Made by a program: the position numbers and the translations under genes
In this document: one piece after another, positions 1 to 64,000 of the stretch
How the letters are laid out: the number at the start of each line of letters is the position of its first letter
Numbering within the stretch: position 1 is the first letter of the stretch
Sequence record: PQ287642.1
Direction: 5' to 3' (one strand)
Length of the DNA: 64,000 nt
The notes under the pieces: generated by a model
What the model was told of the DNA's origin: nothing
Database searches by the model: none
What the model saw: the letters and a program-made list of their open reading frames with translations, nothing else

Positions 1-1469
1 ATCGAAGCGTGGATTAAACGAGAGCTATCACCGATTAGTGATTTGTTGTGTGCTTTAGAAGTCTTCGCGCGATCCTGCGGTACAAGGATCGAGGTTACTT
101 TAATAACCTTGCTATCACCAGGAGACGACAGTGTGTCGAGCTCACCGTGTTCACTGGTAAGTTTCTTAATGCACGTATTGAGTTTGAATGAACGTTTCAG
201 GGCATCGTTGATTTCCTGTCCAGTCCACTCTTTATCTTTACGACCTTGGAACGTATACGCAAACATGGAGACAGCATAGTTAAACTCTGCCATCACATAC
301 CTAAGAATACTCAGGCGTTTGTCGTACATACTAGTTTCATCAATGTCAGTGGCATACAGATGGTGTGCCATATCTGTCATGATCGCATATAGCAGTTCCC
401 AGATGGTATTGACTTTCACTCCAACTGAACGAAGTTCTTCAATAGTCATCTCATCCAGAGAGTTGTTGAAGCTATCCAGGTGAGATTCAATGTTCTCAGC
501 AATTTTACCTTGGTGCTCGAAGTCACCAAAGATCATCAGACCGAGAATGATTCGCCATAGCTGTTTATTATCCATGTAGCTCGGCTCGTAAAACCGGCTT
601 GGGAATGCATCTACGACGTACCAGAACCCTGCAACGAGTCGACGGACAAAGTCTGTCTCCTTGTCTTTGGGTAGAACCAGAACCATATCTCCAGTTGGAT
701 GACGACGTTTCAGAACCGCAGATTCATAAACGTTCCATTGATCACGCGGATACTGGGACTCAGGAAAGTCTTTCAGATATCCAATTTGAATATCTACTCC
801 AGCCCAACGCTTGAACGTTTCAACGACACCAAACTCACAGAAGAAGTAATGTGCAAGACACGACTCGATGTGCTGCCGGTTATCCAGATCACGTTTAGTG
901 CGCTTAGACATTTCGTTGTGAATCTGAGACCAGATCACATACATCACTTCACGCTGACCATTACACATGTAGTGGTGGTCAACTTGCTTAAACGTCAGTT
1001 TGGCACGCCGGAATGGAATGAAGATACTGCCATTCAATACCGAGAAGCCAACATCAGTCAACACCGGAGAGATCGAATAGGTTGCACCATTGAGCGTACA
1101 GATACCACCATCACGAACATATGGCAATAGTACCCTTCGTGGGAACATCATTTCGCCTTTATAGCTAGTGATCAGCTCGATCATGTACGTATTACTCTCG
1201 GCGATATTTGCTACACGCTTAGAGCCATACTCACGGGTTATCTCTTCGAAATGAACTTCGGGTTTACACAGACGGTTTCCATGATACTTGAAGTCAGCAG
1301 GGAATAGCGCCGAGTTGATTTCAAACAACTTATCAACATATGCACGAGTTGCGTTCATGCCTGTTTCTGGGTTGATCTCCATCATGTGCTTTACTGCAAG
1401 CCCATTGGCTAAATCTTTATTTAGCTTGGGTATGACACCATCAATCCTACTGATTACGTACGGGTCCAT
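1..1469 (-). CDS. rpoB: Non-virion RNA polymerase beta subunit, N-terminal part (phiKZ gp123-like); runs off the left edge
   Basis: Missing from the ORF track; translated by hand from ATG at 1469 (GGAGG SD upstream): MDPYVISRIDGVIPKLNKDLANGLAVKHM...LLPYVRDGGICTLNGATYSISPVLTD...LVPQDRAKTSKAHNKSLIGDSSRLIHAS, open to the edge. Position two genes from the capsid gene matches phiKZ synteny. Confidence 0.85.
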   Translation of the reverse strand, partial: MDPYVISRIDGVIPKLNKDLANGLAVKHMMEINPETGMNATRAYVDKLFEINSALFPADFKYHGNRLCKPEVHFEEITREYGSKRVANIAESNTYMIELITSYKGEMMFPRRVLLPYVRDGGICTLNGATYSISPVLTDVGFSVLNGSIFIPFRRAKLTFKQVDHHYMCNGQREVMYVIWSQIHNEMSKRTKRDLDNRQHIESCLAHYFFCEFGVVETFKRWAGVDIQIGYLKDFPESQYPRDQWNVYESAVLKRRHPTGDMVLVLPKDKETDFVRRLVAGFWYVVDAFPSRFYEPSYMDNKQLWRIILGLMIFGDFEHQGKIAENIESHLDSFNNSLDEMTIEELRSVGVKVNTIWELLYAIMTDMAHHLYATDIDETSMYDKRLSILRYVMAEFNYAVSMFAYTFQGRKDKEWTGQEINDALKRSFKLNTCIKKLTSEHGELDTLSSPGDSKVIKVTSILVPQDRAKTSKAHNKSLIGDSSRLIHAS

Positions 1470-1477
1470 CACCCCTC

Positions 1478-2515
1478 CTATCGCTTTCGGAATATCTTTT
1501 CGAGCAATGCATCTGCCTTGGCTACTTCAGCTAAGAAGTCCACGACAGTTCCAACTGATATATCCCTAAACAGGATGATATCTCTCACAGCCAAAGGTTC
1601 GAGTTCTTCGTCGTATAGATGTCGATGGAACATATCAAAACAATCCATACGTCTCTGAGCATCTTCCTTTGACATTCCTTTTGTACTTTCCTTTACAGCT
1701 TCTCTCCATTCACGTAAACTGGAATAGATGCCATACTTCTTAAAGTCTCCAGGTTTGATAACAATCGCTTTCGCATTATCCCGTCGTGCTGCAAATGTCA
1801 CATTACCCCTTAGGTTAATATGAATACCAACAGGCATATCTGGCATGAAGACAGGCTTTACCTCAAGTAGATCGCTGCCGAATGGCATAAATACACTTTC
1901 GGTTATACGCTCATCGTCTACGAAATAAGCAACAGTTGTAGTAGTAGTCCAGATGATATCTTCCTGACGGTAGAGTTCATCGTTCTTCGAGAAGAAACAA
2001 TCGCGCGGGAAGAATGTAGTCTTCTTCGCTCGATCTGTAGAAACTACTTGAACGTTGAGCGCTTCGATCCAAAGCCCATAAGGATCGGTATCGATGTGGT
2101 CAAGGTCAACAATGAAATAGAAATCCAGTTCACATGGCGTGTTGGTTCCTTTGTTCTTAACAGAACCTACCAGTTGTTCCAGATATTCTTGAGTGAGATT
2201 AGGCCAATGTTTAATCATCGCTCCGATATTAAGTTCTACATCGCCACCCCATGTAAAGTTGATACAAATAACAAGTCTATTTTCAATACGGTTAGTACCC
2301 GGTAGATCCAGGACAATACCTGTTCCATCGATAATACTTATTTCATGCGTCGATTGGTTTAAGTAACGTACACGTTTATCGACGAGACCTTGGCCGAAGA
2401 AAATGTTTTGGAAAACAGATGTCTGCCATCTGTCCATGTACGATGTGTCAAGAGGACACTCCAGTACGGGATCGTCCTCAATATGACCCGCACGGGAACG
2501 GTTGATCTTTACCAT
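1478..2515 (-). CDS. Conserved phiKZ-like hypothetical protein (345 aa)
   Basis: Long ORF; stop TAG overlaps the SD of the RNAP gene; located between capsid and RNAP genes. Confidence 0.8.
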   Translation of the reverse strand: MVKINRSRAGHIEDDPVLECPLDTSYMDRWQTSVFQNIFFGQGLVDKRVRYLNQSTHEISIIDGTGIVLDLPGTNRIENRLVICINFTWGGDVELNIGAMIKHWPNLTQEYLEQLVGSVKNKGTNTPCELDFYFIVDLDHIDTDPYGLWIEALNVQVVSTDRAKKTTFFPRDCFFSKNDELYRQEDIIWTTTTTVAYFVDDERITESVFMPFGSDLLEVKPVFMPDMPVGIHINLRGNVTFAARRDNAKAIVIKPGDFKKYGIYSSLREWREAVKESTKGMSKEDAQRRMDCFDMFHRHLYDEELEPLAVRDIILFRDISVGTVVDFLAEVAKADALLEKIFRKR

Positions 2516-2957
2516 TTAAAACAATCCTATCCAATACCATTTCTACTTTACGTCCTTTGGGCCTACTCCGTTCTTGACTAGGTTCATATCGACTCGTTTG
2601 GGATGCTTTCGAATCTCTATGATTTCTGTCTCCACGTTTCCCATGCGCAACACGCGTTTTACCTTTACCCTTCCGCGTGTTGCGCGAACGTTGTTTTTCT
2701 TCAGGGGTACCTCCCGATTCATAACAACGGCCATTGGATATATTAACATGTCTTATTTGCTTCTCGAAGCGATTAGCAAAATGGGACATATTCTCATCCT
2801 GGGTAGGATGAATAGTAGTGGTGGTTTGAGAATTGGTTTGGTTAGACGTATTATTACTAACCGTAGTATTTTCTTTCATGACGACAATGTCGCCAGGATT
2901 CATTTGGGAATCAGTGAGCTCTTGCTCAACATGATGCCCGTGTGTATTCCAGAACAT
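2478..2957 (-). CDS. Low-complexity, Arg/Lys-rich hypothetical protein (possible nucleic-acid binder)
   Basis: AGAGGA SD, ~40 nt downstream of a TATATTAC early-promoter motif; basic C-terminal half. Confidence 0.55.
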   Translation of the reverse strand: MFWNTHGHHVEQELTDSQMNPGDIVVMKENTTVSNNTSNQTNSQTTTTIHPTQDENMSHFANRFEKQIRHVNISNGRCYESGGTPEEKQRSRNTRKGKGKTRVAHGKRGDRNHRDSKASQTSRYEPSQERSRPKGRKVEMVLDRIVLNGKDQPFPCGSY

Positions 2958-2995
2958 TGTCTGATCCTCTAATTAGGGAATGATTCTTCAATACC

Positions 2996-3003
2996 GTAAT
3001 ATA
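2996..3003 (-). promoter_or_regulatory. phiKZ-type early promoter core TATATTAC
   Basis: Exact TATATTAC on the minus strand with an AT-rich upstream tract, just after a terminator. Confidence 0.65.
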
Positions 3004-3024
3004 GATTTGAAATATTTTTTAATG

Positions 3025-3064
3025 ACGACATAAAGCCTCTACCCGAAGGTAGAGGCTGTTATGC
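3025..3064 (-). terminator. Terminator hairpin of capsid operon (AGCCTCTACC-CGAA-GGTAGAGGCT) with TTTATGTCGT tail
   Basis: 10-bp perfect stem, UUCG loop on the minus strand. Confidence 0.85.
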
Positions 3065-3089
3065 CAGCAGTCAGCTTAACACTTCCGCT

Positions 3090-3173
3090 TTACCGCTCTA
3101 GGCGGCGGGCCACTCCGTCTTCAAGATAACGGGTAGTACCATTTTCAAGCTTACGGAAGGTACCCTTTCCAGT
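3090..3173 (-). other. Candidate stop-codon read-through extension of the major capsid protein (TGKGTFRKLENGTTRYLEDGVARRLER*)
   Basis: 27 sense codons in frame after TGA(3174-3176), ending at TAA(3090-3092) before the terminator; triple R-x-L-E motif. Confidence 0.55.
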
Positions 3174-5399
3174 TCAACCTTTTACGGCTTCAACCAGGGG
3201 CTTGTTCCACTGAGACTCACCCATCACTTCTTCGAAGCCAGTAACGTCGAATTCGAGAGCGAACGGGATGTTGTTAACGTGCAGGTTGAACGGAATCGCA
3301 GCGATTTCGCGAGTAACTTGCTGGCCACCACGGGTGATCGGCAGGTCGGCGATTACGGTCGATACGTAGTAGAATTGACCGAAGCTGAGGATGTCGTTCT
3401 CTTGCGGAGTCTTACGGGTCGGAATCACTACCAGCTTACCGTCGAACAGTTCGTTGTTGGTCGATACCAGGTCGTATTCCAGGTAAGCGCCCAGGGTACG
3501 ATCGTCGCCCTTGGTCATCAGGTAGTTAGCGATCTCTTTGTCCGAGCAGAACAGGAACATCGGACGCTCGTCTTGGTTACCGGAGATCACGCGGAAAGCT
3601 GCTTCGATGTTGGATTCACGGTAAGCCGGGAACAGTACACCTTTAACAGCGTTCAGGATTGCCGAGCAGACGTCTTCCCAACGGTCTTGCGACTTCAGGG
3701 TGTCGATCATGTCAGGCAGGTGCAGCTTCTTGTAGCGGTAGGTCGGACGCATTACTGCGGACAGAGCACCTTCAACAGCACCGAACTGCGGACGGTCGAA
3801 ACCGTTAGCGGTTACTTCTTTCAGCTGAGCCAGGTAGTTCAGCAGGCGCTTAACAGCGTTGTTGCTGTTACGGATGTTGGTGTTGACAGTCAGAGCCTTA
3901 ACAACTTCGCCCGGACCTTCTTCGTCCATGGTGCTCAGCGGCAGGGTAACCGGAGCATGCATCGGAATCGGGTGACGGAATTGCAGGGCACGAGTTTGCA
4001 GCAGGTGACCACGCTGACGGCGGTTAGTGTTGGTGAAGCGGGTGTCGAGGTCGAAACCAACGATTTCCATTTCGCCAATGCTGTCGGCCAGAGCTTTACC
4101 ATCGCCAGTTTCCAGGTCGATGCGACGCTTGTCTTCGTCCAGGATGCGATCGATAGTTACTTCACCGATGGTGAAACGGCTATCGCCACGGCTCAGGCTG
4201 ATGTGACCACTGAATTGCATGCTCAGACGCAGAACCCACTTACGTTGTTCCAGTTCTTTCATGCCAGCAGTTTGTGCAGCGTCAGTAGTGCGGGTTACGG
4301 CCGAAACAGTCAGGTCATCCGACCAGAAGTCGATCTTGGCACCGCGGGTATCGCCAACCAGGTCCGGCTGGAACACTGCGCGCGGCAGACGTTCAGTTTG
4401 GAACTTGATGACTTTACCTTGGAACTTAACGTACAGAGCCTTCAGGCGGCCCGACGGATCGATGGTATCCGAAATGTCCAGCATGCCTTTGTTGATCAGC
4501 AGGTTGGCGTTCGAGTTACCCATCAGGTCCAGTTTAACGCCCGGCTTCAGCGGAGCAGTTTCGATGGACATGTTTTGTTCGTTGATAACGGTTACCGGAG
4601 GCAGCAGAGCCGGATCAGCGAAGTACTTCAGGTTAGTGCCAGCAGGATCGATAGCCGGGATCAGTGCAGTGCACTCGTCGTCCAGGATGGACGGATCACG
4701 ATAGGCTTCAACCATGTTGACTTCTTGGTTGTCGAGCTTCTGACCGGAAACAGCGTGGTAAACGTCTTTCATTACCGCGATGTACGGAAGAACCTGAACA
4801 ACACCACCTTCAATCGGGTTGATAACGGTGGTCGGATAGATACGCTCAGCGAACTCATCCTGACGGGAAGCAGCCAGGTTATAACCAACGGTCACAACGC
4901 GGAAGTCACGCTGGGATTTCTCGTTGTAGTTTTCCAGACCGACGCCAGCAGCAGCTTCGAAAGTTTGGATCGAACCAGCCGGGCCGTCGAAACGGTGTTC
5001 AACCGAAATGACGTTCTTGTCAGTGGAAGCAATTTTCTTACCAACTTGTTTCAGAGCCTTAACGTACTCAGTGGAGTTGGACATTGCCAGGGCAGCCATG
5101 GTGGCAGCGGACAGTTGGTTTTCGCCTACACGGCTGTTAGCGCCTTCGAAGGATTCGAAGCCACACTGACGGGCAACTTTTTGCAGGCTAGCGTACATAC
5201 CAGCAGCACTTTGAGCATCTTCGTCGCTCAGTTGGCCGAAGTTTTCCAGACCGATCTTACTAATCAGTTTGCTACCAGCGGACAGGATGCTGTCGCCGTA
5301 GTCTTTTTCCAGGTCCAGTTTACCAAGGAAGGATTCCATGGAGAAACGAGTCAGGTCGCGGTCGCCGTTCACTTTGAACAGAGATTTAAGGTCTTTCAT
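3174..5399 (-). CDS. Major capsid protein (phiKZ gp120-like)
   Basis: 741 aa, strongest codon bias in the window, N-terminal S/G-x-E protease sites (SME, GLE, GFE, VGLEN), motifs RQDEFAERIYPT and PFNLHVNNIPF typical of this capsid family; divergent from DnaB as in phiKZ. Confidence 0.93.
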   Translation of the reverse strand: MKDLKSLFKVNGDRDLTRFSMESFLGKLDLEKDYGDSILSAGSKLISKIGLENFGQLSDEDAQSAAGMYASLQKVARQCGFESFEGANSRVGENQLSAATMAALAMSNSTEYVKALKQVGKKIASTDKNVISVEHRFDGPAGSIQTFEAAAGVGLENYNEKSQRDFRVVTVGYNLAASRQDEFAERIYPTTVINPIEGGVVQVLPYIAVMKDVYHAVSGQKLDNQEVNMVEAYRDPSILDDECTALIPAIDPAGTNLKYFADPALLPPVTVINEQNMSIETAPLKPGVKLDLMGNSNANLLINKGMLDISDTIDPSGRLKALYVKFQGKVIKFQTERLPRAVFQPDLVGDTRGAKIDFWSDDLTVSAVTRTTDAAQTAGMKELEQRKWVLRLSMQFSGHISLSRGDSRFTIGEVTIDRILDEDKRRIDLETGDGKALADSIGEMEIVGFDLDTRFTNTNRRQRGHLLQTRALQFRHPIPMHAPVTLPLSTMDEEGPGEVVKALTVNTNIRNSNNAVKRLLNYLAQLKEVTANGFDRPQFGAVEGALSAVMRPTYRYKKLHLPDMIDTLKSQDRWEDVCSAILNAVKGVLFPAYRESNIEAAFRVISGNQDERPMFLFCSDKEIANYLMTKGDDRTLGAYLEYDLVSTNNELFDGKLVVIPTRKTPQENDILSFGQFYYVSTVIADLPITRGGQQVTREIAAIPFNLHVNNIPFALEFDVTGFEEVMGESQWNKPLVEAVKG

Positions 5400-5470
5400 G
5401 TTTTATTCCTACGCAGGATGGGTTTTGGATGTTACAAATATCTTGTCATCAAAGCTGGTATTTTCCGGAT

Positions 5471-6007
5471 TCAGCCTTGTGACTCCAGATAATAAGTGAA
5501 GAGATTTGTTGCCATTACTTGCTCAAATGGGCAAGCTCTAGTCAGCTCGCTAATCATACTATCAAAGAAAGTGTGGTTAGCCTTAATTGTGAGCCGGTCA
5601 GGATCGCTTGAACCAGTGTGCAGACTCTTCTGCACCGCAACCCAAAGATACTCATCTACAGGATAAAGGCTATAAACACTGATATAATCAGAATCATTTG
5701 CCTTACGCAGAGCCATATTGGCAATACGTTCCTCTACACGATTGTGCAATTCTTGCATCTTGAATTGATTATCGTCGTCGGAGGTTGCCTTTAGGGCGAT
5801 CCCAACAACCGGACTGTCAGCCTTCTCGATCTGAGTTCCCTGACAGAACCGGAATGGGAATTCATTAATTGCAGCGTCGATCTCCGCAAGGTCATTTACC
5901 GAGCTTACGGAAGCTATATAGTTGGGGCAGAGTAGCTTAGTAAACTGCACACCATCAGCTTTGTACTGATCATAGACTGCTTCGGGGATTACAAGTAACT
6001 TGATCAT
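5471..6007 (-). CDS. Conserved protein upstream of capsid gene (phiKZ gp119-like position)
   Basis: 178-aa ORF co-oriented with the capsid gene. Confidence 0.75.
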   Translation of the reverse strand: MIKLLVIPEAVYDQYKADGVQFTKLLCPNYIASVSSVNDLAEIDAAINEFPFRFCQGTQIEKADSPVVGIALKATSDDDNQFKMQELHNRVEERIANMALRKANDSDYISVYSLYPVDEYLWVAVQKSLHTGSSDPDRLTIKANHTFFDSMISELTRACPFEQVMATNLFTYYLESQG

Positions 6008-6093
6008 CGGGGTATTGACCTATTGTGGGACCAAGGCTATTAAGTGTCTACATAGGAATATATACTTAAATTGGTGACAAATTACTTAAGATA

Positions 6094-6118
6094 AAAATGA
6101 TACACGGTACATCATTTT
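6094..6118. promoter_or_regulatory. Inverted repeat AAAATGAT-N9-ATCATTTT in the divergent capsid/DnaB promoter region
   Basis: Perfect 8-bp arms. Confidence 0.4.
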
Positions 6119-6144
6119 AATTTTACTAAAAGGATGCGGTTCAA

Positions 6145-7683
6145 ATGTCCTCCCCAAAACAGCTTCTTGTCAGTTGCGTTACCCTGCTTTGCTTGGAGCA
6201 CCGCCCAGATTCTCCGGCCTCTCCGTCTACTGAACTAATTGATAAAATTGTTGGTTCACTTGAAATTAAAGAGACTACTGTTGATCATGATCATGGTCGA
6301 CAAACTTTTCTTGAGCTTCGTAAACTTGTTCAAGATCTCAATAAGAAAGTTAAGCACGAATTTCCAAGTATCGCTGAAGTACTACAATCTGTGCAAGTGA
6401 GCTGCCGTGAAGAGAACTATCTTTACGAAGCTGTACTAAATGGTGTTAATGAAAACTTCCCAGATGGGATGGCTATCATGCACCGGATTAACTCTTATCG
6501 TCGTTCGCTTAATGAATACATCAATGATGAAACTATTAAAGCGATTATGAAAGAGTATTCCACTAAGCTTCTGTTTAACCGTGGTGGCGGTAATGATATC
6601 GCTGGTATGATCAACGAGATGGGGGCTAAGCTCGATCCTTATGTAAAGGCTCGTGCTGAAAGTCGACATCCCGCTGAAATGGGTTGCCTTGATTTTGACA
6701 ACCCGGAAGGTGTAGAAGAATTCTTCGAAGCTGTACAAACTACTTTGTCTGCCGATGGTGCTTTCAAACTAGGTTGGAAAGGTTTCAACCGTGTATTGGG
6801 TAGCCTAGGTGCTTTCCGTCGTGGTGAGTTTATTACCACCGCAGCTCTACAACATAACTTTAAATCGTATCTGGTTATGTTACTGTTTGTACATGTCGCA
6901 TTGTTTAATAAGCCATGGATGCGTGATAAATCGAAGAAGCCTCTTCTTCTATTTGCAACCCTTGAAAACGAAATCTCTGATAACCTTCTGACTATTTACA
7001 AATACATCCGTGAAAACGAAACGGGTGAAGAAGTCATTGTCAAAGATATCGATAAACGTGAAGCTGCTGCTTATGTTTGCGCGCGCCTTGAAGAGAATGG
7101 CTTTAAAGTTAAGATGGTTCGGTTCGACCCCACTGAATTTACAATTGGTGGTTTCACTAACTATCTAGATGGTCTTCAGGGACAGGGATACGAGATTCAA
7201 TTCCTGGTAGTTGACTATCTGAACATGCTACCTAAGACAGGACTTGATGCTAAAGTAGCAGGTGACGATATTCGTCTTCTATTCCGTCGCATGCGTAACT
7301 ACACTACTCCTCGTGGTATCACTTTCATCAGCCCTCATCAGCTTGGTTCTGATGCACTGCAACTGATGCGTGAAAATACCGAGGACTTCGTTAAGGTAGT
7401 AGCGAACAAAGGTTATTACGATGGTTGTCGTCGTCTGGGTCAGGAACCTGACCTTGAGCTGTTCCACCACATCATCCGCCATAAAGGAAAAGCGTATCTC
7501 GCTATTCAACGTGGTAAACACCGTAACACTGTAACGGCAGAAGAAGACCAATATGTTCTTCTACCATTTAGTAATATCGGTACGATTCCATGGGACATTG
7601 ATAAAGAGGAAGATTATTCTCTGAAAGTTGTTCCTGGGTCTGTAATTGGCGGTGATCTCGATTCTGACGCATGGTCTATCTAA
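6145..7683 (+). CDS. dnaB: DnaB-like replicative helicase (phiKZ gp118-like)
   Basis: Degenerate Walker A region FRRGEFITTAALQHNFKS, Walker B FLVVDYLNML, FISPHQL, QRGKHR; no intein visible. Confidence 0.9.
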   Translation: MSSPKQLLVSCVTLLCLEHRPDSPASPSTELIDKIVGSLEIKETTVDHDHGRQTFLELRKLVQDLNKKVKHEFPSIAEVLQSVQVSCREENYLYEAVLNGVNENFPDGMAIMHRINSYRRSLNEYINDETIKAIMKEYSTKLLFNRGGGNDIAGMINEMGAKLDPYVKARAESRHPAEMGCLDFDNPEGVEEFFEAVQTTLSADGAFKLGWKGFNRVLGSLGAFRRGEFITTAALQHNFKSYLVMLLFVHVALFNKPWMRDKSKKPLLLFATLENEISDNLLTIYKYIRENETGEEVIVKDIDKREAAAYVCARLEENGFKVKMVRFDPTEFTIGGFTNYLDGLQGQGYEIQFLVVDYLNMLPKTGLDAKVAGDDIRLLFRRMRNYTTPRGITFISPHQLGSDALQLMRENTEDFVKVVANKGYYDGCRRLGQEPDLELFHHIIRHKGKAYLAIQRGKHRNTVTAEEDQYVLLPFSNIGTIPWDIDKEEDYSLKVVPGSVIGGDLDSDAWSI

Positions 7684-7718
7684 CGACATAAATGCCTTCC
7701 CTTCGGGGAAGGCTTTAT
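7683..7718 (+). terminator. Hairpin GCCTTCCC-TTCG-GGGAAGGC after dnaB
   Basis: 8-bp stem, UUCG loop, flanked by ACGACATAAA. Confidence 0.8.
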
Positions 7719-7743
7719 TCACAAATTCACAAGAGTAAATATC

Positions 7744-8145
7744 ATGAGTTGTATTGACGCACTTATCGATAACCTAAAGGGTTACCTTCGTTTCAATCTA
7801 CAACAACGTCACGGTACTTCTGTTCTGGTACATGTGGCATCCCAAAATCTTTATAAGGTCCGCTTTGAGATAGCAAAACTGTTTATCAATGCATTAGAAG
7901 GAATGGATGTAGACTTCCTCACCATGTCGGCCAACGAGATCATGGAGAAAGGAGAGAGGTATAGAGCATCTCTGTTCTTTAGTCATCATCTACATATCGA
8001 CATTCTCCAGAAAGCTGCACCTTGCCCAGATGGTGATTTTATATCAGTAGATGTATCTAACTACTCTAAATACTTCTTTGATACAGATCCATGCCAGGAA
8101 GGCCAGGCGATGTTGACTAACTATCTCGAAGAACATAAGACCTAA
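7744..8145 (+). CDS. Hypothetical protein (133 aa)
   Basis: ORF with AAGAG SD-like signal, followed by a terminator. Confidence 0.75.
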   Translation: MSCIDALIDNLKGYLRFNLQQRHGTSVLVHVASQNLYKVRFEIAKLFINALEGMDVDFLTMSANEIMEKGERYRASLFFSHHLHIDILQKAAPCPDGDFISVDVSNYSKYFFDTDPCQEGQAMLTNYLEEHKT

Positions 8146-8151
8146 CATACT

Positions 8152-8177
8152 GCTCCCTTCGGGGAGCTTTATGCCGT
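8152..8177 (+). terminator. Hairpin GCTCCC-TTCG-GGGAGC + TTTATGCCGT
   Basis: Perfect stem, family tail motif. Confidence 0.8.
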
Positions 8178-8535
8178 AAAAGGCTCTACAACGCGTTTAT
8201 AGAGATATTAGAGATAAAGCCTAACATGGTGACACTTAATATTAGAAATGTCGTGTAGAGGCTCCTGAGAGGCAAGGCGACTGTGTTGTTTTTTTTTTAA
8301 AGCTTAATTCATTTGGTATGGCGATGTTTGGGCATCGCCTCCGTTAGATCCCCTTCGGGTAAAAGCAGGAATAAGGATTAAAGAAGTTTATAATTAGAAT
8401 AAGGAAATACCTTCGGTATTGTTTATTACTAAATAAAACCCCCCCTCCTCCGGAGGTACCTTTTCCTCGTTCTACAGATTCATTAAACACCCAAGTAAAA
8501 CTTCTAAATCAACAAAAAAAAATAAACTAAGTAAA
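8178..8535. other. Structured AT-rich non-coding region (candidate origin or ncRNA locus)
   Basis: No credible ORF; several inverted repeats, palindrome CCTCCGGAGG, T10/C7/A9 runs. Confidence 0.5.
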
Positions 8536-8558
8536 GCCCTCTCCACAAGGAAGAGGGC
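8536..8558 (-). terminator. Hairpin ending the minus-strand accessory transcript
   Basis: GCCCTCTCC-ACAA-GGAAGAGGGC, 8 nt after the stop at 8567. Confidence 0.7.
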
Positions 8559-8566
8559 AATTGAGG

Positions 8567-8833
8567 TTAAGCTGCTCTAGTAAACAAAAGATTACTGGAG
8601 TTAGACTTGATATGATAGTTCGATGATCCGTTAATCCATTTAGCATCGGAAAGCTTGCTTACAAGCTGACCATTGCCAATGTAACCAAGGAACATCTTAC
8701 CATCGTATACAGCAACTTTGATTTGCTCATTTCGCCCATAGACGATCGGCTTACCATTGAATGCTGTTACCTCTAGACCAGTCAAGTACCCGTGGTGGGG
8801 ATCTGGTCTGGAACTTGTTTCAAAGACTTCCAT
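8567..8833 (-). CDS. Hypothetical protein (88 aa; start revised to MEVFETSS)
   Basis: GAGGAG SD before ATG 8833; the longer track start lies inside a terminator. Confidence 0.7.
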   Translation of the reverse strand: MEVFETSSRPDPHHGYLTGLEVTAFNGKPIVYGRNEQIKVAVYDGKMFLGYIGNGQLVSKLSDAKWINGSSNYHIKSNSSNLLFTRAA

Positions 8834-8888
8834 TAGGAGTCTCCTCTGCAAGTGGGCCCATTTGGGCAAAAAGTCAAGCTTAAACTTG

Positions 8889-8923
8889 ACGACATATAGC
8901 CCTCCTGGTTGCACAGGAGGGCT
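8889..8923 (-). terminator. Hairpin AGCCCTCCTG-N6-CAGGAGGGCT + ATATGTCGT
   Basis: 10-bp stem, family tail variant. Confidence 0.75.
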
Positions 8924-8946
8924 AATCTTTTCAGAACGTACGGTGT

Positions 8947-9085
8947 TGTTATAATACTGCTAGCGAAAATGCCCACGAGGGGTAAGTAGCTAATCCGCAG
9001 TTCTCTTGGACGACACCTGCTGACAGTGTAGTCGCGAATGCACTGTTTGGAACCCCATTGGTTTAGCGGCCAATGGGGATTTCCT
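8947..9085 (+). ncRNA. Candidate small RNA (extended -10 TGTTATAAT, three hairpins, terminator)
   Basis: TG-N-TATAAT at 8947-8955; hairpins; 9-bp terminal stem 9053-9078 followed by ATTTCCTTTT; no ORF. Confidence 0.35.
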
Positions 9086-9086
9086 T

Positions 9087-9524
9087 TTATGCCGCTTCGG
9101 ACTTCTGTTTAACAGGTTTCTTGTACTTCCACTTGTACAGTTGGTGCAGGATGAAACTCGGAAGACCCAGTGCCAGTACACCAGCGACGGCTGTACCGAC
9201 AATCTCTTGGGGAGTGATTGCATTGAACTCGGTGCCGAAAACAACCTGAGTAATGATAATGATCATCAAACCGATCAGAGTGGTGATCCACAGACGTGGA
9301 TGCAAGGAACGACTCAGACGAAGCCCTGGAGCAGAAACGCGTTCCATCCGAGTAGACCAGGTGTGGTTACGGTAGTACATCATGTCAGTGAAGTAATCAC
9401 TGTAGATGTGCAACAGTTCTCCACGTTGATCACCGGTACCATGAGCCAAGCCATGGTAGTAGTAAATACCACCATCTTCTTTGTGGGTGTAAAGTTCAGC
9501 GTTGTCTTTGGTATACATCGACAT
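9087..9524 (-). CDS. DUF1653-like N-terminal domain fused to two transmembrane helices
   Basis: YTHKEDGGIYYYHGLAHGT...ELLHIYSD resembles the DUF1653 pattern; two hydrophobic segments. Confidence 0.6.
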   Translation of the reverse strand: MSMYTKDNAELYTHKEDGGIYYYHGLAHGTGDQRGELLHIYSDYFTDMMYYRNHTWSTRMERVSAPGLRLSRSLHPRLWITTLIGLMIIIITQVVFGTEFNAITPQEIVGTAVAGVLALGLPSFILHQLYKWKYKKPVKQKSEAA

Positions 9525-9529
9525 TTTTA

Positions 9530-9796
9530 TTACTCCGGCATTCCAGTGTGCACAAGAGAATTGAAACGAACATCGAACGTATCGTACATATCCGATGTTA
9601 GTTCCTCGAAGACTGGACTATCCATGAAGGCTTCCAGTGCGCGGCGAGCGGCGAGACGCTTATCACCTTCACCATTAGCTCCGGGATAAACCGAATTACC
9701 CTCGCCAGGCTTGGCAAAGCCGTCAAAGATATGCGACTCGCCTTCACGGTCAGTCACAGTTGCTTTAACGGAATAACCCATGTAACGGAGTCCCAT
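9530..9796 (-). CDS. Hypothetical protein
   Basis: ORF abutting its neighbours in a coupled operon. Confidence 0.7.
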   Translation of the reverse strand: MGLRYMGYSVKATVTDREGESHIFDGFAKPGEGNSVYPGANGEGDKRLAARRALEAFMDSPVFEELTSDMYDTFDVRFNSLVHTGMPE

Positions 9797-10038
9797 TATT
9801 CATCCCATCCTTTTACTTCGTACCAGAGACAGGCACTATTGTATTCAACAATGTAACCGTCTTTACGGAGGATTTCCGCTTGACGATTATTCATCTTCCC
9901 TTCAACTGGCGTGTTCTCGTTGCTGTAATCGAAGTTTACTTCTGAATCACCAGCGAGCGCCCGTTGCTTAATTTTAGCATGGATTGATTCCATACCAGCT
10001 TCTTTATAAAGAAGTTCACACAGCTCTTGTAATGTCAT
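9796..10038 (-). CDS. Hypothetical protein
   Basis: ATGA/TAATG-type overlaps with neighbours. Confidence 0.75.
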   Translation of the reverse strand: MTLQELCELLYKEAGMESIHAKIKQRALAGDSEVNFDYSNENTPVEGKMNNRQAEILRKDGYIVEYNSACLWYEVKGWDE

Positions 10039-10244
10039 GTAACTACTCCTACAATAAAGACTCGACTGATTTCATTGAGATAAGCGAGCACTAGAAGAAT
10101 ACCTGTCCAGATAGCGATATTCATTGTAGTACGCTTCTCTTCCAATCCAGGATTAGTGGAATTAACTATTCGATGACAGAAAGCACCGAATAAACCAAGA
10201 CCCATCACCACGAAGATGATGGTGAACCAACCAAGGTAGATCAC
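10035..10244 (-). CDS. Small two-TM membrane protein
   Basis: Two hydrophobic helices; GTGA overlap. Confidence 0.7.
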   Translation of the reverse strand: MIYLGWFTIIFVVMGLGLFGAFCHRIVNSTNPGLEEKRTTMNIAIWTGILLVLAYLNEISRVFIVGVVT

Positions 10245-10795
10245 TGCTGTTGCACCGGGGTAAGTTGTTTGAGGGCATTGATGATACGGTGAACAGTATC
10301 ACGTGCCAACTCGCGATTGTGGAAGTTATTGGAAATCTGATACTGAAGCTCTACTTCGCCCGTTTCCGAGTTCCGATCGAAATCTTTTACAGTGTAACTG
10401 CTATCCAAGATAGCTTCCACCATTTCGTCGTTAAGTTTGAACTCGGCAATCGTTGGCGAAACTAAACGCCCCTGGAGATTTCTGATGACCTCGTTACGGA
10501 ACGCGATGGCGCCTTCTGCAATCTCCAGTCGTTCTTCAACAGAGATGAACGGGTTCTTCCAGAGTTCGGTTTCCATTGTAGGGCGAACAGAAGCTTTCTC
10601 CCATGCGATGCACCAATAGAACCAACGTTCTTGAATTTCTTCGTTGGCTTTATCGAATGCCTCTATTGCTTTCTTATTGCGGAAACAGTCCATTGGGCGA
10701 GTATCTTTGGGGAGCCAGGTGTCAGTTTTCTCGTAATAAACGAAACGATCTACACCCGGAGTCACTGCTTGGAATTCTTTCAGTTTTTTGTCCAT
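10241..10795 (-). CDS. Hypothetical protein
   Basis: 184-aa ORF with SD-like AGGT. Confidence 0.75.
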   Translation of the reverse strand: MDKKLKEFQAVTPGVDRFVYYEKTDTWLPKDTRPMDCFRNKKAIEAFDKANEEIQERWFYWCIAWEKASVRPTMETELWKNPFISVEERLEIAEGAIAFRNEVIRNLQGRLVSPTIAEFKLNDEMVEAILDSSYTVKDFDRNSETGEVELQYQISNNFHNRELARDTVHRIINALKQLTPVQQQ

Positions 10796-10923
10796 GTGAA
10801 ATAATACCTATTGGCTGATAGTATGTAAGGAGATTACGCGTTACTTCTTATTCCTACTGCTGGGTTAGTGCCCAAAACGCGCAATGCCCGAGACGAACTC
10901 TTTGGCGAAAAGAAATGGGATTT

Positions 10924-10956
10924 AGCCCCTACCGGAAGGTAGGGGCTTTATGCCGT
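10924..10956. terminator. Hairpin AGCCCCTACC-GGAA-GGTAGGGGCT + TTATGCCGT
   Basis: 10-bp perfect stem. Confidence 0.8.
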
Positions 10957-11240
10957 CAACCGACAATAAGACCTTCGATCGATAGGGTCTCGGTATCGGC
11001 GGCGGGTTGGGTAAGACGAGTTACACGAATATAATCCGTGTAGTCATCCAGATCCAAACAACAGCTGCAACCACGTACTTTGATCTTGGTTGCTTCGATT
11101 TCGAAATCATCCAGCTTGATATCGCTGCCGAAGTGATCGACCATACGTTGAAACAACTTACCGAACGAGAACGTTTCGTACTCGCAGTCGATATGGAGGA
11201 CATCAACAGTGTCCACCGGTGGGTTATAACTACTGCTCAT
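10956..11240 (-). CDS. Hypothetical protein (start revised to MSSSYNPP)
   Basis: AAGGAG SD before ATG 11240. Confidence 0.7.
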   Translation of the reverse strand: MSSSYNPPVDTVDVLHIDCEYETFSFGKLFQRMVDHFGSDIKLDDFEIEATKIKVRGCSCCLDLDDYTDYIRVTRLTQPAADTETLSIEGLIVG

Positions 11241-11568
11241 TTGCCATCTCCTTACGTTTATTTTTAGCCCAGTTCTTTTCATAGCCAGAACGAATGAATT
11301 TACCCGATCCAGCATTGAGCCAATAGCGCTCACCTTTGAGATAACGTTCCCGTTTAGCACGGGTCAGGCGAAGAGGATCGAACATATCCTGTTCCTGGCA
11401 CATGAGGCGATCACGCAAGAAGCAGTTGTCGTTCAGGATACGAACCGAATACAATTGCCCCAGCCGGCAGTTCGCCAGTTGGGCTTTCTCAGTGCGCAAC
11501 TTGTGTTCATATGCCTTAGCATCTTCGTAACGATTGCGAGGATGTTTCTTTCCGAGTTTACGAGACAT
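11230..11568 (-). CDS. Basic hypothetical protein
   Basis: Arg/Lys-rich ORF with SD. Confidence 0.7.
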   Translation of the reverse strand: MSRKLGKKHPRNRYEDAKAYEHKLRTEKAQLANCRLGQLYSVRILNDNCFLRDRLMCQEQDMFDPLRLTRAKRERYLKGERYWLNAGSGKFIRSGYEKNWAKNKRKEMANEQ

Positions 11569-11577
11569 TGTTTTTTC

Positions 11578-11868
11578 CTATTTTGTTAATTTACGAAAAA
11601 TCTTATCATGGAATGTCATTGCCAACACGACACCTATGGAACCACCTAGACCACTAGATATGATAGCGGGAAGACCCACTATCACAAATAGGCCAATGGT
11701 GGTCAACTCAAGGGTACTGATACCCCACGAGGTGAAGAAAGCAGCCTTTTTATAACCATGAAAGATGTTTCTTTGCTGAAAGGTTTTTACAAAAGCGTAG
11801 ATGAATGATGTGGCTGTACTTAATAGTAGTAATACCCAGATAGGTAGATCGTGATTAATGTTAATCAC
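11578..11868 (-). CDS. Small multi-pass membrane protein (weak DUF5698-like)
   Basis: GTG start overlapping the upstream TGA; three hydrophobic segments. Confidence 0.6.
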   Translation of the reverse strand: MININHDLPIWVLLLLSTATSFIYAFVKTFQQRNIFHGYKKAAFFTSWGISTLELTTIGLFVIVGLPAIISSGLGGSIGVVLAMTFHDKIFRKLTK

Positions 11869-12893
11869 TTCCCTTGTTCCCACTCGGTAGGTTCACGTTT
11901 AGTACGCTGGATGTTGTGGATATCTTCCAGCTTATAACCACGACCAGTCGCCATGTAGATATGCTCTTTGTCGACACGAGTTTGGAATGCAGTCAGTGCT
12001 TCAACAGGAGCTTCCAGAGGGAAGTATTCGGTGTTGTTGCAATCCCAACAGAATTCCCATTCATTATCACGAACTTCGTAGCTGTTCTCGCTGAGGTAAG
12101 TAATATTGATCGTGTGCGCAGTCGCATTCTTTCCATCGAAGTGGTAGGAACCTACGTTGGAACGAATATCGATGCGTCCGCCATCGATGGTGTCTTGGTA
12201 GTAGAACCCACGCTCATAGAAAAACTTCAGCATCGATACGAAGTAGCTATTCAGCACTGCCTTAGCGTTAGCTTCATTCACTACCCATTTCCCATCGACG
12301 ATGTTGTTCAGGTAATCACGGTCGTGATTGATCCCGAAGTCATCAACGATATCGGCGTACAGCTTGTGATATTTAGCCACCTCATAGAGACGTTCGAGAG
12401 TAGCCCAGAGGAATACCCCATTGGGCTGCAAGCCGAGAATGATTCGACCTACGGCCCACATCCCACTTCCATTCACCTTGTAGTCTTCATACAGATGCCC
12501 TTTGATATTAGAACCAGGTTGCAGTTCATCCGCCGGGTAACCAGTACGAAGCCGGGCACGAATAACGTTAAGAACAGCTTCACCGTTATTGATGTCCACA
12601 AGGTTAATACCAAAGGTAGTCCAGCTACCACGGATACGTCCCTGATATGCAATACGAATGGCATTTCCAAATTCAGAGATGATCCAACGATGGTCATCGT
12701 CGATCACGAAACGGCAGCCGTTCTTCCACAATGCAACCAAATTATCTTTGGCTGCCAGGATACGTTTGGTAGCATTATCCTCGGTTGCTGCCGCATCGGG
12801 TGAGGTACGCAGATAAGACAACAGAAGCAGCTCGGCAGCTTCGTTGGTCTGAGTGGAAAACATAGCGCGGTTCAGACTTGCATTAATGATCAT
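11865..12893 (-). CDS. Hypothetical protein (start revised to MIINASLNR)
   Basis: AAGGA SD before ATG 12893; the track start crosses a terminator. Confidence 0.75.
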   Translation of the reverse strand: MIINASLNRAMFSTQTNEAAELLLLSYLRTSPDAAATEDNATKRILAAKDNLVALWKNGCRFVIDDDHRWIISEFGNAIRIAYQGRIRGSWTTFGINLVDINNGEAVLNVIRARLRTGYPADELQPGSNIKGHLYEDYKVNGSGMWAVGRIILGLQPNGVFLWATLERLYEVAKYHKLYADIVDDFGINHDRDYLNNIVDGKWVVNEANAKAVLNSYFVSMLKFFYERGFYYQDTIDGGRIDIRSNVGSYHFDGKNATAHTINITYLSENSYEVRDNEWEFCWDCNNTEYFPLEAPVEALTAFQTRVDKEHIYMATGRGYKLEDIHNIQRTKREPTEWEQGK

Positions 12894-12944
12894 GGTAATT
12901 TCCTTTTTGCGGTTTATGGGTTTATTACTAAATAAAAAAATTAC

Positions 12945-12981
12945 GACATAAAAAATAAAAAAGGGGACCCGAAGGTCCCCT
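12945..12981 (-). terminator. Hairpin AGGGGACC-CGAA-GGTCCCCT with U-rich tail and TTTATGTCGT
   Basis: 8-bp stem, poly-T on the minus strand. Confidence 0.85.
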
Positions 12982-12985
12982 GTTA

Positions 12986-13618
12986 TCACGCAGCTACATG
13001 AGCATAGGTCAATGCATTGCATTTCGGTTTGGTCGGAGAGACCTCACTGAAGAACATTACTCGATCGTTGATGTACTCACGGGCGTGTTCTTCACTCTCG
13101 AAGAACATACCCATGGCCAGTTTATCTTTCACGTTTTCCTGAGTTACCGGAATGCCACGAGCTTCAATCACCACCGCCCAGACACGACCATCGGTATCCA
13201 TTACAGTTACCAGATGGAAGAAGATCTTGGTCGGATTAGGCATGGCAGCAGTAGCGGGTTTGGACCACTCTGCTACAGTACCCATGGACTGGACAGTCAT
13301 GTCCGCCGTATTGCGCTGATGCATCCAACCTTCCACAGTCGGTACACCGTTTTTCAGGATGATGATATCATACCAGTTTGCATTGTTACGCATGACGCAG
13401 CGTTCGTATTTGCCACCGGCATTGACATTACCCATGATCAGCACATCGTGAAGCGGAACTTCGATGTGAGTGATCTTGGAAGTATAGTCAGGAATCAGTC
13501 GATCTTCGACCTTTACCCAGTTAGCTGCACGGGGGTGAGTCAATGCAACGCGAACAACGCCTTTGACGGCTTGTTCTTTAAGGGCAGCCATTACCAGAAC
13601 TGCTTGAACGACGTCCAT
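12986..13618 (-). CDS. Hypothetical protein (possible DUF551-like middle segment)
   Basis: TAAGGAG SD; NWVKVEDRLIPD motif. Confidence 0.75.
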   Translation of the reverse strand: MDVVQAVLVMAALKEQAVKGVVRVALTHPRAANWVKVEDRLIPDYTSKITHIEVPLHDVLIMGNVNAGGKYERCVMRNNANWYDIIILKNGVPTVEGWMHQRNTADMTVQSMGTVAEWSKPATAAMPNPTKIFFHLVTVMDTDGRVWAVVIEARGIPVTQENVKDKLAMGMFFESEEHAREYINDRVMFFSEVSPTKPKCNALTYAHVAA

Positions 13619-13627
13619 AATTACTCC

Positions 13628-13768
13628 TTAATGCATGTTTTCTATTTTGACAATATCCCACTGCGACAATTCAGTGTCACGATAGAACTTTTGAAGTGCC
13701 TCTTCGATTCCCATTTGAGAGGGAGCCTCCCAGACAGTACCATTGTAACACGTGACTTTCCAGAGCAT
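13628..13768 (-). CDS. 46-aa microprotein MLWKVTCYNGTVWEAPSQ...
   Basis: Not in track; TAAGGA SD; fills the gap exactly. Confidence 0.65.
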   Translation of the reverse strand: MLWKVTCYNGTVWEAPSQMGIEEALQKFYRDTELSQWDIVKIENMH

Positions 13769-13801
13769 GCCTATTCCTTATTGAAAGTTCTTAGGAACGA
13801 A

Positions 13802-14929
13802 TTATTTGATAACAACCGCTTCCGAGAGAGTTTCCATACTGCTGATAACCAGTTTGGATTTATCTTCATCAGGTTCTTCCATTGCTTCACGCAGGAGTTC
13901 ACCGATGGTTTTGGGTTGAACGTCATCACTGATTTCACGAGAACATGCCGAGTCTTCGAACATGTCATTCATGTTAATCATATCGATGTCGTCATCCAAA
14001 CCAGAGTCGTAGTACGAGTCTTCCATGGAGTAGCACGATTCATCAGAAGAATCCGAAGACTCTCCATACATTTCATCGAAGTCACGTTCCATTTCTTTTT
14101 CGTACATTTCGGACATTGCTTTGTTATCTTCTTCCTGCGCCTTACGACGAGAAGTCTTGTAGAACGGCAGCAGGCGTTGCAGGACTTTATGGAACTTCTT
14201 CTTGCTGATCAACCAGCTACCGAAATAACGAGACAGTTTTACTTCAGCTGCCTTGATAGTCGGATCAGCATACATCGCTGCTACCAGTTTCTCCAGATCG
14301 TACAGATGATCCTTCGAAGGGTTGGTATATGCAGGATGCTCTTGGAGAGCGAACATCACGAACGTACGCATGTCAGTGATGAAGTACTGGTTGTGGTGCT
14401 TGTTGATCTCGACGTATACCGGATCGGTATGACGATGGTAGTCGAACTCCTCAGCCCAGGTCAGGTTGCGAACCTTAGTAGGGCGAGGACCTTCTACCCA
14501 ACGAACAGTCGGATGTTTCTCACGGATGTTCCAACCATGCGCACGATCGTACTCAGTCGGTTCTTCTTTGAACCAGGTGAAGTTACCTTCGCCACGTTCG
14601 AGGATCTTTTTACACCAGCTAATGTTGATGCTGTACTTGCGTCCTTCGATCAAGTTGCAGGGTTTATCCAGAACAGCGACATAGCTGTCATGACCATTGG
14701 CCACGATACCAAGAACGGTAGCTTCGAAGGTTTCATAACGCTGACCGGGATACACGCGTTCATTTTCGTCCAGGAAACGGAGAGAACAGGACTCGAAGAT
14801 TGCACGGGTACCAGCAGGGAAATGAGCGCGGCCGAAGGGGCTCTCGGCTTTACGTTCTTTGCGACGTTCGATAACCCATTCCAGTTTTTCTTTGGTCAGA
14901 CGGGTGGTGGGTTCGCGATATTGTTTCAT
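13802..14929 (-). CDS. Hypothetical protein with acidic C-terminal tail (start revised to MKQYREP)
   Basis: AAGGA SD before ATG 14929. Confidence 0.75.
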   Translation of the reverse strand: MKQYREPTTRLTKEKLEWVIERRKERKAESPFGRAHFPAGTRAIFESCSLRFLDENERVYPGQRYETFEATVLGIVANGHDSYVAVLDKPCNLIEGRKYSINISWCKKILERGEGNFTWFKEEPTEYDRAHGWNIREKHPTVRWVEGPRPTKVRNLTWAEEFDYHRHTDPVYVEINKHHNQYFITDMRTFVMFALQEHPAYTNPSKDHLYDLEKLVAAMYADPTIKAAEVKLSRYFGSWLISKKKFHKVLQRLLPFYKTSRRKAQEEDNKAMSEMYEKEMERDFDEMYGESSDSSDESCYSMEDSYYDSGLDDDIDMINMNDMFEDSACSREISDDVQPKTIGELLREAMEEPDEDKSKLVISSMETLSEAVVIK

Positions 14930-15024
14930 GGTAATTTCCTTTTTACATTTGGGTTTAGTTGAGTACATCTCAATGCATCCTTTCCAAGACACATTGAGAT
15001 GGGGTCTCCGAAGAGACCCATCTA

Positions 15025-15627
15025 TTATTCCTGGGTCAGTTCCCCAAGACGACCTTCAGCTTTCATACGGCGGATCTCCGAAATGGACTTACCGTATTTT
15101 GCAGCCAGTTCCTTTACGGTGCCTTCAGGGGCAGGTTTACTCATGTTGCGAAAGTTTTGCTTGGCGATGTTGTAGTTTTGAGCCTGAAGAGTTCGCTGCG
15201 CAGAACGAACCAAAGCATTGCCAATGCACTGAGAGGTGAAAGTGACCATGAAAGACTTCAGCTTATCACGGTACGTATTGACCCATGCACAGGATTCATC
15301 CACGTGCGTGCACATGTACTCGGCGGCTTTGGCATATTCCAACAAGCCGACTGCATCTGGTCCAACATCCTGGTAAACCATTTTGTTGAAAAGACCCAGT
15401 GCGATATCAGATGCACGTTCAGCTGTAATGAAATCGATTGCATCATTAACGATCAACGTTTCCAGATCTTTGAACTTAACCGCATCGTTTTTGATCAACG
15501 CCAGCATAGCGTCAACCTTTACGGTCAACATCATGTCTTCATTACGACGATTGACCAGTTCATTGGTCTGCTCTTGGGTGAACACATGGTCCACGTTTTG
15601 GAAGACTTTCGACAGACGACTATCCAT
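15025..15627 (-). CDS. Hypothetical protein with C-terminal HTH-like motif
   Basis: VKELAAKYGKSISEIRRMKAEGRL. Confidence 0.7.
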   Translation of the reverse strand: MDSRLSKVFQNVDHVFTQEQTNELVNRRNEDMMLTVKVDAMLALIKNDAVKFKDLETLIVNDAIDFITAERASDIALGLFNKMVYQDVGPDAVGLLEYAKAAEYMCTHVDESCAWVNTYRDKLKSFMVTFTSQCIGNALVRSAQRTLQAQNYNIAKQNFRNMSKPAPEGTVKELAAKYGKSISEIRRMKAEGRLGELTQE

Positions 15628-15804
15628 TTATTTATCCTCATTTACAGTGAATGCAAACATAGTACATTTCGGTTTAGCCGGATGTTGACACCATTCCTTC
15701 GAAACCTTACCTTCGGGTTTGGTCAGTTCATAATAGAACTCACCGCAAGCAGCAGCGAGTCCCATCAGAACTGCAAGAAAACCTACACCTATTTTGGTTT
15801 TCAC
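15628..15804 (-). CDS. 58-aa putative lipoprotein (lipobox LAAAC)
   Basis: Not in track; GTG start overlapping TGA; K-rich n-region, hydrophobic h-region, Cys20. Confidence 0.6.
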   Translation of the reverse strand: MKTKIGVGFLAVLMGLAAACGEFYYELTKPEGKVSKEWCQHPAKPKCTMFAFTVNEDK

Positions 15805-16190
15805 TTAGCGATGATCCGTTGTACGAAATGTTGGAGATTTGCAACCAGCCGATCGAACTCTTCCTCGGTCAGCTGATCACGATGAGATTCCAGAAGTACT
15901 TCTACCTCCGGAAGAACGTTCAGAGCGATGTCCAGCTGGATACGCGAAATGAACTCTGCGACATCCAGATCACGATCACGCCTGAGCCGATTCACCAACT
16001 TGCGATGTTGATCACTGTTACGGTAGGCCGAGATCTTATCGATAAGAATATCGGAGATACTGCTTTCGATCTGTTCCGCTACAGTTCGCCCTTCTTCCTT
16101 GGTGGTTGCTTTTACGGCGAGGATAGCAGCAACGGCGGTTGCACTAACCGCCAATGCAATGAGACCGTATTTAACGTAGGTTTCCATCAT
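15801..16190 (-). CDS. N-terminal TM-anchored protein (start revised to MMETYVKY)
   Basis: GGGG SD-like tract; TM helix followed by a helical domain. Confidence 0.7.
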   Translation of the reverse strand: MMETYVKYGLIALAVSATAVAAILAVKATTKEEGRTVAEQIESSISDILIDKISAYRNSDQHRKLVNRLRRDRDLDVAEFISRIQLDIALNVLPEVEVLLESHRDQLTEEEFDRLVANLQHFVQRIIAK

Positions 16191-16191
16191 A

Positions 16192-16515
16192 TTACCCCCA
16201 ACCCATTTCGGATTTGAATTCATCGATGCGTACATCGAATGCAGCTTTGTACTCACCGTCACGATCACGCATTTCAATAGCCATTTTAATGCGGAGACTC
16301 AACAGGCCCTGAGAGAAACGCAGACGAGCAGCGGTATCATTCTCGATCGCAGCTTTACGTGCTTCTTGGATCAGTACGTCCAACCGCTTACTGAAATCAG
16401 CGAAAAGAATCTTATCGTTCAGACTCTTAGCCACGATATCAGTACCGATCATGACACCAGCGACAGCCAGGGCAACGCCAAGACCAATTGCCATTTCTTT
16501 GAGGACTTGATTCAT
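16192..16515 (-). CDS. N-terminal TM-anchored protein
   Basis: TM helix AIGLGVALAVAGVMIG. Confidence 0.75.
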   Translation of the reverse strand: MNQVLKEMAIGLGVALAVAGVMIGTDIVAKSLNDKILFADFSKRLDVLIQEARKAAIENDTAARLRFSQGLLSLRIKMAIEMRDRDGEYKAAFDVRIDEFKSEMGWG

Positions 16516-16553
16516 TTGTATATTCCTATTTTCGAATTTGAAGTGAGAATGGA

Positions 16554-16706
16554 TTAACGCAGTTCAGCTTTTGGTTTTGCAGTTTCGTCCTTGGTCTTAC
16601 GACGCTCTTCCATCCAGTTGTTATGGTAAGCAGCAACGCCGACGAAGCCGACAACGGCTACGGCGATGAGACCCAAGCTGAGTGCATTTTCTTTAATGAA
16701 GTCCAT
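16554..16706 (-). CDS. 50-aa single-TM microprotein MDFIKENALSLGLIAVAVVGF...
   Basis: Not in track; AAGGG SD. Confidence 0.7.
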   Translation of the reverse strand: MDFIKENALSLGLIAVAVVGFVGVAAYHNNWMEERRKTKDETAKPKAELR

Positions 16707-16711
16707 GACTA

Positions 16712-17053
16712 TTACCCTTTCAGAGTGGCATCCGAATTGAAGACGTCGGGACCAACCGAGAGACTTCCCAGAAGATCCGGAGCAAGGTAAACAGAGTTGA
16801 GGGTTTCGTATACACCAGCAACAGTGTCTACTTTAACCAGGCTAGAACTGCGCAGGGATACCCATTCACCGTTACGGAAGGTTTCACCGACCAGTACACG
16901 AACATCATCTACGTCAGTGCGATTTGGCCATAGATCCTTACCTTCCACTATTTCTACGTTACGCGCATGGTAGACCAGTTTACCATTCATGCGAGCAACG
17001 ATATTCGGACGGCACATGTTGTCGATTACTTTAACTGCTACGGACTTTTCCAT
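16712..17053 (-). CDS. Hypothetical protein
   Basis: TAAGGAG SD; beta-rich sequence. Confidence 0.75.
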   Translation of the reverse strand: MEKSVAVKVIDNMCRPNIVARMNGKLVYHARNVEIVEGKDLWPNRTDVDDVRVLVGETFRNGEWVSLRSSSLVKVDTVAGVYETLNSVYLAPDLLGSLSVGPDVFNSDATLKG

Positions 17054-17063
17054 TTTTATCTCC

Positions 17064-17219
17064 TTATTTAGTTACGAGCATTTCTTGGCCATTGGGACCG
17101 ATACGATGACCGAGAATAACCTCGGATTCTTTTTCAACTTTCGGAGCTTCATAGGAACCGCCGTAAACAACAGCTGCACCGAGAACCATACCAACCAGAA
17201 CCATTACGATAGCTTTCAT
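17064..17219 (-). CDS. 51-aa single-TM microprotein MKAIVMVLVGMVLGAAVVYG...
   Basis: Not in track; AAGGA SD; first gene after an early promoter. Confidence 0.7.
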   Translation of the reverse strand: MKAIVMVLVGMVLGAAVVYGGSYEAPKVEKESEVILGHRIGPNGQEMLVTK

Positions 17220-17258
17220 GTTGAGTTTCCTTCTCTAGATAGGGGTATTATCACATTT

Positions 17259-17266
17259 GTAATATA
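17259..17266 (-). promoter_or_regulatory. Early promoter TATATTAC
   Basis: TTTTAAAACG-TATATTAC-AAATGTG on the minus strand. Confidence 0.75.
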
Positions 17267-17311
17267 CGTTTTAAAAAGACTTAAATGTACATTCGAATAT
17301 GATAAAAAAGA

Positions 17312-17331
17312 AAGGGCTCCGAAGAGCCCTT
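17312..17331 (-). terminator. Hairpin AAGGGCTC-CGAA-GAGCCCTT with U tail
   Basis: 8-bp stem, TCTTTTTT follows on the minus strand. Confidence 0.8.
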
Positions 17332-17335
17332 CTTA

Positions 17336-17617
17336 TTACAGTTTACGCAGGAACTTGACAACTTCCTCACGCAGCTCGCGCAGAGTTGCCGTCAGCAGAA
17401 TACGTTCTTCTGCTTCATGGATCAGGCGTTCTGCCAGATCGGACAGTTCTTCTTTACGTTTATCGAGATCATAATCCGGCGGGATTCGATCATTGGCGTC
17501 ACGCAGTTTCTGCATGACTTCTTCTGCTGTGTTCTCGTCGGTCCATGTAATGGCGATCATCGAGATTACACCGCCGACTACAACACAACCCAGACCTTTT
17601 ACAAAATTACCGAACAT
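17336..17617 (-). CDS. N-terminal TM plus coiled-coil protein
   Basis: TM helix followed by heptad-rich region; TAAGGA SD. Confidence 0.75.
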   Translation of the reverse strand: MFGNFVKGLGCVVVGGVISMIAITWTDENTAEEVMQKLRDANDRIPPDYDLDKRKEELSDLAERLIHEAEERILLTATLRELREEVVKFLRKL

Positions 17618-17643
17618 GTTACTTTCCTTATTTGCAGATGGGG

Positions 17644-17841
17644 TTATTGAGCAGTTGTTTCTTCAGCCGGAGCAGAGGTATCCTGTTCTTGAACAGGAGA
17701 TTCAGCTGTGGTATCCGTGGATGCATCATCGCCAGTTGGTTCGACAACGTTGTCGTTCAGAGTTTCATACAGCTTACATGCAGCTGTACCGAGAGCGATA
17801 ACGGCAGCCAGAGCACCAGTAACAACCAGAATCTTTTTCAT
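17644..17841 (-). CDS. Signal-peptide/lipoprotein-like acidic microprotein
   Basis: MKKILVVTGALAAVIALGTAAC followed by a D/E/T-rich tail. Confidence 0.7.
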   Translation of the reverse strand: MKKILVVTGALAAVIALGTAACKLYETLNDNVVEPTGDDASTDTTAESPVQEQDTSAPAEETTAQ

Positions 17842-17856
17842 GATGGAGTTCCCTTT

Positions 17857-18186
17857 TTAAGGTAGGTCTCGATAGATGACCTGTTTGATATAATGATCGA
17901 CACGCGGTTCAGCAGTCTTTCGGATTGGCTCGTATTCCTGATCTAGGATCTCACGAACCTCTTCCCAACATGCTTTACGTAGCATCGCGTAGCGTCTCTC
18001 TGGATCACCAAAGAGGTACTGACTCCTACGGAGCAAGACATGGTGATAGCTTTCAACGACCTTACCGGCCTTAGCTACGACTTTATTAACCATGTCGATA
18101 TGCCTTTGCATTAGATAAGCTGCACCAGCAAAACCGGATACAATTATACCTAATGCAACGGCACCAACAACATAGCGGGTTTTCAT
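17857..18186 (-). CDS. N-terminal TM-anchored protein
   Basis: TM helix VVGAVALGIIVSGFAGAAY. Confidence 0.75.
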   Translation of the reverse strand: MKTRYVVGAVALGIIVSGFAGAAYLMQRHIDMVNKVVAKAGKVVESYHHVLLRRSQYLFGDPERRYAMLRKACWEEVREILDQEYEPIRKTAEPRVDHYIKQVIYRDLP

Positions 18187-18278
18187 GCACCCACTACTTC
18201 ATCGTAAAGAGTACCAGCAATATTCATTGCCAGGATACCGACAGTTACGACAAATACAGTTTTTACGAGAGTGTTCAT
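18183..18278 (-). CDS. 31-aa single-TM microprotein MNTLVKTVFVVTVGILAMNIAG...
   Basis: Not in track; AAGGAG SD; ATGA overlap with the next gene. Confidence 0.65.
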   Translation of the reverse strand: MNTLVKTVFVVTVGILAMNIAGTLYDEVVGA

Positions 18279-18280
18279 GT

Positions 18281-18385
18281 TTATTCTCCTTGAGCAGCAT
18301 TGAATACTTCATCAACTGCCCAACAGGCAGCATTAACAACGATGATACATGCAGCGAGTTTTACACAGAAGCGTGCGAGTCCCAT
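18281..18385 (-). CDS. 34-aa hydrophobic microprotein MGLARFCVKLAACIIVVNAAC...
   Basis: Not in track; AAGGAG SD; first gene after an early promoter. Confidence 0.65.
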   Translation of the reverse strand: MGLARFCVKLAACIIVVNAACWAVDEVFNAAQGE

Positions 18386-18421
18386 GTTGATCTCCTTGAT
18401 CTGTTGACTAATATCACACTT

Positions 18422-18429
18422 GTAATATA
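18422..18429 (-). promoter_or_regulatory. Early promoter TATATTAC
   Basis: TTTAAAGGC-TATATTAC-AAGTG on the minus strand. Confidence 0.75.
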
Positions 18430-18456
18430 GCCTTTAAATTGGTTTGAATGTAGTCT

Positions 18457-18885
18457 TTAGACTACGGACTTACGAGCGATGCGCTGAAGCAGATTCTGAT
18501 CGGTGATGAAATGACCGAGAACACGATCAATTACATCGTCGGCCACATGTTCGTTGTGATTACTTACTTCATTACACAGACCACTCACGAGTCCAGCTTG
18601 ACGAAGTTTACTTTCGGTATTAGCGATCGACTTAATACGATATTCGCGAATAACTTCAACGAACTGACGTTCACCGGCTACGAAACTACTCTTCAAACTA
18701 GAGTACCTGAGAATGTTCTCCATCTTACCGATCATGTTATCCATAGTTTTCATGTGCCAGCGCCAGATATCCGATTTGATCCCTTTAGCTAGCTCATGTT
18801 GACGGTGCATGTAAATTGCATAAGCCATGTAGACCAGGAAAGCGATTACACTTACAGCTACAATTGCGTTGATTGCGATATTCAT
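18457..18885 (-). CDS. N-terminal TM-anchored protein
   Basis: TM helix at the N-terminus; AAGGA SD. Confidence 0.75.
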   Translation of the reverse strand: MNIAINAIVAVSVIAFLVYMAYAIYMHRQHELAKGIKSDIWRWHMKTMDNMIGKMENILRYSSLKSSFVAGERQFVEVIREYRIKSIANTESKLRQAGLVSGLCNEVSNHNEHVADDVIDRVLGHFITDQNLLQRIARKSVV

Positions 18886-18915
18886 TTTTCAATTTCCTTT
18901 TGGGTTTGGTTTGAC

Positions 18916-18951
18916 ACGACATAAAGCCCTGATCGAAGACCAGGGCTTTTT
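18916..18951. terminator. Hairpin AAAGCCCTG...CAGGGCTTT with ACGACATAAA flank
   Basis: Family member. Confidence 0.75.
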
Positions 18952-18959
18952 AGGTTTGA

Positions 18960-19433
18960 TTAAGCAAGGGCCGCCATCCAGGGCGGTACTACGACCACCA
19001 TCTCGTTAGGGATATGACTACTGAACTTTTCTAATGTTTGTTTAACATCAGGCCATTTCAGCATGCCGTTTCCGCAACCGAGCGGTGGTACTACGATCTT
19101 CCACTTAGGGTCGATCCCATCTTCTACATCAATATTGTCGACTATCCATTGGAGGCCGTCATTGATATAGCTTAACTGCGAATCATCTTGCCAACGATCT
19201 TTCGTTGGGAACATCATGTAACGTTTACCATCATCGGCAAGATAGATGGTTGGGTTACCGATGGTGATGATTCGATACTTGCAATCATGTTTATATCTTT
19301 GATACAGTTCAGGGAACTTCTCACGGAAGCTTTCCGCTAAACCTGTACCCATTACGCCACGGGTATTAACAGTTATTAGGTAAAGATCCCCAGGCTCTTT
19401 AAAAATGTCTTTACCTATCACGAATTCAGCCAT
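18960..19433 (-). CDS. DarG/Poa1p-like macrodomain ADP-ribosyl hydrolase (start revised to MAEFVIG)
   Basis: TVNTRGVMGTGLA...FPELYQRY...FPTKDRW...PPLGCGNGMLKWPDVK match DarG-type macrodomain motifs; AAGGAG SD. Confidence 0.85.
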   Translation of the reverse strand: MAEFVIGKDIFKEPGDLYLITVNTRGVMGTGLAESFREKFPELYQRYKHDCKYRIITIGNPTIYLADDGKRYMMFPTKDRWQDDSQLSYINDGLQWIVDNIDVEDGIDPKWKIVVPPLGCGNGMLKWPDVKQTLEKFSSHIPNEMVVVVPPWMAALA

Positions 19434-19501
19434 AGTCAATGGCTCCTTTGTCCTACAAAATCTAATGGTCGCGAAACCACAACTCATCAGATTGTGCAAG
19501 A

Positions 19502-19666
19502 TTAGGTGAACTCATTCACTGCCTTTTTTACCGCTATAGTAAGGGTAATTGCAGCGGTTATTAAAGCAATACCAGCGGTTGCATATTGCATAAGTTCACG
19601 ATTGTGGGCGTACTCACGACGACTCTTTTCGTTTTCTTCGTGAGGTTTATTATGATCATAGAACAT
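19502..19666 (-). CDS. 54-aa microprotein with C-terminal TM helix
   Basis: Not in track; TAAGGA SD; MFYDHNKPHEENEKSRR...AGIALITAAITLTIAVKK. Confidence 0.6.
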   Translation of the reverse strand: MFYDHNKPHEENEKSRREYAHNRELMQYATAGIALITAAITLTIAVKKAVNEFT

Positions 19667-19675
19667 GGTTTATCC

Positions 19676-19795
19676 TTAGAAGCCGTTGAAAATGATTGTT
19701 GCAACAAGAGAGATAACGAACACGATTACAACATGCTCTAGTTTAACCCAGCTCGGTGGGACATTGGGATCACTCTTATTGGAACGCGGGAACAT
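19676..19795 (-). CDS. 39-aa microprotein with C-terminal TM helix
   Basis: Not in track; TAAGGA SD; MFPRSNK...HVVIVFVISLVATIIFNGF. Confidence 0.6.
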   Translation of the reverse strand: MFPRSNKSDPNVPPSWVKLEHVVIVFVISLVATIIFNGF

Positions 19796-19826
19796 TTCTT
19801 CCTTAGCTTGTTCTTGCATAAAGCAC

Positions 19827-20258
19827 CTAATATAACTGGTTTATTCCCAATTGTGATATAGGGTTTAAAATGCTTTGAATGCAAGGTGGACACTCACGAA
19901 GTTCTATAATGAACGCCTCTATATTCCCTTCGTCGTTGCAATATGTCTTTATAGTCTCGATTTCACCTTTTAAGCTATTAAATGCTAATCGATGAAAGTT
20001 ATATAGTTCTTTGAAATTACCTTCAAAGAAACTTGTATCGATTGGATAGCGTTGTAGTTCCATAAGGATGTATTGATACCCTTTATTGAACTCTTTAGCG
20101 TTGTGGTTATAAATAAAGTTGTGCTGTAGTTTCACATACTCGGTGGCTAAAGAGTATAAGTGGTTTACTACATCTATTGAAAGATCGATGAATCCTTTTA
20201 TAGATCCAATAAAGTTGTATGACCAAACGTGGTCAATACGAAAGAACACGTTCTGCAT
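19827..20258 (-). CDS. Hypothetical protein (AT-rich)
   Basis: 143-aa ORF; TAGGA SD. Confidence 0.7.
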   Translation of the reverse strand: MQNVFFRIDHVWSYNFIGSIKGFIDLSIDVVNHLYSLATEYVKLQHNFIYNHNAKEFNKGYQYILMELQRYPIDTSFFEGNFKELYNFHRLAFNSLKGEIETIKTYCNDEGNIEAFIIELRECPPCIQSILNPISQLGINQLY

Positions 20259-20289
20259 ATGGTCCTACCTAAATAAAAACCCACCCCAA

Positions 20290-21675
20290 TTACGGGGTGG
20301 GCTCTATACCGTCTTCTGTTACTTCGAAGCGATTAATGAAAACGCCCAATGTGACTTTACCGACGTGGCGATTGACTGTGGCCCCAGCGTCAGCTGATCT
20401 ACGTTGTTCGTTTACACCTAATAACACGCCGTGGTATGTTTTCACTCGGTTATCAGATATTGTCTGAAATTTAACAGGCATCCCCGGATAGAGTAAATCA
20501 GGATTACCATGTGTCCATTCCAATTTGATCTCTTGTCCTTGCTTTCTAGCCATATCCGTATATTGCTTGAAAGGGTTAGATGTCAATCTATCTTTTGCCC
20601 AGCGAACGTTATTGAATCCTGTTTCCAAATCCTTCATCTTGACTTCGAACAAGTTAGTAGCCCTATCAACTAACATTTTGTTGTCTTTGTCAATTGCAAA
20701 GTCTTGGAATACTTTACGAGCATCCCCAAATCGGAAAGAGTTACCATTCTGAAGTTGCTCAGCGAGTCCTTGGTCAAGTGAAGTCGCATCGCCAGTGGCT
20801 AACACTGTGATATGACGCATCGTGTTTCTGAACGTCTTCTCGGCACCCTGGTACCGATCATTAGGAACGTTGATCAAGTTTAGCACTTTTGTATTCTTTC
20901 CATAACGAGTTGTATCGTAAAGAGGATACAAGAATAAAACCTGATTTTGTATATAACGTCCAATACCCGTAGAATAGATTCCTCCTTCTTTATCTTGGAA
21001 GAATCGATGAACGTCTTTCAAAGGCATTCCATCTGGGATGATAATCTGATTACGTTCTTCTTGACTATATCCATCTGCGATATCGATGGCAAGTAATCTT
21101 TGGCTATCCGAGCCTCCCACTAATTGCCCAAATTGCGTCCACAGTGATTTAAGAGCATTCATTGTGGTCGTAACTCGATATGTAGTGCCACAAGTTACCA
21201 TCATCAGTTTATACGTCAGTTCATCCACAAGTTGCATCTGTACGCTGATCAATCCGATCTGGTTCATCGCTTCTCTGGATTTAAGATTAGAGTTCTTTCC
21301 TGACAAGGCCGGGTTATCGTCACCACTAACGGAAATAATCCCTCGGTAACGTTTGGTAACTGCTTTCCGTTCGACGTTACGTGTAGCTACTGCTTCCAGT
21401 AGAGGTATCTCAGATACATCGACTTGTAGGTTATCGCGATAAGGGACGATATCATGGACATAGTCACCATAACCAATTAAGAACTGAACCTCTCTGATAT
21501 CACCAAGTTGACCACTCCCGTAGTCTCTATTCAAATAAAGAAAATCAAGACGTACAGGAGTAATCCACTTTTTATTAGCAAGGATTTTAATCTCATTGCG
21601 GAAGTTAGAATAGCTTTCACCAATTTCGGTAACCTGTTCGACTTCACGCATTAAAAGCGTACTATCGACAGACAT
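20290..21675 (-). CDS. Virion structural protein, baseplate-hub-like (phiKZ gp101-like position)
   Basis: C-terminal WTHGNPDLLYPGMPVK...YHGVLLGV resembles hub-type folds; synteny. Confidence 0.65.
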   Translation of the reverse strand: MSVDSTLLMREVEQVTEIGESYSNFRNEIKILANKKWITPVRLDFLYLNRDYGSGQLGDIREVQFLIGYGDYVHDIVPYRDNLQVDVSEIPLLEAVATRNVERKAVTKRYRGIISVSGDDNPALSGKNSNLKSREAMNQIGLISVQMQLVDELTYKLMMVTCGTTYRVTTTMNALKSLWTQFGQLVGGSDSQRLLAIDIADGYSQEERNQIIIPDGMPLKDVHRFFQDKEGGIYSTGIGRYIQNQVLFLYPLYDTTRYGKNTKVLNLINVPNDRYQGAEKTFRNTMRHITVLATGDATSLDQGLAEQLQNGNSFRFGDARKVFQDFAIDKDNKMLVDRATNLFEVKMKDLETGFNNVRWAKDRLTSNPFKQYTDMARKQGQEIKLEWTHGNPDLLYPGMPVKFQTISDNRVKTYHGVLLGVNEQRRSADAGATVNRHVGKVTLGVFINRFEVTEDGIEPTP

Positions 21676-22247
21676 TATTCAGCCTCCACGATGTAACGTT
21701 CAATCTGATCTACGATAGAAACGTATGGCTTTAATTTACCTTCGACTTCACTACGTGCCTGCAACCACTTATTAGTGGATGCCAAGTTACGACGACGGTT
21801 CATTGCCACAAGCGAGTCAAATATTTGACTACGTACGTCTTCACGCGGTTCCAGCTTTTTCGCTAGTTCATAAACCTCAATAGCAAGTGCTTCGAAAAGA
21901 CGAAGATCTTCAATAGGTGGGAAACCAGCTGGATGTGCATGGAATAGAGTTTGTTCTCGCCAGTCACCCAGATGTTTCTGGATGTCAGCATAGATCTGCA
22001 CGCAGTCTTTATAGTTAACGAGACCTACGCTATACCCCTCACCCATCATCATTGCAATACCAGCGGCTGTTTGTTGACCACGGGACATTTGCGATACACG
22101 TTCACGGTCGACTAGTCGATCTCCCGTTACGTTGATATGGTTATTACGTAGATAGTTAGTGCTATAAGCTGCAAGATCTGGTGTAACAACTTCATAACGA
22201 AGATGGAACAAACGCCATGCCGCAGTATATCGTTCACAGAGTTGCAT
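21675..22247 (-). CDS. Conserved phiKZ-like protein
   Basis: Coupled within the structural operon. Confidence 0.7.
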   Translation of the reverse strand: MQLCERYTAAWRLFHLRYEVVTPDLAAYSTNYLRNNHINVTGDRLVDRERVSQMSRGQQTAAGIAMMMGEGYSVGLVNYKDCVQIYADIQKHLGDWREQTLFHAHPAGFPPIEDLRLFEALAIEVYELAKKLEPREDVRSQIFDSLVAMNRRRNLASTNKWLQARSEVEGKLKPYVSIVDQIERYIVEAE

Positions 22248-22253
22248 TGGAGA

Positions 22254-23660
22254 TTACCTCGTTGCGTATTTAAGTAGTGCTATCAGGACAGGGTGATAAT
22301 AAAATCGTTCCAAATTGTCCCACGAAAGGCAACATTTCGTCACTTTTCTTAATTGGTTCATGTCCATAGGTTGACGATTGATCATTTGCCAAGTTAACAT
22401 TTCCAGTTTAGTCTGGAGCTTGGCATCTTCCGTATAAAAGGCTTCGGTAAATACATAGAAGTTATCACGAACTACGGGTGCGATGTCAGCCGGGCGATCC
22501 CACGCTTCATCTTGTTTTATGACATCTGGATCAGCACGTTTAAACCATTCGCTGTTTCGTTCTTCTTGCGTCTTATACGGTATTTGAGGACGACGTGGTT
22601 GACCTTCATGGAACGGAATTCCTTCTGGTCGAGCACGGTCTTCACCATCGTATTGTGAATCCACGTCAGTTGGTCCCTCGATAGGGAACACGAACCTAGG
22701 GATACCGGTATAACCAATTGCCTGTAGTTCTGGCCGCCAGCGGGAGATTCTAGTAGCTACGAGATGTGCACGTTCAGTAGAACCGCAAAGACGGGTAGCA
22801 TCTTGACGTAAGATAGCATCCCAAATAGTTGGTTGCTTCATTACAGGTTCGGACATTACATTCAGTAACTTAACATTCATCATCCGTCGATCAGTTTTCA
22901 TGTCAACCATCATAACCATCGCTTTAGTTACAAAATGGTCATAGGTTTTCATTAACTGATCTGGTACCAGGAATGTACTATGTTCAACAGAGAAGAAGTC
23001 ACTAATGTATCTCCGAATGATTTCTTTACGAAGAGCAGCAAAATCTTTTTGATCTTGTTGTTCTTGTTCAGTAACAAACGGACCACAACCACTAGTAAGA
23101 GAACTTGCAGAATAATAGTAAGTGATTATAGTCTTACGTTCAAGGTCTTCTACTTGTTGTTCATTAAGTTTACTCACCATCTTCCATTCGATAGCGTATG
23201 TGGAATCACGCAAGAATGTTTCACGACGAGCCGCCGTAATAGTGAATAGACCTAGTACACCATCACCAATGTTACCAATGAACATATCTCCAACGTTGGG
23301 AACGAGGAACGGATATGTGTGTCCGGCACCAGTAACAGAGAATGTACGAATACGTTCATCTTGGGAAATATCTAAAGATTGGTTAACCTTAAGATCCATT
23401 CCTTTAATGCAACGGTATTGTTGATATGGTGGTTGACGATGGAGAGCCAGGGGAGTTGGTTCTTGAGTTTCGTCAAGAATTTGTGAGAAATACGTTACGT
23501 TCCAGTTAGAACCATTTATCCATGCAAGCATCGAACTTTTTGGTACGAACTTTGTATCAATGGCAATGCCCCGATAAACCTCGGGGCGTGCTTTGACAGT
23601 AACAGGATTAACTTCTGGACTCTGAGGAGCAATTTCTTCCTCATCTACAAAAAGAGACAT
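22254..23660 (-). CDS. Virion structural protein (possible neck/adaptor)
   Basis: [17 protein letters not shown] motif; structural operon. Confidence 0.65.
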
Positions 23661-23662
23661 CG

Positions 23663-25309
23663 TTAACTCCTAATGTCAGAAATAATGTGCGAAAATAATA
23701 CGTTCAATGGACCGACTTTGTGTTGATCTATATAACCACCACTGGCTCCAACTTCTGCAATGATCTTGTCTTGCTCTTCACGAGCTTTAGCAATATCACC
23801 CCATTTCACGATACCACGCTTAAACGTATTAGGTAGGTCAGACGTGATTGGTGTAGTACCTTCACCTGGAGCATCGGGATCTTCTGGACGAGGACCACTT
23901 AGACCCAGTAGTTCCATTTTCTCGATCGGGTTACGACCAATACTAACACGGAACAACCGGAACAGACTCCAGCAGGTAGTTGGATAACGACGAATCATCT
24001 CCCAGTACTTATCATGGATACCATAGAAGTTCTTAGAGAGACTAATTTGAATGTGGTAGTACTTCAAAGGATCCAGTGGGATGGTTGTTCTCAGAAGAGT
24101 AGTCCCAGGATCAATTGTCATCGGTACACGTAACCGCTCGTTATTTTGATACAACCGGATTTCAAAGAAAGAACCATCTGCGATTGCAGCTGTTCCTAGA
24201 GTCTGGATAAACTCAAGCCAATATGGATTGAATGTAAATCGACCTAGGTTCTTGAAGTCCATCAGTGATGTCAGGTCATCTTTACTCAGGCACAACAACC
24301 CATTAAAGAATGTGAAGCGGTGCGGTGGAATTTGGTCAGTATGCCAATCATCGATATCTGGATGCTGGATATAAGGTAGACCCATATCTCGCATTAAGAG
24401 AAATTGATGATCTAATGTTCCACGTAAAGATGTAGTCTTCCGATCAACCGCTTGATAATTCTGATATCGATACTCCGGTCGGAATACTTTAGGAATAGTA
24501 CACTGGTTCATTAGGATTGGATAGTTAACACGCATATGCGTAGGTCGTTCATAACGACACAGATAGCTAAAATTAACAGTGTATCCACCAGCATTATCAG
24601 ACGACTTTTGTGGCGTATCTGGAGATGTACTAAAGTCAAACCAACCGACCACATCAACTTGACGTTCGTATATAGAAAGTGTAGGATGTGTACTTGCTAG
24701 GGTAGCCATTTCGGTTTGAGGTTGGCACCAATGTTTCTCCATCCACTCACGGAAGGTTAGATCGGTTGGCCAGTTTGACTTCTGCATTGTATCATACAGT
24801 CCTTTCATCAAACCTAAAAGAGATGGAGGGACATTATAGTGATACGTTAGAGACATTGTCATCTCAGCACCGCCGGCTGAACAACGTATCCGTTGATCGT
24901 CTAACCAGCGTTGAGCCAGTACCACGTTAGGTGCCTGATATTCAATGTCTATCCTGAAGTCAACAAAACGTCGAATCGGTCGAATAGTAATATCATGAAC
25001 ATCATCAACGAATAGAGGAAAGTTCTCGTTGTTATAAACCGCAGTTGAAAGAGTAAAGTTCTCTTCGGCTATTTCTTCATATGCAACTGTAATACGTTCT
25101 TCTGGGTCAAAGTGAACAGCATCGGCTGCATCGCAACAGTTACCAAACATACCGTCGTTCATAGGAACGGTATCGACACGTCCAGGTAGGTAAACTCGGG
25201 TAGCACCGGGTAACTGCATCATTGTAGCAATTTGTCGAATAGCATCGACTGATACCTTCCGCATTACGGTTTCGTATACGTCTGGCAAGGGGATAATTGC
25301 ATGGGGCAT
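23663..25309 (-). CDS. Virion structural protein (start revised to [10 protein letters not shown])
   Basis: GAGGTGG SD before ATG 25309. Confidence 0.7.
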
Positions 25310-25342
25310 GGTAACCACCTCATGGTTTAAGATCATAAGATC

Positions 25343-25383
25343 CGGCATAAAGCCCTGCCTTTTTAGGGCAGGGCAATATGTTG
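25343..25383 (-). terminator. Hairpin GCCCTGCC...GGCAGGGC + TTTATGCCGG
   Basis: Family member. Confidence 0.8.
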
Positions 25384-25387
25384 TTAC

Positions 25388-27922
25388 TTACAGAGCTTTA
25401 CGAACAACACTAACAATACCATCTGCCACGTCAAGAGCATGCTGTGTTACGAACTTATACGCATCCACATGCGCGTAAGACACTTTCAGCATTGCACTAG
25501 CCAGATCATCCAGCTCAGCTTGTTCATCCCAACCCGATGCACGGGAAGTAGTATCGAACTCACTGGAGCCAGTGCTCAATGCACGGTTGCGTGTAACGTC
25601 GAGATTGATAATGTCATCGATAGCTTTAGAACCAACGGAATCAGCAAGCTTATCAGCCAGGGCGACGTATGCCTTAGCCATCTTAAGCATGTTCGCTAGA
25701 TCAGCTTTGGTCACATCGAAACTAACTTGGCGATCCTCTACTTTGACCTTCTTGAATACAGGTACCAGAGTATATGCCAAAGCCTCGATCTTACTATCGC
25801 CACCGCGTGGGCCTTTCTCGTATTCAATAGCCCAACCACCCATGAGAGCGTTAGCCATGTTTTCCGGATACTTGGCAGGTTTGATATTCAGAGCAGTCTT
25901 AACTAGCGGACCAGTCTTATCGTAACCACCTTCAGTAACAGCCTTGTTGATGACACCTACTACTTCTTGCAGTGCACGTTCAGAGTCTTTAACGCCCTTA
26001 ACAGCGATCTCGGAAGTGACACGAAGATCTTTTGCAACAGCTTGCACGAGGTTAGTTTCTTTGGTGGCCATATCGCTAGAAATACCTTTAACGGTTTCAC
26101 GCCCGATATTGGACTTACCAAGTTTAGTCAGAGCAAGGTCGACATCTTTGTTAAGTGCTTGAGAACGCTTCTTAACTTTAGTAACGAGGGGACCTTCCCA
26201 CCATTTAATCAACTTCTCGTTCAGTGCACGCTTCAGACCGGTAATACGACTAAGGAAACCGCGGAAAGACTCAAGACTAGCAGCATAGTACTTATCGAGA
26301 TCTTCTTTACCATATTGCTCCATCGAAGGAACGGAAGGAGCATAGTCACCAAATGCTTTCTTGAGTTCATCAAGTTTAACTTGACTCAGGATAAGAGTTT
26401 GAACACTATAGCTTTCTTGAGAGAGACCATATTTCAGAATCTCCATGAAGCCTTCTACAGACTCCTTCTCTTTCTGAAGATCTTCGATTGTACGGCTGGC
26501 ATCAATCGCTTCCTCTTCATCAGCATCGGCTTCTTCTTCGGCCTCATCGGCTTCTTTTACGGCTTCGGCTACATCGTCTTCAGTGACATCAGTGTCAACG
26601 TCCTCGATATCCAGTTCACCTTCATCGAAGTTAGCTTCACCGTCATCATCGATTTCTCCATCGGGTTCGTCTTCTTCGATCTCTTCGAGAACTGGTTCGT
26701 CTTCAGTGACATCTGTAGTCTCATCGGTAGACTCGGATTGATCTTCGACTTGTTCATCTACAACCTCCGCTTCTGTCTCAACAGGAGTTTCCTCTTCGTT
26801 GACGATGTCTTCTTCAGGAGTTTCTTCCACTTCCGCCGGTGTTTCTTCTTCGACTTCAGTTTCCTCGACTACTGGTTCTTCCTCTGCTGGAATTTCTTCC
26901 ACAGTAGATTCTTCAGTTTCAGTCACTTGTTCTTCAACTGGAGTTTCTTCAGCTGGAATATCATCAGTGGAATCTTCAGCGATTTCTTCGTTGACTTCTT
27001 CCGTTTCAGCTACATCTTCAGAAACTTCTTCTTCGGTAGTTTCCGCGATAGACTCTTCGACTTCGGGTACGGTGACTTCGTCAGCGCCTTCTTCAACTTC
27101 AGGGGTAGAAACACCATCCACCTGATCATTTGCTTCGGTTTGAGCTTCCGGTTCTAACTCAGGTAGTTCTTCATCACCACCCTGAGTTTCACCACCTTCT
27201 ACAGTGGCCGGCTCAGTGTTGTCGAGTTCAGGGGCAGCATCACTGACATCAGCTACTTCTTCAATCTCTGCTTCCGAAGTCTCTTCTACTTCTTCAACCG
27301 GGGTTTCCGGTTCTTCACCGATGGTATCAGCGGTAGCAGTTTCACCACCGTCATCGACAGTAGTTTCGGTATCAAGAGATTCAACATCGTTAGTCAGTTC
27401 AGTTTCACCAGTATCGTCGCTATTAGTGATATCTACGTTTTGTTCACTAGTAGTATCTTCAGCAGGTACAGTGTTACCATTTACATCTGTCTCGTTGGCT
27501 TCGATGGCCTCGGCATCTGCCGCGGCTGCTTCAACAGTTTCCTGTTGGGTTGCTTGAATCTGTTCGGCCTGTTCAGTGAGTTCTTTCACTTCGGTAGCTT
27601 GTGCTTCTTCAGCTTGAGCAGCAGCAGCCTCAGCCGCAGATTCATTGGTAGTAGCCATAGGTTCTGGAATACCAGACGACTCTTCACTGGTTTCACCAGC
27701 AAGAGGTTCTTCTACCGTTTCCAGATCACCATCGGGTTTTACTTCTTCAGTGGGGGTAGCTTGCGCAAGTTCATCGCCTGCTTCAACTACATCGCTTTCC
27801 GGTTCTGCGGATGCTTCTACATTAGTAGCATCTACAGTTTCAACAGGCTTATCTTCAACTTCGGTGGAGCTCTCAGCGAAGTCTTCAAGACTGGTGATAT
27901 ATTTGTGAATGTTCTTCAACAT
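25388..27922 (-). CDS. Inner-body/ejection head protein with a very long acidic propeptide
   Basis: About 480 aa of E/D/T/A/V/P low complexity, then LEAY-like region, GLSQES and ASLES cleavage-type sites and a folded C-terminal domain. Confidence 0.8.
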   Translation of the reverse strand: MLKNIHKYITSLEDFAESSTEVEDKPVETVDATNVEASAEPESDVVEAGDELAQATPTEEVKPDGDLETVEEPLAGETSEESSGIPEPMATTNESAAEAAAAQAEEAQATEVKELTEQAEQIQATQQETVEAAAADAEAIEANETDVNGNTVPAEDTTSEQNVDITNSDDTGETELTNDVESLDTETTVDDGGETATADTIGEEPETPVEEVEETSEAEIEEVADVSDAAPELDNTEPATVEGGETQGGDEELPELEPEAQTEANDQVDGVSTPEVEEGADEVTVPEVEESIAETTEEEVSEDVAETEEVNEEIAEDSTDDIPAEETPVEEQVTETEESTVEEIPAEEEPVVEETEVEEETPAEVEETPEEDIVNEEETPVETEAEVVDEQVEDQSESTDETTDVTEDEPVLEEIEEDEPDGEIDDDGEANFDEGELDIEDVDTDVTEDDVAEAVKEADEAEEEADADEEEAIDASRTIEDLQKEKESVEGFMEILKYGLSQESYSVQTLILSQVKLDELKKAFGDYAPSVPSMEQYGKEDLDKYYAASLESFRGFLSRITGLKRALNEKLIKWWEGPLVTKVKKRSQALNKDVDLALTKLGKSNIGRETVKGISSDMATKETNLVQAVAKDLRVTSEIAVKGVKDSERALQEVVGVINKAVTEGGYDKTGPLVKTALNIKPAKYPENMANALMGGWAIEYEKGPRGGDSKIEALAYTLVPVFKKVKVEDRQVSFDVTKADLANMLKMAKAYVALADKLADSVGSKAIDDIINLDVTRNRALSTGSSEFDTTSRASGWDEQAELDDLASAMLKVSYAHVDAYKFVTQHALDVADGIVSVVRKAL

Positions 27923-27932
27923 GTTGTTTACC

Positions 27933-27986
27933 TTCTGTACAGAATACGAGTAGCGTTATTCGTCCTAAACGCTACTCATGGACGAA
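27933..27986 (-). promoter_or_regulatory. Structured leader: overlapping 10-bp and 7-bp helices plus 12-bp palindrome at the SD
   Basis: GAGTAGCGTT/AACGCTACTC, TTCGTCC/GGACGAA, TTCTGTACAGAA. Confidence 0.5.
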
Positions 27987-28016
27987 ACACTGTTTCAGAT
28001 TATTGAACGCCAAGGC

Positions 28017-29138
28017 CTACTTAATATTGGAACGACATACATTAAGAACAGCGTTAAGATTACGCCCGGCAAGAGCCAAGATACCCAAGTAAGGATTAGC
28101 AAGCCAATCAATGTAGCGCTCAAGTACTTCAACAAACTGACGTAGAATTGCTTCATCTGCGCCCTCAACTTGATCATTGACAATCTGATTACGAATACCT
28201 TTGACAATATTCAACATTGATCGAATACGTTCTTTCCGACGATGACGGATACTCATACCACTTGCACGGTTAAACATCTCGGCCATCTTCTCTACTTGGC
28301 GCAATACAGTAATCTGTACAGGTCCAGAGAAATGTTGAAATTTAATTAAATCTGGAAGGGGCAAAGGATCACGTTCAGAGTTATCTAGTTTAACACTGAT
28401 ACCCAACATTCGATCTATACCAGTTGCTTCTGGCGATTTGTCAAGAACTACGACCTGATAATTACCCATCAGGTGAAGAGACTCATGCCGATATCCACGA
28501 TGACTATAAAGTGGATTAGAAGAAACCATTTTAACCGGGTTGGATAACATGATTGTTTCAACGAGTTTATTTAATTCCTCAGCGGTTGTAATGCGCTGTG
28601 GGATATGGAATGCTGCACGAATAAGTTCTTCATTATTGTAATCAAAGAACTGTTTCCCAATTTGCTCAAGGTTCTTTAGGTTTGCAATCAATCCCTGTAC
28701 TTCATTGATGGCTTTATAACGAACACAAAGATTTTGAATTCGAGTAGTCACATCAAAGGTCGGTTCCTTTGAACGGCGTGCAGTAGTACGTGTTAACGTA
28801 TTAAGTTCTTCTACTCGAAGAAGAATATTGTCAAATGCTAGAGATAAAGCTAGACTACCATCGAACATATCTTCCATAATTCGATTTAGAAATGCAATGA
28901 CTTTATCAAGAATACCTACAACGGTTCCTTTGAAATCTTCACAACCGAGATCTAGTAGATGTGATTCTCTTTCAAACATTGGATAATTTTCGAAACCACC
29001 AATTAGATCAAGAATACGATTAGCAGTAACTTCATCTTTCTCAAGTAGTGCACTCAGTGCCGCAGGGGAGTCATCGAATACGACGATTTCCTCGGGTGGA
29101 TTAGATTCCACATCTAGGGGAATATTTTCTGTTTCCAT
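28017..29138 (-). CDS. Inner-body-associated head protein (paralog family)
   Basis: LGCEDFKGTVVGILDKVIAF processing-site pattern. Confidence 0.75.
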   Translation of the reverse strand: METENIPLDVESNPPEEIVVFDDSPAALSALLEKDEVTANRILDLIGGFENYPMFERESHLLDLGCEDFKGTVVGILDKVIAFLNRIMEDMFDGSLALSLAFDNILLRVEELNTLTRTTARRSKEPTFDVTTRIQNLCVRYKAINEVQGLIANLKNLEQIGKQFFDYNNEELIRAAFHIPQRITTAEELNKLVETIMLSNPVKMVSSNPLYSHRGYRHESLHLMGNYQVVVLDKSPEATGIDRMLGISVKLDNSERDPLPLPDLIKFQHFSGPVQITVLRQVEKMAEMFNRASGMSIRHRRKERIRSMLNIVKGIRNQIVNDQVEGADEAILRQFVEVLERYIDWLANPYLGILALAGRNLNAVLNVCRSNIK

Positions 29139-29151
29139 TGTTAACTCCTGA

Positions 29152-29186
29152 ACATAAGACGGGACTCCGAAGAGCCCCGTCTATGT
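29152..29186. terminator. Hairpin AGACGGGACTC-CGAA-GAGCCCCGTCT
   Basis: 11-bp stem with one mismatch. Confidence 0.75.
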
Positions 29187-29187
29187 C

Positions 29188-30621
29188 TTAGTCTTTAGCC
29201 GGCTCTTTATGCAGCTTAGCTTCTTGAATATAAACAGAAGCGTATGCAACAACAGTACGGGTTACATACCGGATGATTTCACGAGAACGCGGGTTGGATT
29301 CACGAATCAGTTCCAGTGCAGTCTGAGTTACTTTTCGAGCAGCAGCTTTAGATGCATCGTCGAGATCTTCATTGTTAAGCTGATCTTCGATTTTACTAAC
29401 TGCTTTCTTAAGGGCTTCAGCACCTTCTTTGATCTTAACGTGTTCATCGCGAGCTGCTTTCAGAATCTCGATGATATCGCGAAGGCGTTTCGTATTGGTA
29501 CGCAGAGTACTTGGACTGGATACTTTAACTTCAAATTCCGCCGGTGCTTCTTTGGCAGAAGTGGCTGGACCAATACCGTAAACGATACCGTCTGCTTGAA
29601 GTTCAACACGCATGTTACCAGGGAAGATATCGTAGTTTGCACCGTAGATGTCATCAAGAGGAGCGGTAGCTTTGTACAATTTCTCCGACATCTCTTCGCC
29701 ATCACCTTTAACTACGTTATAACCGCTAATAAGTTTAGCAAGGTTCTCGTAGTATTTCTTAACAGCGGCCGGGTATACGTAAGCCGAGAAATGAGCTAGA
29801 CCACTGAGAACTTTGGTATCACCAAGTTTGGATTTACCATTCGCAAAGACAGGTGCCGGATTGTTAAGAACAAAGGTCTTACCTGTACCGGTCCAGAGAT
29901 TACCACCAGAAGCAAGAATCTCTTCGAGTTGAGTGACAACTTTATCTGCTTTGGAGATACCGTTCATCAGATTATCGATACCACCAATAATGGCGTCAAT
30001 GATCTTCTCGATGATTTCTTTCAGTTTCTCAAATGCCTTGTTGGCGTATTCTTTAATATCTTCTACAGAAATTTCTGCACGAAGAATATCAGAACGTTCG
30101 CCGGCATTATAGTTTTCAAGTCCTGTGGATACCTGATTAGTACCAAGAACACGTTCAGCTTGTTTAATACCAACTCGAAGGAATGCTGCCGTCTGTTGAG
30201 AAATCTCCCCACGAGCTTGACGCAGTAGACCAGAATACGCTTCAAGGGCATGTTGCGTTTCAATCAGTTCATCTGCACGTTGTTCAAGGATTTCTTTTTC
30301 AACGTGAGCATGCGATACAGCATCGATTTCACCAACAGCTTCAGTAACGTCAACTGGACCTTCGATAGGAGCAAACTCAGCAGGTACTTCAACCGGCTCG
30401 GTTTCTACAACAGTATCGGTACCAACTGCACCAATTTCGGGTACAGGTGTCGGAACGGGTAATTCAACAGGAGCCTCATCGACCACATTGGTCGGTGCTT
30501 CGATGACTTCTACTTCTTGTGTTTCCAAAGGAGCTTCTGCAACAGCAGCAACTTCTGGAGTAATCGGTTCTTCTTTGAATTCTTCTAGAGAACCGACGTA
30601 TTTATGAATGGATCGTAGCAT
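29188..30621 (-). CDS. Inner-body/ejection head protein paralog
   Basis: Acidic propeptide, HALEAYSGLLRQA...STGLENY...ISVEDIKE. Confidence 0.8.
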   Translation of the reverse strand: MLRSIHKYVGSLEEFKEEPITPEVAAVAEAPLETQEVEVIEAPTNVVDEAPVELPVPTPVPEIGAVGTDTVVETEPVEVPAEFAPIEGPVDVTEAVGEIDAVSHAHVEKEILEQRADELIETQHALEAYSGLLRQARGEISQQTAAFLRVGIKQAERVLGTNQVSTGLENYNAGERSDILRAEISVEDIKEYANKAFEKLKEIIEKIIDAIIGGIDNLMNGISKADKVVTQLEEILASGGNLWTGTGKTFVLNNPAPVFANGKSKLGDTKVLSGLAHFSAYVYPAAVKKYYENLAKLISGYNVVKGDGEEMSEKLYKATAPLDDIYGANYDIFPGNMRVELQADGIVYGIGPATSAKEAPAEFEVKVSSPSTLRTNTKRLRDIIEILKAARDEHVKIKEGAEALKKAVSKIEDQLNNEDLDDASKAAARKVTQTALELIRESNPRSREIIRYVTRTVVAYASVYIQEAKLHKEPAKD

Positions 30622-30681
30622 TACATTTTCCTCGGAGGAGAATCATCGCGCGATGATGATTGTTAATAACCATAGAATTGG

Positions 30682-31842
30682 TTAAGAGGTCGCACTGAGC
30701 TCTAATTCACACACTTTATTTCGAATGTTAGTGATAGCATTAATACGTGCAACAATTGGACCATAGTTCGGCCGTAATTTCGGAATAAGATCCATTACAA
30801 TACTAGACACTCGATCTAGAGCATCCCGAGATCTTTTCCATACTGTCTCACCACGACGATCTTCCAATGCAATAAGATCTTTGGTTAGACATTTCATTTG
30901 CTCAAGTACCTTAGCTTCCTCTTTAAAGAGTTCACCAAGGCTATTTGTAACGACCAGATTCTGTTTAAGAGTCTTTTGGATTTCCAATCGACTGCGCACT
31001 GGATGTTCATATGTTTCTGGCCCGCTGGTCATATCCTCATCATGGATGACCATTGGTAGAAGAGATACGTCACGGAAATGGATAACATAGTTACCCGGTA
31101 GAACAACATCTTTGAGCGGATGAATAATACTGGTATGCTTACCAATGAATTCCGAGTTCGCTTCAAATGTCGTGATATCACCAGTTTCTACATCGTAACT
31201 CTTAAGGGACTTACATAGCCGATTAATATTATCGACAAGGTACTTCGGGTAAGTATTAATGAAGAACTTCATTACAGTGGTTTCAGCTTTGAAATCATCC
31301 AGGCAGAACTCAGAGCCTGCAAAAAGCTTGGAAGCTCCATTAACAGTGATAGTTGTACCGTTGTCATGGAATTCCATACTGGCTTTCTTATTGCTGCTCT
31401 GTTGGGCTAACTTAAGAAGCTCTTCTGTTTTCTTTTCAGTTGAGCCGATACCAGAGATAACACGTTGCGCGAGTAGTTTAGCTTCATCGATTATCTTTTC
31501 GATGAGCTCAAGGATTTTTCTACCCACCTCTTTTAAACGATCAACTAGTGACTCTTGTGAAATAGTTGGATCAGTAAGAAGTGCTTCAATTGATACACGT
31601 TCTTGTTTACCAAGAATACGGTCTATATGCTCAAGACCAATAGCCATGAACTTACGAGTTTGTAAACTTAGGCCATCTCGACCTGCATCAGTTAATTGAT
31701 CAAGATAAGCTTCAATAGCGATATGGGCTTCAAACAAATCTTTGAATTCTTGTTCATGATCATTGACGATCATATCCGGAAGTTCTTCCTGAGGACTATC
31801 TTTTAATTGCGGGCGATTTGCTGGATTCTGACGAGTGTCCAT
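30682..31842 (-). CDS. Inner-body/ejection head protein paralog
   Basis: AIEAYLDQL...VSIEA...ISQESLVDRLKE. Confidence 0.8.
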   Translation of the reverse strand: MDTRQNPANRPQLKDSPQEELPDMIVNDHEQEFKDLFEAHIAIEAYLDQLTDAGRDGLSLQTRKFMAIGLEHIDRILGKQERVSIEALLTDPTISQESLVDRLKEVGRKILELIEKIIDEAKLLAQRVISGIGSTEKKTEELLKLAQQSSNKKASMEFHDNGTTITVNGASKLFAGSEFCLDDFKAETTVMKFFINTYPKYLVDNINRLCKSLKSYDVETGDITTFEANSEFIGKHTSIIHPLKDVVLPGNYVIHFRDVSLLPMVIHDEDMTSGPETYEHPVRSRLEIQKTLKQNLVVTNSLGELFKEEAKVLEQMKCLTKDLIALEDRRGETVWKRSRDALDRVSSIVMDLIPKLRPNYGPIVARINAITNIRNKVCELELSATS

Positions 31843-31885
31843 TTTGATTTCTCGTTATGTTAAACATAGAATTTGGCATAGCAGT

Positions 31886-31915
31886 CATAAAGCCCTCCAT
31901 AGGGAGGGCATTTAT
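31886..31915. terminator. Hairpin GCCCTCC-ATAG-GGAGGGC with TTTATG on both sides
   Basis: Family member. Confidence 0.75.
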
Positions 31916-31916
31916 G

Positions 31917-33179
31917 TTAGTACTTAGTTAGCTCGTGTTTAGCGATAGCTAGTTTCGCAAAAACAGAGGTAACAATCTGACGTTCAACTTGAGCAAGAAC
32001 ATCGAGAGAACGGATCTTAGTGATTAGACTTGTGATGGCACCAAATACAGCTGGGTCATCCAGCTCAGTCACTAGTTTTGCACCGAGGGAGTCCGATAGC
32101 TGTTGAAGTTCACCATTGTGCCGATTTACAGATGCATCATCGGTCATGACAGCTAGAACAGTTTCACATTCCTGAGCAAATTTAGTGATAGCACTTGCTG
32201 GACGGAGATCAACCTCAATAGGTCCATTCGAGTCAGTACCCTGAATAATCTTAAAGCCTAGGTTTTCCATATCCCACGAAAGACGGATACTACCGGGTAG
32301 GAAATCTTGACCGATAGAGGCTTGAACAACTTTTGTCATTTCACTGTGGGTGTGATCTAGAACACTTTCAATATATTCAGAAGCATCGCCTTTACCAACA
32401 TTATCTTTGGCAAATTTCATCACGGACATTAGTGCTTTGGGAAGACGATCGTAGAGGAATACAGCGTAAGCCTTTTCAGTTGCGATGGTGTCGTATGTGT
32501 TCTCTCCATCGGCAACAATGTTAGTGGTATCTTCAATACGAATCTTCTTAGATTCTTCGTCGATATCACCTTTACGCTCTTTAATCTCAGCAGCTTTCTT
32601 CTTAAGATCTTCCGAAACATTTTCTGGAACAGAGCCACGCATCTTACCGCCAGGATAAGCAGGGAAGGCACGAGAAGCAGCAATTAGTTGTTGTGCTGCC
32701 TTTTGTGTTTTAACTTTAGGACCAGCCAGTTTTTGGTAAATCGCCTTCGCTCGTTCAATCAGCCTAGCAATGAACTCTACAATGCGCTTACCAAGCTCTT
32801 TAACGCGCTCTTTGACATCTTCCATGGAAACAGTAGTGGTTTGTAGTCCATCGCGCATAGTGCACGTTTTAAAGCCTTCCAGGCTAAGTGCTTCTCGTTT
32901 GATATTGAGCCGCGCATCAATCTGTTTCATGCCAATTCGCATCATTGCAGCAGATTGTTTAGTGATACCTTTGTCACCAGCTTGTTTAAGGAGTTGAGAA
33001 TAAGCTTCTAGAGATTCAGCGACACCTTCGAGGTCTTCGGATTCTACAACTTCTTGTTCAGCTACATCGTTTTGGAAATCAGATACGTCTTCAATCTCTA
33101 CCTGGATATCTTCCGCTGGTTCGATGATTGTTTCAGCAGGTTCTGTATTTACAGTACAGGGCATTTCAGTGTCAAGCAT
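31917..33179 (-). CDS. Inner-body/ejection head protein paralog
   Basis: SLEAYSQLLKQA...LSLEGF...VSMEDVKE. Confidence 0.8.
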   Translation of the reverse strand: MLDTEMPCTVNTEPAETIIEPAEDIQVEIEDVSDFQNDVAEQEVVESEDLEGVAESLEAYSQLLKQAGDKGITKQSAAMMRIGMKQIDARLNIKREALSLEGFKTCTMRDGLQTTTVSMEDVKERVKELGKRIVEFIARLIERAKAIYQKLAGPKVKTQKAAQQLIAASRAFPAYPGGKMRGSVPENVSEDLKKKAAEIKERKGDIDEESKKIRIEDTTNIVADGENTYDTIATEKAYAVFLYDRLPKALMSVMKFAKDNVGKGDASEYIESVLDHTHSEMTKVVQASIGQDFLPGSIRLSWDMENLGFKIIQGTDSNGPIEVDLRPASAITKFAQECETVLAVMTDDASVNRHNGELQQLSDSLGAKLVTELDDPAVFGAITSLITKIRSLDVLAQVERQIVTSVFAKLAIAKHELTKY

Positions 33180-33209
33180 GTTAGCCTCGAAATAGAATTA
33201 GTTTACATA

Positions 33210-33232
33210 GCATAAAGGGAGCCGAAGCTCCC
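33210..33232 (-). terminator. Hairpin GGGAGC-CGAA-GCTCCC + TTTATGCTATG
   Basis: Family member. Confidence 0.75.
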
Positions 33233-33238
33233 CATGCT

Positions 33239-35893
33239 TTAACGGGTGGAAGCATCCATCCAGTTGATTAGACCGCGGATGTAAGTGAAATAGAATTCCC
33301 ACTGACCACCGCCTTCTTTGAAGAATGTGGCTTCGCCATCATCAGCGAATTCAGCAATCTTACTGGCAAGCTTAACACACCATTTCTGGTCTTCACCTTT
33401 AGTGTACGTAGCAATGTTACGGATAACGTCCGTGTACTTACCGGAACCTTCCATGTGCGCTGGAATAAATCGACCAAATAGACCGTACTCATTCTCAACG
33501 TTGAAAGTATCCCACCACTCTTTGCCCATAGATGTTTTCCAATAGCCAGTGATATAATCAATAGCTTTAATGATCTCATCTGCGGCTGAGGCCACCTGTT
33601 CTGGAGTCATTGCAGGAAGAGTAACGTCTACGTAAGAATGTGCCATACCACTGTTATATTTAACGGGTTTGAACTTATTCTTATCAAAGCTTGGCATGCC
33701 GTCGTACATTTTCTGAGTCTTCTCAGGATGGTTACGATATTCCATCTTGATCAGGAAGTCAGTATATGGCTTAACGGAGTTAGCAGCTCGGGTAAACACA
33801 GCTGCGTTACCACGGGCCGCCTGGTTAAGTTGACCAACTGCCTTAGCGATTACTTGTTTGAAGTTATCCCCAAGAGAAGGATCTCCTTTGAACTTAATAT
33901 CGCCTTCAATGAAACGACGATTCTTCAGCCAATTCGGATCACCAAACGTTTTAGAGATCTTGCTCTTAACCGCATTGTACTGCTCTGGCTTAAGATCTTC
34001 TTTACGCCCATGAATCATAGCGTTGAAGAAGTGACCGATTTCGGTAAAGAGGCCTTCATTAGAGAATACGAACGGATCGTGAGACTCCATGCCAGCACCT
34101 TGCACTTTAAGGTTCTCAAGGCATGCTTCAAGATACATGGCTTTACCAGAAGACGTATAAGTAACAAGAGCAGTTACCATCTGGAGATTCATCTCTTTGA
34201 TCATCTCTGCTACAGCTGTAACGTAAAGTTGTTGTAGCTCTTGAACATAACGTTCATCACCACCAGTACGTGCAGCTTTAATTGCTTCTTGTGACTTAGT
34301 ACGAGCAGAATCTACAATTCGAGAAATACGGTCAGACTTACCTGCATTCTGATAGAACTTCTGAAGTGACTTCAAAGCTTTCTCGATATCAGTACGAGAA
34401 AGAGCATCTAGTTCTTCACCTGCATGTTCATCTTCACCACGCTCAAGAATAAGGGCATGGCCTTCTCGGATGATTTTACCGCCACCTGGAAGATCTTTCT
34501 CAACGTGATCACGGTTCTGACTCAGACGTGTTTCAATAACATTTCTGAACTCGTTCACACCATCACTAGTCGCTTCCATCTTAGCAAGTTGTTGACCAAG
34601 GAATACAACGTTAGACTGCATTGCCATGGCAGCAGATACAGCTAGATCAATAACAGCTACTTCTGCACTTGTATCAGTGCCAACGAATTTACCGCCAGCA
34701 TAGAAGAACTTAGCTTTCGATACTTTAATCTTTTCGTTTTCAGGAATCGCGTTGCGCGGTACATCACTGATCTGAGAAAGCAGCTTGTCTACTTTAGCTT
34801 CAGATTGTTTACGCTTTAGATCAAAGTTCTTAATGTATTCGATCAGCTTGGCGAGAAGTTCTTGAATCTTTTTGTAGACTGCCCCACCGATCTGCTTCAT
34901 TCGTCCAGTGATAGTCTCATCATCAATATCGACAGATTCCATTGCCGAACGAGGAGTAGTATCGAATGCCTCAAGTCCTGTTGCTTTGACCTTGAGATTA
35001 AAAGTCCGATCAATATGAACAAGACCTTTATGAAGTACTGCGGCAGATTGCTTAGATACACGACCAGTCTTAACGACATCGTGATAAGCTTCTAGAGCAG
35101 TCTGTGCTGTATGCAACTGATCGATACTATTCGCCACTTGACCGATGCGATCATGTGCCAACATAGTTTCTTCACACATACCCACATCAGAAGGTTCCAT
35201 TACTTCAACAGGCTTATCTTCTTCAACGGGATGAGCTAGAGGTTCCCCGTCAACGTTTTCTGTCGAGGGTTTCTCTTCTTCCTGGGTCTCGCTTTCCTCA
35301 ATCTCTTCGATGGGGTTAGCTGCTGCTTCATGGGCTTCTACCTGTTCATGTACGGTGGGTTCAACCACTGACTCACTCTCGGCTTCCGTTTCAGAAGTAG
35401 CTTCTTCCATAGTCTCACTAGGAGAGGCTGGATTAACGATAGGTTCAGGAGTAGCGTTTTCTTCAACTACTTCTTCAACTTGTTCAGTTTCACTTACAAC
35501 CTGTTCCGTGGACTCATTGGTACCCTCAGGAGTGATTGCAGGTTCATCACTATTTTCTCGGACAACTTCAGATTCTGCTCTCTGTGTTTCGATATTAGGT
35601 TTCTCACCAGTACCATCCCACAAAGGTTCATGCGCATCGCCAAAATCTTCGTGGCCATAAATACCTTGACGCGTGACCCATTCACCTTTAACGAATACCC
35701 AGTCAACACCGTTAACGTGATAAACAGCACCTTCTTCTGGATTTTCTGGTAGATCTTTGGTAGTGGTCAAGGCTTTTACAGAAGTATCAACTGTATCAAC
35801 TGGTACTTCGCGAGCTACGCCATCAGCAATAGCTTCGTTTGAGGAGGTGGCTTTACCACCACCAAGATGTTTGTTCAGATTGTGAATAGTCAT
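33239..35893 (-). CDS. Large inner-body paralog with two folded modules (start revised to MTIHNLNKHL)
   Basis: ALEAYHDVV...ATGLEAF...SAMES, then a second site cluster GAGMES...FSNEGL; the track start crosses a terminator. Confidence 0.78.
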   Translation of the reverse strand: MTIHNLNKHLGGGKATSSNEAIADGVAREVPVDTVDTSVKALTTTKDLPENPEEGAVYHVNGVDWVFVKGEWVTRQGIYGHEDFGDAHEPLWDGTGEKPNIETQRAESEVVRENSDEPAITPEGTNESTEQVVSETEQVEEVVEENATPEPIVNPASPSETMEEATSETEAESESVVEPTVHEQVEAHEAAANPIEEIEESETQEEEKPSTENVDGEPLAHPVEEDKPVEVMEPSDVGMCEETMLAHDRIGQVANSIDQLHTAQTALEAYHDVVKTGRVSKQSAAVLHKGLVHIDRTFNLKVKATGLEAFDTTPRSAMESVDIDDETITGRMKQIGGAVYKKIQELLAKLIEYIKNFDLKRKQSEAKVDKLLSQISDVPRNAIPENEKIKVSKAKFFYAGGKFVGTDTSAEVAVIDLAVSAAMAMQSNVVFLGQQLAKMEATSDGVNEFRNVIETRLSQNRDHVEKDLPGGGKIIREGHALILERGEDEHAGEELDALSRTDIEKALKSLQKFYQNAGKSDRISRIVDSARTKSQEAIKAARTGGDERYVQELQQLYVTAVAEMIKEMNLQMVTALVTYTSSGKAMYLEACLENLKVQGAGMESHDPFVFSNEGLFTEIGHFFNAMIHGRKEDLKPEQYNAVKSKISKTFGDPNWLKNRRFIEGDIKFKGDPSLGDNFKQVIAKAVGQLNQAARGNAAVFTRAANSVKPYTDFLIKMEYRNHPEKTQKMYDGMPSFDKNKFKPVKYNSGMAHSYVDVTLPAMTPEQVASAADEIIKAIDYITGYWKTSMGKEWWDTFNVENEYGLFGRFIPAHMEGSGKYTDVIRNIATYTKGEDQKWCVKLASKIAEFADDGEATFFKEGGGQWEFYFTYIRGLINWMDASTR

Positions 35894-35924
35894 TTCGATT
35901 CTCTGACATGTGAATAGATAACAT

Positions 35925-35958
35925 AGCATAAAGGGGAACCGTGTGGTTCCCCAATATG
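35925..35958. terminator. Hairpin GGGGAACC-GTGT-GGTTCCCC + TTTATGCTATG
   Basis: Family member. Confidence 0.75.
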
Positions 35959-35961
35959 TCA

Positions 35962-37260
35962 TCAACCCAAACGCTTCTGTTCTTCTTCCGTAGGTTTGCG
36001 AAGAGGAGCCTGATACGCCTTAAGTTCAAGGTCGGCTACCATAGCCAAACCTGCAATTAAGCGAATCATACCAGCGAGAGTGTTGTTATAGTCAATGATC
36101 ATCCGCATGACATTATTAAGGATCATTGTTAGATCGTTAACGACATTAGATACGGATGGCCGGGCTTCATCTCTTTCCTCAGCGCCAGGTTTTTTACGAC
36201 CTTGACTTTGGCGAAGTTGTCCAGCTTTTACTCTAATCTTTTCAGCGGATTGTTCAAGTTTACGAAGTTGAGCAGAGATCTTTTGGTCATAGCCTTTGCG
36301 CGATTGTAAGCGTTTAGCTAACCCAAGTAGTACTCCTAAACGCTGACGAACAGCGTTTATATTCGACACTTCAACTTTGTTATCTTGCTCATTTAATGGT
36401 TTCTGTTCTGGTACAGTGTAATACTTAAAACGGAAGTCCCGAATGGAGTTTACCATAAACTGCCAATCTTTAAGTTGCTCAGTCTTAGTTTCACTCGGAC
36501 CAGAGAAATAAAGAGCCTTATTACCCTGAGTTAACTCAGAACGGAACAAAGTAGCATTGACTCTAAACCTGTCGTCTTGGTCGACTTCAATAGCCCCCTT
36601 CATCCAACGTTTCGCATTGAATATTTCAAACCGAATAGTGGAGTCATCTGTCCACTCTTGATCAAGGGTAAGATTATTGAATGTTTTGTCGATCGCAGTG
36701 AGATAAGGCATGAACACCTTATCATAGAAATCAATGGTGTTTTGTGTTTGTTCCAGAACAGGTCGAATATCCAATGGTTTAAACTCGCCATTGATATTAA
36801 ACTTCTTTGCCTTTCTCAGTTCAATCTCCGATTTAAATGGTTTAGTTCCATTTAAGTTCGAAGCCATCTCATAAAGCATAGTGATTCGTTCTACAGTACG
36901 ATCTATACCAGCCATCAGTACTTTAGCGTAGCCATATAGGTCACTATTCGCTCTCTTTATTTCTAACTTAGTACGTTCCCAAACCTGCCTGCTCGAATCA
37001 CTAATGTCTTCTGTAGAGACAACGTCAGTGAGACCGAATTTCTCAACAGCATAAGCTAACATCTCAGGACTGGCTGTGTCATAGTTAGACTGGATAAATG
37101 TATCGAGTCGCTCTATGGTTTCCATCCCCATCATTAACTTATCAAGTTTTTCAGCACAAGCATCGAACTCGTTGAATTCATCTTCAATCGAGACGGACAG
37201 ATCGACGGGTGTTACCCCGTCGACTGCGTTAGGTTGGGAATGGTTAACTGAGTCAACCAT
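35962..37260 (-). CDS. Head protein (SIE/STE processing sites; start revised to MVDSVNHS)
   Basis: AAGGAGGG SD before ATG 37260. Confidence 0.75.
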   Translation of the reverse strand: MVDSVNHSQPNAVDGVTPVDLSVSIEDEFNEFDACAEKLDKLMMGMETIERLDTFIQSNYDTASPEMLAYAVEKFGLTDVVSTEDISDSSRQVWERTKLEIKRANSDLYGYAKVLMAGIDRTVERITMLYEMASNLNGTKPFKSEIELRKAKKFNINGEFKPLDIRPVLEQTQNTIDFYDKVFMPYLTAIDKTFNNLTLDQEWTDDSTIRFEIFNAKRWMKGAIEVDQDDRFRVNATLFRSELTQGNKALYFSGPSETKTEQLKDWQFMVNSIRDFRFKYYTVPEQKPLNEQDNKVEVSNINAVRQRLGVLLGLAKRLQSRKGYDQKISAQLRKLEQSAEKIRVKAGQLRQSQGRKKPGAEERDEARPSVSNVVNDLTMILNNVMRMIIDYNNTLAGMIRLIAGLAMVADLELKAYQAPLRKPTEEEQKRLG

Positions 37261-37270
37261 GGACCCCTCC

Positions 37271-37804
37271 TTACTTATTGATTTTTTCAGGTACACTACC
37301 AAACAACATGTTCATTGTGTACATGAGATCATCGAAGCCACCTTTCTTCTTGAGCCATTCCTGAAGCATGTCGTTCTCGTTCGGAGAAAGATTGTAGCTT
37401 AGGAAAAGTTCAGCGATATCCCGACGATCTTCGATTAGTTGAACACCCGCTGGCGGTTCTGCTGTAAGTAGCATTGGCCATGCATGGATATTCACTCGAC
37501 GTTTACCTGTGGCAATAAACCGTACAGTATCTTGCAGGAATGCGTAATTGTGATCGGCAATCATGGCATTATTATCTTGATGGATAAACCAGTTATAGTT
37601 ACCCGAGAATTTAATAAGAGCGAGATCAATTACACGTTTACGGAATTCCCAATACACAGCGCGGCGAGGAAAGTTGGTATATTCAACCATAAGTTCAACA
37701 ACACGCGGATCACCTTGACGCATAGTGAAACGTTGTTGAGCTTTAGCTTGGCCGCCAGAATACTCACGATTAGCATCGAAAGGTTTGACTGCATTAGTAG
37801 GCAT
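37271..37804 (-). CDS. Conserved virion-block protein (start revised to MPTNAVK)
   Basis: AAGGAG SD before ATG 37804. Confidence 0.7.
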   Translation of the reverse strand: MPTNAVKPFDANREYSGGQAKAQQRFTMRQGDPRVVELMVEYTNFPRRAVYWEFRKRVIDLALIKFSGNYNWFIHQDNNAMIADHNYAFLQDTVRFIATGKRRVNIHAWPMLLTAEPPAGVQLIEDRRDIAELFLSYNLSPNENDMLQEWLKKKGGFDDLMYTMNMLFGSVPEKINK

Positions 37805-37814
37805 TGTCAACTCC

Positions 37815-38708
37815 TTATTGTACGCCAGCGCGTTCTTCGATCTTATTGATCTCGTATTCATACGCGGAGATACGACGCTCGTAAGCTTCGATCTGTTTTT
37901 GCAGAACAGGGCTGGTCGGTTCTTTAGCTAGAAGTGCACGTAGTTCTTCCAACCGAAGTTGAAGACCATAGTACTCTTCTTGTGCCACGTTATATCGCTC
38001 AGCCTGCATCTCTGCAATCAGCTTACCGATGATCAAGAAGGGATTCTGACGAGGAGAGAAACCAGCCATACCTAGAGGATCAGTTTTGGTAAGTCCAAGA
38101 TTCTGCTGTGCAACTTGGAAAGTCGATTCGTCAACTGTAGCATTAGAAGCAGCATTAAGCTTTTGCTTCAGTGCTTGAGGTTGAAGAGTCATCGCCGGAT
38201 ACAGTGCAGCGAACTGTTCCATGTTGGTATCGATCCAATCGGACTCAGCCGACGTCCATGCAGCGCGGGTAGCCTTCCCATGTAGGGCAGCTTCTTGGGC
38301 AACAAGGAACAGCAGATATTTACGACCAAATCGAATATAGAAAGCCAGACCTTCGATGAACTTGAGCATGTTAGCTCGATCGAATGTCAGGTTTGTATTA
38401 GTGAATTGGATCGAGAATAGACTACGGATTTCTTTACGAATAACTTCGAAGTTACCACGAATGTTATCGAGAGAACCCAGCATCAGATCGATAGCCGGCT
38501 GGTTAAAAGTAATACCACGACGAAGAACGTTTTCCATTCGTTTGGCGAGGTTAGACTTCAGCGGGATACCTTGGAAAGCTTCCCGAACATCAGAAACAAT
38601 CGGGGCAAGGGTATCGTCATATTCGGTCTGGAGTTGATCCAGAACGTTCAGCAGTTGACGGCGCTCCATTACAGGTGCAAGCTGCTGGACATAGTTAAGA
38701 ATACTCAT
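37815..38708 (-). CDS. Virion structural protein (phiKZ gp90-like position)
   Basis: Strong codon bias; synteny. Confidence 0.75.
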   Translation of the reverse strand: MSILNYVQQLAPVMERRQLLNVLDQLQTEYDDTLAPIVSDVREAFQGIPLKSNLAKRMENVLRRGITFNQPAIDLMLGSLDNIRGNFEVIRKEIRSLFSIQFTNTNLTFDRANMLKFIEGLAFYIRFGRKYLLFLVAQEAALHGKATRAAWTSAESDWIDTNMEQFAALYPAMTLQPQALKQKLNAASNATVDESTFQVAQQNLGLTKTDPLGMAGFSPRQNPFLIIGKLIAEMQAERYNVAQEEYYGLQLRLEELRALLAKEPTSPVLQKQIEAYERRISAYEYEINKIEERAGVQ

Positions 38709-38723
38709 TGGTCATGTCCTTGG

Positions 38724-39908
38724 TTAAATGTTGGTTTGCATCTGTTTGCTGAACATCTTAAAGATTTCAGTGATGTCTTGACCTTTAGATTTCTCAGCCA
38801 TCTTCACTTCATCGATGCGGAAGCTAGATGCAATATCCACACCACGGTGATAAATAGTAACACGTTGCCAACGTTCATCAACAACGATCAACATGAGTAG
38901 ATAGCTATTATCGAAGATCTTACGACGGGTATTCGGATCTTCTAGTTTACCGTAAAGAGCATTGGCAGTTGTTTTCATCGTGGTAGACGAAACGACAGCA
39001 ATGTTAGAAGCATCTGCCATAGAAACACGGCCAGTCTGAACAGACTTGCTCAGGTTATTACGACGACGATCAGTGATCTCTTTGTAAACGCCGGACTTAT
39101 CGGAAATCAGAGCTGCAAAGTGTGCATCAATCATATCCTGTCCAAGAACGAAGTCGCGCCAGAAACGAATCTGTCCAGTTTTAACCAGGAACAGACGATG
39201 GCTCCAAGTATCACGTCCGCCGGCACTAAAGATATGAGTAAGAGTCTGCGACGGAACTGCTGCCGGAATGAGACGGATGAGTACAGGCAGTTTAGCCTTA
39301 GCATCACCATCGGTAATTTCAACGTTCAGTAGTTTACCCACAGCGAGGTTTTCGGTTTCGTATACTTTCTGAGTATCACCCGAAGACATCCGTGGTGCAG
39401 CTTCTTTCTTTTCCCTATCACCCTTCTTACGATCATCGTCTTTTGATTGCTCATACGCTTCTTGAGAGTATTCAGCAATCAGTTCAGGACGGATCTTTTG
39501 GTTGAACGCTTCGAGGGACGGGAAACCGTTCATGTAATTTTCTTTCGAGAAGACAGCGCCACTAACATCAGCACCAATAGAACGGTACGGGTTCAGGCTA
39601 TCGAATACTTTGAGAGTATCGATTTTGCCTACACCAAGAACCATATTAACAGCTTGCAGATAATATCCGGCGAATTGGCTAAGTGCCATTTTAAGGATAT
39701 CTTGCATGTAAGGTTGGTCGACCAGAACGCTATCAATAATAGCAAGTGGTTCAACTCGACATGGGCGAGTCAAATCTGCAAGGGAGTTAATCTCCATGCT
39801 ATTTTTGGTCGCATTAAGGACTGTGGTCATAAGACCTTTAAAAGCTTGGCTACCGGCAGCAGCGCCTGCTGCGCCAGCCATAGCACTAGCTACGATTGGT
39901 AGTGGCAT
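38724..39908 (-). CDS. Virion structural protein (phiKZ gp89-like position)
   Basis: RPCRVEPLAIID...YYLQAV...LAVGKLLNVEI motifs; divergent from the baseplate genes as in phiKZ. Confidence 0.75.
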   Translation of the reverse strand: MPLPIVASAMAGAAGAAAGSQAFKGLMTTVLNATKNSMEINSLADLTRPCRVEPLAIIDSVLVDQPYMQDILKMALSQFAGYYLQAVNMVLGVGKIDTLKVFDSLNPYRSIGADVSGAVFSKENYMNGFPSLEAFNQKIRPELIAEYSQEAYEQSKDDDRKKGDREKKEAAPRMSSGDTQKVYETENLAVGKLLNVEITDGDAKAKLPVLIRLIPAAVPSQTLTHIFSAGGRDTWSHRLFLVKTGQIRFWRDFVLGQDMIDAHFAALISDKSGVYKEITDRRRNNLSKSVQTGRVSMADASNIAVVSSTTMKTTANALYGKLEDPNTRRKIFDNSYLLMLIVVDERWQRVTIYHRGVDIASSFRIDEVKMAEKSKGQDITEIFKMFSKQMQTNI

Positions 39909-39945
39909 CGTTCTCTTCCTTCATTTGTTCACAGAGATTTGAAAA

Positions 39946-40989
39946 ATGGCATTAAGTGATTATCTAACGCAAATTACACAAAACATTGGGATGTCGCCGC
40001 GTGATCGTTCCATTGAAGATTCATTCAAAGGCCTGAACATCACAGGTCGTAACAATGCGATTTCGTTAAATACAGAAAACCATGGTTATACTTTCTTTAC
40101 CCGTCCATTACTGAACCTGGCTGAAGATAACTGCATGGTGGACAGGCGACTGTCCATGATCCTGAATCCTAACCCACAGAGTATCGAGCGTATGGTTAGG
40201 GCATATTTGGATCCGAGAGCGCATAGTGCAGGTGGCACAGCATGGTGCGGTGGAGTAGATCCTCTTAACCCGTTTATCCCCCTTCTTAGTAACAACTTGA
40301 TTAGTCTTACTGGTTGGGAAGATTTTACTATTAATCTCGGTACCACAACACCCGGTGTTTACCGTGACGTAATGTCCTATGTGGACGACGTGCCATATCA
40401 GTACAACACCTACGATTTACAGGCGACATTCCGCAATATTGCTGGAGATCCTATAACATGGATGTTCAAGATCTGGCTAGTCTATATGGGACTTAATAGA
40501 GAAGGTCGTATCCTACCCTATCCCGATTTATTGATGCTTAATGAATACGATGCCAACACGCGTATCTATCGCCTGGTAATGGACTCCACTAAAACATTTG
40601 TAACCCGTATTGCAGCATGTGGTGCTGCTTTACCAATGAATGCTCCAACTGGTCAAATTATTAACTTTACTGGTGATGGAGCAGAGACACCGTTCCAAAC
40701 TGCAAGTGATCAACTCAACTTTAGTTTCCGTTGCATGGGAATGACAATTTACGATCATATCTTGATCTATGAGTTTAATGATCTTGTTGAAACATTTAAC
40801 CCGCTGATGCGAGATAACAACCGTGGGCGTTTGACACAAAAGTTACGACAGCATGAAAAGAAATGGTTTAACTTCCAGGCCTACCCGTACATTAATAGTG
40901 CGAATATGGAATTAGAATGGCACGTACCTAAGTCTATCTACGACCAAATGGCCGGCGGTAACCTAACACGCGGATACAATCCAAGTTGA
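39946..40989 (+). CDS. Tail/baseplate structural protein (phiKZ gp88-like; possible tube-initiator fold)
   Basis: HGYTFFTRPLLNL, PFIPLLSN motifs; synteny. Confidence 0.7.
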   Translation: MALSDYLTQITQNIGMSPRDRSIEDSFKGLNITGRNNAISLNTENHGYTFFTRPLLNLAEDNCMVDRRLSMILNPNPQSIERMVRAYLDPRAHSAGGTAWCGGVDPLNPFIPLLSNNLISLTGWEDFTINLGTTTPGVYRDVMSYVDDVPYQYNTYDLQATFRNIAGDPITWMFKIWLVYMGLNREGRILPYPDLLMLNEYDANTRIYRLVMDSTKTFVTRIAACGAALPMNAPTGQIINFTGDGAETPFQTASDQLNFSFRCMGMTIYDHILIYEFNDLVETFNPLMRDNNRGRLTQKLRQHEKKWFNFQAYPYINSANMELEWHVPKSIYDQMAGGNLTRGYNPS

Positions 40990-40999
40990 GGAAATTTTA

Positions 41000-43915
41000 A
41001 TGAGTCAGTTTAAAGAAAGGATGTATAGTGCTCGACGTAATCCAGCGTTGATGCAAACCATCGCTCTTAATGAACTGGATACACAAATGAACGGCTCTAG
41101 TAATGGAGCCGTCATTGCTGATATTCCAGATGCGTCTATCCCTTTTGTATTCTCGCTTGAGATCGGTTCCATGGAAACCGCGATGGCAATTGGTGAAATG
41201 GAGGCATTGGGACGTCAGCTGTATCCACGTCTTTCGCTGGGTAGTGAAGAGCTCTATAAACACATGTCAGATGATGACTATATTGGACGCTTTGCTTCTC
41301 CCGCTAGAACAACCTTCAATTTCTTGATTGCCTACGATGAAGTTATTGCTAAAGCAGTGGCCGTCGGAGATACAGGTATCAAGAAACTAGTTATACCGCG
41401 CTTAACGGAATTTGATGCAGCTGGTATTAAATTCACGATGCAGTACCCAATTGAAATTCGGGTTATGCGTCACGGTGGTATTACTATCGAATATGTTCTC
41501 GATAAAAAGTCACCTGTGGAAACCCTATCGACGAATATTGTACCATGGTCTATGCTCGTCATTGATCGACGTAAGGTTATTTCTCTTAGTATCCCGGTCT
41601 ATCAGTTCGCAGTAAAGACACATACCGAATCTCTTAACCCATCTAGTCTCTTCCAAGAGTCGTATACATTCACCGATCAGTTCTTCTATGCGCGGGCGTA
41701 CATCAGCCGTACTGAAGATGATAATTGGGTGGAACTTAAAACGACTCACTCGGCTTTGGTCTATGACCCAATGGAACTGACCGTTGTGTTTAAAGTTATT
41801 GGTAATAAACTCCAAGTGAGTATTCCAACTATCTATACAAACACACGAATGGCACAGGGTGATATCCGTATCGATATCTATACTACCCAAGGAAAGATGG
41901 ATCGTGACCTAGGTGCTTATAAAGCAAACCAGTTTAAGTTCTATCTGAACTCTATTGATGACGATAGCTCGTATGTGTCTCCATTGACAACGTTTAACCT
42001 CATTCAATCTCTGGCCCGTGGTCGAGTAGAAGGAGGTGCGAATTCGGTTGATTTTAACGTACTCCGTAATCAGGTTATTAATAATACACTCGGTGCAAAC
42101 CAAGTACCTATTACTAACGTTCAAATTACTGACGCTGTTAATCGGCGTGGTTATACACTCGTATCCAATATCGATAACATTACGAATAGACAGTTCCTCG
42201 CTTCAAGGCGTCTAGGAGCTCCGAGGTCGCTTGATGTTATTTCTGGTGCTGGTGTAGCCATGTCGCAACTTAAAGTCGATATGGAGTCTTTGGCGGGCTC
42301 TATACATGTAGCGGACAATGGTGATCGATTAACGATCAAACCTAGTATGCTCTACACGTTCAATAATGGTCGTGTTAACACCGTTGCTGATGCTGAGATT
42401 GCTCGTCTAAAAGGCAGCACCGCCGAACAGATTGCACGTGAGGTGAACAATGGCCGTTACGTGTATTCTCCGTTCCATAACGTACTAGATGCGTCGCGTG
42501 AGAATTTTGAGGTTCGTCCCTACTATTTAGACAATCCAACAATCACCGAAAAGATTTTTGTTGGTGAGAACGACACAGCTAATTTACAAGCTGCTATCGA
42601 TGTCTTTGATATAGTTAAAACGGATGAAGGTTATCGAATTACAGTTCGTTTAGAATCTGGTGAGCAGTTCAAGAAACTAGCTGATGAACAAGTTGTACTT
42701 CAAATTGGCTATCAGCCAGCTGGTGAAGTACGTTGGGCTTCTGTTAATGGTAAGTTCATTGGTATCGAAGACGGTGAGCGCGTATTTACTTTTGATATCA
42801 AAACTAACCATGACATCAATTCCAAGAACGAGCTCTACACGACTAACATGTCGATGTTCTCCGAGGTGCAAAACAATTTCGCGAGTACTCTAAATAATAT
42901 GTTTGATATCACTATTCTTGTTGTTAATACGAGTACACCTGGTTATCAACCTAACCAGATCGATGAAATGGTTCAAGCCCACCTATTGCCACAACAATTC
43001 ATGGTTGTCAACCGTGAACGTCTAGTTACAACACTTGGTTATGACATGACCAAAATGTGGCGACGTAGTCGTACTGTACTTGGTGATGAGTCTTATCAGC
43101 ACTGGGAACATGATGTAATGTGGTTCTATGAGGAAAACGAATATAAACGCGATGAAGCAGGTAACATCATTGTAACGATTAAACCTGATGGTACTCTCGA
43201 TTATGAGATACTTCATCGTAAAGGTGATCCGGTATTGGATGCACAAGGTAATCAGGTTCGCAAGCACCAGAAAGGCGATGTAATGTTAGACTCAAACGGT
43301 AAACCTATTTTGGTTGCACCGCGTAAGCGTCTACGTGAAATTACTTTAATGATGGTTGATGGACTATTCTACTTTGCCAATGAAAAATCGGCACTTGACT
43401 ACAAAGTCGAAATTCCGATGGAATTCGTTACATGGCTTGAGAATGACATCAGTATCCTCGATGCACAGCTACTTGAAATGTGTGAGATGTATCTCTATCC
43501 GACTACCACTTATGGTGATACTACCGTTACCGTACGTGAAGGTCAGAAAGCTACCATCTCCGTCGATCAAGCATTCACTCTTAGTTTCTATCTGAAACCA
43601 GCTGAATATACCAATACTACAATTCGACCTAGCCTTATGGCTAACGGTAAGTCTGTACTTAATGAATACATCAGTCGTAAGACTGTATCGATGTCTGATA
43701 CAGTTGCTCAACTTGAAGCGACGTCTGGTGACGGGGTACAGGCACTTGAGGTATTCGGTTTGGGTGGGACTAATAACTACGCCATTCTTACAGTTGAAGA
43801 TGATGCTGTTCGCCTCGCGATTCGTAAGAAGCTTGTTGTTCTTGCTAACCAAGAGTTAACTGTAGAAGACGACGTTCAATTCAACTTCCTTAAACACGAA
43901 GTACTGAATAACTAA
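41000..43915 (+). CDS. Large baseplate wedge-like protein (phiKZ gp87-like)
   Basis: 971 aa; YKHMSDDDY, NIDNITNRQFLA motifs; synteny. Confidence 0.75.
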   Translation: MSQFKERMYSARRNPALMQTIALNELDTQMNGSSNGAVIADIPDASIPFVFSLEIGSMETAMAIGEMEALGRQLYPRLSLGSEELYKHMSDDDYIGRFASPARTTFNFLIAYDEVIAKAVAVGDTGIKKLVIPRLTEFDAAGIKFTMQYPIEIRVMRHGGITIEYVLDKKSPVETLSTNIVPWSMLVIDRRKVISLSIPVYQFAVKTHTESLNPSSLFQESYTFTDQFFYARAYISRTEDDNWVELKTTHSALVYDPMELTVVFKVIGNKLQVSIPTIYTNTRMAQGDIRIDIYTTQGKMDRDLGAYKANQFKFYLNSIDDDSSYVSPLTTFNLIQSLARGRVEGGANSVDFNVLRNQVINNTLGANQVPITNVQITDAVNRRGYTLVSNIDNITNRQFLASRRLGAPRSLDVISGAGVAMSQLKVDMESLAGSIHVADNGDRLTIKPSMLYTFNNGRVNTVADAEIARLKGSTAEQIAREVNNGRYVYSPFHNVLDASRENFEVRPYYLDNPTITEKIFVGENDTANLQAAIDVFDIVKTDEGYRITVRLESGEQFKKLADEQVVLQIGYQPAGEVRWASVNGKFIGIEDGERVFTFDIKTNHDINSKNELYTTNMSMFSEVQNNFASTLNNMFDITILVVNTSTPGYQPNQIDEMVQAHLLPQQFMVVNRERLVTTLGYDMTKMWRRSRTVLGDESYQHWEHDVMWFYEENEYKRDEAGNIIVTIKPDGTLDYEILHRKGDPVLDAQGNQVRKHQKGDVMLDSNGKPILVAPRKRLREITLMMVDGLFYFANEKSALDYKVEIPMEFVTWLENDISILDAQLLEMCEMYLYPTTTYGDTTVTVREGQKATISVDQAFTLSFYLKPAEYTNTTIRPSLMANGKSVLNEYISRKTVSMSDTVAQLEATSGDGVQALEVFGLGGTNNYAILTVEDDAVRLAIRKKLVVLANQELTVEDDVQFNFLKHEVLNN

Positions 43916-43954
43916 ACGACATAAAGCCCGGCTCAATGCCGGGCAATATGTTGT
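43916..43954. terminator. Bidirectional hairpin ACGACATA-AA-GCCCGGC-TCAAT-GCCGGGC-AA-TATGTTGT
   Basis: Between convergent genes. Confidence 0.85.
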
Positions 43955-45192
43955 CAAATACCAAGCTCACGTTTGATATCTTCAAAACGCTTAATCAGTT
44001 TATCCCAGGCGGCATTAGCTACGTCACTTGCGACATGAGCATAGAAATCCTCACGAACGATGTCGTGCGCCTTGATGAAGAAGTTGGCATATGTTGCACC
44101 AGCTTTGTACTGATAAAGAGGAATACGGCTGAATACCTTAACCATGTCATTCAGTGCTTCAATACCAGCGTTAACGTTGGCAATAACAGCCTGAAGTTTA
44201 GGAAGTGGTACAACAGATTCTTCTAGATCAAATCGATTCACTTTACGCAGTTCGTCTGCACATTTACCATAGAGCTCATAGATGAACTTATATGTAATTG
44301 GCTCACGCTTTAACATGCGTTTAGTATCTTCAAAGAAACGAATACCAACTCGTTTGTGTTTGATATAGAAGTTAGGATCGTCAGACTGACTATCCATGTT
44401 CTTCAGCGTTTCTGCTAGAGACTGTAGCCGTGGTCCAATATGAGATTCAAAGCCAAGTTCTAAACGAGAGCGGTCCATTACTTGACGAAGCTGTCGAATT
44501 TGCTCCAGCAGTTGTGCACCAAATTTTTGTGCTTCTTGTTGGATATTTCGGATTCGACGAAGATCATCATCTACACCAAAAGCCAACAGGCCGATATCGG
44601 AGCGGGGTAGCTTAGGATCAAGTAGAACCACTTCGGCAGCTTCGTAATACTTACGATCAAGATTACGATTACCCAAACGGTTCAAAGCTTGCATCTCTTT
44701 CCAGTTGGATTCTAATTTAACGATTTTTTCGTTAATAGAAACGATCCTACCTTGGATTACTTCGTCATTCATCTCAACTGACTTAACCCAACGGATTGTC
44801 TTTACAATAAAGTCAACCAGTACATGGAACCATTCTTTAATGGTAGCCATAATAGCCGAACCAATAGCTTCATTAGAAACCTTTAGATTCAAGCTAGTAC
44901 GTGTGGGAGTGAATAGAGCGTTATAGTTTTCCAGAGATGGTAGTACTGGCACATTCAAACCAATAGCTTCCATGGAACTATGGATACCACGAAGAGCTGT
45001 GATATCATGCGAACTAACACCTTCGGCACGGATAGTAGAACGTAGATCGTCTAGCGTGCTAATATGCTCCAATGCAGCATGTAGCTTTTCTTGCAGATTT
45101 GGATCGAGCTGAACTCCACGGACGGGAGCTGCTTCAAGCTCTTCACCTAACTGTCGTTGTCCTTCAATAAGAACGTCATCGTGTTCATGCAT
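43954..45192 (-). CDS. Processed head protein (SLE/SNE sites; start revised to MHEHDD)
   Basis: VSNEAIGSAIMATIKEWF pattern like the inner-body paralogs. Confidence 0.7.
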   Translation of the reverse strand: MHEHDDVLIEGQRQLGEELEAAPVRGVQLDPNLQEKLHAALEHISTLDDLRSTIRAEGVSSHDITALRGIHSSMEAIGLNVPVLPSLENYNALFTPTRTSLNLKVSNEAIGSAIMATIKEWFHVLVDFIVKTIRWVKSVEMNDEVIQGRIVSINEKIVKLESNWKEMQALNRLGNRNLDRKYYEAAEVVLLDPKLPRSDIGLLAFGVDDDLRRIRNIQQEAQKFGAQLLEQIRQLRQVMDRSRLELGFESHIGPRLQSLAETLKNMDSQSDDPNFYIKHKRVGIRFFEDTKRMLKREPITYKFIYELYGKCADELRKVNRFDLEESVVPLPKLQAVIANVNAGIEALNDMVKVFSRIPLYQYKAGATYANFFIKAHDIVREDFYAHVASDVANAAWDKLIKRFEDIKRELGI

Positions 45193-45487
45193 TTTCATTA
45201 CCTTTAGAATGCTCGTAAAGCTTGTCACGTAAGAGGTACAATTCTAAACGAATAATTTCTTCAATTGCTTTTCGCCTGGCTACTACAACTCCACGCTTAG
45301 AATCGAATGCTGCTTTATTCGCTACAATTGCATCGGTGACAATCCGATGGCCATTACGTAATTTAGTAATGCAGACTGTCACCAACATTTCAGGGTCAGA
45401 GATGATCTTCTCTTTTACGATTAATGACTTTGCGTATGCTTTTGTAATACGCGGGTGAACTAAGTCATCATGGGTATGGTCGATCAT
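45185..45487 (-). CDS. Phage gp49/gp66-family protein
   Basis: TVCITKLRNGHRIV...FDSKRGVVVARRKAIEEIIRLELYLL matches the recalled family pattern. Confidence 0.7.
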   Translation of the reverse strand: MIDHTHDDLVHPRITKAYAKSLIVKEKIISDPEMLVTVCITKLRNGHRIVTDAIVANKAAFDSKRGVVVARRKAIEEIIRLELYLLRDKLYEHSKGNENA

Positions 45488-45504
45488 GACGACCCCTCCC
45501 TGAA

Positions 45505-45945
45505 TTAGCCTTCTACTTCAAGCTGGCGCAGAACACTGGCTATAGCATTTTGACTCTTAGCGAAATCAAAACGACTGGCAAGCATGTTAGCGGTAGCGGT
45601 TTCATCGATTGTCTGATAATCTTCTGCTGTAACGGATTTCATTGCAGCTTCAATGATAGCTGGGTCGCTAACACAGTTAATCAGTTCCAATCGGATACGG
45701 ATGACTTGTTTAAAGAGTTCACGAGTCAGATTCAGGTCGAGAGCAATATTCTCGTTAACCTGACCAGCTACCTTCTTCAACATAGGCATGTGTGCATCAA
45801 TCAACTCTTCACAAGAAAGAGATGGATCAAGCTGGACAAAGAAACCAACAGCGTTAGCTACAAACATGGCGCGAGCTTGACGATCATTGTTGGTCGGGGA
45901 TTTAATTTCTTTCAGGATACGGGCAATTTCAAAACCAGTACGCAT
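45505..45945 (-). CDS. Hypothetical protein
   Basis: AAGGT SD; operon member. Confidence 0.75.
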   Translation of the reverse strand: MRTGFEIARILKEIKSPTNNDRQARAMFVANAVGFFVQLDPSLSCEELIDAHMPMLKKVAGQVNENIALDLNLTRELFKQVIRIRLELINCVSDPAIIEAAMKSVTAEDYQTIDETATANMLASRFDFAKSQNAIASVLRQLEVEG

Positions 45946-45960
45946 TTCGGTCTACCTTGT

Positions 45961-47208
45961 TTATTGAGTTAAGCGGAAAGCTTGTAAGAACAAATCATTG
46001 TTCAGCAATGTCTCAAGATTCTCTTCAGTTCGTTTATACTGAGTTTCTTTACGACGAGCTGGACGGAAGAATTCTAGGACGGTATCGAACAAATTACGGT
46101 TATTAGAAAAGTCTCGAATAATGTCATCGATAGCTTTAACATCATCACTCATCGAAGCTTTATCTTTAACTGTATCAGTTCTACGTAGTTGAGCAATAAG
46201 ATCTCGACGGACTTTCATGATTCGTTCACGTGGGTCATCGTAACGTGCAGAGAAATTGAATTCATCTACTTCGCTATTTGTAAGAATAACCAACATGACT
46301 AATGGTGAGAACCAAAGCATGGCCAAGGCATGGATAATCAACATGATGTACCCAGACTCTTGGTACTCCATTCCGTAGTATTTATCGAACTTATGGAGGC
46401 ATGTCGCTAGATCACGACCATAACCCAAACGAGAGGCAAACATATCTGCCATCTGTTCTTCACGTCGCATTGCTGTAACGGGGTTATTCATCAAATGGTG
46501 TCGTGGTGCCTTTTTATAAGCGGATAGAATAGCACGGCGAACGTTACCGATATCAGAGCGGTCATTAATGTAGGCCTGGTATTCTTCTTCTTTAAGGTTT
46601 TCCTTCAACCATTTATCGGTGAGAACCTCAAGCTTGAATACGTTGTTTTTCTTACCTTGTAGAATTTCAATTCCATCGGTAAGATAATAGTTAAGCCATA
46701 CGTAGTCGCCCATGTACATAAAGACGTTAAAGGTGTGTCCTATTTCGTGAACAAGAGCAGCAGTTACTTCACGAATGGTGAAACCTAGTTTCTCACTAAT
46801 GAACCCAAGAGAGATATACATCTTAAATTTCAGTTCATCTGCGAGACCACCTTTAACACGAACGTTCTTAACATCGATAATGGTTTCAAGTTTCCGCGGA
46901 TCGTTATAGCTGTTCTCTGCTCGAAGCCGCTTATGTGCATTATACCAAGTACCGCTATGACCCAACGCCATCATTTCTAGGCTAACGCCGGCGTCTAATC
47001 CGGAGTCACCACTGACAGTAAACTCGTAATTAATACCGGTTTCAACTTTTAATTCTTTTGCAAAATCAGTAAACAAACTAACGGGAATGATCTTGTCCTT
47101 TTTATACGCTTCTCTGATAAGAGTAACGTATTTTTCAGTGATCGGTCCAATGTTGGATTTAGCTCCAACTGCTAGCATCTCTTGAGAGATAGTGTATCGG
47201 TTATACAT
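45961..47208 (-). CDS. Putative zinc metallopeptidase (HEXXH)
   Basis: AALVHEIGHTF plus downstream EEQMADMFASRLGYG, an M48-like third-ligand motif. Confidence 0.65.
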   Translation of the reverse strand: MYNRYTISQEMLAVGAKSNIGPITEKYVTLIREAYKKDKIIPVSLFTDFAKELKVETGINYEFTVSGDSGLDAGVSLEMMALGHSGTWYNAHKRLRAENSYNDPRKLETIIDVKNVRVKGGLADELKFKMYISLGFISEKLGFTIREVTAALVHEIGHTFNVFMYMGDYVWLNYYLTDGIEILQGKKNNVFKLEVLTDKWLKENLKEEEYQAYINDRSDIGNVRRAILSAYKKAPRHHLMNNPVTAMRREEQMADMFASRLGYGRDLATCLHKFDKYYGMEYQESGYIMLIIHALAMLWFSPLVMLVILTNSEVDEFNFSARYDDPRERIMKVRRDLIAQLRRTDTVKDKASMSDDVKAIDDIIRDFSNNRNLFDTVLEFFRPARRKETQYKRTEENLETLLNNDLFLQAFRLTQ

Positions 47209-47316
47209 GAGAGTGGCCTACTCGTCAGTTTTATTAATCATAAAGTAAAGCTCGAATGAGAGATTACTCTGGTGATTAATACTACGTGATTTAAGTTTTA
47301 AAAAGGAAGCTCAAAA

Positions 47317-49260
47317 ATGAGTGATAATATTTCTTTCAGTAAAGAAGATGTAATCGGTGTCGAGGCTAAACATATTACATACGTCACCGATAGGAATCAC
47401 CGTAAGCATGACTTACATGTTGTTAAAGAAGTCGTGCATCTTAAAGATAAACGCAGGATTCCACGACTGAGGTTTATTGAGGATTATGAACGGCCATGGT
47501 GGCTGGATCCTGAAGCAAATAAAAAAGAAAGCCAGCGTACCTATCATGAGAAGAAAGACTACGAGTACGCTAGTAAGCTTATTAAACGTAAGTCTACCCA
47601 GATTAACATGCCGCATGCGATTGCTAAAGCTCTGGGTGATTACAGCATGGGACCTAACCCTAGGCTTCGTCAACTGAGTCGAAGTCCTTACCTGTATGGT
47701 GCGGACGTTAGTTCTGTATGCTGCTTGAAGAACGATTATCGAACTGCTGCACCTGATCTCATTTCTCGTAACACGGTAGCAGGCGGTGATATTGAGACCA
47801 ACGTTTACGAAGATGGAAAAGACGGACAGATTATCTGTATGTCCGTAAGCCATAAAGAAAACGTTTATCTTGCCTATCTTAAACATTGGGTTAGTGATCT
47901 TAAAGACCCCGTGAAAGAAACGTTCGAGGAACTAGAACGTATTCCTGAATTGGTCGCACTTCGTAATGGCCGTAATCTTAAAATAGAAATCGAAGTGGTT
48001 GATCAACCAGTTCACATTGTCATTAACTGTATTAAGCGGCTACACGAATGGAAACCAGACTTCTTCTCTTTCTGGAACATCAGCTTCGACATGAGTCGAA
48101 TCTTGAAGACCCTGGAAGATGCAGGAGTTGATCCGGCACTTGTATTTAGCGATCCGTCTGTTCCTAATAATTACAAGTATTTCCATTTCCGCCAAGACCA
48201 GGCGATGACAACTACCGCTTCTGGTGTTACTAAATCTAAGGGACCTGAAGATCAGTGGCATTGGATTACATGTCCTGCCTCTTTCCAACCCATTGATGCG
48301 ATGTCTACGTATCGGGTAACTCGTCTTGCTAAAGGTAAAGAGCCTTCGTATGCTCTCGACTATATTCTTAAGAAGGAGCTAAACGTTGATGAAGAAACAG
48401 AGATTCTTGGTGAAGAAGATTTGATTAAATTCAAGAAGAGTCTTGATAAACTTCTGGTAGAACGTCCTGGTAGTTATCCGTATCTGTTTGTTAACTATAG
48501 CGGTAAAGAGGATGATTGGACACCGGTAGAGCATTTCACTTGGGGTGAAACTGTACACCTAGGTAACCATGTTCGTTACACAATGAACTTTGGTAAACTT
48601 AAGTTTGCTGAAACTGATCACCTTGGTGGTATCGAATGGCACATTGAGATGCAGAAGAACCACAAGGTTCGTTATGGTCTTTACAACATCATTGACTCCA
48701 TTCGTCTGGAACAACTGGATGAAAAGATCAACGACCTTGCTAGTTCGATTACTCTGTTCTCTAAGTCTTCTGACTATAAGAACTTCAGCTCTAACCCGAA
48801 GCGTCTCTGTGATGACATGCACTTCTGGTATCTGAACCGTCCTGAGCCATGCGTAATTGGCACTAGCTCCGACCAGATGGTTCACGAGCTAGATCAATAC
48901 GTTGTAGGTCATGATAGCTGGATTGTTACACTGCCGTCCTATATGGCCGGTCCAAATGGGTTGAAGTGTGTTAAGGACTTACCTGATTACAAGACTTTGA
49001 TCTTTAGTCACGTAGCTGACCTTGACATCGTTTCGACTTATCCGAACGTTAGTCAGATTCTCAATATCGCTCGGGAAACAACTGTCATGGAATTCTCCAT
49101 GATGAAAGATATCTCCGAGCATCATCGTCGAGAAGTAGGTGTGAACTTGACAGGTGGACGTGTTAATGCCATTGAGATCTGTCAGAAAATCATGAAGGCT
49201 CCGAAGCTGGATGAGATGCTGAAGCTTTATTTGGATAAGAAGGCTAACTCCCCAAAGTGA
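47317..49260 (+). CDS. polB: Split family-B DNA polymerase subunit (exonuclease + motif A; phiKZ gp82-like)
   Basis: Exo I DIETN, Exo II WNISFDM, Exo III YNIID, motif A DLDIVSTYP; motifs B and C absent from this ORF. Confidence 0.88.
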   Translation: MSDNISFSKEDVIGVEAKHITYVTDRNHRKHDLHVVKEVVHLKDKRRIPRLRFIEDYERPWWLDPEANKKESQRTYHEKKDYEYASKLIKRKSTQINMPHAIAKALGDYSMGPNPRLRQLSRSPYLYGADVSSVCCLKNDYRTAAPDLISRNTVAGGDIETNVYEDGKDGQIICMSVSHKENVYLAYLKHWVSDLKDPVKETFEELERIPELVALRNGRNLKIEIEVVDQPVHIVINCIKRLHEWKPDFFSFWNISFDMSRILKTLEDAGVDPALVFSDPSVPNNYKYFHFRQDQAMTTTASGVTKSKGPEDQWHWITCPASFQPIDAMSTYRVTRLAKGKEPSYALDYILKKELNVDEETEILGEEDLIKFKKSLDKLLVERPGSYPYLFVNYSGKEDDWTPVEHFTWGETVHLGNHVRYTMNFGKLKFAETDHLGGIEWHIEMQKNHKVRYGLYNIIDSIRLEQLDEKINDLASSITLFSKSSDYKNFSSNPKRLCDDMHFWYLNRPEPCVIGTSSDQMVHELDQYVVGHDSWIVTLPSYMAGPNGLKCVKDLPDYKTLIFSHVADLDIVSTYPNVSQILNIARETTVMEFSMMKDISEHHRREVGVNLTGGRVNAIEICQKIMKAPKLDEMLKLYLDKKANSPK

Positions 49261-49625
49261 TATATCGATGGAAACGTCGCGGAGGATACGAATGTTCCTC
49301 CGTTGGCGATAAAAGGTTCTCCGCCTTAAACGCTGTAATGCCCGATGGCCGAACTATTGAGATGCACTACCAATGCGATGTTAAAGGTTATGATGTTGGT
49401 GGTACTAATTGGAAGCTCGGTAAAGGCAAGCCTCCGTTGAGTCCTATAAACTCATGGGATGCATATTTAGCTCTATGGGAAACATGGGCAAAGGCGAATC
49501 CTGACCTGATGAAAGAACTTCGTAAAGGAGCTGAAGCAAACGAAGGATATCTTTCTGATGTCTTTGCATCGACTAATATCTCACAAGCACGCGCTTTAGC
49601 AGAACTCTTGAATAAAGGGTATTGA
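49257..49625 (+). CDS. NADAR-like small protein translationally coupled to the polymerase gene
   Basis: RFSALNAVMPDGRTIEMHYQCDVK resembles the NADAR FSNF...G..T.EHY.QA.K pattern; GTGA overlap. Confidence 0.5.
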   Translation: MIYRWKRRGGYECSSVGDKRFSALNAVMPDGRTIEMHYQCDVKGYDVGGTNWKLGKGKPPLSPINSWDAYLALWETWAKANPDLMKELRKGAEANEGYLSDVFASTNISQARALAELLNKGY

Positions 49626-49663
49626 CAACATATTGCCCCACCTAATGGTGGGGCTTTATGCCG
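49626..49663. terminator. Bidirectional hairpin with TTTATGCCGT / ATATGTTGT tails
   Basis: Between convergent genes. Confidence 0.8.
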
Positions 49664-50932
49664 TTAAGCTTTACCAATCAACTCTAGAACAGGACGCCAA
49701 CCCATATGTGCACCCGTATTGGTGGGTACGTTAATATTCAACTGGGACATGTTACTATAACCGATACCGGCATATGCTGTTTTACCATCGACTAAGCCAG
49801 TTTCCTGACCCCAGCTATAACTACCGGCTCCTTGTCCACCTATCCCGAGATCAGCGTTGGTTAAGTTTTCCCATGCCTTTGTACCGGTTACAGTTCCATG
49901 GACATTATACATTAGATCACGCCATTCTCTTCCTGGAGCAGCGTTATTGGTTATACCTGTATCGGTAGCGCCAATATACATCAATCGACACTGGTATACG
50001 TTGTCACCGATAGTGATTCGTTTACCCCTACCATTCAATCCAGCATTTGCCAGAGAATTCCATGTCATGTTGTTTTTGAGTGGTTTTTGTGGGATATAAA
50101 GAATGGTGCTTCTGTGAGAGAACTTAAACCAGTCCGGTGCCTCATTAAGAACAGTCCCCTCGCTCAAACCAACTAAGGTAGCTAATGCAGATGCTGTAAT
50201 TAATTCACTAGATGGGACACGACCAAAGTAACCTATATCGTCATTACCGGCTATAAGTGATTCAGTACCAGGTCCTTTCGATGGAATAATGTCCGGGTCA
50301 ATCCAAATTAGAATTGGACGCCATCCGTAGTTATTCATATTTGAACCAGCTACTTCTCTACCCACATAGCTGATTGAATTAAAACCACGATAGAAGCCTT
50401 TACCTACGTCAGTACCAGTAGTTTGGACTTCACGTACCCAATTAGCCCCACCGGTACTAGCTAAACCAAAGTCACTTGTTGAGAATGACTCAAATGCCGC
50501 TGCACCAGATTGTCTGGGTATTACCATCGAATAAACCAAACGGTTATATTCGCCGCCACCAGTTGCACTGGCACCAGGGTTATCAATACCCGTCATAACA
50601 CGACATAGGAACTTATGTCTACCGATCTGTATTTCCTTACCATCGATAAGTCCATGGTTCTCTATAATAGATCTAGCAGCGCCTCGTCTAAAAGGTGTTT
50701 TCGGTAAATAAATAAGTCTGTTATTCTCTTTGTATTTAAACCAAGTTGTTTCACTAGTGTGTAATGTACCCTCTGTGAAACCAACTAGATTAGAGAATGC
50801 TTCAGGTTGTGGTAGGCCCGCTTTAAACCCACCGAAATAACTAAAGTAATCACTACCAGCAATTGGAATTTGTGATCCTGGTGGAAATGTATCATCGTAC
50901 TTATTAAGAACTGCTAATAATGATTCGAACAT
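49664..50932 (-). CDS. Virion structural protein with tandem duplicated domain (phiKZ-like paralog family)
   Basis: Two repeats of YFG...LVG..EGT......WFK......Y.P..P...GWRP.L. Confidence 0.75.
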   Translation of the reverse strand: MFESLLAVLNKYDDTFPPGSQIPIAGSDYFSYFGGFKAGLPQPEAFSNLVGFTEGTLHTSETTWFKYKENNRLIYLPKTPFRRGAARSIIENHGLIDGKEIQIGRHKFLCRVMTGIDNPGASATGGGEYNRLVYSMVIPRQSGAAAFESFSTSDFGLASTGGANWVREVQTTGTDVGKGFYRGFNSISYVGREVAGSNMNNYGWRPILIWIDPDIIPSKGPGTESLIAGNDDIGYFGRVPSSELITASALATLVGLSEGTVLNEAPDWFKFSHRSTILYIPQKPLKNNMTWNSLANAGLNGRGKRITIGDNVYQCRLMYIGATDTGITNNAAPGREWRDLMYNVHGTVTGTKAWENLTNADLGIGGQGAGSYSWGQETGLVDGKTAYAGIGYSNMSQLNINVPTNTGAHMGWRPVLELIGKA

Positions 50933-50968
50933 ATGTAATCCTGTTCTTTCTTAAAACCTATACCATTG

Positions 50969-51005
50969 CCGGCATAAAGCCCTCCCCGAAGGGAGGGCGT
51001 TATGT
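50969..51005 (-). terminator. Hairpin GCCCTCCC-CGAA-GGGAGGGC + TTTATGCCGG
   Basis: Family member. Confidence 0.8.
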
Positions 51006-52436
51006 TTACTGTACTTGTTGGAAGTACTGAAGCAGGAGAGGTTGACGCTTAGTCGGGAAGAGGGATACCAGACTAGGAACATCGTACTGGGTCCGCGCTT
51101 CTTTGTTCTCATCGGCGAAGATGAAGAACAGAGTCAGGATCTGAATGTGCGATTCTTGTACACCACCTTGAACACTCAAACCATCAGTGAAACGGAATGC
51201 ATGGCTATCATCGAACAGGCCAGGAGATTTACGGTTTTCGGTAATGAATTTCCGAATAATTTCCATACCGTTCTTAAAGCCAACTGGATCTTCGAGATTG
51301 ATAACATAACGAATAACGTTATCCAGTTGTTTCTGCGCCATGACACCAGTTTGCGGAGTCAGTGGTTTACCCGGAGCACAAATTTCTTTGTATTTCTTGA
51401 GAGTTTCTTCAATGTAAGTTTGGTTCACTTCGGTAAGTCCTTCGTAGGAGAGTTGGATACGAACAGCTTCGACATCTACTTTCGGAGCAGCCGCAGTCGG
51501 AATAGTTCCGGTCAAATGGGTAGTCTGAGTTGTCTGTCCGGTTTGAGCTTTATAAGCCAGGATGACATCTTCAGGAGCATTGCTCTTACTAACCAACATC
51601 AAACGTTCTTTCAGTTCAACGGCCAGTGCGGGTTCACTGGTAGAACCCTCCGGGCGAATCTCACCAAGAGCCCAGCTTTCAAGTTCTTGTGTGGTCCATT
51701 GAGTTGCTTTACGTGCAAAACGAGTGATGTCGGATTTCCAAGCACCTTTAGAAGTTTTGTCAGGAACAATACCACTGACAAGGAACTCTTTACATTGCTG
51801 TGGATTCCAGGCTAGATCAAGAGTAGCTTCACGGCGTTGATGTTCAACAATAGCTTCCTTCAGAACATTGTAACGAACATCTTCAACAAGCTCGCCTTTG
51901 ATATACAGTTCGAGTTCTTCTTTAGTCCAACCCGATACAGGAGTATCAACGAGAGGCTTGACTTCCTCAACTACTTCAGGTTCAGAAATAGCTGCGGTAG
52001 CTTCTTCTCGAAGCAGATCGACCAGAGCGGGGGTAGGTTCTGGATCAGCCAGCTCTTCTTCGGTTTCACCTTCCGGAGGAAGATCAGTAGTCTCTTCGAG
52101 ATCACTTTCTTCTTCTCCTTTAGGGTCACCACTGTCTTCAGCTTCGGCTTCAGATTCAACATCGGTATCGAACTTATCAACAACTTCACCGCAAGTCAGC
52201 ATCCGACCATCGTCATCATAGAACGCATCACGATGGAGTGCAGCTAGAACAGGAGATACGAGTGCTGCTACTTCGTTGTCATCATGACCTTCGAAAGCAG
52301 CTTGTAGTTCTTCAAAAGAAAGGGGACCGTATTCAACCGGTGTCTCTTGGGGAGTTTCCGGAATAACAGGAGTAACAGGTTCTACCGGTTTAGCTACGGT
52401 AGGAATAGAGAAACCACGATTTCGATTTTTAGCCAT
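51006..52436 (-). CDS. Conserved phiKZ-like protein with acidic N-terminal region
   Basis: 476 aa; repeated W(T/N)xxEL motifs. Confidence 0.75.
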   Translation of the reverse strand: MAKNRNRGFSIPTVAKPVEPVTPVIPETPQETPVEYGPLSFEELQAAFEGHDDNEVAALVSPVLAALHRDAFYDDDGRMLTCGEVVDKFDTDVESEAEAEDSGDPKGEEESDLEETTDLPPEGETEEELADPEPTPALVDLLREEATAAISEPEVVEEVKPLVDTPVSGWTKEELELYIKGELVEDVRYNVLKEAIVEHQRREATLDLAWNPQQCKEFLVSGIVPDKTSKGAWKSDITRFARKATQWTTQELESWALGEIRPEGSTSEPALAVELKERLMLVSKSNAPEDVILAYKAQTGQTTQTTHLTGTIPTAAAPKVDVEAVRIQLSYEGLTEVNQTYIEETLKKYKEICAPGKPLTPQTGVMAQKQLDNVIRYVINLEDPVGFKNGMEIIRKFITENRKSPGLFDDSHAFRFTDGLSVQGGVQESHIQILTLFFIFADENKEARTQYDVPSLVSLFPTKRQPLLLQYFQQVQ

Positions 52437-52498
52437 GGGGATTTCCTAGTTTGTGAATAGTCAAAGAATTAGGGGAATTGGTAAGATTCCCCTTTGTC

Positions 52499-53842
52499 TT
52501 AAGAAAGACGACGGACCGGGTCCCATTTAACAGTCTTCAGAGTAGCACTGTGCATCTTCGACATGAAGATACTCAAGAAGCGTCCACCCACACCAGCTGC
52601 CGCAGCAGGAATACCGTTGGGGTTCTCAGCAAGAGCTTTACCCGCACAAGTAGCACAGATATTCTTATCTCGTCCAAGGATACCCTTTTCAATGTCACGT
52701 CCAGACTTACACGTCATTGGACCGCGTACATCGATAATTTGACCCATAAGTCCATCAATGTTTTCAGAGGTAATAAGAATGGATTCTCCATCCTTAACCA
52801 TAGTGTAACCAACGAGTTCTTTAGCATTAAACTTATCTACTCGCGTTGGAACACCAATATGTGTTTTACAGTCAGGTTCTATAATTCGGACTGTACCGAC
52901 CATTCGATAAATAGTCTTGGTGGACTCGCCACCCAATGCAGTCTGAGCACCACGGTTATAAGAACCATAACGAAGAGAGTTGTTCATCACAGGCATGTGA
53001 TCTGTATCAATGCCTTCTTCAAGTGACTTAGAGATAAGTTCAACCGACGTACCATCCGAGAACGGAGATTCACCACCAAATAGATAGTGAACTTTCTTAC
53101 GAACACCACCGAATAGCTTAGCATGTTTTGCATCATAGAACTCATACGACTCATCGTCAGATAGATACTCTTCATCCATCTTAATAAGTTCGTTACCTAT
53201 TTTTGCAACAATAGCTGGGTCAGTTAATTGATCTTTATATTGTTCCAAAAGAGCTGCACGTACTTTATCTCTGTCTGGGTGAGCAGTCATCGATTTACGT
53301 GTAACAGAAGTAACAAGGCTATCGGCGTAAGCGGGAATAGCTAGACAATGATCCGCAAACATTAGATATTGCCAAACGTAGATCTTACCATCCGGTGCTC
53401 GTTCAGTGACGTTACCATCTTCACGGTCGTCAATCAGTCTATCTAGCAGCTCATTCTCAATTTTAGCAGGTGAAAAATATCCTGTCTGAAATGGGAAGAT
53501 ATCCCCGAACGGAAGGACCAGACAGAGGTAGTTAACGAATACATTACCATACGTAGTACGTAACGGTTCAGTACCTTTGTAGTTTTCTATTTCACCCGGT
53601 TGTAAAATGAATTCATCACGGAAGTGTAAAGGAGCTCGACCTTCGATGTAATCATCGATGAAAATTTTCTCATCGCCATTCGGCATGTAGAACCACATTC
53701 GGCCTTCACCAAAATGTGGCTTATAAGGCATGTTAGGAATATCATCGTTATTATAAACGATGTTGAACAGACTGTTCATCCATGCACGTTTTTTACATAG
53801 ACCAGCTTTAATTCCTAAAAGGAAATAATCACGCAGTTTCAT
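52499..53842 (-). CDS. rpoC: Virion RNA polymerase beta-prime subunit (phiKZ gp80-like)
   Basis: RYGSYNRGAQTALGGESTK (bridge-helix-like), DCKTHIG, RGPMTCK...ICATCAG zinc site. Confidence 0.85.
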   Translation of the reverse strand: MKLRDYFLLGIKAGLCKKRAWMNSLFNIVYNNDDIPNMPYKPHFGEGRMWFYMPNGDEKIFIDDYIEGRAPLHFRDEFILQPGEIENYKGTEPLRTTYGNVFVNYLCLVLPFGDIFPFQTGYFSPAKIENELLDRLIDDREDGNVTERAPDGKIYVWQYLMFADHCLAIPAYADSLVTSVTRKSMTAHPDRDKVRAALLEQYKDQLTDPAIVAKIGNELIKMDEEYLSDDESYEFYDAKHAKLFGGVRKKVHYLFGGESPFSDGTSVELISKSLEEGIDTDHMPVMNNSLRYGSYNRGAQTALGGESTKTIYRMVGTVRIIEPDCKTHIGVPTRVDKFNAKELVGYTMVKDGESILITSENIDGLMGQIIDVRGPMTCKSGRDIEKGILGRDKNICATCAGKALAENPNGIPAAAAGVGGRFLSIFMSKMHSATLKTVKWDPVRRLS

Positions 53843-54680
53843 AGAACTTTCCCATTTTACGCTTGATCTCGTCGATCACCCGTTCCATGATATTACGTTC
53901 CATCTCGTTCTCTGTGTATTCATCGATAGAAACTTTAACAGTGCTATAGATACTATCGAGGTGAAGATTAGAGAAGAATGCAAGACCTACCATTTCATAA
54001 GCCGCATCTTGAGCGTTCTTATTGTCCAGGCTTTCAAGACTATTAGAAAGGAGTTCTAACCAGTCATGTCCGACTCGCATACCAGAATTAGACAGTTCGA
54101 GAACCATACTAAACTTATCTCGACCTATGGTATTCATCAATCGATTAAGAACACGGATACGGGATACAGGAGCGATGTATTCGTCGATGTGACCACGCGT
54201 CATCATAGTGTCTTGCACCATCGCTTTTAAAGCATCGATGAAAGAAACAGATACTTCATTAATTAAAGGCCACACTTCGTCGAAAGAAAGGCGTTCAAAC
54301 ATAGGTACCAGATGAGCAAGAATTTCCTCATTATCGAAATCGCCTTGTAGAATCAACTCAATCTGGTCAGGAAGAATATAATTTGGCAAACCTAAAATAG
54401 TACGGACAATTGCAAGCCGTTGCTCTTGTGTCGCCTCATCCGATACTTTTACTTCGTGTGCAGCTAGAACCTGATCATGGGCCACACGGATAATATCGTC
54501 GATACGGCCAAGCAACATCATAGTGTCTGCATTGTCATCAGCAATAGAGCAAACGGTATGCAGTTCATCAAGAGCTGCCGAGTAATCCATTTCCTCTAGG
54601 GAAGCTACGCATTCAAGCATGATTTCTTTTCGTTCTTCCATCACTAGGGGAGTGAGGATACTATCTAGCATTTCTTTCAT
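53829..54680 (-). CDS. Conserved virion-associated protein (start revised to MKEMLDS)
   Basis: AGGA SD before ATG 54680; overlaps the RNAP gene start. Confidence 0.7.
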   Translation of the reverse strand: MKEMLDSILTPLVMEERKEIMLECVASLEEMDYSAALDELHTVCSIADDNADTMMLLGRIDDIIRVAHDQVLAAHEVKVSDEATQEQRLAIVRTILGLPNYILPDQIELILQGDFDNEEILAHLVPMFERLSFDEVWPLINEVSVSFIDALKAMVQDTMMTRGHIDEYIAPVSRIRVLNRLMNTIGRDKFSMVLELSNSGMRVGHDWLELLSNSLESLDNKNAQDAAYEMVGLAFFSNLHLDSIYSTVKVSIDEYTENEMERNIMERVIDEIKRKMGKFYETA

Positions 54681-54804
54681 TGGAATTATCCTGTATAAAT
54701 GAATATCTAACATACGGTTATGTTGCAGGTATGTCTTCGTAATATGTGAAAAGTTACGTTTCCTGTAACATCTATGTTACTACACTATTCCATTAGGAGC
54801 TTCA

Positions 54805-55401
54805 ATGAGTAAGTTTAGTGAGCTGCCGTTTAATTTGATGGATACAATACACCATCCAAAACCAACTCCTGAAGATGAAAAACGGCTCTCTGAAGCCCTT
54901 GATAAAATATTCCCCCATAATCCAAAATTGGAGCACAATCAAATGACCGCACTGTCCCCGAAAGAACAACTGGACCAAGCTGTAGAAGCTTCTGCTGTAG
55001 CAGCACAACAACTCATTAAAGAAGATGGCTGGGCCATTCTTCGCGAATTGTATCGCACTACAGCTGCTGCTCTTAATGCTACTTCCATTGTTATCATTCC
55101 GGCGCTGGAGCGTCGTGAAGAAATTCTGAGTAAACTCAGTGATCCTGAAGGTTTCTCTAAAGATCTGCAAAACTGCATGTCTGATATTGAACAGATGATC
55201 AGTGCTCTGGAAGCTCTTAGTATTCTTCACGTAAACAAAACTGGTACACCTGATCTGGCTGATCTCGATCAAATCGGTAAGCTGACTTTGGGTTACGCAA
55301 ATCTCCAACATAAAGTAGAAACAGCTGTTCAACCACTGCTGATGGGTCTCATTGCTAAGATGCAAGAAGCTGGTGTTGATACTGTTTCCTTCGTGAAATA
55401 A
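54805..55401 (+). CDS. Conserved helical hypothetical protein
   Basis: TAGGAG SD; strong codon bias. Confidence 0.75.
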   Translation: MSKFSELPFNLMDTIHHPKPTPEDEKRLSEALDKIFPHNPKLEHNQMTALSPKEQLDQAVEASAVAAQQLIKEDGWAILRELYRTTAAALNATSIVIIPALERREEILSKLSDPEGFSKDLQNCMSDIEQMISALEALSILHVNKTGTPDLADLDQIGKLTLGYANLQHKVETAVQPLLMGLIAKMQEAGVDTVSFVK

Positions 55402-55412
55402 GGTAATACAAA

Positions 55413-57014
55413 ATGCAAGAGCTTGATATGGATAAAGAAGACAATTATCCTGCTGAGGGTAATTGGGAACAGCAAGCTGATGCAGAAGTAGAACAGGGGC
55501 CCACGGGTCCCACTCTACCAGACGCACCTGCGGAAGAAGTATCTTCTTCGCCTGCTGTTGAACTACCTCCACTGGTAATTGACCAGAAACCAGTTAACTT
55601 CACTGAGACACGTTCTTGTTCTAGTGAAGCTATTCCTGGTATGACCTCTTTGATGAGTTTCATTCTAGAAAACCCCAAGACCTTTAACCAGGTATTGGAA
55701 CGTCACTCGGCGCTATTGAATGGAATGCACCAAGGTGATCTCACTACTACTAGCAGTGACCGAGATTGGTTGATTTCTCTAGTAGCTGGTATGAACCATA
55801 CTAACCTTGACCCCACTCCTATCGGTGGGACGGAACGTGAAGGTTCTGTATGGCAACAAGGTATTACTGGTCATGATAACGGTAACCTTATTCGACCAGG
55901 CCGCCCTTCTCAAAAGATCGATCGTAATAAACGACACAGTAAAGAAGAACTGTTGGCATACCTCTCCAAGAAATCTGGTCTTGGTGCGACATACGAAACG
56001 TTTATGCCTCGTTCGGGTATCTGGCTTCGCCTGCGTGCTCCGACACTTACTGAAGTAGTCGCATTGCAAACAGAAATGCAGCAGATCAAGCTCCGGCTGG
56101 GAATGCAAACCAAAGGCATGTCGTTCTCTAACGCTGGTTCCGTAATGATGAACGCGATGACTGACCTGGCTCTGTCTTGTGTTATTGCATCGAACAAGTC
56201 CTTCATTACTCCAAGTGACCTGGAACATGAACTATCGATCTTTGATGAAGCTATCCTGCATCATGCCCTAGCTTCTACAATGTACATTGATGGATTCAAC
56301 TACGACGTTCCATGTATTGCAGACCCGGACAACTGTACGGCTCGTATCACTGCAAAACTTAACATGTCGTCTATCGTTTGGTTTGACAACACTGTATTCA
56401 GTAATGATCAGCGTAAATTTATAGCTAAGAAATTTGCACCTGCTACGGATGAAGACTTCAAAGCTTACCGTGAAGGTTTCGGTATTGGCGGTAAGAAAGT
56501 ATTCTGGTTTGGTGATATTGGTGTTCGTCTTGCTATCCCGACTATCGCTCAACGTAAGATGGCTGCTTCTCAGTGGTCTCAGACATTGATCGAAATGTCT
56601 CAAGGTACATTTAACGAACCGCCACATGGTGTTCAACGTTCAGCGTACATTGATAAACTGAGTAAAGCTACTATCGCCATGCAGTACGCTCATTGGGTAG
56701 ATGGTATCTATGAAAAGGACGACGATGTAGAAGACTTCGAAGATCAACTGCTTTCCGACGATCAAGAAATCATTAGTGATTATCTGGCGAACACTCTGAG
56801 TGATCCGCAGTACGCGGAGCAGTTCTTTGATACCGTACATGAGTATACTAACTCTTGTGTACTGGCTGTGGTAGCTCTTCCATCGCATAACTGCAAAGAA
56901 TGTAAAGGTCCTCAGGGCCAAGCATTCAACGAACGTTTCCCGCACCTTGTACCGCTAGACATGATGGCAATATTTTTCACGTTGGCGGGCCAGAAAGCCA
57001 AGCACCTGGAGTAA
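55413..57014 (+). CDS. T4 gp26-like baseplate-hub/tail assembly chaperone
   Basis: CIADPDNC...LNMSSI, IGVRLAIPT, LPSHNCKECKG...DMMAIFF follows the recalled T4 gp26-family layout ending in FF. Confidence 0.65.
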   Translation: MQELDMDKEDNYPAEGNWEQQADAEVEQGPTGPTLPDAPAEEVSSSPAVELPPLVIDQKPVNFTETRSCSSEAIPGMTSLMSFILENPKTFNQVLERHSALLNGMHQGDLTTTSSDRDWLISLVAGMNHTNLDPTPIGGTEREGSVWQQGITGHDNGNLIRPGRPSQKIDRNKRHSKEELLAYLSKKSGLGATYETFMPRSGIWLRLRAPTLTEVVALQTEMQQIKLRLGMQTKGMSFSNAGSVMMNAMTDLALSCVIASNKSFITPSDLEHELSIFDEAILHHALASTMYIDGFNYDVPCIADPDNCTARITAKLNMSSIVWFDNTVFSNDQRKFIAKKFAPATDEDFKAYREGFGIGGKKVFWFGDIGVRLAIPTIAQRKMAASQWSQTLIEMSQGTFNEPPHGVQRSAYIDKLSKATIAMQYAHWVDGIYEKDDDVEDFEDQLLSDDQEIISDYLANTLSDPQYAEQFFDTVHEYTNSCVLAVVALPSHNCKECKGPQGQAFNERFPHLVPLDMMAIFFTLAGQKAKHLE

Positions 57015-57052
57015 TCAACGAGGACCCCCGGCATAGTCGTCTAACAATTAAT

Positions 57053-57475
57053 TTGGAGGACGACAACGGGCACGTTACAATGAACTCTTTCGGTCGCAAG
57101 ACTGTTAATGGTAAGAGTGCATTCGATGAACTCGTGCGAACGCTAGATGCCGTAAGGCCAGCTATTGCCGAAATGTTGACCAGGAAGGCCTACCATAAAG
57201 ACTACGGTATTTTCGATCATGATTCACCAGAGGCTGATCCTTTAGATCTGGTTAGAATGCATCCTAAGGAAAACGTCGTAGAAGGTGGACCTGAAAGAAC
57301 TTGGATACGGAAGTTTGTCAATTACAAGATCAATGACATTTATGGTTTATCTTTACTAGAGTTCTTTGAACTACCCTTTAATGATTGTTTGTTCATGATT
57401 GAACTTGCAGAGTCGAAGGCTATTCAAAGTACATCGCAAGCTAGACAAATCGAGAAAGATCTTGGATTAAAATAA
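57053..57475 (+). CDS. Downstream partner of the gp26-like gene; probably the -1 frameshift extension
   Basis: Poor start context; frame open back to 56906; KINDIYGLSLLEFFELP resembles tail-chaperone T-segment motifs. Confidence 0.7.
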   Translation: MEDDNGHVTMNSFGRKTVNGKSAFDELVRTLDAVRPAIAEMLTRKAYHKDYGIFDHDSPEADPLDLVRMHPKENVVEGGPERTWIRKFVNYKINDIYGLSLLEFFELPFNDCLFMIELAESKAIQSTSQARQIEKDLGLK

Positions 57476-57485
57476 AAAAAAATAA

Positions 57486-57523
57486 AGCATAGCTCCTACC
57501 CGAAGGTAGGAGCTTTATGCCGT
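57486..57523. terminator. Bidirectional hairpin AGCTCCTACC-CGAA-GGTAGGAGCT + TTATGCCGT
   Basis: Between convergent genes. Confidence 0.85.
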
Positions 57524-57524
57524 C

Positions 57525-57764
57525 TTACACTTGTGCTTCAATCATCATGAAAAGACCACCCAAGAAGAGAGTGATCAGCGCTACGATAGCAGCTCCCCAT
57601 ATGAGAGCAGTGCAAATCATATTAATGCGGTCGAGCATGATGATATCTTTCTTGGGTAAACGAGTTCGACGAACATCATCGTTATCTTTTACCAGTTTTG
57701 CTACGAACAGGGACCCAGCGATAATCGAAATAGAGATCCACCAGATCAGCATGATGGTTTCCAT
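57525..57764 (-). CDS. Two-TM membrane protein
   Basis: AAGGAG SD; two hydrophobic helices. Confidence 0.75.
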   Translation of the reverse strand: METIMLIWWISISIIAGSLFVAKLVKDNDDVRRTRLPKKDIIMLDRINMICTALIWGAAIVALITLFLGGLFMMIEAQV

Positions 57765-57777
57765 GATTAACTCCTTG

Positions 57778-58038
57778 TTAGTTCATGAGCGTCCACGGCG
57801 GTAACTGGAGAGGGGTATACACGCTAACCAGGGCCGTAATGATCATTACTAGATAAATCGCAAAGCTAATTGCCCAACTGACGCAGAGGAACATGCAGAG
57901 GTACTTCCAATTAGGAAGCCACTTGCATACACCCATTACGAACAACCACGATACAGCATAGCCAGTCATGATCAATAGTCCAGGAAGGCTAAGTGTCCCG
58001 TAAATAAACGCTATTGGGTTAGTAAACATCAAATCCAT
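57778..58038 (-). CDS. Multi-pass membrane protein
   Basis: AGGAG SD; 2-3 hydrophobic helices. Confidence 0.75.
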   Translation of the reverse strand: MDLMFTNPIAFIYGTLSLPGLLIMTGYAVSWLFVMGVCKWLPNWKYLCMFLCVSWAISFAIYLVMIITALVSVYTPLQLPPWTLMN

Positions 58039-58046
58039 GTTAACTC

Positions 58047-58235
58047 CTATTTTGGAAGCATGTCGAATAAATGATATCCACTATAGCCGGTGATAGCAAT
58101 AATAACTACGCCAAATAGAACCATAGAGATTCTATCTGAAAAGGTTTTACTGCTAGCTACCAAGCCATAGAAAGTCATTACACCTCCAACCGTAAGAGAA
58201 GCGAAGAAGGTGAGTATCAGTACAATCCATCCCAT
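58047..58235 (-). CDS. Two-TM membrane protein
   Basis: Hydrophobic hairpin. Confidence 0.7.
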   Translation of the reverse strand: MGWIVLILTFFASLTVGGVMTFYGLVASSKTFSDRISMVLFGVVIIAITGYSGYHLFDMLPK

Positions 58236-58239
58236 GGTA

Positions 58240-58449
58240 TCAACTCAGAAAGATGTTATAAAAGGTTGCCATGATCAAGTATACGGCAAGAAGGATTGCT
58301 GCCAAAGGACCAGATGCATTGAAAGCTTTAGCCAGTTTAATCGGCAGGTGGTTCGTTTTGACACCCATGACCGCAAGTCCCTGTTTCAGGAAAAAGACGA
58401 TGAACAGAGTGATGATAGCGAAAGCAAATACATTGGTGATAATAGCCAT
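58240..58449 (-). CDS. Two-TM membrane protein
   Basis: AAGGA SD; first gene after an early promoter. Confidence 0.7.
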   Translation of the reverse strand: MAIITNVFAFAIITLFIVFFLKQGLAVMGVKTNHLPIKLAKAFNASGPLAAILLAVYLIMATFYNIFLS

Positions 58450-58484
58450 TACATTGTCCTTTATGTGGGTGTATATTCACAGTT

Positions 58485-58492
58485 GTAATATA
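58485..58492 (-). promoter_or_regulatory. Early promoter TATATTAC
   Basis: TTTAAAGCC-TATATTAC-AACTG, nearly identical context to 18422. Confidence 0.75.
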
Positions 58493-58496
58493 GGCT

Positions 58497-58799
58497 TTAA
58501 ATGAACTTAAATGCATATTTGAGATTAGCTGCTGCGAACATAGCAACAGTGAAGAACCCAAATCCAGCGATTAGATAATAACGATACTCTCTCCAGTGTT
58601 TAGGTGTATCGTAGGCATTTGGATCAACTAGTGCATTACCGATACCTAAAACACAGGTACATGCAGCTAGTACACCTGTTGAAATAGCCAGTGCAGCATA
58701 AGGTAGATAGATGTATGCCACAACGGGAATTGCTATAACAATTACCAGAAGGAGGAACATTAGGTTGGGGAAAGGGAGAGCAGCGGGAGATGTATTCAT
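58497..58799 (-). CDS. Three-TM membrane protein
   Basis: AAGGA SD; three hydrophobic helices. Confidence 0.7.
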   Translation of the reverse strand: MNTSPAALPFPNLMFLLLVIVIAIPVVAYIYLPYAALAISTGVLAACTCVLGIGNALVDPNAYDTPKHWREYRYYLIAGFGFFTVAMFAAANLKYAFKFI

Positions 58800-58809
58800 T
58801 TGTAATTCC

Positions 58810-59082
58810 TTAGATGTGGGATGCAGCGATTACGAACATGGTCAGCGTAAAGTAAGCTAATACCAAGTAACATTTCTTTACGAACGTATGGATCAATCGG
58901 GTCAATGCAATCTCAGAATACTCTATAGACTGCTTTATTAACTTCGGTTTGATGTTCTGTCCGGCTAAACGTAACAAGTGTTTATAGTGCGCCGTTCTGT
59001 ACTCCTCACGGAGCTTCAGTTCCAATACATACATCACGACGGTTAATATCGGTGAAACAATAAGTAGGATCACAGGTGACAT
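58810..59082 (-). CDS. Two-TM membrane protein (start revised to MSPVILL)
   Basis: GAGGA SD before ATG 59082. Confidence 0.7.
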   Translation of the reverse strand: MSPVILLIVSPILTVVMYVLELKLREEYRTAHYKHLLRLAGQNIKPKLIKQSIEYSEIALTRLIHTFVKKCYLVLAYFTLTMFVIAASHI

Positions 59083-59100
59083 TTCTATTCCTCTTAACGG

Positions 59101-59129
59101 TATAAAGCCCACCCGAAGGTGGGCTGTTA
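59101..59129 (-). terminator. Hairpin AGCCCACC-CGAA-GGTGGGCT + TTATACCGT
   Basis: Follows the helicase stop. Confidence 0.8.
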
Positions 59130-60664
59130 TTAGTGCATGGCTATCCGTCTGAGTACCATTGAAAGAGTTTTACCGGCGAAATGCTCACTTTTATTCCGAG
59201 CATATCTCACGTGGTGCGGTATGTTTTCACACACTAGGTAGGTCAACCTAGGTACCACATCTTGGAAGTCTTTCAGTTTACGGAGACGACCCAGAATTTG
59301 AATGTTATCTTTCTTGGAATCGGTAGCTTGTAACAATACTACCTCACGAAGATTAGGGATGTCTACACCTGTACCAGATGACTTAATAGTGGACACCGTA
59401 ATGTCGTTCTTAAGTAACTGTTCATAACTGCAACCTGAGACATGTCCGTTAACCACAAGGTCAGGGAACTTAGTCTTCAGATATTTAACCAGTTTTTCAA
59501 TAAAGGCGACCGTTGCACAAAGGAGGAGTAGTTTCTGACCAGGTAACCGATCTTTCACATACACGCCATCAGCAATACGACCGACCATCCTGAAATAGTC
59601 ATCCATCCGTTTAGGATCTTTCATCATTACCGTTTCGTAACGCGCATGGTTATACGTATTCTTAAACGGTGTAAGATAATCCTTCGGTTTGATCTTTGGT
59701 TCAGTGTAGAGTAGCCCCATGCAGTTGATGTAGACATCGTAGTTGGGCAGGCGACACATGGTCTCTGCTGGCAACATCTTGTCAATCATCTTCGTCACGT
59801 AGGCGTTCCCTGTGTAGGGAGTAGCCGACAAATAGATCTGCTTATTAATGTTAGAGTAAATATCGATACGGAAGGTTAGTCCTGGATCTTCTTGAATCTC
59901 GTCGTTAATTTGCAGTCCTGCTTGTATTGCTTCGTGGAACCGGGGTGGAGGTACATTGTATCCGAGCTCATGGAGTCGGTTACCATACTTCTCAAAGTTA
60001 TCTAGATATGCCCGGTAGGTAGTAGAAGAGATTACAATAACGTCAATCCCTTCAAGATCGTTTTCGACGCCGCGATCTATTAGTTTTTGGAGTTCTGCGG
60101 AACCCGAGATGGTAATGTATCTCTGGGCAATGTCCTTGTAAGTGTTCTGAAGAGCCTCAATCCAAATACCAAAATACTTGGGAGGAACCATCACAACACA
60201 TCTTACCCCCATCGAAGCCAAGGACGCTAGGCTCGTGAGGGTTTTCCCTTTCCCGTTTGCAAGTCTACCCGTGCAGAATGTAACCAATCACGCAAAATAT
60301 CTTCACGGATGATTTCCTGATAATCCCGGAGTACGTATTTCTCGTACATTTCGTAAACAGCAATTGCTGCTTTAGGGACAGGGATATCCTCAATCTCGAC
60401 TCGTTCTCTTGGGATACCTTTGTTCTCCAGATAACCGATCAGGTCTTCTAGTGAATTTCGGTGGATATAAGTCTCTGATAGATCTTCGAAACAACCATAG
60501 TACTTTTTCTTGAGTTCCATGATGATTCGATTACCAGGGATCTTCTTAGGTTCTTTCAAAGAAAGCCCTTCAAGAAACCCCTGCATCTTAGCGAACGTTT
60601 CCCGAGTATACCCAGATAGTCGGACACCATGCGTATAGCGCTCAGCCTTGAGTATCGGTAGCAT
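59130..60664 (-). CDS. SF2 helicase (phiKZ gp75-like) encoded in two frames joined by a -1 shift at 60242-60254
   Basis: Upstream ORF ends ...LRDYQ...DLQTGKGKPSRA*; the -1 frame continues GKGKTLTSL...INDEIQE...LSATP...SSGTGVDIPNL...QILGRLR (motifs I-VI). Joined length 511 aa. Confidence 0.8.
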
Positions 60665-60674
60665 AAAAAATTAA

Positions 60675-60717
60675 CGAGGGGAAAGGGAGAGCCAAAGCCC
60701 TCCCTACCTCGACCTCC
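60675..60717 (-). promoter_or_regulatory. Hairpin between GGAGGT and the helicase ATG (looped-out SD or attenuator)
   Basis: GGAGGT-[CGAGG T AGGGAGGGC TTTG GCTCTCCCT TTCC CCTCG]-TTAATTTTTT-ATG. Confidence 0.55.
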
Positions 60718-60720
60718 ATC

Positions 60721-62694
60721 TTAGAGCAGCTTACCTCCCATGACCGCAAGATCGTAGGGATGGTCATTCCTCAGTGTGTAGAGGAAACTGCCAGGATTAT
60801 TCAACGGCTCATGTTGCTTCTCAAACGACATCGCACCAGCAAGAGAACGGGACATCATCAGTTTGTTGTATTTTTCAAACTGACCCGTAATACCCGGCTT
60901 AGGCAGACGATAATCGCGTTCAGCGATAGAGCGCACCATCATAGCATAAACCAGAACCTCACAGTGAACGGCATTCAAAGAGAACTTCTCATTCAACAGC
61001 GACACAGTGGCTGCCAAAGCATCAACTGGGTCTTTGTAGTTCTTAAGATAAGTCTTGCTAGTAAAACCTACCTTATCTGAGCTCAGTTTAGACCCTTCAG
61101 TATCACTACCAGAGTGCAGGAATGACTGAATACGCTTCATCACTTCGTACATGTTTACGTGCTTATTAGGCAACGTCAGGAACGGCAGGGCAAAGTCAAA
61201 CCCGGCCATATCGATCACGATATTATCACGAGCGTCAAGTTCCCAACGTACACGTTTGATATGTTGCAGCATTTCAGTCGATAGACTAGCTCGACGGTTA
61301 TACAGCGACACCGTCAATACATCGCCTTCGTCTACTCCATCAACCGTCCGTACCAAACCAATACGGGTCAGTTCAGAAGCACTCGGTGCTGGATATGCAC
61401 TAAGGTCATCGATCATCAGAATATCAGCCAGGTTCTGAGCTTCGTTACGACCGATCATCAAGCGGAAACCTTTGCCCGAGAGTTCTTTCTTCAGATAAAG
61501 AGTTTCAGCCGCAGATCCAGTGCGCAGGTACTTAGCTTCGACGCCACCAATCTGATACTGTTCTACAGCCGAGGTTGCATCAGTGTGTTTTGTCGACAAT
61601 ACCGCAGAAGTGATTTTGTCACCCATGGATACAGCCGATACCTGACCAATGACAGTTCCTTTTGGAATAGAGAAACTTAGTCGCCCATAACACCGCGAAC
61701 ATACACCCTGAGGATCCGGATGCACACATCCCAAAATAGAACGCATCTTAATCTTTTTACCGATAAGATGTTTCTCATCCCCTTTCAGCCAGTCCAGTTG
61801 ACCTGTCTGTTCGTTCAGATAGTACTTACCACGAAGAGCTTTCAACGTACCCTGCATTACAGGGAAGTCGATCAAGTGACCATTACAATCACCAGTGTGT
61901 AGGTTCTGTACATACTGAGCAATCAACTGAGACTTCCGGTTGAAATACTCGGTTACACGCAGTAGCTCTTTGTTATACAACAGAGCTTTGGTACCCGATC
62001 GGGATTCGATCATGTTTTCATACAGACCCCAAATACCATCAATGTAACCAGTGGTACACGGCTCACTGAAAATATCAGAGTTAATGTCTGTCGGGAAACC
62101 ACGTGGTCCGTATGCCTGAAGCAATTGCTCCATTTTCTGCGTACCCGAGCGCAGGCCCTCAATGATGCTGTTACCACGGAACTGTGTTTCGTCGTTGAAT
62201 GCTTCTTTGATCATCCCGTAAGAAATGTTTTCAATCCCGTACGTAGTAGGCTGTACATCTTGGTTAGCCTTTCTAACTGCCGGGTGATTGTACACTTCCA
62301 TAATGTCAAAGATCGACAGGGTTGCAATGTAAGCACTCAGTCGAGTAGTGGTTTCATTATAAAGCCAATTCTTTCCTTCAATAGCCAGTTTAGCCAAAAC
62401 CTCTGGATCGATCTGTTCACCACTCCATGCATGAATACCCCAAATAACTTTGTTCAGGTATTTCACAAGAGATTTAGAGGTAACCCGAGTAGATGCCAGA
62501 TGGTAATCTTTCAGAACCGGGGCATCAGGGAAAGCTTTCAGTGGATACCAGAGCAGAACCGACAGCTTGGTGATCCGATCTTTTGCATAGAGTTTCTCTC
62601 CGTCATCAAAGATGATCTCGTGCCATTCACTTGGAATCGCCCAGAGTTCATCGTAACTCATATTGAGAAGATCACGTGCTTTATACTGATTCAT
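60721..62694 (-). CDS. rpoC: Non-virion RNA polymerase beta-prime subunit, C-terminal part (phiKZ gp74-like)
   Basis: ESRSGTKALL...TEYFNRK, CVHPDPQGVCSRCYG zinc site, AVLSTKHTDA (trigger-loop-like). Confidence 0.9.
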   Translation of the reverse strand: MNQYKARDLLNMSYDELWAIPSEWHEIIFDDGEKLYAKDRITKLSVLLWYPLKAFPDAPVLKDYHLASTRVTSKSLVKYLNKVIWGIHAWSGEQIDPEVLAKLAIEGKNWLYNETTTRLSAYIATLSIFDIMEVYNHPAVRKANQDVQPTTYGIENISYGMIKEAFNDETQFRGNSIIEGLRSGTQKMEQLLQAYGPRGFPTDINSDIFSEPCTTGYIDGIWGLYENMIESRSGTKALLYNKELLRVTEYFNRKSQLIAQYVQNLHTGDCNGHLIDFPVMQGTLKALRGKYYLNEQTGQLDWLKGDEKHLIGKKIKMRSILGCVHPDPQGVCSRCYGRLSFSIPKGTVIGQVSAVSMGDKITSAVLSTKHTDATSAVEQYQIGGVEAKYLRTGSAAETLYLKKELSGKGFRLMIGRNEAQNLADILMIDDLSAYPAPSASELTRIGLVRTVDGVDEGDVLTVSLYNRRASLSTEMLQHIKRVRWELDARDNIVIDMAGFDFALPFLTLPNKHVNMYEVMKRIQSFLHSGSDTEGSKLSSDKVGFTSKTYLKNYKDPVDALAATVSLLNEKFSLNAVHCEVLVYAMMVRSIAERDYRLPKPGITGQFEKYNKLMMSRSLAGAMSFEKQHEPLNNPGSFLYTLRNDHPYDLAVMGGKLL

Positions 62695-62720
62695 TATTTA
62701 CCTCTTGGCGTGCAGCCCGG

Positions 62721-64000
62721 TTAAACACCGGGCGCGTACTTGAACTGCAATCCACGGCATTCCAACAAGTGCGACAGAAGTCCAACTGGTCGGGAGTTAC
62801 CGAATGGGATTTTGGAACGATCAACTGCTTTCTCAATGTTGGACGGTTTATCCGCAGTGAGGATAGAGTTGATCACAGCAATGTGTGCTTCGGGGTTATT
62901 GGTTTGATCCAACAGTTCTACCGTGGGTAGTGCACCGACCGTACAGTTGTAAGATCGAGTCTCAGATTCACCAAACGAACGAATAGCGCTTTCTCGACCA
63001 GGTGTACTGGACCGATCGGAGTTATTCAGTTTCGATGGTAGACCAAACTGTTGAGTCTTCACCGATGCTACGGCCGACCAGTCTTCACCGATCTTTTCGA
63101 GCAGCATCATGTATAGCGGGCCAAGCAACATTGGGTCTTTTGTCGTTACTTCTTTACCTGTTTGATCTCGATATGTCACCGGTGCATATGTTGGACAGAA
63201 GCGAGAATTAAGGATCTGGTTACTTGCTGTCGGCAAATGTACGGGGTCATCAACCGGGGAATACAAGTACGCAAAACCATCTCTCAATACATGCGATACA
63301 TGTTGAATCGGATTCGGGTGATCCTTAACCATTCCATGCATTGTCGGAGTAACGATTGCATAGAAATCAAGCAGCTCATTAAAGGCATACTTGATAAAGT
63401 CAGGATTGTTTCTGATATGGTTTACAACGTCGTCAAGTTCATAGGAACCATGACGCTCTAGCCCACATTCAACTCGGAGACGTTGAGCCAGATCGCGAGA
63501 TGCTGCACCGAAACCATGTTCATAGATACGACCATAGTTAGAACGACGCATAGTCGAGCCGCCAAAGATAACAACATCTGCAACGTTACCATTCACGTCA
63601 CGAGGCATATCTGCTCGCTTCATGATCTTACAAACGACACCTTTTCCGCCATGGAAATCAGTGGCTTTATATGCACCGCCCGGTTCTTTAATCGATTCAT
63701 AGGTGATTTCAACACGCCATTCATCAAGTTGATCCAGTCGATACATACGGGTCAGCTTACGTTGACCTTCGGCTTGAGGCAGATAGATCATCGCTTCTAC
63801 TACAAGTTGACGAAACTCCTCGGTCATATGGAGGCGATCTTTACGGCGGGCAGACAGACCTTTATATACCTTGATGATCTCACGGTAATACGACGCCAGT
63901 GCGTCATAGTACTTCCGCAGTTGTCCATCCATACCACTCGGAGTATAAGATGGATTTTGACGATCATCCCAATACACTTTGATGTCTTTAATGATTGCGC
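62721..64000 (-). CDS. rpoB: Non-virion RNA polymerase beta subunit, C-terminal part (phiKZ gp71-73-like); begins beyond the right edge
   Basis: KATDFHGGKGVVCKIM, RRSNYGRIYE, GPLYMMLLEKI, RSFGESETR; frame open to the edge (AIIKDIKVYWDD), so the track start is artificial. Confidence 0.92.
   Translation of the reverse strand, partial: AIIKDIKVYWDDRQNPSYTPSGMDGQLRKYYDALASYYREIIKVYKGLSARRKDRLHMTEEFRQLVVEAMIYLPQAEGQRKLTRMYRLDQLDEWRVEITYESIKEPGGAYKATDFHGGKGVVCKIMKRADMPRDVNGNVADVVIFGGSTMRRSNYGRIYEHGFGAASRDLAQRLRVECGLERHGSYELDDVVNHIRNNPDFIKYAFNELLDFYAIVTPTMHGMVKDHPNPIQHVSHVLRDGFAYLYSPVDDPVHLPTASNQILNSRFCPTYAPVTYRDQTGKEVTTKDPMLLGPLYMMLLEKIGEDWSAVASVKTQQFGLPSKLNNSDRSSTPGRESAIRSFGESETRSYNCTVGALPTVELLDQTNNPEAHIAVINSILTADKPSNIEKAVDRSKIPFGNSRPVGLLSHLLECRGLQFKYAPGV

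Follow-up and report, generated by a model that had tools for sequence, protein, structure and literature searches.

A conserved T-run and an almost certain -1 frameshift in a core gene (phiKZ gp77 family) of nucleus-forming jumbo phages

The gp77-like gene and its overlapping -1 frame

The window analysed here (the whole 64,000-nucleotide stretch of DNA from sequence record PQ287642.1) includes a gene homologous to phiKZ gp77, an upstream co-oriented gene, and a downstream ORF annotated in GenBank as a separate small CDS (Table 1). The gp77-like ORF ends ...DMMAIFFTLAGQKAKHLE*, and carries close to its 3' end two consecutive Phe codons in a run of Ts, in a zone where the -1 frame is also open. 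Slipping back one base at these codons would give a trans-frame product of 522 + 165 = 687 aa, with the junction ...AIFF/HVGGPESQAPGVINEDPR (predicted junction peptide, AIFFHVGGPESQAPGVINEDPR). An earlier note, made from the sequence alone, had proposed this -1 shift, and the ORFs, the heptamer, the open -1 frame and the complementary arms of a proposed pseudoknot were all confirmed, with one small correction: the next ATG of the downstream ORF is at 57080, not at 57077 as the note had it.

Table 1 Coordinates of the features at the gp77-like locus (positions in the window).
Position	Strand	Feature	Observations
54805-55401	+	Upstream co-oriented ORF, 198 aa	phiKZ gp78 homologue, phrog_14050; ends 11 nt before the gp77-like start, so probably in the same transcription unit
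55413-57014	+	Zero-frame ORF, 533 aa (short form)	Homologue of phiKZ gp77 / 201phi2-1 gp136 / PhiPA3 gp074 / Goslar gp081, Chimalliviridae core gene cg18; phrog_4585 (E 1e-156); four invariant Cys (C301, C308, C494, C497) and invariant F521 F522 T523 L524
56906-57014	+	Overlap zone	Zero frame and -1 frame both open
56970-56978		ATA TTT TTC	Codons for I-F-F
56972-56978	+	Shift site A_TTT_TTC	On the Phe521-Phe522 codons (TTT TTC, 56973-56978); contains the tetramer U_UU.C
56978-57011		Dual-coding stretch
56978-57475	+	-1 frame extension, 165 codons plus stop	phrog_12109; joined to residue 522 in the 687-aa long form; stop at 57473-57475
56978-57079		5' third of the extension	Upstream of the annotated ATG
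56982-57009	+	Proposed H-type pseudoknot	S1 56982-86/56997-57001; S2 56990-93/57006-09; complementary, but not supported as a conserved element
57012-57014	+	TAA stop of the short form	11 codons after the shift site
57053		TTG	Alternative start chosen in the ORF listing
57055-57059		GGAGG	20 nt upstream of the annotated ATG (poor spacing)
57080-57082	+	ATG annotated as the start of the downstream CDS in GenBank records, including the identical record	Probably only an internal Met35 of the extension
57491-57514	.	10-bp G+C-rich hairpin between convergent genes	Likely bidirectional terminator closing the gp78-gp77-extension unit

Conservation of the frame relation and of the shift site

The comparison of 40 loci from the family showed that the downstream ORF is in the -1 frame in 39 of them. 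The relation was found in 24 of 25 GenBank loci (phages of Pseudomonas, Erwinia, Salmonella, Serratia, Klebsiella, Ralstonia, Xanthomonas, Vibrio, E. coli and Halocynthia) and in 16 of 16 readable IMG/VR loci. The exception, RTH11, has a T-run one base shorter than its relative LucasX. The -1 frame was open across the gp77 stop in all loci, with 49-196 nt of overlap, while the gaps from the gp77 stop to the annotated start ranged from -136 to +218 nt and the annotated starts were a mix of ATG, TTG and GTG. Among 32 non-redundant relatives, this -1 relation has a probability of about 1e-15 if frames were random.

The shift site N_TTT_TTY, with a T-run of 5-8, sits on the invariant Phe-Phe; relatives carry T_TTT_TTT, T_TTT_TTC, G_TTT_TTY or A_TTT_TTT. 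The heptamer is perfect in about half of the lineages, and the U_UU.Y tetramer is present in all. The first Phe codon was TTT in every locus that has FF, although TTT is the minority Phe codon in most of these genes (6-67% of the other Phe codons); given the Phe codon usage of each gene, the combined probability is about 1e-15. The range of positions that would permit a shift, common to all loci, is about 12 codons and contains the T-run. U_UU.C and U_UU.U are the best -1 tetramers in E. coli after A_AA.G, and U_UU.U_UU.Y heptamers shift without stimulators and are used by IS elements (PMC4066793).

Interestingly, the -1 frame is under protein-coding selection upstream of any start codon. The first ATG/GTG/TTG in the -1 frame after the site is at codon 85 in phiKZ, 68 in L036 (L numbers denote the loci compared), 56 in Phabio and 51-52 in PCH45, Moabite and L038, yet the residues before those codons are conserved, including invariant PE, D, SRL, H and FG (P5, E6, D16, S20, R21, L22 and H32 lie before the annotated start in the window). 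Codon-position identity in the stretch annotated as intergenic was 0.59/0.68/0.37, compared to 0.55/0.66/0.33 in the rest of the extension, whereas in the dual-coding stretch all three codon positions were about equally conserved (0.55/0.61/0.52). None of the 150 best family representatives is an in-frame fusion, and every match ends within about 28 residues of the C-terminus of the protein. The extra length of homologues of 613-705 aa (those labelled P0066, P0068, P0069 and P0075; SPLA1a, Asesino and probably phiEaH2) was N-terminal, and they keep the -1 arrangement.

There was no downstream structure signal. The 70 nt after the site fold no better than shuffled sequences (z +0.72 in the window; mean z -0.23 over 35 loci). 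The H-type pseudoknot proposed in the earlier note was checked column by column in 21 ungapped relatives of the clade and is not conserved: S2 pairs fully in only 4 of 21, and S1 is partly kept, but its arms are fixed by two overlapping reading frames. No SD-like motif was seen upstream of the site in the sequences inspected. A stimulatory element is not obligatory, and lambda G/GT probably lacks one.

Interpretation, alternative explanations and predicted function

A programmed -1 frameshift giving 533-aa and 687-aa forms is therefore strongly supported, although by sequence comparison and without direct protein or RNA evidence. In the explanation we favour (rough probability 0.85), the gene makes two proteins from one start: most ribosomes release the short form, and a minority slip back one base on the Phe-Phe codons (Phe-tRNA on UUC re-pairs with UUU, and the P-site Phe-tRNA re-pairs with AUU at two of three positions, the heptamer of the window being imperfect at the P site) and read the -1 frame to its stop. 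We infer that the event is ribosomal rather than transcriptional; that its efficiency is low and needs no strong RNA stimulator; that the two forms act together at a set ratio; and that the protein is a non-virion assembly factor of the T4 gp26/gp51 (baseplate-hub assembly) type, the extension being an adaptor domain that folds on a partner. The extension is currently mis-annotated in the Chimalliviridae genomes examined, where it is variously called as a short ORF with an arbitrary start, truncated to half (phiKZ 76.4) or not called at all, and it is absent from the published core-gene list that we searched, in which cg18 itself is listed as 'hypothetical'. No annotation or paper reporting this frameshift was found; mentions of 'gp77' in the Goslar, PCH45 and PhiPA3 papers refer to unrelated genes under the numbering of those phages. 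More than 1,600 protein clusters belong to the family. The finding adds a deep, well-sampled natural example of a U-rich shift site without an evident stimulator, and gives a testable handle on a conserved protein of unknown function in a phage family studied for the phage nucleus and considered for therapy.

The same fused protein could arise by transcriptional slippage, if the phage RNA polymerase added one U to a fraction of the mRNAs. T-runs of 7-8 occur in 18 of 32 non-redundant loci, UUUUUUU is avoided in E. coli genes, plausibly because of slippage (PMC4066793), and the one-T difference between the RTH11 and LucasX records shows that the run is length-unstable at some level; slippage may contribute where the run is T7-8. 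As the sole mechanism it is unlikely, since five independent lineages, including the genus of the window, have only T5, probably well below the run lengths that make bacterial or T7 RNA polymerases slip, and what is conserved is the codon register NTT_TTY and not the run length (L032 keeps only GTT TTT). Even less likely is that these are two ordinary genes, the downstream ORF being translated from ATG 57080, TTG 57053 or a non-canonical start, perhaps coupled to termination of gp77, and the -1 relation being a relic of an ancestral ATGA/TAATG overlap. GenBank annotators call it a separate CDS, 201phi2-1 and RP12 have overlap-type junctions that automatically give the -1 frame, and an internal start may additionally yield a shorter C-terminal product in some phages. 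However, no canonical start exists for 50-85 codons in six lineages, conserved residues and coding periodicity extend upstream of every annotated start back to the T-run, the annotated starts are heterogeneous, the GGAGG of the window is poorly spaced, and the stop-to-start gaps vary by more than 300 nt while the frame is kept.

The function is inferred. The AF2 model of the gp77-like protein (pLDDT 84) matched, in a Foldseek search of BFVD, more than 10 predicted structures named baseplate hub subunit or T4-like hub assembly protein (E 5e-5 to 1e-3; probability 1.0; TM, normalised by the target, 0.5-0.63), and these were its only annotated structural neighbours; the label 'gp26-like' used in the earlier note is thus supported at the (predicted) fold level only. 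The profile-profile match to a PF12322 alignment was weak (hhalign probability 34%, P 4e-4, over 60 columns around CxxC), and hhalign to single T4 gp26 or gp51 sequences was insignificant (about 2%). Pfam and NCBIfam gave no hit, PHROGs returned only phrogs of unknown function, and neither an HMM search against PDB sequences nor Foldseek against PDB found anything. The extension folds poorly on its own in AF2 (pLDDT 59), and its hhalign comparison with PF12322 was negative, ruling out the idea that the frameshift splits a gp51-like domain in two. As indirect evidence on virion content, the 201phi2-1 record does not mark gp135 or gp136 as found by virion mass spectrometry, whereas it does mark gp138 and gp139, and Goslar gp81 and gp82 are not mentioned in the main text of the virion structure paper. 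It remains possible that the recoding is real but that the protein is not a tail or baseplate assembly factor, acting instead in another conserved process of nucleus-forming phages (for example, handling of head or ejected proteins next to gp79/gp80, or an early function), with the extension as a regulatory or localisation domain: the gene sits in a conserved block with the gp79 head protein and a virion RNA polymerase subunit gene, far from annotated tail genes, and the Churi homologue was listed among proteins detected early in infection. Against this stand the predicted structural neighbours and the four-Cys site, which PF12322 proteins also carry. More tentatively, cg18 of all nucleus-forming jumbo phages might be a giant, T4 gp26/gp51-related hub/tail assembly chaperone whose two forms are set by a G/GT-style -1 frameshift, the extension being the missing adaptor that couples the hub or tape measure to tube polymerisation; this would link the T4-type hub assembly catalysts and the lambda-type frameshifted chaperones as one functional class, and add an overlooked conserved domain to the Chimalliviridae core proteome.

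Comparison with known frameshifted and hub assembly genes

As in the IS-element orfA/orfAB frameshifts on U-rich motifs, and probably in T7 gene 10A/10B, the shift occurs on UUU/UUC Phe codons near the end of the upstream frame, giving a minor C-terminally extended form, and U_UU.U_UU.C is used by IS elements (PMC4066793). The protein families and functions differ, and IS elements usually add a downstream hairpin or pseudoknot and an upstream SD-like element, neither of which is conserved here.

T4 gp26 and gp51 (PF12322, T4_baseplate) share with the gp77-like protein the predicted structural resemblance and four conserved Cys (the profile match around a CxxC motif is weak and inconclusive), and T4 gene 26 also gives two products, gp26 and the internally initiated gp26'. 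However, the Pfam HMM did not hit the window protein or any of 46 family members (no hit at E<=1), although T4 gp26 and gp51 themselves score 216 and 178 bits; gp77 is twice as long; and the T4 genes sit next to the hub and tape-measure genes, have no frameshift, and the two gp26 forms share a C-terminus.

The earlier note had likened the pair to the tail assembly chaperones lambda G/GT and P2 E/E+E', and this function remains an inference, plausible but unproven. Compared with the G/GT type (Xu, Hendrix and Duda 2004), the upstream protein is 533 aa rather than about 140 aa, there is no significant fold match to TAC models (Foldseek E 0.6-1.5), the slippery motif is U-rich (N_UUU_UUY) rather than G_GGA_AAG, and the gene is not between the tube and tape-measure genes, its neighbours being the gp78 and gp79 homologues, RNA polymerase subunits, a helicase and a DNA polymerase. 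The finding suggests that setting the ratio of two chaperone forms by frameshifting may also operate in giant contractile-tailed phages, in a protein related in predicted fold to T4 gp26/gp51, whose own mechanism is still unclear. As in lambda and P2, the -1 shift lies a few codons before the stop of the upstream ORF, the trans-frame extension is of about 150 residues, no strong RNA stimulator is evident, both forms are evidently kept by selection, and the arrangement is conserved across a whole phage group even though the sequences diverge (PMC5009743).

Gene pair and frame relation across related loci

The window is a Pawinskivirus-type Pseudomonas jumbo phage, 100% identical to HHBS36_1 over this stretch and 99.5-99.7% identical to PA1C, PS119XW and BRkr; these phages carry the split multisubunit RNA polymerases typical of nucleus-forming phages. 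The arrangement described in the earlier note was confirmed: the upstream ORF encodes 533 aa ending ...DMMAIFFTLAGQKAKHLE*, the -1 frame is open around its stop, and a shift after Phe522 gives ...AIFF-HVGGPESQAPGVINEDPRHSRL..., 687 aa in total. The only correction to these details concerns the first ATG of the downstream frame, which the earlier note had placed at 57077; it is at 57080, 20 nt after GGAGG, a poor spacing for a ribosome-binding site, and is the start used in GenBank records. An A-rich tract (AAAAAAAATAAA) followed by a perfect 10-bp hairpin, a likely bidirectional intrinsic terminator, lies between the convergent gene sets.

Coordinates of the features analysed
Feature	Record or locus	Position	Strand
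Zero-frame ORF (533 aa)	window	55413-57014	
Residues 1-47 of the 533-aa protein	window	55413-55553	
Codons ATA TTT TTC	window	56970-56978	
Open -1 frame	window	56906-57475	
GGAGG	window	57055-59	
First ATG of the downstream frame	window	57080	
A-rich tract and 10-bp hairpin	window	57476-57515	
RAD2/SF2-type DNA helicase region	window	59130-60664	-
Heptamer G_GGA_AAG	window	60254-60248	-
Heptamer G_GGA_AAA	window	60248-60242	-
Stretch with T7 at the shift site	L011 (Xanthomonas phage RTH11)	2962-2970	
Corresponding stretch with T8	L012 (LucasX)	2773-2782	
Conserved extension, including PHIKZ076.4	L005 (phiKZ)	3066-3563	
Gene 26, nested products gp26 and gp26'	L043 (T4)	5803-6429	-

The 533-aa protein is the homologue of phiKZ gp77, 201phi2-1 gp136, PhiPA3 gp074, EL gp47 and Goslar gp081; it is core gene cg18 of the Chimalliviridae, listed as a hypothetical protein. 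The downstream frame corresponds to phrog_12109, the homologue of 201phi2-1 gp135 and PhiPA3 gp073, and the PHROG profile already aligns to residues upstream of the ATG. In phiKZ only the C-terminal 80 codons of this frame are annotated (PHIKZ076.4), and many phiKZ-type records annotate nothing, or two fragments, over this stretch.

We next compared the gene pair in 24 annotated loci from the phage collection, making 25 GenBank-type loci together with the window (phages of Pseudomonas, Erwinia, Salmonella, Serratia, Klebsiella, Ralstonia, Xanthomonas, Vibrio, E. coli and Halocynthia), and in 17 IMG/VR loci, 16 of which were readable. The downstream ORF was in the -1 frame in every locus except RTH11, although the annotated gap between the two genes ranges from -136 to +218 nt and the annotated start codons are a mixture of ATG, TTG and GTG. 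In every -1 locus the -1 frame is open across the gp77 stop, with 49-196 nt of overlap. For 32 non-redundant loci, the chance of one shared frame is about 1e-15. Interestingly, RTH11 has seven Ts where its relative LucasX has eight, and this single base accounts for its aberrant 627-aa ORF and its apparent '+1' relation; the difference, located exactly at the proposed shift site, is either a homopolymer sequencing error or a real length instability of the run.

No GenBank record examined joins the two ORFs, full-text searches found no report of a frameshift in phiKZ-like phages, and the recoding review consulted (PMC5009743) does not mention these phages. The number of the downstream ORF of RAY (gp266) does not occur in the supplementary tables of the core-genome paper that lists cg18. 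Programmed -1 frameshifts giving C-terminally extended phage proteins are already known; what appears to be new here is a family-wide, unannotated case, inferred from sequence comparison, that gives a functional lead.

The proposed shift site and the coding signature of the -1 frame

The loci carry N_TTT_TTY on a Phe-Phe pair that is invariant in a 46-sequence alignment (F521 F522 T523 L524), with the exception of locus L032, which has GTT TTT (Val-Phe). A perfect T_TTT_TTT or T_TTT_TTC is found in phiKZ, 201phi2-1, Goslar, RAY, RP12, RSF1, PCH45, Moabite, Eowyn, SA002, LucasX, the SPN3US-like phages, JM-2012 and others; A_TTT_TTY in the window's genus and in D6/Psa21; and G_TTT_TTY in the Noxifer, PhiPA3 and Phabio lineages. 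T-run lengths are 5 to 8. The first Phe codon is always TTT, although TTT makes up only 6-67% (typically about 30%) of the other Phe codons in the same genes (combined probability about 1e-15). In ten or more loci, stops in the -1 frame lie only 4-6 codons upstream of the site, and in several loci the zero-frame stop lies 8 codons downstream; consequently, the interval in which a shift could occur in all phages is about 12 codons, and it contains the T-run.

The conservation of the -1 frame indicates that it is translated from the site and not from a start codon. After the site, the first ATG/GTG/TTG in the -1 frame is at codon 85 in phiKZ, codon 68 in locus L036, codon 56 in Phabio, and codons 51-52 in PCH45, Moabite and locus L038. 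Yet the residues before those codons are conserved: in a 15-sequence alignment at 39-56% identity, P5, E6, D16, S20, R21, L22, H32, F38 and G39 are invariant, and in the window all of them except F38 and G39 lie before the annotated ATG. Codon-position identity across 20 relatives (positions 1/2/3) was 0.59/0.68/0.37 between the gp77 stop and the window's ATG and 0.55/0.66/0.33 in the rest of the extension, the same third-position wobble, which is a coding signature in the -1 frame. In the 12 dual-coded codons the values were 0.55/0.61/0.52, all three positions being about equally conserved, as expected when two frames are both constrained.

Both forms seem to be needed. Among the 150 best of 1,649 family clusters, every match ends within about 28 residues of the protein's C-terminus, and none is an in-frame fusion; longer homologues are extended at the N-terminus. 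The N-terminal 47 or so residues of the window's protein are acidic, Pro-rich and predicted to be disordered (pLDDT <50), and across the family this is the region of large length variation, with N-terminal extensions of up to about 170 aa.

Mechanism and alternative explanations

U_UU.C and U_UU.U are the most shift-prone tetramers in E. coli after A_AA.G, and U_UU.U_UU.Y heptamers shift detectably without stimulators and are used by IS elements (PMC4066793). The window's site is a perfect U_UU.C tetramer inside an imperfect heptamer; after the slip, the P-site Phe-tRNA would re-pair with AUU at two of three positions. No stimulator was found. The 70 nt downstream fold no better than shuffled sequence (window z +0.72; mean -0.23 over 35 loci). 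The H-type pseudoknot proposed in the earlier note was not supported: its stem 2 pairs fully in only 4 of 21 relatives, whereas stem 1 is partly retained, but its arms encode Leu-Ala / Val-Gly and Lys-Ala / Ser-Gln in the two frames, and its conservation therefore cannot be credited to RNA structure; its 3-nt spacer would also be unusually short. A low-efficiency shift without a stimulator, as probably occurs in lambda G/GT, is the simplest reading. In the predicted structure the FF pair lies inside the last helix (517-530), and the long form therefore replaces the end of that helix by Gly-Gly-Pro-Glu-Ser and continues into the extension.

Transcriptional slippage could contribute where the run is T7-8, but it cannot be the general mechanism if the T5 lineages, including this phage, make the long form, and we consider it unlikely as the main mechanism; either way the protein product is the same. 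If only the long form mattered, in-frame fusions should exist, and if only separate proteins mattered, the frame and the start should drift, and neither is seen.

Interestingly, the window contains what may be a second, species-specific compensatory frameshift, or a tolerated split gene. The RAD2/SF2-type DNA helicase (phiKZ gp75 homologue) is a single ORF of about 510 aa in HPP-Temi, PhiPA3, 201phi2-1 and others, but in this phage species it is split into a 145-aa ORF and a second ORF in the -1 frame (385 aa if counted from its TTG), owing to a 1-nt deletion inside the Walker A motif (ACA GGT AAA GGA AAG ACC becomes ACG GG- AAA GGG AAA ACC). All seven near-identical isolates with annotation show two CDS. 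The deletion creates the classical shifty heptamer G_GGA_AAG (lambda's G/GT motif) in the upstream frame, and a -1 slip there would restore ...QTGKGKTLT..., the intact Walker A.

Predicted function and comparison with known systems

Searches of Pfam, NCBIfam and the PDB with the sequence or its profile returned no match, and a confident AF2 model (pLDDT 84, pTM 0.83) had no match among solved structures. In BFVD, beyond the Chimalliviridae homologues, the model matches a series of proteins of about 250 aa named baseplate hub subunit, T4-like baseplate hub assembly protein, or hub assembly chaperone (E 5e-5 to 1e-3, probability 1.0, TM 0.5-0.63 normalised by the target). T4 gp26 and gp51 both belong to that family, PF12322. 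Comparison of profiles of the gp77 family and a gp51/gp26 alignment gave a probability of 34% and P 4e-4 over 60 columns around a CxxC motif, and both families have four conserved Cys. So the 'gp26-like' label of the earlier note is supported at the level of the predicted fold, but membership of PF12322 is not established. The extension has no detectable relatives of known function and shows no similarity to PF12322; it folds poorly alone, with only the last 60 residues, which are helical, predicted confidently, and its conserved but unmodelled N-terminal 100 residues suggest that it folds on a partner.

The remaining evidence on function is circumstantial. In favour of an assembly role, the 201phi2-1 record marks gp138 and gp139, but not gp135 or gp136, as found by virion mass spectrometry, and Goslar gp81 and gp82 are not mentioned in the main text of the virion structure paper. 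Against a late tail role, the gene lies in a conserved block with the gp79 head protein and a virion RNA polymerase subunit gene, not with tail genes, and the Churi homologue was among the proteins detected early in infection. The baseplate/tail assembly-chaperone reading remains tentative, with at best an even chance of being correct.

The system works like lambda G/GT in its geometry: the shift lies a few codons before the stop, the extension is about 150-170 residues, no strong stimulator is evident, and both forms seem to be kept. However, it fails two defining features of that family, namely the position between the tube and tape-measure genes and a small upstream protein with the TAC fold. 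It resembles T4 gp26/gp51 in predicted fold, but not at the level of the Pfam model. T4 has no frameshift there, although its gene 26 does make two nested products, gp26 (208 aa) and gp26' (95 aa), by internal initiation at an in-frame start, a loose parallel in that the gp26/gp51 family also makes two forms by another route.

Follow-up and report, generated by a model that had tools for sequence, protein, structure and literature searches.

The core SF2 helicase gene of Pseudomonas phage HHBS36_1, a PS119XW-type jumbo phage, lacks a single nucleotide inside the codons of its Walker A motif, and this same break, accompanied by a slippery heptamer and a predicted RNA hairpin, occurs in seven separate phage lineages. 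The most likely explanation is that ribosomes slip back by one base at this site to produce the full enzyme, although all evidence presented here is comparative or predicted and neither the efficiency nor the purpose of such a shift is known. The analyzed window comprises 64,000 nucleotides of sequence record PQ287642.1. How programmed frameshift sites arise from ordinary genes is rarely observable, whereas here one site recurs within a single orthologous family and each split lineage has close intact relatives, so that the order of events can be reconstructed.

The affected gene belongs to the core genes of chimalliviruses (cg17; phiKZ gp075, PhiPA3 gp068, RAY gp250). Both pieces, which were analyzed separately throughout, match the DNA helicase family PHROG_16 (E 2e-15 for the upstream and 1e-26 for the downstream piece), and the downstream piece shows 71.5% amino acid identity to PHIKZ075. 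With Pfam only a sub-threshold Helicase_C hit was obtained (17.8 bits with a cut-off of 23.5, for the downstream piece), while ResIII reaches 22.2 bits (cut-off 22.5) on the intact orthologue of phage HPP-Temi and precomputed PF04851 hits exist on many relatives. The gene for the non-virion RNA polymerase beta subunit is located upstream (60721..62694, minus strand), in the same core-gene block order as phiKZ gp074-gp075 (PMC10299810). Searches in Rfam and a sequence search in the PDB gave no match, and the window contains no tRNA genes.

The anatomy of the junction described in the earlier note is confirmed, including the minus-strand reading at 60262-60227. The upstream (0-frame) ORF at 60227..60664 (minus strand) encodes 145 amino acids and ends in QTGKGKPSRA followed by the stop codon TAG at 60227..60229, seven codons after the AAG of the first heptamer. 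It comprises an N-terminal domain (about residues 1-95, pLDDT >90 in an AF2 model, with low confidence for residues 100-137), the LRDYQ Q-motif helix, strand beta1 and half of the P-loop, and then the out-of-frame tail PSRA. Structural searches with the N-terminal domain gave only weak hits (2fz4 and 5tnu at E 0.03-0.05 and TM 0.29-0.32, with equally good aIF1 hits), so that an XPB-like architecture remains only a lead. The -1 frame is open from 60287 to 59130 and includes NGKGKTLTSLASLASMGVR. Its continuation at 59130..60248 (minus strand) contains 372 codons plus TAA and encodes the rest of the P-loop (GKT), helix alpha1 and helicase motifs II-VI. The 139 codons in the 0 frame together with these 372 codons give 511 amino acids, which corresponds to the length of intact orthologues (511 in HPP-Temi and 510 in PhiPA3). 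Compared with them one nucleotide is absent at 60251..60252, in the third position of the first Gly codon of GKGKT, but its exact placement within the G/A run is ambiguous. Neither ORF product alone contains an intact Walker A motif (GxGKT/S), and only a frameshift product would contain GKT plus helix alpha1.

Two overlapping heptamers are found in the 0 frame, G_GGA_AAG at 60248..60254 and G_GGA_AAA at 60242..60248 (both minus strand), and a -1 slip at either of them gives QTGKGKT. The first is reported among the three most efficient heptamers in E. coli (PMC4066793; PMC5009743) and is invariant in all seven split lineages. The second, presented in the earlier note as part of a tandem, occurs only in the PS119XW clade, abuts the hairpin with no spacer and is of a type described as inefficient in E. 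coli (PMC4066793), so it is probably not the main shift site. A spacer of 5-6 nt (60243..60247) separates the first heptamer from a predicted stimulatory stem-loop at 60205..60242, which has 15 bp with bulges and contains the 0-frame stop. The hairpin mentioned in the earlier note is the inner part of this larger structure. The predicted stability of the larger structure is -19.2 kcal/mol and only 4 of 200 shuffles fold as well (z -2.5 against shuffles and -2.3 against synonymous recoding). In-frame X_XXY_YYZ heptamers occur at 6 per 1571 codons in the neighbouring genes, so that one in a 20-codon overlap has about an 8% chance. This estimate is not independent of GKGK coding, and the real test is therefore the comparative evidence. 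As a plain word GGGAAAG is not enriched in the window (5 found, 6.1 expected).

The split is not an assembly error since seven records of this species, from Germany, Pakistan, Japan, Poland, Russia and France, carry the identical junction. In contrast, the nearest other species, HPP-Temi, as well as PhiPA3 and more than 30 other lineages have one continuous ORF with an intact QTGxGKT P-loop. Exact-pattern scans for the junction found nothing in IMG/VR or in metagenome contigs, and the informative relatives came from protein searches. These revealed six further metagenomic lineages (here labelled L027, L028/29, L030/31, L032, L033 and L035) with 58-78% amino acid identity that are split at the same nucleotide, with an invariant ACG GGA AAG G and with GKGK[TS] restored in the -1 frame. 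No cultured counterparts of them were found. Both reading frames are intact in all of them. Every broken copy whose junction could be read is broken at this one nucleotide, and the other short hits were cut by contig ends or an assembly gap. The trees need at least seven changes of state and an AU test rejects a single clade of split genes (dlnL 536, p 2e-30).

The features surrounding the heptamer follow the split state. The preceding Thr codon is ACG in 7/7 split but only 5/23 intact lineages (p 3.9e-4), and in phylogenetically independent pairs about 6 go the same way and 0 the opposite way. In every split lineage a hairpin is predicted to start at nt 1-2 of the Thr/Ser codon, with free energies ranging from -12.6 to -23.3 kcal/mol (mean -18.6). 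The mean z against synonymous recoding is -2.34 versus +0.12 in 15 intact lineages (Mann-Whitney p 0.0014), and with a binary criterion 6/7 split versus 4/23 intact lineages possess such a hairpin (Fisher p 0.002). The L028 hairpin is not significant (z +0.3 to +0.5), and PhiPA3 is among the four intact lineages that also have one. Covariation on one shared structure does not apply because the 5' arm is fixed relative to the heptamer whereas the 3' arm sits in a different register in each lineage; hence synonymous-recoding z-scores were used. An upstream SD-like stimulator is present only in L030 and L033, where it is part of S-R-R codons, and is thus not a general feature. The hairpin was built on the L035 branch (13 versus 6 polarised changes in 51 nt) and decayed in intact HPP-Temi. 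That it generally evolved after the deletion cannot be maintained, since for the window's own lineage most of the hairpin-forming bases are ancestral and shared with PhiPA3, and the excess change is on the HPP-Temi branch.

Purifying selection acts on both frames in the pairs close enough to measure. The downstream piece shows an omega of 0.036 on the window's own branch and 0.046 for L035 versus 201phi2-1, and the upstream piece shows 0.07. For the window's clade alone, however, the data also fit a very recent deletion. We estimate that any neutral phase is limited to about 3% of the branch or less, and the SNPs within the clade (3 synonymous and 3 non-synonymous) are too few to test selection. 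No two well-diverged genomes are yet known to share the split by descent.

Taken together, we consider canonical -1 ribosomal frameshifting as the best explanation, and with high though not complete confidence. In this proposed mechanism host ribosomes translating the upstream frame reach G_GGA_AAG and are stalled by the hairpin 5-6 nt downstream. A fraction slips back by one base, with the Gly tRNA re-pairing from GGA to GGG and the Lys tRNA from AAG to AAA, and continues in the -1 frame to yield a 511-residue helicase with a P-loop identical to that of intact orthologues. Ribosomes that do not slip would terminate seven codons later and release a 16-kDa N-terminal fragment, which may or may not have a role. 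The shiftiness of A_AAG depends on the Lys tRNA set of the host. The earlier note considered programmed frameshifting and a trivial one-base deletion (assembly error or recent mutation) as equally plausible; the deletion is real relative to intact relatives, but frameshifting is supported. Its suggestion that shifting sets the ratio of N-terminal domain to full helicase is only one possible purpose and is unproven, because the split lies inside RecA-like domain 1 and not at a domain border, so the termination product is not a clean module. The most likely evolutionary reading is that this is the one place in the gene where a frameshift mutation is automatically leaky (A_AAG), so that such deletions survive and are then improved by ACG and the hairpin. 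A dosage-lowering or regulatory benefit is possible. The helicase may be needed only in small amounts, which fits the mild phenotype of phiKZ 075 knock-down, where antisense oligonucleotides (ASO) did not reduce plaque counts (PMC12571901). The location of the site shows that a Walker A coding sequence (GGN AAA GGN AAR) is itself a latent slippery site. In PS119XW-type phages (PS119XW, PA1C, BRkr, phiLBG22, phiHQ, HHBS36_1) the gene is annotated as two helicase fragments or hypothetical proteins, but most likely it represents one recoded core gene.

Among the alternatives, an inactivating deletion that turned the helicase of this species into a recent pseudogene survives best but is still improbable. 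A one-base loss anywhere in GGN AAA GGN AAA gives shifty-looking runs, the closest other species is intact, the PS119XW clade is only 0.2% diverged so that the lesion could be young, and the knock-down data indicate that loss of the enzyme might be tolerated in the laboratory, which also weakens any argument from essentiality. Nevertheless, all seven lesions lie at the identical nucleotide, no extra stops or indels are present, 349-372 open codons are retained downstream under an omega of about 0.04 where measurable, and the association with ACG and with a correctly spaced hairpin, as well as the building of the hairpin on the L035 branch, has no explanation under decay. Correction at the RNA level, by stuttering of the phage or host RNA polymerase in the G3A3G3A4 run, appears even less likely. 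Transcriptional slippage is a known alternative in some dnaX and IS genes (PMC5009743) and chimalliviruses use unusual multisubunit RNA polymerases, but the runs are only 3-4 nt long whereas slippage typically needs about 7-9 identical bases, and the conserved 0-frame register, the ACG codon and the spaced hairpin are signatures of ribosomal shifting. Similarly doubtful is a true two-piece helicase with the second polypeptide of roughly 360 residues made from an internal start. Annotators do call two CDSs, and chimalliviruses have genuinely split enzymes such as the RNA polymerase subunits and the DNA polymerase. However, the P-loop Thr and helix alpha1 (TLTSLASLAS) are encoded only in the -1 frame upstream of the first in-frame Met, as is the tryptic peptide TLTSLASLASMGVR, so neither piece would carry this Thr and helix. 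Moreover, annotators disagree on the downstream start, by eye no Shine-Dalgarno-like sequence precedes the first in-frame ATG, and the conservation of heptamer, ACG codon and hairpin is not explained. A sequencing error in a homopolymer can practically be dismissed: although PA1C differs from the others by single-T indels in two intergenic T-runs, the runs at the junction are only 3-4 nt long, seven records from six laboratories and countries agree, and the six metagenomic lineages from Logan, JGI and NCBI assemblies show the same lesion, two of them each in two separate runs.

It is conceivable, though unlikely on present evidence, that the deletion combined with frameshifting was positively selected rather than merely tolerated. 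It could act as an escape from the homing endonuclease of the intein that repeatedly invades exactly these P-loop codons in the same helicase family, since an indel in the target site would keep the protein but destroy the DNA target. Alternatively it could be a translational throttle that ties helicase dosage to the state of the host's translation apparatus. Either reading would make this a natural series of newly arisen programmed frameshift sites.

Among known systems, the orfA/orfAB frameshift of the IS3 family (IS911, IS3, IS150) likewise yields a short 0-frame N-terminal protein that a -1 shift fuses to the catalytic part, using an X_XXA_AAG-type heptamer, a short spacer and a downstream stem-loop or pseudoknot, and shift efficiency sets the amount of active enzyme (PMC4066793). 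There, the shift lies between functional modules and is ancestral to the family, whereas here it lies inside Walker A and is scattered among intact orthologues. E. coli dnaX (tau/gamma) also shifts by -1 on a heptamer ending in A_AAG with a downstream hairpin, in a gene for a P-loop ATPase of DNA metabolism, and two products result from one gene. However, its shifted product is the shorter one, both products are functional parts of the clamp loader, the site follows the ATPase domains, and the heptamer is A_AAA_AAG with a defined SD stimulator. The G/GT tail-assembly chaperone of phage lambda uses the identical heptamer G_GGA_AAG to extend a short product into a longer fusion at a low fixed ratio (PMC5009743), but gene and function are unrelated and that shift is conserved in position across tailed phages rather than arising sporadically within one orthologous family. 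In corrective or "savior-indel" frameshifting, as in G-run mutants of herpes simplex virus thymidine kinase, a one-base indel in a short run inside a nucleotide-binding enzyme is partly compensated by slippage at the same run, giving a low level of wild-type-like enzyme (PMC5009743). Those are drug-selected mutants with very low shifting and no dedicated stimulator, while here the site has an efficient heptamer, a correctly spaced predicted hairpin and an optimised flanking codon and is fixed in natural lineages. Finally, P-loop inteins represent another way in which the same few codons of this gene are interrupted yet still yield an intact Walker A motif. The relatives L024, L025/L049, L040, L044, L051 and L057 carry an insert of about 360 amino acids between GKGK and T/S, which in L025 matches LAGLIDADG homing-endonuclease families, but there repair is by protein splicing and not by recoding, and the insertion point is 9 nt downstream of the missing base.

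On the minus strand, 60262-60227 reads TTG CAA ACG GGA AAG GGA AAA CCC TCA CGA GCC TAG. The open reading frame 60664..60227 encodes 145 aa ending with QTGKGKPSRA*, and the -1 frame, open from 60287 to 59130, reads NGKGKTLTSLASLASMGVRCVVMVPP followed by the rest of a helicase. Two heptamers, G_GGA_AAG at 60254-60248 and G_GGA_AAA at 60248-60242, overlap at this place and a -1 slip at either of them gives QTGKGKT. Thus, the observation of the earlier note that a helicase is split in its Walker A motif at tandem slippery heptamers is confirmed. However, the predicted downstream hairpin is larger than described there. It extends over 60242-60205 and comprises 15 bp with bulges at -19.2 kcal/mol (z -2.5), and only 4 of 200 shuffled sequences fold as well.

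The window is 100% identical to Pseudomonas phage HHBS36_1 and 99.8% identical to phiHQ, phiLBG22, BRkr, PS119XW and PA1C, which are jumbo phages of the species Pawinskivirus PS119XW. Both pieces of the gene match PHROG_16 (DNA helicase). The gene follows the non-virion RNA polymerase beta gene and is the orthologue of PhiPA3 gp068, phiKZ gp075, RAY gp250 and Goslar gp164, i.e. core gene cg17 of the nucleus-forming phages. RAY gp250 localises inside the phage nucleus (PMC10299810). ASO knock-down of phiKZ 075 lowered ChmA accumulation but not plaque or colony counts (PMC12571901), therefore the gene cannot be assumed to be essential in the laboratory. A GC-rich 8-bp stem-loop (GCCCACC TTCG GGTGGGC) that looks like a terminator lies at 59106-59125 immediately after the helicase stop codon and, by eye, a similar stem (GGGAGGGC TTTG GCTCTCCC followed by T-rich sequence) is found at about 60680-60710 between the RNA polymerase beta gene and the helicase start. 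Downstream of the helicase, at 57525-59112 on the minus strand, there is a run of five small open reading frames (62-100 aa) whose products look very hydrophobic and membrane-like.

All seven records of the species, originating from Germany, Pakistan, Japan, Poland, Russia and France, carry the same junction. In contrast, HPP-Temi (89% nt identity) and PhiPA3 (78%) have one continuous open reading frame of 510-511 aa. In the alignment the window lacks the third base of the first Gly codon of GKGKT. This excludes an assembly error, which the earlier note had still considered as part of an equally plausible alternative. PA1C differs from the other six records by single-T deletions in two intergenic T-runs flanking the helicase gene (window positions 60670 and 59117), which may be homopolymer sequencing errors in that record or real variation. 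A trans-frame product would have 139 + 372 = 511 residues with a P-loop identical to that of the intact orthologues.

The clade of the window alone is not decisive. With PhiPA3 as outgroup the downstream piece shows 63.5 synonymous and 9.5 non-synonymous changes on the branch of the window (omega 0.036), whereas the intact HPP-Temi branch has an omega of 0.053; for the N piece omega is 0.07. From these counts we estimate that any neutral phase covers at most about 3% of the branch. This means that either selection continues or the deletion is very recent, and the six SNPs within the clade cannot distinguish between these two possibilities.

The decisive evidence comes from other lineages. A protein search with the C piece returned several hits of about 350 aa among roughly 100 full-length (about 510 aa) relatives, besides three helicase relatives (P0057, P0062 and P0070; 655-661 aa) that are about 150 aa longer than the family norm. 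A search with the N piece returned only split versions. Among the latter hits were short fragments similar to the N piece (P0116-P0118) that are labelled Klebsiella pneumoniae in NCBI but sit on contigs of 259-377 nt and so are probably jumbo-phage DNA within bacterial assemblies. Inspection of the contigs revealed that six further lineages from metagenomic assemblies, namely L027 (78% aa identity), L028/L029 (69%), L030/L031 (62%), L032 (58%), L033 (62%, a 233-kb contig) and L035 (a 78-kb contig close to 201phi2-1), are all split at the identical nucleotide; two of these lineages were each seen in two runs. In each of them the upstream frame reads CAR ACG GGA AAG G.. and stops 4 or 7 codons later, while the -1 frame reads GGG AAA GGN AAR followed by a Thr or Ser codon. 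The first heptamer, G_GGA_AAG, is invariant, whereas the second one exists only in the clade of the window. The other short hits were cut by contig ends or an assembly gap. Hence, although only 60 of the 156 cultured-phage records were inspected for splits, every broken copy whose junction could be read is broken at this one nucleotide.

Interestingly, in several relatives (L025:947-3565, identical with L049, as well as L024, L040, L044, L051 and L057) the same helicase carries an intein inside the P-loop, between GKGK and T/S (GKGK|AETLY...IVTHN|TYCAL), which is 9 nt downstream of the base missing in the split lineages. In L025 the insert matches Pfam LAGLIDADG_3 (E 6e-11) and Hom_end. The P-loop codons of this gene are thus a hotspot for two different kinds of interruption. 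The intein-free allele L023 and the intein-bearing allele L044 have identical C-part protein sequences, therefore intein presence varies between near-identical alleles, which suggests recent homing or loss. Some intact relatives have an unusual residue at the variable position of the P-loop, with L (GLGKT in L023/L045, L041 and L047/L048) or G (GGGKT in L043) instead of K, and these cluster in the part of the tree where inteins are frequent.

Besides the heptamer, the split lineages share further signatures of a frameshift cassette. The Thr codon before the site is ACG, which supplies the first G of G_GGA_AAG, in 7/7 split lineages but only in 5/23 intact ones (Fisher p 3.9e-4). In phylogenetically independent pairs this association goes the same way in about 6 and the opposite way in 0 (sign test p 0.03). 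In every split lineage the 51 nt from the Thr/Ser codon are predicted to fold into a hairpin whose 5' arm starts at nt 1-2, thus leaving a spacer of 5-6 nt, with dG values ranging from -12.6 to -23.3 kcal/mol (mean -18.6). Compared with synonymous recodings of the same peptide the mean z is -2.34, in contrast with +0.12 in 15 intact lineages (Mann-Whitney p 0.0014). With a binary criterion 6/7 split and 4/23 intact lineages have the hairpin (p 0.002). The 3' arms sit in different registers and have different sequences. In L035 versus 201phi2-1 the hairpin segment carries 13 split-derived and 6 intact-derived changes, against 10 and 12 in the next 300 nt. In the window versus HPP-Temi the excess lies on the intact HPP-Temi branch, where the hairpin has decayed, whereas PhiPA3 keeps a hairpin. 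In L027 the -1 frame is closed three codons before GKGKT, and no separately initiated product could carry the P-loop.

A tree of 110 C-part proteins needs 7 changes of state, with each split lineage nested among intact ones. A careful tree of 30 lineages verified at the DNA level also needs 7, and an AU test rejects a single split clade (dlnL 536, p 2e-30). Nevertheless, counts of changes cannot separate gains from reversions, and in the Pawinskivirus pair either a gain in PS119XW or a reversion in HPP-Temi is possible. No deep clade that shares the split by descent has been sampled yet. The repeated occurrence at one nucleotide, the intact and constrained downstream frames and the associations with ACG and the hairpin contradict a recent pseudogene. 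As for transcriptional slippage, the runs are too short and the signals found are ribosomal ones. In a two-piece helicase neither piece would encode GKT plus helix alpha1. Against a sequencing error, seven records and six other assemblies agree.

In the absence of experimental evidence, the best-supported reading is canonical -1 ribosomal frameshifting at G_GGA_AAG, stimulated by the predicted hairpin, that would give a minority full-length helicase and a majority 145-aa fragment. In the AF2 model residues 1-95 appear as a confident compact alpha/beta domain, whereas residues 100-137, comprising the LRDYQ helix, strand beta1 and half of the P-loop, are not folded on their own. Fold matches of this N domain are weak, as XPB N-terminal halves and aIF1 both score E >= 0.03. 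The break is located inside RecA-like domain 1 and not at a module border, which favours an origin by toleration and subsequent optimisation, or by lowering of dosage, over a designed two-product gene. A plausible, inferred path is that loss of the base created the leaky A_AAG and that ACG and the hairpin then raised the efficiency.

We found no report of recoding in this gene or in chimallivirus helicases, and Rfam gave no match. The mechanism itself is of a known kind. In E. coli G_GG.A_AA.G is among the three most efficient heptamers, whereas G_GG.A_AA.A is poor, and the A_AA.G tetramer alone gives some shifting (PMC4066793; PMC5009743). What is new is the location inside Walker A and the polyphyletic, repeated occurrence within one core gene family.
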